Part shown: in pieces, positions 1 to 22,193 of the stretch
Position numbering within the stretch: the stretch's first letter is position 1
How the letters are laid out: each line of letters opens with the position of its first letter
DNA from: Pseudomonadota bacterium
GTDB taxonomy: Bacteria; Pseudomonadota; Alphaproteobacteria; RF32; CAG-239
NCBI GenBank assembly: GCA_918234285.1
Contig: CAKJXZ020000049.1
Coordinates: 1-22,193, forward strand
Direction: 5' to 3'
DNA length: 22,193 nt
Notes under the pieces: generated by a model
What the model was told of the DNA's origin: nothing
Databases searched by the model: none
What the model saw: only the letters and a program-made list of their open reading frames with translations
Program-made: the position numbers and the translations under genes

Positions 1-83
1 CGAAAGCGAACGAAAGAGGAGAACGTAGCGAAGCGGAGTAGTCTCGCCGTTTTTGCAAAAAGCAAAAACATTGGGGCGCGCCA

Positions 84-119
84 ATAAAAAAGTCCTCCCC
101 AAGCGGGAGGTTTTTTTAT
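84..119. terminator. Bidirectional intrinsic terminator downstream of recF
   Basis: Stem CCTCCC(94-99)/GGGAGG(105-110) with an A-tract on the left and T7 on the right; lies 8 bp past the recF stop. Confidence 0.8.
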
Positions 120-127
120 GTTACAAA

Positions 128-1333
128 TTAAATCAACTTGCCGTTTTGCAAGTGTAAAAATTGCGCCGCATTTTTCAGCGTATCAAAGTTTTGCGGCTCG
201 GTTGAAGTAATCCACGCTTGAATATGCAAATCGCGAATTTTATTAAGCAAAGCATCGCGTTTGGTGTCATCCAGGTGAGTGGTAACCTCATCCAACAGCA
301 ACACCGGTGCAAAACCTTTATTCAAAATCTGGCACTGGGTTTGCGCCAAAATTATGCTGACCAACAGCGCCTTTTGCTCGCCGGTTGAGCACAATTCCGC
401 CGGCATATTTTTCTTTTTGTAATACACTTTGAAGTCGGTGCGATTAACTCCGTCAACGTAGTCGTTATACAAGATATTGCGTCGTTGCCGCGCCAAAAAC
501 GACGTATAAAAATCTTCCACCTGCAATGCCGGATTCGTATCAAGCATTTTTTCAATCGTGCCGTCAAGTTCCAAGCGTACATCGGGGAAAATATCGTCGG
601 GTTCACGTTCCACAAAAGTATTCAGCCGGGCGATTTGTTCGCGGCGGGCGGCGGCAATCGCGACTCCGAGGGAAGCCATATCCGCCTCCAGAGATTGCAA
701 CCAATACTCGTCGGCTTGTCCCGATTTCAAAAGCTGTATCCATTGTTTGTACAGATGTTCGAAGTTGGCGGTGCGCTTGGCATGCTCCAAATCAAAGGCA
801 TATACCAGCCGATCGAGAAAACTGCGGCGCGGCTGTGTTCCGCCCAAAAACAAGCGGTCCATTTGCGGCGTTACCCAAATCGCCGAAATATATTTGCCGA
901 GCTCGCCTTGCTGGGTAATTTTTTGCTGATTTATTTTTACAATGCGGCGGTCATAAGTGCGGACATCGTCTTCTTCCAAATCTTCTTTACTGAAGCTCTG
1001 CAGCGCCGTGCCGACGGTGTATTCCTCGTTGTTGCGTAAAATGTCGGCGGCCACGCTCCATGGCTGAGCGCTTAAAATATCAGATTCGTCCGGCAGACTG
1101 ATACGTTTAATCTCGGCAAGTTTGGCCCCGCGCAGACCGCGCCCCGGAGTCAAAAAAGAAATGGCTTCGAGAATGTTAGTTTTGCCCGAGCCGTTTTCGC
1201 CGGTAATGACAATCGGGCAGATTTCGGTTTGCAAACGCAGAGTAGAGTAATTTCTGAATTCAGTTAAAGTCAGGCGTTTAACACCTGACTTTAATTTAGT
1301 AAATTCTTTGATGGTCGATTGAATATCGTTCAA
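128..1333 (-). CDS. recF: DNA replication/repair protein RecF
   Basis: FRNY motif, Walker A GENGSGKTN, RRSFLD, CSTGEQK signature and LLLDE Walker B; directly follows dnaN. TTG start is uncertain. Confidence 0.97.
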   Translation of the reverse strand: MNDIQSTIKEFTKLKSGVKRLTLTEFRNYSTLRLQTEICPIVITGENGSGKTNILEAISFLTPGRGLRGAKLAEIKRISLPDESDILSAQPWSVAADILRNNEEYTVGTALQSFSKEDLEEDDVRTYDRRIVKINQQKITQQGELGKYISAIWVTPQMDRLFLGGTQPRRSFLDRLVYAFDLEHAKRTANFEHLYKQWIQLLKSGQADEYWLQSLEADMASLGVAIAAARREQIARLNTFVEREPDDIFPDVRLELDGTIEKMLDTNPALQVEDFYTSFLARQRRNILYNDYVDGVNRTDFKVYYKKKNMPAELCSTGEQKALLVSIILAQTQCQILNKGFAPVLLLDEVTTHLDDTKRDALLNKIRDLHIQAWITSTEPQNFDTLKNAAQFLHLQNGKLI

Positions 1334-1334
1334 C

Positions 1335-2453
1335 TTAGACTCTCATCGGCATTAAAACGTAGATGGCGCTGGAATCCGATGTATCATGGATAATCGACGG
1401 CGAGGAACTGTCTTTGAAGCTGAAACGCACCGTATCGCCGCGAATCTCTGCCAAAATATCCAACAAATAACGGAAGTTATAGCCGATTTCCAACGATTCG
1501 TTATCGTAAGTAGCCTCAATTTCTTCAATCGCGCTGCCTAAATCCGGGCTGGAAGTCGTCAGGATAACGTGGTTTTTGTTGGCAATCATCTTAATTGCAC
1601 GCGTTCTTTCCGCTACCACCGATACACGATCTACCGCAGTGGCCAGCGGCTTAACGCCCAATTCAAGAATTTTGTTGTTACCGGTCGGAATAACCCGTTC
1701 ATAATCCGGATAAGTGCCATCAATTAACTTAGAGGCGAGGGTAATATCTTCAAGCGTAAAGCGTACTTTGCTGTCAGAAAGAGCGATTTTAATCGATTCT
1801 GCCTGCGTATCATCAAGCAACTTACGGATTTCACCCACGGTTTTACGTGGCAAAATAACACCCTGCATACCTTCGGCACCTTGCGGCAACGGGCTTTCAA
1901 CACAAGCCAGACGATGGCCGTCGGTAGCAACGATTCGCAATACTTTAGTTTCACCCTCATCTTTCGGATGAATATACAAGCCGTTCAGATAATATCTGGT
2001 TTCTTCGGTGGAAGCGGCAAACTGAGTGCGGTCAATCACATCCTTCAACTCGTCGCGCTTCATCTCGAAATTGGTCGGCAGAGCGTCGGCAGAAATTGCC
2101 GGGAAGTCTTCGACTCCGATGGTCGGCAGTGAAAATTCCGAACGCCCCGAGGCTATTTTAAGCTGGTCTTTTTCATCAGGATAAGTCAATTCAACATCGG
2201 CACCATCGGAAAGCTTGCGCACAATGTCATACAGCATGTGTGCCGGAGCGGTAATTGCGCCGTTTTCCAAGATTTTGGCATCTACCACTTCCGTAATTTC
2301 CGTGTCCATATCGGTAGCTTTGAAGCTGATTCCGTTGTTATCGGCCTCAATACGCACATTTGAAAGAACCGGTACGGTGTTTCTTCTCTCGACAATATTC
2401 TGAACGTGTCCCAACGTTTTGAGTAAAATAGCTTTTTCTATTGCAAATTTCAT
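1335..2453 (-). CDS. dnaN: DNA polymerase III beta sliding clamp
   Basis: VERRNTVPVLSNV, ETRYYLNG, ATDGHRL, YPDYERVIP and C-terminal YVLMPMRV; lies between dnaA and recF. Confidence 0.99.
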   Translation of the reverse strand: MKFAIEKAILLKTLGHVQNIVERRNTVPVLSNVRIEADNNGISFKATDMDTEITEVVDAKILENGAITAPAHMLYDIVRKLSDGADVELTYPDEKDQLKIASGRSEFSLPTIGVEDFPAISADALPTNFEMKRDELKDVIDRTQFAASTEETRYYLNGLYIHPKDEGETKVLRIVATDGHRLACVESPLPQGAEGMQGVILPRKTVGEIRKLLDDTQAESIKIALSDSKVRFTLEDITLASKLIDGTYPDYERVIPTGNNKILELGVKPLATAVDRVSVVAERTRAIKMIANKNHVILTTSSPDLGSAIEEIEATYDNESLEIGYNFRYLLDILAEIRGDTVRFSFKDSSSPSIIHDTSDSSAIYVLMPMRV

Positions 2454-2541
2454 TGTTTTAACCCTTGTTAATTAACTATGCACTTACGTTAGCAAAGTTA
2501 GCGCAAAATAAGAAGTTTAAAAAAGAGTCTTCAACAGTTTT

Positions 2542-3936
2542 TTAACATTCCAGCGCACGGCGCAAAGTATCAACATTTTCGGCCATAGAAGTATCTTCAA
2601 GTACCAATTCTTCAACCTTGCGCACCGCATGCATCACCGTGGTGTGGTCACGGTCAAACTTGCGACCGATTTCCGGCAACGAACGTGAAGTCAGCTGCTT
2701 GGCCAGATACATGGCAATCTGCCTCGGACGGGCCACATTACGGGCACGGCGCGAAGATTGCATCTCCTTAACCGAAATGTTGAAGTATTCCGCAACCTTT
2801 TTCTGAATTTCATCAATTGTGGTTTTACGGTCAATCGAGCGCAGCATATCCTTCAAAACATCTTGCGTCATATCCAGCGAAATTTCATGCCCCGGCAACA
2901 GCAGAGAATGAGCGGCGATTCGCTTGAGCGAACCTTCCAATTCGCGAATGCTCGAAGATATTTTTTGTGCCAGAAAATCAGCAACATTATCAGGCAAAAT
3001 TATACCGAGTTGCTCTGATTTTTTACGCAAAATACCTAAACGCAATTCATAATCCGCCGGCATAATATCTGCCACTAAGCCGCTGTTTAAACGCGATTTT
3101 AAGCGACTCTCAATACCATCCAAATCATTCGGCGATTTATCGGCGGAAAGAATAATCTGTTTACCGCTTTCAATCAGCGAATTAAAAGTATAGAAAAATT
3201 CATCTTGTGTTTTGGTTTTGTTGGCTAAAAACTGAACATCGTCAATCATCAGTACATCAACCGAACGGAACTGTTCTTTGAACGCATCGGTGTCTTTATA
3301 GCGTAACGCATTAACAAACTTATACAAGAACTGTTCGGCGGAAATATAAACCACCGTACGTTCCGGATCTGCCGTCTTAATATATTGTGCCACGGCGTGC
3401 ATCAGGTGGGTTTTACCTAAGCCGACTCCGGAATATAAAAACAGCGGATTAAACGAAATATTTTTGGATTCGGCAACCTTGTGCGCGGCCGCATAGGCAA
3501 ATTCGTTGGTTTTACCGACCACAAAATTTTCAAACGTATAAGCCGGATTAAGCTTTGAGGCCAAAGAATCGGTATTACCGAAACTGTTGGCAACTCCACC
3601 GTATATCTTTTGCGGAGTCGGAGCCAGCTTAATGTGCTTAATCAGCGAGTCGTCGGACGATATGTTTTGTACGACTATCTGTACCGATTTAACTTCCGGA
3701 TTTTTGCGCTCCCAAATACGTTGGATTCGGTCACAATAGTGCGTAATAACCCAGTTTTTCATAAACGCGGTAGGCGCACCAATCCGCATTATACCGTCAT
3801 CAAAAGAAATGACGCACAACGGCTTCAACCAACTGTCAAACGCGGTATGCCCGAACTCCATTTTTAACTGACCACATACTTCTTCCCATTGATCATTAAT
3901 AGATAAGTCTTCTTTTTTTATTGCTTCTTCAGCCAT
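2542..3936 (-). CDS. dnaA: Chromosomal replication initiator DnaA
   Basis: YTFENFVVG, NPLFLYSGVGLGKTHL, IDDVQF, and domain IV RQIAMYL...RDHTTVMHA. Confidence 0.99.
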   Translation of the reverse strand: MAEEAIKKEDLSINDQWEEVCGQLKMEFGHTAFDSWLKPLCVISFDDGIMRIGAPTAFMKNWVITHYCDRIQRIWERKNPEVKSVQIVVQNISSDDSLIKHIKLAPTPQKIYGGVANSFGNTDSLASKLNPAYTFENFVVGKTNEFAYAAAHKVAESKNISFNPLFLYSGVGLGKTHLMHAVAQYIKTADPERTVVYISAEQFLYKFVNALRYKDTDAFKEQFRSVDVLMIDDVQFLANKTKTQDEFFYTFNSLIESGKQIILSADKSPNDLDGIESRLKSRLNSGLVADIMPADYELRLGILRKKSEQLGIILPDNVADFLAQKISSSIRELEGSLKRIAAHSLLLPGHEISLDMTQDVLKDMLRSIDRKTTIDEIQKKVAEYFNISVKEMQSSRRARNVARPRQIAMYLAKQLTSRSLPEIGRKFDRDHTTVMHAVRKVEELVLEDTSMAENVDTLRRALEC

Positions 3937-4288
3937 TTTTTTTCCCGTCCATAAAAATCAATTAAACATCTGAAACAAACCCGCGGTGAACAACAATGCC
4001 AAAGAGCATATTATATATGTGTATCCATCGCACTCTATACCCGCATCGGTCCGCGATTGGCACCTTAAAGATAATACCGTGCCGAACCTGAGCTCAGACC
4101 CTTTTGCGGAAACAAAGTTATTCGTTTCGCCTAATCGAGAACAAAATTTTTGTACCTCGAGAGAAAATGTAAATAAATTGTTAACAGAGAAAAAACATAA
4201 ATTCAATAGAACATTTTGAGAACATCGCAATTAAATTTCTTGACAACGTTTTTTAAAACAAGTGCGGTATAATCGGTTGATTCGGCAC

Positions 4289-4329
4289 AAAAAAACGCAA
4301 ACCGATTCGCTTTCGAATCAATTTGCGTT
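4289..4329 (-). terminator. Intrinsic terminator after rpsT
   Basis: AACGCAAA-CC-GATTCG-CTTT-CGAATC-AA-TTTGCGTT hairpin followed by a T-run on the minus strand. Confidence 0.7.
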
Positions 4330-4351
4330 AAAACTTTCGATTCTCTGAAAA

Positions 4352-4612
4352 TTACAGAGCTTTGATTTTTTGTGCCAAACGAGAAATAGTGCGCGAAGCC
4401 GTATTCTTTTTGAATACGCCTTTTTGTGCCGCACGAGCCATTTCGCTCTCAGCAGTTTTGAAAGCAACCGTAGCGCCTTCTTTATCATTAGCAGCAATCA
4501 GAGCCAAAACCTTCTTTACGAATGTTCTTACGCGACTTCTGCGTGCACCGTTAATCTGGGCGCGTTTATTATTATGTACAATTCTCGTTTTTGCCGATTT
4601 ATGATTGGCCAT
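4352..4612 (-). CDS. rpsT: 30S ribosomal protein S20
   Basis: MANHKSAKTR...NGARRSRVRTFVKK...KNTASRTISRL. Start moved to the ATG at 4612, which has AGGA upstream. Confidence 0.98.
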   Translation of the reverse strand: MANHKSAKTRIVHNNKRAQINGARRSRVRTFVKKVLALIAANDKEGATVAFKTAESEMARAAQKGVFKKNTASRTISRLAQKIKAL

Positions 4613-4661
4613 ATTTTTTCTTCCTATTAAAAATGTTAATATAAAATTTACTCTGGTAAAC

Positions 4662-4691
4662 GTTATAACCACGAGAACAGCATAAAGTCAA
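4662..4691 (-). promoter_or_regulatory. Putative sigma70 promoter of rpsT
   Basis: TTGACT-N18-TATAAC on the minus strand, about 50 bp upstream of the start. Confidence 0.5.
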
Positions 4692-4717
4692 CCAAAATTT
4701 TATATTTTTTTGTTTTT

Positions 4718-5083
4718 TTACGGTTTTGTCTTAACGGTTATTCGAACAATCAGCGGCGAAACGGATTCTCTGACCACTTCCAAAGTTTCTCCGTCGCGAT
4801 AAAACAGCAGATTGTTGCCCCGATTCCCTTGATATATCCAGCCCAGTTGCGGTAAAGATTCGTTATAAAAATCGGCAATATCGGAAAATTTGAGTTTCGG
4901 CGCGTTAAAATAAGCCTCAAGTAGCCTGGTTTCCTCATTTCCGAAAGAAACATCGTCTTGAGAAATTTGGTGCATTCCCTCAAGCATCGGCACGTCATCC
5001 ATACCTTCAACAAATTGTTCGGCATAGGATTCGCCGGCAAAGCCGAGAAAACAAAATACCATAAATAACCGCAAATATTTCAT
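4718..5083 (-). CDS. Exported hypothetical protein (121 aa)
   Basis: Start moved to MKYLRLF (AGGAG upstream). Signal-peptide-like N-terminus ending SYA-E; coupled to mutM. Confidence 0.8.
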   Translation of the reverse strand: MKYLRLFMVFCFLGFAGESYAEQFVEGMDDVPMLEGMHQISQDDVSFGNEETRLLEAYFNAPKLKFSDIADFYNESLPQLGWIYQGNRGNNLLFYRDGETLEVVRESVSPLIVRITVKTKP

Positions 5084-5094
5084 AATTTTTTCTC

Positions 5095-5934
5095 CTATTT
5101 CTGCATAATCGGACAATAAAAAGTGGAACGTCCGCCTTGTACCGTTTTGCGGATTCCGCCGGTTTTCGCAATATCGCATTTACAGTCCGGACAGCGCTTG
5201 CCGGCTTTGTCATACACACAATGATGCTGCTGAAAATAGCCGATATCGCCGTCAGGGCGCCGATAATCGTGGATGGTGGAACCGCCGGCTTTGATGGCCT
5301 CTTCCAAGATAATGCGCGTATATTTAATGATTTCTGAGGCTTCCGATTCGGATATGGCGCAACTTTCCCGATCCGGTCGGATTCGTGCCCGATATAAAAT
5401 CTCTGAGGCATATATATTGCCGATTCCGCTGATGATTTCCTGATTTAAGAGCGATAATTTTATGGCGCATTTGCGATTCGTCAGAGCAGCGAGCAAATAT
5501 TGCGGCGTCAGATTCGCATCCCACGGATCAAGTCCGACGCTTTTGAAACAGTGATGTTGCGATAATTTATCAGATTCGCAAAGCAGCACCAACCCGAAAC
5601 GCCGTGCGTCGTTGTAATAAATCACGCCTCTATCGGTTTCGATAATAACGTGGTCGTGTTTTTCCGATTCCGGCAACATGGTCGATTCGATACGGATTTT
5701 GCCGCTCATCCCAAAATGCCAGATAATTGTCAGACCGTTACTTAAATCCATCAGCATATATTTGGCGATTCGCCGCAGGTTAACGATTTTGGCTCCGCGG
5801 ATTCGTTCGGCAAAATCAGACGGAACCGATTCGCGCAGTCGCGGTTGTTTTACGATCGCGTTACGAATAACGGCACCGCAAACGGCGGCGGCAACGGTAT
5901 TTTTTATGGTTTCTACCTCAGGCAATTCAGGCAT
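5095..5934 (-). CDS. mutM: Formamidopyrimidine-DNA glycosylase (Fpg)
   Basis: N-terminal MPELPEVET, HFGMSG, DARRFG, GIGNIYASE (H2TH), and C-terminal CPDC...CP zinc-finger region. Confidence 0.98.
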   Translation of the reverse strand: MPELPEVETIKNTVAAAVCGAVIRNAIVKQPRLRESVPSDFAERIRGAKIVNLRRIAKYMLMDLSNGLTIIWHFGMSGKIRIESTMLPESEKHDHVIIETDRGVIYYNDARRFGLVLLCESDKLSQHHCFKSVGLDPWDANLTPQYLLAALTNRKCAIKLSLLNQEIISGIGNIYASEILYRARIRPDRESCAISESEASEIIKYTRIILEEAIKAGGSTIHDYRRPDGDIGYFQQHHCVYDKAGKRCPDCKCDIAKTGGIRKTVQGGRSTFYCPIMQK

Positions 5935-5991
5935 AAAATTTATTCTCCTTTAACGATTATAATATATAGTCCGAAACAGATTGCAAACTTC

Positions 5992-6020
5992 TTGCCATTA
6001 TTTATAAACAGGGTTATATT
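5992..6020 (+). promoter_or_regulatory. Putative sigma70 promoter of the J-domain gene
   Basis: TTGCCA-N17-TATATT in the divergent mutM/J-domain gap. Confidence 0.5.
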
Positions 6021-6054
6021 GAAAGAATCGATGAAATTTTACGAATAAGTGAAG

Positions 6055-6645
6055 ATGATTAAAAGACGCAGCAAAAAATATTATGCCCCGCAAAATGAAG
6101 ATAGTGCCGTACATATCTGCGATCAGCCCGGTTGCAACGAAAAAGGCGAATATCGCGCGCCGAAAGACCGTAGTTTGAAAGAATATTACTGGTTTTGCCT
6201 CAAACACGTTGAAGAATATAATAAAAAATGGAATTATTACGGTGAAGGCTACAACGAAGCGGCGGAAGAAAAAATCAAACGGCGTTTTTCGCATCGTTTC
6301 AAATCAAAAGTGAACTATCAGTTTGGCTATGATTTATGGGAAGAAGCGGCGTTTTTTGACGACGGTTACGAGAATCCGTCCGACGGCAACCGCGAATATT
6401 CTGCCGACGGCATTTATTTTACGGTGGAAGAACGTAAATACATCAAAACGCTGGAGATGAGTATTCGCGACATCAATCCCGATTCGCTGAAAAAACAATA
6501 TAAGAAAATGGCGAAAAAATATCATCCGGACATTAACCAAACGGATTCGTCGGCCGAAGAAAAATTCAAGCAGATTTCCGAAGCCTATCAACACTTAAAA
6601 GAAAAATTCGAGCGGATTCCCAACTACGATTTATTCAAAGACTAA
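6055..6645 (+). CDS. J-domain (DnaJ-family) protein with N-terminal Cys/His motif
   Basis: CDQPGC...YRAPK...YYWFCLKHVEEYNKKWNYY at the N-terminus and a C-terminal J-domain KKYHPD...AEEKFKQISEAY. Alternative GTG start at 6049. Confidence 0.9.
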   Translation: MIKRRSKKYYAPQNEDSAVHICDQPGCNEKGEYRAPKDRSLKEYYWFCLKHVEEYNKKWNYYGEGYNEAAEEKIKRRFSHRFKSKVNYQFGYDLWEEAAFFDDGYENPSDGNREYSADGIYFTVEERKYIKTLEMSIRDINPDSLKKQYKKMAKKYHPDINQTDSSAEEKFKQISEAYQHLKEKFERIPNYDLFKD

Positions 6646-6760
6646 GCAACTTAACATCCCGGGCGGCCTCCGCGGACTTTTTTCATCGCGGCGGACACGG
6701 CAAAATTCGGTCTGTCATTATGCCATAATTTTACAGCTTTTGCATTAAATTTTTTATTAC

Positions 6761-6788
6761 AAAAAACAGCCGATATTGCTACCGGCTG
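6761..6788 (-). terminator. Intrinsic terminator after the DegT-family gene
   Basis: CAGCCG/CGGCTG stem followed by T6 on the minus strand. Confidence 0.7.
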
Positions 6789-6812
6789 CAAGGAGTTAAA
6801 AACGATTCGCAA

Positions 6813-7973
6813 TTACGCGGCTTTGTTCATTTTTTGTGCCGCAAATTCGTTCATTTTCTCGATGATGTAATCGAGCTGTTCGTCCGTCAAATACGGTGTC
6901 ATCGGAATACTGCATACCGTCTTGGAAAGTTTTTCGCAAACCGGCAGGGAGCGCGTATTCCATTTGGCATAGGCTGTTTGCGTATTAACCGGACGCGGAT
7001 AGTAAGCACCGCACGGAATTCCGTTGGCCTTGAGATAGGTCATCAATTCATCGCGGTCTTCGCAATGAATTGTGTAAAGCGCATAAGCCGAGCGGCAGTT
7101 ATCCAAGATTTTTTGCTTGCCGTAATAGTTGCTGAGCTCGTTGTCGTAGCGCGAAGCTACACGATAACGATTCTCCAATTCCTGCTTAAATTGCGTCAAT
7201 TTCAACAACAAAACCGCGCCTTGGAAAGAGTTCATACGACCGGTCATACCCAAACGCACGTTATCATAATGGTCTTCCGGGCTCATACCGTGCACGCGGC
7301 AGGATTTCACCAATTCGTTTTCTTCTTCGGAGTTGCAGAAAACCGCACCGCCGTCGCCGTAACCGCCGAGTGGTTTGGTCGGATAGAACGAGGTTGCACT
7401 CATATCGGCAATTGAGCCGGCATTGTGTCCGTGATATACCGAACCGAAGCTTTGGCAGGAATCGGACATAACTTTCATACCGTTTTCATGAGCAATTTTC
7501 ATAATTTCGTCGTAGTTGCACGGAGAACCGAAAATATCTACGGCAATTACGGCCTTAAGGTTGAGCTTGCCTTCGGCCTTAACCTGGGCAATTGCGCGTT
7601 TCAAATCTTCGGTATCCATATTGTAGGTGTTCGGATCAGAGTCTACAAAAATCGGGGTTGCACCGAGCAAAACCGGCGCTTCGGCCGAAGCCACAAACGT
7701 GAACGAAGATACAAACACGGCATCGCCCGGTTTAACGTCCCACGCCATCAGGCCCAAAGTCAGAGCATCGGTACCCGAACCGCAGGTCGAGCAATATTTG
7801 GTGCCGGCATATTCAGCGAGTTTGCTGTCGAGTTCTTTGGTTTCCGGACCTTGGCAATAAGCGCCGTGGTTCAAAATATTTTTAAAAGCTTCCAAAAATT
7901 TTTCCTGACCGATTCTTTTTTGGGTGGTGGCACAGTCAAAAAGATAAATCGGTTCGCTAGGTTTATTTGTCAT
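6813..7973 (-). CDS. DegT/DnrJ/EryC1/StrS PLP-dependent nucleotide-sugar aminotransferase
   Basis: SGTDAL, FTFVASAE, DSCQSFG, and SFYPTKPLGGYGDGG carrying the PLP lysine. Confidence 0.93.
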   Translation of the reverse strand: MTNKPSEPIYLFDCATTQKRIGQEKFLEAFKNILNHGAYCQGPETKELDSKLAEYAGTKYCSTCGSGTDALTLGLMAWDVKPGDAVFVSSFTFVASAEAPVLLGATPIFVDSDPNTYNMDTEDLKRAIAQVKAEGKLNLKAVIAVDIFGSPCNYDEIMKIAHENGMKVMSDSCQSFGSVYHGHNAGSIADMSATSFYPTKPLGGYGDGGAVFCNSEEENELVKSCRVHGMSPEDHYDNVRLGMTGRMNSFQGAVLLLKLTQFKQELENRYRVASRYDNELSNYYGKQKILDNCRSAYALYTIHCEDRDELMTYLKANGIPCGAYYPRPVNTQTAYAKWNTRSLPVCEKLSKTVCSIPMTPYLTDEQLDYIIEKMNEFAAQKMNKAA

Positions 7974-8011
7974 AATTCAATTTCCCTTTATAAAAGTTAT
8001 CACTGTTTTGC

Positions 8012-8040
8012 AATTTAGCGTATTTTCGGGCTGGTTGCAA
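8012..8040 (-). promoter_or_regulatory. Putative sigma70 promoter of the DegT gene
   Basis: TTGCAA-N17-TAAATT on the minus strand. Confidence 0.45.
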
Positions 8041-8118
8041 CACACAAAAAATTACGTGTTTGTAACATTTGCATAACACAAAAAAACGATGGGGTACAGG
8101 GTGTTGAACTAATAAAAT

Positions 8119-8257
8119 GTCATACCTCGCACGATGCGGTGCATTCGTGCGTCAAGGTATCTAATCTTTGCGTAGTGCTATACTTGTTTTTGAAGCGGCT
8201 TCGCCGAGAGCCGAGTTCCCTTGACGAAGTGACGCACAGCGCACTTCGAGGGATGAC
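8119..8257. repeat. Inverted doublet of 44-nt GTCAT-tagged hairpins (REP/REPIN-like)
   Basis: Unit 8119-8162(+): GTC-ATACCT-CGCACGA-TGC-GGT-GCA-T-TCGTGCG-TCA-AGGTAT-CT. Unit 8214-8257(-): GTC-ATCCCT-CGAAGTG-CGC-TGT-GCG-T-CACTTCG-TCA-AGGGAA-CT. Same architecture, different stem sequences. Confidence 0.75.
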
Positions 8258-8265
8258 TTTGCCAC

Positions 8266-8300
8266 AAAAAAACGACGCTCGAATTAAGCGTCGCTTTTTT
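8266..8300. terminator. Bidirectional terminator after the outer-membrane protein gene
   Basis: A7-CGACGCT-CGAATTA-AGCGTCG-C-T6. Confidence 0.8.
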
Positions 8301-8320
8301 GCAATTAGCATATATTTGGA

Positions 8321-8923
8321 TTAGAAGTTATATCTGGCACCAAACATAATTTCTTGATCACGAGCCGAAACTTTGGCAACGCCTGCGCCATAGTTCTTAC
8401 GAATACGACCCAAGTCAGCATAACGATAACCGGCATCCAAAGTCCAGTTAGAGGTTACGTCATAAGCAATACCGGCCATAACTTGCCAAGCGAGGTTGTT
8501 GGCAGATTTACCGTCTTCACCGAAGTCAGCCTTCAAGTGAGAAAGACCGATACCGGCACCGATGTACGGTGTCCACGGGGTGCAGGTCAAATAATCAAAG
8601 TAAGCATTAGCCATGAAGGAATGCTTATAAAGTCTGAAGTGATTCAAACCATTATCCAACCAATTACGTTTAATGTCACGAGAATTGTTGAGTTCTACTT
8701 CACCACGAACATAACCGGCACGAACACCGTAAGCTACGTGAGTACCGAACAATTCTTTGTTGGCATGCATACGAGTAATGTCTGCAGCTTCATAGTTGTG
8801 ATCTTTAATTTTTACTTTGTTAAAGTCATAAGACAATTTGCCAGAAACATACTGGTTAACTTTTGCGTCTGCATTAGCGCTTAACAGGCAGGCAACACCA
8901 GCTAATAACAAAATTTTTTTCAT
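8321..8923 (-). CDS. Outer-membrane beta-barrel protein (opacity/porin-like family)
   Basis: Start moved to MKKILLLAG (AAGGA upstream). Signal peptide ending ANADA; MANAYFD, PYIGAGIG, AWQVMAGIAY, LDAGYRY and C-terminal GARYNF beta-signal. Confidence 0.9.
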   Translation of the reverse strand: MKKILLLAGVACLLSANADAKVNQYVSGKLSYDFNKVKIKDHNYEAADITRMHANKELFGTHVAYGVRAGYVRGEVELNNSRDIKRNWLDNGLNHFRLYKHSFMANAYFDYLTCTPWTPYIGAGIGLSHLKADFGEDGKSANNLAWQVMAGIAYDVTSNWTLDAGYRYADLGRIRKNYGAGVAKVSARDQEIMFGARYNF

Positions 8924-8980
8924 ATTAAATTCCTTTATTACTTGTTGAACAACAATATACTTTCGTATTGTAACACCCAC

Positions 8981-9009
8981 ACTTTATGACTATAAAAAGG
9001 CTATGTCAA
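8981..9009 (-). promoter_or_regulatory. Putative sigma70 promoter of the outer-membrane protein gene
   Basis: TTGACA-N17-TAAAGT on the minus strand. Confidence 0.6.
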
Positions 9010-9154
9010 GATATTTTTCTTAAACTATTTACAGGCTTGTTCACGATTAATTAAGATTTTATCGTGTATAAAACGCAACTTTAGCGCAAATCCTAAGTTT
9101 GAACCGTATTGTACAGGCGATTACACAAAAAATTTCAGTTTTGTAATATTGTGA

Positions 9155-9865
9155 TTATTTATAGGCGTAGAGGCTTTTACCATAGCGTTTGAGCCAAATA
9201 CGGCCGCGGCTCCATTCCGGGCATAACGATGCAACACATGCCCAGAATTCGTCGGAATGATCAGGGTGCTTGAGGTGCGATACTTCGTGTGCCATCAGAT
9301 AATCAATCACAAAATCGGGCGCCAGGGCAATTCGCCAACTGTAATTGATATGTTTTAAGGAAGAGCAGCTTCCCCAACGCGAAGTAGTGTCTTTGATGCT
9401 GACACCGCTTAATTTTTGGCCGAGTTTATCTGCTAATTCTTTAGAACGTGCATAAAATTCTTCCTGTGCGCGTTTTTTGATATAATCTTTGACTCTGCGG
9501 TGAATGAATTCGGCCTCGCCGGAAACGCAGAGTTTGTTTTCCTCCGGCCAAACACCGCGCCGGGCCTCCGGATGATGCTCCACCGTGACGCTTTGTCCGA
9601 ACAGCAAAAAATCAGTGCCTGCGGCAAAATATTTTATTTCCGGAAGTTTGTTTAGAGATTTGATAATCCAATCGGTGTGTTCGGTTACAAAATTTATGGC
9701 TTGTCGGCGCGAACAAAAACGCGGCACGGAAAGCACCGGTACCCGCTCTTTTTCATCTATCTTGAGCGTGAGCTTGCGTCCCGAGCGCGATTGCACCACC
9801 TTAATATCCATACCGACGGCTTCGGCAATATCAAAGGTCTTGCCAGTCAACAATGTGATCTTCAT
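9155..9865 (-). CDS. M48/YgjP (DUF45)-like zinc-dependent hydrolase
   Basis: SRWGSCS, YSWRI, and DYLMAHEVSHLKHPDHSDEFW containing HExxH. Confidence 0.9.
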   Translation of the reverse strand: MKITLLTGKTFDIAEAVGMDIKVVQSRSGRKLTLKIDEKERVPVLSVPRFCSRRQAINFVTEHTDWIIKSLNKLPEIKYFAAGTDFLLFGQSVTVEHHPEARRGVWPEENKLCVSGEAEFIHRRVKDYIKKRAQEEFYARSKELADKLGQKLSGVSIKDTTSRWGSCSSLKHINYSWRIALAPDFVIDYLMAHEVSHLKHPDHSDEFWACVASLCPEWSRGRIWLKRYGKSLYAYK

Positions 9866-10334
9866 AGTCTTTTACCTTTGTTTCGTTGACCAATTCGCGG
9901 CCACTGAGCGAGTTTCCCGATTCCGTTACGCTGGAGGCTTTGCCGGTTATAAGCGGATGCCAATCCGGCAAGTCATGGCCGTTGTCTAAGAGCCAATAAG
10001 CGCAGGTTTTCGGCAACCAACGCGGTTTTTCGCGCACGGCTTCAAGGTTTATATCACGGCAATCAGGCACCGCTTCAAAGCGATGTTCGTAGATTTTGCA
10101 CAGACAGCTGTTACAATCCAAAAAGCGGCAATATGTATTGGTAAAGTGAATTTTACCTTTGATTTCCAGTTTGTTTAGGCAACATTTGCCGCAACCATCG
10201 CACAGAGCTTCCCATTCTGCTTTGTTCATTTCTTCGAGTTTTTTATGCTTCCAAAATTCCGGCTCAAGCTTTTTGGCTTCATCGACACGCATTTGCGGAT
10301 TATAAGCTTCGTCTATGGCGTAGTCTTTACTCAT
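9831..10334 (-). CDS. YcgN family (CxxCxxCC) cysteine-cluster protein, copy 2 (167 aa)
   Basis: EWEALCDGCGKCC, C..YEHRFEAVPDC, WLPKTCAY and LPDWHPLITG. Start moved to the ATG at 10334 (GGAGG RBS); the upstream ORF extension merely reads through the palindrome. Confidence 0.92.
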   Translation of the reverse strand: MSKDYAIDEAYNPQMRVDEAKKLEPEFWKHKKLEEMNKAEWEALCDGCGKCCLNKLEIKGKIHFTNTYCRFLDCNSCLCKIYEHRFEAVPDCRDINLEAVREKPRWLPKTCAYWLLDNGHDLPDWHPLITGKASSVTESGNSLSGRELVNETKVKDYEDHIVDWQDL

Positions 10335-10352
10335 AAATCCTCCCAAAGTCCT

Positions 10353-10459
10353 CGTCATCCTGAGGCAAAGCCGAAGGATCCAGCAACGCTGAAAGCGTTG
10401 TTTTGTCCCAGAGGACAAAATGAATTCTTCGCTTCGCTGTAGCTACGCTCAGAATGACG
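10353..10459. repeat. Inverted doublet of CGTC-tagged palindromes (107 bp)
   Basis: Termini CGTCATCCTGAG and CTCAGAATGACG form an 11/12 inverted match. Internal hairpins CAACGCT-GAA-AGCGTTG and TTTTGTCC-CAGA-GGACAAAA. Confidence 0.85.
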
Positions 10460-10474
10460 GTTAACGCCTTATCA

Positions 10475-10765
10475 CTATAATAAGCTGTCATACAAATCAT
10501 CCCAGTTTTTATTATTTTTTTCAATCAATTCAATCTTGCGCTTTCTAAGCCATCCTTTTAAGGTTTTCTCTCTCTTGATTGCCTGTGTCATATCATCAAA
10601 CATTTCATAGTAAACAAGCATCTTTACATTATACCTTTTAGTAAAACCGCTGAAAATTTCCTGCTTATGTTCATAGATGCGCCTAACTAAGTCAGAAGTA
10701 ACCCCCGTATACAGCGTTCCGTTTTTTTTACTTGCTAAAACATAAATACAGGGTTGCTTTTTCAT
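10475..10765 (-). CDS. Small stand-alone GIY-YIG nuclease (96 aa)
   Basis: CIYVLAS..NGTLYTGVTSDLVRRIYEH...FTKRYNV..LVYYE...AIKREK.LK.W.R..K..LIE..N..W.DL; AT-richer than neighbouring genes. Confidence 0.93.
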   Translation of the reverse strand: MKKQPCIYVLASKKNGTLYTGVTSDLVRRIYEHKQEIFSGFTKRYNVKMLVYYEMFDDMTQAIKREKTLKGWLRKRKIELIEKNNKNWDDLYDSLL

Positions 10766-11148
10766 AAATCCTCCCAGTCGACGATGTAATACTCCAAATC
10801 CTCGTCTTTGACATCAAGTTCGGAAACCGTACGACCTTTAAGCGGTTTAAGCGGTTGCTCTTTATAATTTTTATCGAACAGTTTGCGATAGGCGCAGGTT
10901 TTCGGCATATACGGCAATTTATCGACGTTTTCCGGTGTCAGTTTTGTGCAGTTCGGTACCAGTTCGCAACGTTTTTCGTATACACGGCAACGGCGGTTTT
11001 CCATATCGTAATATTGGCAGAGCACATTGGTGTGATACAACTTCCCGGTGTCGGCATCTTCGAGCGTCATCATACAGCACTTGCCGCAATTATCACAGAT
11101 TGCTTCCCATTCTTTTTCACTGATTTTTTGCCAATCACTTTTATCCAT
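10762..11148 (-). CDS. YcgN family (CxxCxxCC) cysteine-cluster protein, copy 1 (128 aa)
   Basis: EWEAICDNCGKCC, CRVYEKRCELVPNC, YMPKTCAYR. Start moved to MDKSDW, which overlaps the dnaB stop. Confidence 0.9.
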   Translation of the reverse strand: MDKSDWQKISEKEWEAICDNCGKCCMMTLEDADTGKLYHTNVLCQYYDMENRRCRVYEKRCELVPNCTKLTPENVDKLPYMPKTCAYRKLFDKNYKEQPLKPLKGRTVSELDVKDEDLEYYIVDWEDL

Positions 11149-12613
11149 GCTGTTCCGGTAACCTTTCATCTTCGGCAAAATTGCGGAACAAAGTAAATTC
11201 GCCGTCCCAACCGAGTTTTACCGTTCCGGTCGGGCCGTGACGCTGTTTGCCGATAATCACTTCAGCCTGGTGCGCGGTGTTGCGGTCGCGGATTTCCCAT
11301 TCTGCGTGCTTTTTATTGAATGCTTCCTCCGATTCGTTTTCGGAGCGTTTCGGTTCGGAATTATGAATATAGTAGTTCTCGCGGAATACGAACATTACGA
11401 TATCGGCATCTTGCTCAATGGAACCGGATTCGCGCAAATCCGACATTTGCGGTTGTTTATCTTCACGCGATTCAACACTACGGTTAAGTTGGGAGAGGGC
11501 AATTACCGGAATTTTCAGCTCTTTGGCCAATATTTTCAGACCGCGGGAGATTTCCGAAACTTCTTGCACGCGGTTACCTTCGCTCTTCTTATCACCGGTA
11601 CCGCCGATGAGTTGAATATAGTCAATCACAATCAATCCCAAACCCTTGGTACGTTTCAGCCGACGCGCACGCGAGCGAATGGCATTAATACTTACTCCCG
11701 GAGTATCGTCGATATACAGCGGAATATTGGCTAGCTCACGAGTTGCGCCGGCAATTCGCATCATAGCAGCTTCATCCAAATCGCCGACACGCATTTTGTG
11801 GCTGGAAATCTGAATGGTGCTGGAAAGAATACGCGCTGCCAATTCGTCGGCCGACATTTCAAGCGAGAAAAAGGCTACGCCGCGCTTTTCCGGCGGAGTG
11901 TTTTTATCGCGTGCAAAAAAATCGGCAACGTTATAGGCAATATTGGTGGCAAGCGCGGTTTTTCCCATGGCCGGACGCCCTGCCAGAATAATCAAATCAG
12001 AGTCGTTCAAACCGCCGATTTTGTAGTCAAGCTGATTTAAACCGGTCGGAACTCCGGAGATTCGCCCACCTTTTTGATAGGCTTTTTCAATGGTGGTGTA
12101 GGATGAAGCCAACGCAGTACCGAAATCCATAAACCCGCCCTGAGTATCACCTTGTTCGGCCAGATTATACAGTGATTTTTCGGCCTCGCTGATTTGCTCG
12201 GTGGCCGACGTTTCCAAACTTTCTTCCATCGCACTGTTAATGATTTCGTAGCCGGTGTTGATAAGTTCGCGACGCAAGTATCTGTCATAGATAAACTGCG
12301 CATAATGCTCCACATTGGTCAGCGGCGAGGCGCTTTCTGCCAACTTAACCAAGTACGGAAAACCTCCGACCTGCTCGAGCGTGCCTTCCTGCTCAAAATA
12401 GCTCTTGAGTGTAATGATATCTGCGGTGCGTTCGCCGGCAAGCAACTTGCTCATCGCCTTATAAATTTTGCGGTGAGTGGCATCGGCAAAGTGCTCCGGC
12501 TTTAAAATGTCGCCGATTTTTTCATAAAATTTGTTATTGGCGAGCAACGCGCCGAGCACCGCTTGTTCGGCCTCAATATTTTGCGGCAATTTTGTAATAT
12601 CAGGTTTTTCCAT
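11141..12613 (-). CDS. dnaB: Replicative DNA helicase
   Basis: PQNIEAEQAVLG, AGRPAMGKT, FSLEMS, IDYIQL, LSQLNR, DLRESGSIEQDAD and KQRHGPTG. No intein seen. Confidence 0.99.
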   Translation of the reverse strand: MEKPDITKLPQNIEAEQAVLGALLANNKFYEKIGDILKPEHFADATHRKIYKAMSKLLAGERTADIITLKSYFEQEGTLEQVGGFPYLVKLAESASPLTNVEHYAQFIYDRYLRRELINTGYEIINSAMEESLETSATEQISEAEKSLYNLAEQGDTQGGFMDFGTALASSYTTIEKAYQKGGRISGVPTGLNQLDYKIGGLNDSDLIILAGRPAMGKTALATNIAYNVADFFARDKNTPPEKRGVAFFSLEMSADELAARILSSTIQISSHKMRVGDLDEAAMMRIAGATRELANIPLYIDDTPGVSINAIRSRARRLKRTKGLGLIVIDYIQLIGGTGDKKSEGNRVQEVSEISRGLKILAKELKIPVIALSQLNRSVESREDKQPQMSDLRESGSIEQDADIVMFVFRENYYIHNSEPKRSENESEEAFNKKHAEWEIRDRNTAHQAEVIIGKQRHGPTGTVKLGWDGEFTLFRNFAEDERLPEQHG

Positions 12614-12695
12614 TTTCAGCTTTCATTCATAAATTTTCGTGTATGTTTTGTTATAAACAAACGGGCTGTTTTTGGTATAAAAATCTTTTAAAAAC

Positions 12696-12704
12696 TGTGG
12701 ATAA
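12696..12704 (-). promoter_or_regulatory. Perfect DnaA box upstream of dnaB
   Basis: TGTGGATAA (TTATCCACA on the minus strand), 82 bp upstream of the dnaB start. Confidence 0.65.
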
Positions 12705-12771
12705 CGGGTATAATTTCAATATAGTCCGCAAAAGCAATAAAATACGTGTTTACGCATTGAAAATACGATGT

Positions 12772-13641
12772 TTATTCTTCTTTACCGATACCTTGATGCT
12801 TTTTCCAAGCCGCGTAGGAAGCTTTTCTTTTTTTGCTCTCTTCCTCGCGTTGCATTTTGCGCTTTTCGCGTTCACTCAATTCCGGATTAGGGGAATCTTC
12901 AAATTCTTTAGAATTCGGCAGTTTCAGCCTTACCCGACATTTTGTCTTTATAAGTTCTTCATAGGCTGACTGGTCAACCTTTGACATATCAATGGATTTT
13001 TGAAAATGTTGCAGTTCGTGCGTAGGCACCTTGAGACCTTCACCCCGATATGCCGCCAGTTTATCTTTAACCTCATTGACGCGTATAACAGTTCCTATTG
13101 CGAGAATAGAGTTAACATCGGCGTTTGCCTGAACTTCTTGTATTTTGTGTGAAATCGCTTCGCGCACCGCCATCTCCAGCTCAATCAGACGGCCGTCAAG
13201 TCGAGACGCTCCTTTTGGAGGATAATCTACAAACAAGGAATCATCACTTGCTCCGTATGTGCCGTCAGGATTTTTGCAAAAATAACTCTCAAAAGCCTCC
13301 GGATCATCGGGATCAAACGGCTGGTCCAAAAGCTGAGCATAATCCAGAACCTTGTCCTCGGATTTGGCTTTTCCCGGCAGAGTTTTGACGGTACGACGCT
13401 CATACTTCAGCAGGGGTTCTTTAGCGGACAATATTTTTAAAAAACCGGAACGGGTAATTTTTTCAACATTGCAATTATAATCAATAGTATCTTTCATCCA
13501 TGTATCAACACTCGGATAATAAGTGAACACCATTTCCTCATTTTGGGCGAGCGGCAGACGCATAACCGCCTTTTGCACACCGCCCTGTTTGTTGGTGGTC
13601 AGTTCAAATTTCGGTTCGTTATCTTCGGTTTCTTCCGCCAT
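12772..13641 (-). CDS. Hypothetical protein, paralogue B, C-terminus YAAWKKHQGIGKEE
   Basis: 289-aa ORF with AAGGA RBS; shares blocks and tail with the adjacent ORF. No family recognised. Confidence 0.85.
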   Translation of the reverse strand: MAEETEDNEPKFELTTNKQGGVQKAVMRLPLAQNEEMVFTYYPSVDTWMKDTIDYNCNVEKITRSGFLKILSAKEPLLKYERRTVKTLPGKAKSEDKVLDYAQLLDQPFDPDDPEAFESYFCKNPDGTYGASDDSLFVDYPPKGASRLDGRLIELEMAVREAISHKIQEVQANADVNSILAIGTVIRVNEVKDKLAAYRGEGLKVPTHELQHFQKSIDMSKVDQSAYEELIKTKCRVRLKLPNSKEFEDSPNPELSEREKRKMQREEESKKRKASYAAWKKHQGIGKEE

Positions 13642-13655
13642 ATCTTATTCCTTGT

Positions 13656-14444
13656 TTATTCTTCTTTACCGATGCCTTGATGTTTTTTCCAGGCCGCGTA
13701 TTGCTTGCGTCGTTCTTCCTGCTTTGCGGCGCGTTGTTGCTCTTTGGTTAAAACCGGCGTAATAATACTTTGGTCCGGTTCTACCGTCGGCATTTTTCTC
13801 ACAGCTTTATCCACCCGCTTCCATACAGCTTCGTATGATTCCTCGGCGTGGCCGGTTACCGGATACATCGGGCGTGCCGGAGTCTGCTGTATGCGCTCAG
13901 GATGTTTTACGTTTGCGATTTCTTCCGCTTTTATGGCGATTCGTTCACGGAATGCCTTGTCTAAATCCACAATAAGCCACTTGACATCGTTATCGGCTTT
14001 ATCAAGCTTGACATCAACACCATGATGCGGAGTTAGGGATAAGGATAGGGATATTTCAAAAGTTTCTTTTTTTATGTTGTTATGGTCAAACACCCGCATT
14101 TCTTTAAGTTCTTTGCTGCTGTAGTGTTTGCGGTCATAATCGCACCCGTTGCGGAAAGTATATTTCAGTATAGGCTTTTTTACACCCAGTTTACGCAAAA
14201 ATTCGCTGTCGGACAATTCATCAACCTGTACAGCATTGAAATATCTTTCTCCGTCGCCGTGATGCTCGGAATCTACCTCATATGAAAATTTGTAAAACTT
14301 ATCGTTATAATCATAATATGCTACAACCTCGGCTTTGGTAATACCGTTGTCGTTGGTGGTATATTCGATGTCCCAAACGTTCTTTGCATGCGTTACGGCT
14401 CTGGCGTGGGAACAATCTCTTTCGTATGCATCATCATTTTCCAT
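13656..14444 (-). CDS. Hypothetical protein, paralogue A, C-terminus YAAWKKHQGIGKEE
   Basis: Start moved to MENDDAY (AAGGA upstream), giving 262 aa. Homologous to the downstream ORF. Confidence 0.85.
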   Translation of the reverse strand: MENDDAYERDCSHARAVTHAKNVWDIEYTTNDNGITKAEVVAYYDYNDKFYKFSYEVDSEHHGDGERYFNAVQVDELSDSEFLRKLGVKKPILKYTFRNGCDYDRKHYSSKELKEMRVFDHNNIKKETFEISLSLSLTPHHGVDVKLDKADNDVKWLIVDLDKAFRERIAIKAEEIANVKHPERIQQTPARPMYPVTGHAEESYEAVWKRVDKAVRKMPTVEPDQSIITPVLTKEQQRAAKQEERRKQYAAWKKHQGIGKEE

Positions 14445-14537
14445 TTTCGGTTCCTTTGCTGCAGCAAACATATTATAAGCAAATGGTAGCACAGAAAAAT
14501 TAATTTGTCTATAATTTTCGGTAAAAATTAAGAAAAC

Positions 14538-14978
14538 CTATTCGCGATGATACGGATGATGGTTGATGATAGTCTGAATGCGATAGATTTGCTCGCACAA
14601 AACCGCCCGCATCAAAATATGGGGCAGGGTGAGTTTGCCGAACGAGAGGATTAAATCGGCCGTATCGCGGGTGGATTGCAAATGTCCGTCGGCACCGCCG
14701 ATTAAAAAGCAGATTTCGGAGCAACCGTCGTTGAGCCAGCTTTCAACCTTTGCTGCCAGTTCCATACTGGAAATATTAACTCCGCGCTCGTCCAGAACAA
14801 TCACTTTGGCGCCGTGCGGAATCGAACTTTGCAAAAATTTGGCTTCGTCGTTTTGATTGGAATTATCTTGTTCTTTAATCACGACATCCCAGCCGGAACG
14901 CTTGATATATTCGGCAATAATTGACGCTTCCGGCGCATTTTTTTTGCATTTTCCGATGGCGATAATCGTGACTTTCAT
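14538..14978 (-). CDS. rlmH: 23S rRNA (pseudouridine1915-N3)-methyltransferase
   Basis: LDERG, FLIGGADG, TLPH and EQIYR...HPYHRE; follows rsfS. Confidence 0.97.
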   Translation of the reverse strand: MKVTIIAIGKCKKNAPEASIIAEYIKRSGWDVVIKEQDNSNQNDEAKFLQSSIPHGAKVIVLDERGVNISSMELAAKVESWLNDGCSEICFLIGGADGHLQSTRDTADLILSFGKLTLPHILMRAVLCEQIYRIQTIINHHPYHRE

Positions 14979-14997
14979 CAGGTGTTTCTTTCTTATG

Positions 14998-15025
14998 GAG
15001 ATTCTTCGCGTTGCTCAGAATGACG
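14998..15025 (-). repeat. Solo CGTC-tagged palindrome between rsfS and rlmH
   Basis: Minus strand reads CGTC-ATTCT-GAG-CAACG-CGA-AGAAT-CTC; shares GCTCAGAATGACGG and ATTCTTCGC with 10424-10460. Confidence 0.8.
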
Positions 15026-15033
15026 GAGCTATA

Positions 15034-15384
15034 TTATTTTTCTCTCAAATTGGCGGCAGATTGCCACATTTTTTCGAGATTATAAAACTCGCGTACTTCC
15101 GGACGGAAAATATGCACAATCACATCAAAGGCATCAATCAGCACCCAATCGGCTCTTTCTGCGCCTTCGGAAGAACTCTTATGACCGGCCGCTTTGAGAT
15201 TTTCTTCGATTTTTTGCGCAATGGAAGCAACGTGCCGATTTGAGTTACCGCTGGCAACCACCATATAACTGGCAATCGAGGTTTTGCCTTCCAAATCAAT
15301 CACTACCACATCTTCGGCCTTCATATCGTCGAGCGAGTCGGTAATGATTTTCAAAATCGCGTTATTTTCTTTTTTGCTTGTCAC
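15034..15384 (-). CDS. rsfS: Ribosome silencing factor
   Basis: LDDMKAEDVVVIDL, SNRHV and WVLIDAFDVIVHIFRPEVREFYNLEKMW; GTG start. Confidence 0.96.
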   Translation of the reverse strand: MTSKKENNAILKIITDSLDDMKAEDVVVIDLEGKTSIASYMVVASGNSNRHVASIAQKIEENLKAAGHKSSSEGAERADWVLIDAFDVIVHIFRPEVREFYNLEKMWQSAANLREK

Positions 15385-15400
15385 TTTTGTTCTCCTTAAA

Positions 15401-16468
<1,068 letters not shown>

Positions 16469-16475
16469 TTAAAGT

Positions 16476-16506
16476 AAAAATAAAGGGGCATTACGCCCCT
16501 TGTATT
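16476..16506 (-). terminator. Terminator/attenuator between rpmA and obgE
   Basis: AAGGGGC-ATTAC-GCCCCTT stem with a T-rich tail on the minus strand. Confidence 0.7.
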
Positions 16507-16521
16507 CAATCGCTTCAAAAA

Positions 16522-16776
16522 TTATTCGGCAACGACGGAAACATAAACCTTGTCGTCAGCCTTGGTTTTGAATTCAACCTTGCCTTCGGAAGTAGCAAAA
16601 ATCGTATGATCTTTACCCAGGCCAACATTCTGTCCCGGATGATACTTGGTACCGCGTTGACGAATGATGATGTTGCCAGGGATAACCGCTTCACCGCCGA
16701 ATTTTTTCACACCCAGACGACGACCTTCGGAATCGCGGCCGTTACTGGAGCTACCACCTGATTTCTTATGTGCCAT
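16522..16776 (-). CDS. rpmA: 50S ribosomal protein L27
   Basis: [24 protein letters not shown] and IIRQRGT. Confidence 0.99.
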
Positions 16777-16795
16777 AACGTTTTCTCCCTATAAA

Positions 16796-17095
16796 TTAAC
16801 CTAAAATATCCGTGATTTTAACAATCGTGATATTCTGTCTGTGACCGTTTTTACGACGATAGTTCTGTCTTCTCTTTTTCTTGAAAACAATAACTTTAGC
16901 GTCTTTTGCCTGTTTTACAACCAAAGCCTTAACGCTTGCACCCTTAACGAGCGGAGTTCCGATTGTGGAATCGAGCGCCAAAACTTCGTTGAAAACAACT
17001 TCTTTTCCTTCTTCACCGGCGATTTTTTCAATTTTTACAACGTCGCCCGTAGTGACGTTATACTGTTTACCGCCTGTCTTAATTACTGCGTACAT
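16796..17095 (-). CDS. rplU: 50S ribosomal protein L21
   Basis: [12 protein letters not shown] and [17 protein letters not shown]. Confidence 0.99.
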
Positions 17096-17135
17096 ATCCT
17101 TTTCCTTTAATTTTAAACATAAAGCAATGGCTTGT

Positions 17136-17163
17136 AATATACATAAGTTTTTTGCGCTGTCAA
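17136..17163 (-). promoter_or_regulatory. Putative sigma70 promoter of rplU-rpmA
   Basis: TTGACA-N16-TATATT on the minus strand. Confidence 0.6.
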
Positions 17164-17205
17164 CCTAAAAATAACGATTTTTTAATTTTTTTTGGAATCC
17201 TCAAA

Positions 17206-20200
17206 TTAAAAAGCGTATTTAAAGTCAATCCAGCCGCTGTGGTCTTGATAATGCTTGCGGAATTTAGCCTCATAACCGACACCGATTTCCGTGTTGTCAT
17301 TAAGCACAACCGTGGAACCGATACCGATTTCAACTCCGAAACGCGGCATACTCTTGCCGTCTACGGTATAGCTTGTACCGTTCGGCAAACTTACGACGGC
17401 ATCGTCACTGTCACTGATAACGTCATACATAATCCCCGCATACGCATTCGGTTTGAATATGCCGTAAGTAGTTTCGGCCTTAACTCCCAATGTTGTGCGC
17501 AACAAGTCCAAATCGTTGCCGGAAACGCTCTGCATGGCGCCGTCAACATATCCGTGGCGCTTGATGCGATAATATCTGGCACCCAATTCCGGCGTAAGAT
17601 ATTTAAACGTATATCCGGTTAAGCCTTGTACACTGTATATGTCGGCACTGTAATGCGCATCGATATTGCGACCGAGAACAAATTTATCTTCATCATAATC
17701 GGTTCTGCCATAACTCATAACCCCGTTGACAAACCAGTTGCTCGGACGATATTCGCCGTAAACATATCCTTGAATTGTCTGAATATTCACATCGCGGCGG
17801 AAAGCGTTTACGTCGGTGTCGTCAAATTGCATACCGATACCGACTTTAGTACCGTGGGCAACTTTTTTATCCACACCGGCAATAAAGCCGCGGTCATCGG
17901 CATCATAGCCGTAGGTGTCGCCGTGGTCTTGCATCTTTGATTTGGCATAATAAGTTTTAATCCACGCTTTGACGTTGCTCAAATCAGGTTTTCCGTCGCC
18001 GGAAGACAATCCGCTGTCCAAATAAGTTTTTATCAGGTGATTATCCACCGTCAACAACAATCTGTCAGTCAAATCAATCAACGCGGTTTGCGCCATACCG
18101 TCATCATTCGGTGCCAACGCCGTCAAAACTTTATTGAATTCCACACCGTCGGTTTGCGCCAAACGCGCCAAATCATCGGCAATACCCTGCGCCGTCGGAT
18201 TACTGTGCGACGGGCCGTCAACCCACGCACCGGCCGCTTTCTGATTGCTTTCGGTTCCGCCGTTTTCACGCGAAATATCTTCGGCGGTTTCGGTCTGATA
18301 CACTCCGTAAATACCGGACTTTTCCGATTTACGCACAAAGTTGTACATATTGTTGTGGAACTCGTCTTTGAAGTTGTTGTTATTGATATCCGAGCCGTCA
18401 CTCAAGCTGAGTAATGCAACTTCGCCGGTCTTCTTACCGTCCAGCGGATTCTGCCCGAAAGTGATATCGATGGTTGCACCGTTGGCAATATCAAAGCTGT
18501 CGGCCTTAATTGCACCGAAAGTCTGCAAATTATCAACATTAAGGGTCAACTGTGAATCTTTGTTGAAGGTTGCATGGCGCAAGTTGATTTTGCTATTACC
18601 TACATTCACTTCCGAGCCGGATTCGGCAACCAAATCAACGTTTTTGCCAAAGCTGTCCGTCGTTGCCGTTGCTTTAACTCCTTGCAATACAACTTTGTTG
18701 TTGCTGACTTTTTTATTGCTCAAATCGACATCGCTCAACATATTGACGATACCGTCGTTGCCGTCAATGTTTGCAAATTCGGTATTTGTTAAGTCAACAG
18801 AGCCGTTGTTGGTAATGTTATTTACCGTGCTGTTGCTCAAGGCAGCTTTGCCGTCGTTGGTAAACGTTGCAATATCGGTACTATCGGCTTTAAAATCATC
18901 GTTATTGGTAACATCGTCAGCGGAGCTACCGGTCAAATTCGCCGAGCCGTCATTAGTCAGCGTTGTCAGTTTGGAATCCTTAGCGGTTAAGGAGCCTTGG
19001 TTGACGATTTCGCCCTCTACCTCGGCATTATTCGCGCTAAATGTACCGGCATTATTCAACGGAGCATCACCTTTGAGGTTAACATCAGTCAAAGTCAAAG
19101 ACGCGCTTTCCGGCACATCAAAATTGTCGTGACCGTCCAAATCAATCGTCGATTTCTGTGCGCCGTCGGCCACACCTTTAATCGTCAGATTACCGTAAGT
19201 TTCGCCCAAATCGTCACCCAAGGTATAAACTTCATCGGCTGTACCGGCCGTAAAGTTTTTATCCGCCAGTTGTGCCTGATTGACGAGCACCAACGTATCG
19301 CCGAGTTTTTCCTTAACTTCTGTTGAATCGGTGGAAATTGTTACTCCGATTGAATCGTTTAAGGTACCGGTGGTAGCTAAGCCGAACTGCCCCTCTTTCT
19401 TGGTGGTCTTTACAGTCTTGTTGAATTCATCGCTCCACTTAGTATTCGGTGTTACCTCATCAACCACGGTTTCTTCTTTTTCCGAAATTACGAATTTTTC
19501 TGCCAAGCCATCACTCAAAGCCAATTGCAAAGCGGCCGCATCGGCTGTGCCTTGCGTTTTGAGAACCTGTACTTTGAAACCTTCTCCGATATCGGATTTG
19601 GCACTGTCCACATAATTGAGTTCGCTCAAGGTTACCGTGCCGCTTGAAGCCGTGGCCGCACTTGCGTCGGTGGCAAATGTATCTGCCTTTTTATCTTTGG
19701 TGTTAATATCGATTTTCCACTTGGAGTCGGCATTGGAAGTCAGAGACTTCAGTGAATAATCGTGCAACGTGCCGTCGGTAGTTTCCACGGTAACTTTCTC
19801 AACCGATACATCGCTGTTGCTGATGTCGTTATAAAGCTGTACCGTACCTGTTGCATCGCCGGTGATGGCAACCGCGGCATTTTCGCCGTCGATGGTATCA
19901 TAGAACGTAGCCGTACCGCCATTGGTGGCCGCAATCGTCAAGTTGGCATTATCCATAAATATAGCACTGGCGACATCGTTGATTTTGTTGTCTTTGAATA
20001 AAGTCTGTTTGTTCTCGCCATCGGCGGCAATGGTTAAATCTTTTTTGGTATAAATCGCCGCACCAAAGCCTTCGCCGCTCGCGGTAAAAGTATTGTCGGT
20101 AAAGCTCGCGTTTTTAATGCCGTTGGTAATTTCGCCTTCGTTATAGATTACACCACCGTAAACATTTGTTGCCGAACCGGTGTTTTTATCGAATTTACCG

Positions 20201-21564
20201 CTGATGGAAGCGATAGTGGAAGTACCGCCTTCATCAACTATAGTGTTACCTATAACAGAACCGTAAATATTTCCGGTCAGCGCGGTGGAGGTGTTACCGG
20301 TAAAGTCACCTGTGATGTTTCCCATGGTTGAAATGGTATAATATCCACTTTGATTTGAGATAGTTCCGCCATAAACATTGCCATCCACTGTGTAAGCAAT
20401 GTTATTTTCAAAGGTTCCGGAGATATCTCCGATTACAGATTTTGCATTTATAGTTTCTCCATCTACAATCTCCCAAGTACTAGGATCTATTATAAGGTGA
20501 TAATAGCCAAGAGTTGCGTTAAAAATTGCCGCACCACCGACATGACCGGCATAATCCGTATTAGAGGTTGAAACTACGTAGTTGTTGGCAAATATGGCAT
20601 TACTGATTTCACCGATACCACCATAGTAGTTAACAATAGCACCGCCGAATGCTCCACCGAAATATTGCGCCTGATAGAATCTCTGATAATACGGAATTCT
20701 CTCCGATGGATCTTCAGGCACCGGAACCTGGTAGTACACATGATTTAGGGCAAAAGAATCATTGGTCAAGTATGAGGTAGAAACACCATTGGCAATGAAT
20801 TTACCGGATATTTTTTCTATAACCACAGCTTCTTCCGGTTTCGTCGGGTCAATAGAAATATCGCTAGGCATGTGAAAAATTCCATTTGATATCGCACCAC
20901 CGTAGACAATACCATAGTAATATGCCGTTCCTGCATTAGGGTCGTAACCACCGATTACGGAATTGCCGATAAATGTAGCATCAACGGATTCCAATGTCTG
21001 ATTGTTATTAACAAGAGCACCACCATCATTAAGGTAAAGGTGGTTTGTTAAGTCTGAGGTATATCCCACAAAAACCGTAGGCTTTTCTGTACCTATTATG
21101 TACTTAAGTGTTTCATTGTAGCCTGTTTCATATAAGCGAATAGTAATTGCTGTTCCCCAATGGTAGCCCGAAGGATTGTCAGCAGAACCGCCGAAAACAC
21201 CACCATCAATGGTGGTAAGTGTTTCAGGGTATCCCGGAAGACGATCGTCATCACTCCAAATACGGTGGTCTTGAGCTGCTGTCGAGATATCGGCACCGGT
21301 AGCGTCGGTTAATCTATGCAATTTGTAAACACCGGTAGTTTCATCCTGTACCCATTTGTAATGAAATGATGAAGTTACCGTATCCGAACCTAAACCAGTG
21401 TAAGTAATTTTCTTACCGATATAATCATCAATAATTGCCGCGTTCGCCGGAGTTGCCGCAACAGCCCCCAATGCAAATAAACCCATATTAATCAGAAAAC
21501 ATTTTTTCAAAACACTGCGATATTGTGCAGAAAGTAAACCTAAAGCGGTGCGTGTATAGTTCAT
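17206..21564 (-). CDS. Type Va autotransporter / adhesin-like surface protein (1452 aa)
   Basis: Long signal peptide ending PANA; Asn/Thr/Gly-rich passenger of beta-helix type; C-terminal ~270-aa barrel (AWIKTYY...GYVYGEY...PELGARY...DFKYAF). GGAGG RBS. Confidence 0.92.
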   Translation of the reverse strand: MNYTRTALGLLSAQYRSVLKKCFLINMGLFALGAVAATPANAAIIDDYIGKKITYTGLGSDTVTSSFHYKWVQDETTGVYKLHRLTDATGADISTAAQDHRIWSDDDRLPGYPETLTTIDGGVFGGSADNPSGYHWGTAITIRLYETGYNETLKYIIGTEKPTVFVGYTSDLTNHLYLNDGGALVNNNQTLESVDATFIGNSVIGGYDPNAGTAYYYGIVYGGAISNGIFHMPSDISIDPTKPEEAVVIEKISGKFIANGVSTSYLTNDSFALNHVYYQVPVPEDPSERIPYYQRFYQAQYFGGAFGGAIVNYYGGIGEISNAIFANNYVVSTSNTDYAGHVGGAAIFNATLGYYHLIIDPSTWEIVDGETINAKSVIGDISGTFENNIAYTVDGNVYGGTISNQSGYYTISTMGNITGDFTGNTSTALTGNIYGSVIGNTIVDEGGTSTIASISGKFDKNTGSATNVYGGVIYNEGEITNGIKNASFTDNTFTASGEGFGAAIYTKKDLTIAADGENKQTLFKDNKINDVASAIFMDNANLTIAATNGGTATFYDTIDGENAAVAITGDATGTVQLYNDISNSDVSVEKVTVETTDGTLHDYSLKSLTSNADSKWKIDINTKDKKADTFATDASAATASSGTVTLSELNYVDSAKSDIGEGFKVQVLKTQGTADAAALQLALSDGLAEKFVISEKEETVVDEVTPNTKWSDEFNKTVKTTKKEGQFGLATTGTLNDSIGVTISTDSTEVKEKLGDTLVLVNQAQLADKNFTAGTADEVYTLGDDLGETYGNLTIKGVADGAQKSTIDLDGHDNFDVPESASLTLTDVNLKGDAPLNNAGTFSANNAEVEGEIVNQGSLTAKDSKLTTLTNDGSANLTGSSADDVTNNDDFKADSTDIATFTNDGKAALSNSTVNNITNNGSVDLTNTEFANIDGNDGIVNMLSDVDLSNKKVSNNKVVLQGVKATATTDSFGKNVDLVAESGSEVNVGNSKINLRHATFNKDSQLTLNVDNLQTFGAIKADSFDIANGATIDITFGQNPLDGKKTGEVALLSLSDGSDINNNNFKDEFHNNMYNFVRKSEKSGIYGVYQTETAEDISRENGGTESNQKAAGAWVDGPSHSNPTAQGIADDLARLAQTDGVEFNKVLTALAPNDDGMAQTALIDLTDRLLLTVDNHLIKTYLDSGLSSGDGKPDLSNVKAWIKTYYAKSKMQDHGDTYGYDADDRGFIAGVDKKVAHGTKVGIGMQFDDTDVNAFRRDVNIQTIQGYVYGEYRPSNWFVNGVMSYGRTDYDEDKFVLGRNIDAHYSADIYSVQGLTGYTFKYLTPELGARYYRIKRHGYVDGAMQSVSGNDLDLLRTTLGVKAETTYGIFKPNAYAGIMYDVISDSDDAVVSLPNGTSYTVDGKSMPRFGVEIGIGSTVVLNDNTEIGVGYEAKFRKHYQDHSGWIDFKYAF

Positions 21565-21776
21565 AGTCCTTTTCCTCCTCCATACGGAAAATCAAATGCT
21601 TTAATAAAAGTATACGTGTCAGATACACAGATTCTGTCATAATTATAAACAATAAAGTTTAAAATGTGTTAAAAGCTATTATTTGTCGGTATATTAAATC
21701 GTTTTACTTTACAGCTCAAGAGATAAAATCAGAGTTATGCACTATTAAAAATTTATTTTATCGCAGAACCAGATAT

Positions 21777-21838
21777 GTCATTACGAGGGATGCAGAATCA
21801 GTCGCGTCATTACGAGCCCGTCAAGGCGTGGTAATCTC
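21777..21838 (+). repeat. GTCATTACGAG-type palindromes (one truncated, one complete)
   Basis: GTCATTACGAG at 21777 and 21806. The second continues CCCGTCAAGGCGTG-GTAAT-CTC, pairing ATTAC with GTAAT. Confidence 0.65.
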
Positions 21839-21842
21839 AATA

Positions 21843-22132
21843 CTTCCCCTCTGTCCAATAAAAAAACTCTCCGCAAGGGAGAGTCTTTTTATTGGAGCGG
21901 GCGAGGGGAAAATTTACGGCGCTACACGCCGATAAATTCGTGTGCTTGTTTTCTAAATTCGCTACGGTTGTTTTCACTTCCCTTGCTCATTAAGAAAACT
22001 GCGCCATCAGCACCAAAAACAACATTTTGAGGTTGTTTTTGGCTTGATGCCCTCTCAGGGTTCGCTTCCCCTCTGTCCAATAAAAAAACTCTCCGCAAGG
22101 GAGAGTCTTTTTATTGGAGCGGGCGAGGGGAA
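21843..22132. repeat. 68-bp perfect direct repeat (period 222 bp) containing the tRNA-Gly 3' end and terminator
   Basis: CTTCCCCTCTGTCCAATAAAAAAACTCTCCGCAAGGGAGAGTCTTTTTATTGGAGCGGGCGAGGGGAA at 21843-21910 and 22065-22132. Confidence 0.95.
22076..22118. terminator. Terminator hairpin after tRNA-Gly (duplicated at 21854-21896)
   Basis: ACTCTCC-GCAAG-GGAGAGT stem flanked by pairing A/T tracts and TCCAAT/ATTGGA. Confidence 0.8.
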
Positions 22133-22188
22133 TCGAACCCCCGTTATAAGCTTGGGAAGCTTCTATTCTACCATTGAATTACGCCCGC
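22115..22188 (-). tRNA. tRNA-Gly (anticodon CCC)
   Basis: Minus strand reads GCGGGCG-TAATTCAATGGTAGAATA-GAAGC-TTCCCAA-GCTTA-TAAC-GGGGG-TTCGATT-CCCCT-CGCCCGC-TCCA; 74 nt with encoded CCA. Confidence 0.96.
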
Positions 22189-22193
22189 GTAAC

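Follow-up and report, generated by a model that had tools for sequence, protein, structure and literature searches.

An Ssn-family nuclease gene with CGTC-tagged hairpins between two copies of a host gene junction: a one-ended, operon-coupled variant of a known system

Introduction

The GIY-YIG enzyme SsnA, a single-domain protein of 94 aa, binds a CGTC-tagged hairpin when this is single-stranded DNA (ssDNA) but not otherwise, and its cut falls upstream of the hairpin (Chenal et al. 2025, PMC11893778). According to the main text of that paper, double-stranded DNA (dsDNA) is left uncut, and no joining activity is reported there. Mobility enters its Discussion as a hypothesis only, in the form of IS-like hairpin-ssn-hairpin units, and the words “duplication” and “empty” do not occur in its main text. 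Palindromes of the CGTC-tagged REP superfamily are found as singlets, doublets, and arrays adjoining genes, as are the hairpins described below, and are said in the main text of the report on them to have no dedicated transposase (Di Nocera et al. 2013, PMC3733652). In REPIN/RAYT systems, the moving unit is likewise a gene-less inverted doublet that forms a long hairpin and depends on one nuclease acting in trans (Bertels and Rainey 2011, PMC3116915); there the enzyme is an HUH tyrosine transposase and the tags are GTAG, whereas here they are a GIY-YIG nuclease and CGTC. We found no target-site duplication wording in the main text of that paper. REPIN/RAYT is a functional analogue of the Ssn-hairpin system.

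Other comparisons are with mobile elements that share part of this behavior. GIY-YIG chemistry is hydrolytic, without a covalent intermediate, and free-standing GIY-YIG homing endonucleases rely on an extra DNA-binding domain to cut dsDNA of the empty allele. Ssn proteins have the same fold, and with them, too, one host site is reoccupied with short cotransferred flanks; in contrast, they lack the extra DNA-binding domain and recognize the hairpin of the filled allele. Classical insertion sequences have filled and empty alleles among relatives, as we report here, but they also have a transposase and a fixed target-site duplication, neither of which we found.

Here, we describe a locus that resembles SsnA and its NTS/SRM hairpins (cd10448; PMC11893778) in pairing a ~95-aa single-domain GIY-YIG protein with CGTC-tagged hairpins, both beside the gene and dispersed in the genome. 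A preliminary description of the locus had treated this pairing as unknown; it is already the published Ssn/SRM system. The locus differs from the system in the main text of that paper in that its hairpins (CTGA...GAAG) fall outside the published SRM pattern, its unit lacks an upstream hairpin, and its gene is joined to the host operon through a stop/start overlap. We also found filled and empty alleles, lateral transfer, and duplicated junctions, whereas an IS-like element is only hypothesized there. In the open-access literature (subscription journals were outside the scope), we found no reports of Ssn insertion alleles. The enzyme-hairpin pair is already published; the locus is a genuine variant of that known system, one-ended and coupled to an operon, and the mechanism that we set out for it is a proposal.

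Results

Layout of the locus

The window is a 22,193-nt stretch of an alphaproteobacterial genome (G000; 2,005,265 bp). On the minus strand, the genes run in the order dnaB, ycgN-1, a 96-aa GIY-YIG gene (ssn), a structured spacer, ycgN-2, and a gene for a YgjP-like peptidase. The GIY-YIG gene and an inverted pair of CGTC-tagged hairpins sit between two 15-bp copies of a stop/RBS/ATG junction. The features are as follows.

10762 to 11148, minus strand: ycgN-1, host gene (128 aa, CxxCxxCC family; PF03692 and PRK05170 models); the upstream junction copy makes up its final 15 bp
10762 to 10776, minus strand: upstream junction copy (end of ycgN-1, RBS, and ATGA overlap starting ssn); present as a single copy in empty relatives
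10475 to 10765, minus strand: ssn gene (96-aa single-domain GIY-YIG nuclease by homology, Y8/Y19/E66 intact, 33% GC)
10422 to 10459, minus strand: gene-proximal CGTC-tagged hairpin of the doublet
10382 to 10421, no strand assigned: doublet spacer with two small stem-loops in the DNA fold
10353 to 10381, plus strand: outer CGTC-tagged hairpin, where the element ends on the right; Ssn is predicted to cut the plus strand ~4 nt 5′ of the CGTC tag
10346 to 10352, minus strand: 7-nt linker between the hairpin tag and the downstream duplicate
10331 to 10345, minus strand: downstream junction copy (RBS and ATG of ycgN-2)
9831 to 10334, minus strand: ycgN-2, host gene (167 aa; PRK05170 models above cutoff)
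14999 to 15025, minus strand: solo hairpin, also of this family, located between rsfS and rlmH; a purine-rich stretch and an ATG come after it

The 15-mer TGGGAGGATTTATGA occurs on the minus strand at 10776-10762 and at 10345-10331, 431 bp apart, with no third copy anywhere in the 2,005,265-bp genome; the chance expectation of such a repeat within 500 nt is 6e-7. At 10776-10762 it codes for the W-E-D-L-stop end of ycgN-1 and overlaps the ATG of the GIY-YIG gene. The coding, RBS, and start-codon roles given to the two copies in the preliminary description were borne out. Its reading of the insertion as nondisruptive also held, with translational coupling preserved. The nuclease gene is indeed AT-richer than its surroundings (18/60 GC at 10501-10560; 33% GC over the gene versus 44 to 49% in neighbor genes).

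As had been quoted, an 11-mer at 10796-10806, inside ycgN-1, recurs at 10346-10356, with 10/11 matches. Pairs with no more than one mismatch turned up in 4 of 20,000 random 60-nt genome windows, and the match in other filled copies is 7 to 8 of 11 (by eye). The evidence on whether the downstream copy is a 45-bp duplicate minus 19 bp points both ways: chance would rarely produce the 11-mer, and another site has duplications of 43 bp, but four of the bases are the hairpin tag and other filled copies match less well.

In contigs from two further studies, both junctions are spanned (X3 for each, X4 for the left one, and X6 for the right one); the cassette is therefore not an assembly artifact. What had been called a palindrome consists of two CGTC-tagged hairpins in a 107-nt inverted doublet (10353-10459), with 11 of 13 terminal bases complementary and a DNA fold at z = -4.8 versus 200 shuffles. 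An Rfam scan of 10200-10900 gave a sole match, at chance level and below its gathering score.

The nuclease and its hairpins

PF01541 (residues 5 to 77; E, 3.9e-18) is the sole Pfam family in the 96-aa protein. Domain profile searches of the cassette returned GIY-YIG only and no DDE, HUH, or recombinase-type transposase. The protein aligns with a 94-aa ORF of N. gonorrhoeae over 89 aa at 58% identity (93% coverage; E, 6e-30); this ORF has Y6/Y17/E64 and sits among 7 NTS copies. With this ORF standing in for N. meningitidis SsnA, the alignment lies inside the homology threshold of E < 1e-10 over >75% of the length; at 58%, it falls narrowly short of the stricter 60% identity used by Chenal et al. 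Residues Y8, Y19, and E66 (Y6, Y17, and E64 of SsnA) are invariant in 10/10 aligned homologues. The 58% identity therefore settles the family: the protein is securely placed in the Ssn family (cd10448/SsnA), and by analogy it would act as an ssDNA nuclease. The ssn gene is under purifying selection (dN, 0.03, and dS, 0.62, between the window and G007). A PDB search yielded two distant UPF0213 proteins only and no Ssn structure.

The predicted cut at the outer hairpin, ~4 nt 5′ of its CGTC, is deduced from the SsnA NTS75 oligonucleotide and its 20-nt product in the main text of PMC11893778. Base 10423, just past the gene-proximal stem, is T in the window and C in the other filled copies and in three sequencing runs; a C after the hairpin stem is described as most important for SsnA binding (PMC11893778, main text).

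Hairpins of the window subtype, with a CTGA...GAAG stem, number 29 in the window's genome, versus 1, 0, and 0 in three Markov controls. The published degenerate SRM pattern has 6 matches in the genome, none of them at the window locus (controls, 1, 6, and 4), and picks up 7 copies at the Neisseria locus. This mismatch concerns search convenience rather than a mechanistic criterion. CTGA/GAAG hairpins follow the ssn clade of the window: there are 24, 17, 12, 48, 17, 22, and 2 in the 7 carrier genomes of the closest ssn clade and zero in 33 of the 43 genus genomes outside those carriers. G001, which is empty at ycgN, has kept 7 hairpins and has no ssn match.

The solo hairpin at 14999-15025 is present in G000 and G001 and absent in G054, G007, G009, and G046. 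Its layout, a left hairpin and RBS fused to a downstream ATG, is the mirror image of the ycgN cassette and recurs as a remnant at sufB in G043; by this likeness, it is probably the left-end scar of a former element. In G046, a 429-codon ORF (L302) fills the rsfS-rlmH junction in the place of the solo hairpin.

Several other features of the window are recorded here. Two genes at 12772-13641 and 13656-14492, with no Pfam match, have a common 48-bp 3′ end (94% identical) and a similar C terminus; the pair is present in G001 and was not found in the rlmH loci of G054, G007, G009, and G046. An exact 68-bp direct repeat (21843-21910 and 22065-22132) includes a terminator and the 3′ end of tRNA-Gly (22115-22188). 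At 8118-8258, between porin-like and DegT-like genes, lies a gene-less hairpin doublet of another subtype (ATCCCTC stem, as around the second ssn of the genome, on C67). The same intergenic region in G045 holds a hairpin-flanked ssn of another clade on the opposite strand (L346).

Complete units and their derivatives

Homologues of ssn occur in 26 of 50 genus genomes. We examined 44 listed genus loci; the 42 with enough flank form 31 upstream-flank clusters, an upper-leaning count because flank clustering may split orthologous sites of distant genomes. The variable gene neighborhoods anticipated for this subfamily were thus found, with that reservation on the number. The wider survey took in metagenomes and named genomes in addition to the genus and covered 176 unique loci. 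A hairpin lies within 300 nt of the gene at 163 of the 176, in agreement with the earlier proposal that the gene travels with CGTC hairpins, and an inverted hairpin pair surrounds the gene at 107/176 (control windows, 16/188). As judged from these loci, the complete unit is hairpin-ssn-inverted hairpin, typically of 350 to 500 bp. The cassette had been taken for a minimal complete element, but complete units carry a second hairpin upstream; this left hairpin is missing both in the window copy and in the second ssn gene of the genome.

The second ssn gene (C67 23400-25279; L360) is 58% identical to that of the window and lies directly behind a gene that we take to be YbaK-like. Hairpin arrays lie on both sides of the pair, and the arrangement recurs in G054 (L361); the pair could be a cargo-carrying unit or two independent arrays.

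In G061, two ssn units (L040 and L059) occupy different sites 4.3 kb apart and are 98% identical (9/561). Their comparison suggests movement guided by flank similarity. Each adjoins a similar terminator, and they have linkers of 24 to 28 nt in common, well past the predicted cut. For an empty-site comparison of the G061 copy, the relatives, at 73 to 76%, are too diverged for placing the junction. Many unrelated complete units, at L097, L112, L120, L121, L132, L135, L141, L156, L163, L233, and others have a similar upstream flank and no duplication; the flank is presumably the 3′ end of truA, another recurrent site.

Filled and empty alleles at ycgN

Both ycgN genes are present in 43 of 50 genus genomes, of which 4 are filled (G000, G007, G009, and G045) and 39 are empty as judged by spacing. 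The empty ATGA junction that the preliminary description proposed to look for in relatives does exist, and we read it directly in sequence in 28 cases. In a dnaB tree of 21 selected genomes, the filled G000 is sister to the empty G001 (100/98), and the empty G054 falls within the clade of the filled G007 and G009.

Mismatches between G007 and G009 number 5/415 in the cassette, 59/372 in ycgN-1, 45/496 in ycgN-2, and 90/1465 in dnaB (cassette versus dnaB, Fisher p = 1e-5, which is overstated because kin are not independent). The near-identical tract in G009 runs from ~10824 to 10306, that is, the cassette with ~60 bp of flank on the left and ~40 bp on the right. Set against the 6 to 16% divergence of the flanking genes, the 5/415 figure demonstrates, by allele comparison, that the cassette moved laterally between species into the same site with short flanks. 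The ycgN region is mosaic irrespective of the cassette (for G007/G054, ycgN-2 dS, 0.11, versus dnaB dS, 0.96), so ordinary recombination could carry it. The ssn gene of G009 has a 1-bp frameshift; the recently transferred copy may therefore be inactive. G045, also filled at ycgN, encodes a protein with 72% identity, and all that is left of its downstream repeat is an RBS and ATG.

Contigs of four runs, an assembly product that drops rare variants, contained neither the 431-bp skip of an empty joint nor the back-joint of a circle. In run X5, the flanks were covered and the cassette was uncovered, but at a depth of ~4 to 5x this carries no weight. The two closest loci among named genomes are in MAGs of uncultured proteobacterial/alphaproteobacterial organisms, one of them from rumen.

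Junction duplications at other sites

Host-junction duplications occur at three further sites in the genus: the sufB stop, the 3′ end of a membrane-protein gene, and a terminator. At sufB, 3 of 48 genomes have complete units with 22- to 24-bp copies of their own junction and one (G043) has the solo-hairpin remnant; the four carriers belong to four different clades that also include empty relatives. The downstream copy of G002 matches the native sufB end of its empty sister G016, and the upstream copy differs. At the membrane-protein gene, complete units have duplications of ~37 to 43 bp and gene-less doublets have duplications of 17 and 26 bp; tandem arrays are found in two genomes, and empty alleles are present. 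Tandem junction-unit-junction arrays are those of L347, L348, and L036. At the terminator site, which we assume to follow a DegT-like gene, G045 has a gene-less doublet with a 29-bp duplication, and 5/5 relatives are empty. Linkers between tag and duplicate measure 4 to 11 nt, compatible with a cut at -4 in this small sample. In 6/6 informative rows, the downstream copy is nearest to the upstream copy of its own genome; the duplications were therefore regenerated or homogenized per lineage.

Flanking direct repeats scoring at least 10 were found at 8 of 104 two-sided units versus 4 of 282 shifted controls (45-nt windows); four of the 8 are genus host-junction copies, and four are pieces of hairpin arrays. 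Outside the genus, none of 92 two-sided units has a host-junction duplication. The expectation that homologues would show junction duplications thus holds at three other genus sites and fails beyond the genus, and in the loci sampled the duplications look restricted to it. Gene-less doublets at polymorphic sites, as in REPIN/RAYT, are present here: among 35 gene-less doublets and arrays, 6 have a flanking repeat (control, 0/136), one of these six having been compared with empty sites (empty in 5/5 relatives).

Three candidate explanations were rejected. A fixed-length target-site duplication does not fit repeats that range from 15 to 43 bp, lie off the ends by 4- to 11-nt linkers, and are absent in most units. 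The CGTC target preference of the preliminary description was abandoned: there is no CGTC at the duplication boundary of the sufB, membrane-gene, or terminator site, and CGTC/GACG lies near only 7/44 of the empty sufB ends. For concerted evolution between the ycgN copies, an 18-nt comparison carried too little information, and the pattern failed on G052.

Discussion

We propose that the nuclease supplies ends, that host recombination or repair joins them through short junction homology, and that recombination between the repeats restores the empty site. We put the probability of this reading at roughly 55%. The cassette would be a left-end-deleted copy of a small mobile unit, hairpin-ssn-inverted hairpin, that spreads without a transposase. 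The window protein would cut its own hairpins, as SsnA does, whenever the DNA is single stranded, be it during uptake, during replication, or upon extrusion of the 107-nt doublet. Host recombination or repair could then join the freed ends through short stretches of sequence that they share with the host junction. Such homology-guided joining would yield uneven repeat lengths, reuse of sites, and tandem arrays, and recombination between the repeats would yield an empty junction again. In the ycgN copy, the left hairpin would have been lost in a deletion reaching from the duplicated ATG to that of ssn; the same event would have coupled ssn with the dnaB-ycgN operon. With the left hairpin deleted, the window copy can therefore probably only return to the ycgN site, and its nuclease may act in trans on the ~29 genomic hairpins.

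A rather unlikely alternative, yet the strongest, is that Ssn is a domesticated passenger: a host factor for ssDNA restriction or a modulator of recombination, as in Neisseria, with no part in movement. The cassette would have arrived once by illegitimate recombination, would since have been gained and lost by homologous recombination and slippage, and would have kept its duplication for the translation of ycgN-2. A host role is the only Ssn function in the main text of PMC11893778, and it would suit a gene under purifying selection that is coupled to a host operon. The ycgN region is mosaic anyway, most units outside the genus lack duplications, and filled copies have inherited the same 7-nt linker instead of each making a new one. 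A single passive arrival is harder to reconcile with four unrelated genus sites that have duplications 4 to 11 nt outside the tags, one of them a noncoding terminator, with the 31 upstream-flank clusters (upper-leaning) among 42 genus loci, or with a transferred tract centered on the cassette.

The model of the preliminary description, a transposase-like GIY-YIG protein that targets CGTC and makes a true target-site duplication, now appears quite improbable. Terminal inverted hairpins around a single gene at 107/176 loci, lineage-specific duplications, and the 10/11 match running through the CGTC tag at the ycgN locus (4/20,000 by chance) are what it would predict. The duplications, however, vary from 15 to 43 bp and are mostly absent, the other three boundaries have no CGTC, and hydrolytic GIY-YIG chemistry offers no covalent intermediate. 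In the main text of PMC11893778, moreover, SsnA leaves dsDNA uncut and no joining activity is reported.

Very improbable is a circle freed by repeat recombination with one junction copy and reintegrated by a host or phage recombinase, Ssn being cargo or a stimulator of excision: the tandem arrays of L347, L348, and L036 and the G002 downstream copy that matches G016 (its upstream copy differing) would fit, but the four sites have no shared core, contigs of four runs hold no back-joint, and the G009 tract reaches past the repeats on both sides.

End supply by the nuclease with joining by the host remains our preferred reading. A further step, which we regard as possible but offer tentatively, is that Ssn-hairpin units in general are transposase-free mobile elements, in which a 96-aa hydrolytic ssDNA nuclease nicks close outside its terminal hairpins and leaves 3′ ends that bear a short copy of the earlier host junction and prime integration at junctions that match it. 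If that were true, Ssn would be the missing mobilizer of the CGTC-tagged REPs, and the units would form an insertion system of very small size, programmable through its flanks and able to rebuild stop/RBS/start signals and terminators.

Two published gaps meet at this locus: CGTC palindromes without a transposase (PMC3733652, main text) and IS-like Ssn units that are merely hypothesized (PMC11893778, main text). The genus offers filled alleles with empty counterparts, units that are complete, one-ended, or gene-less, and a short tract of lateral transfer; together these define donor, target, and predicted cut sites. The comparative evidence for movement is good, and it supports the published but so far unproven idea of the Ssn family as a mobile unit.
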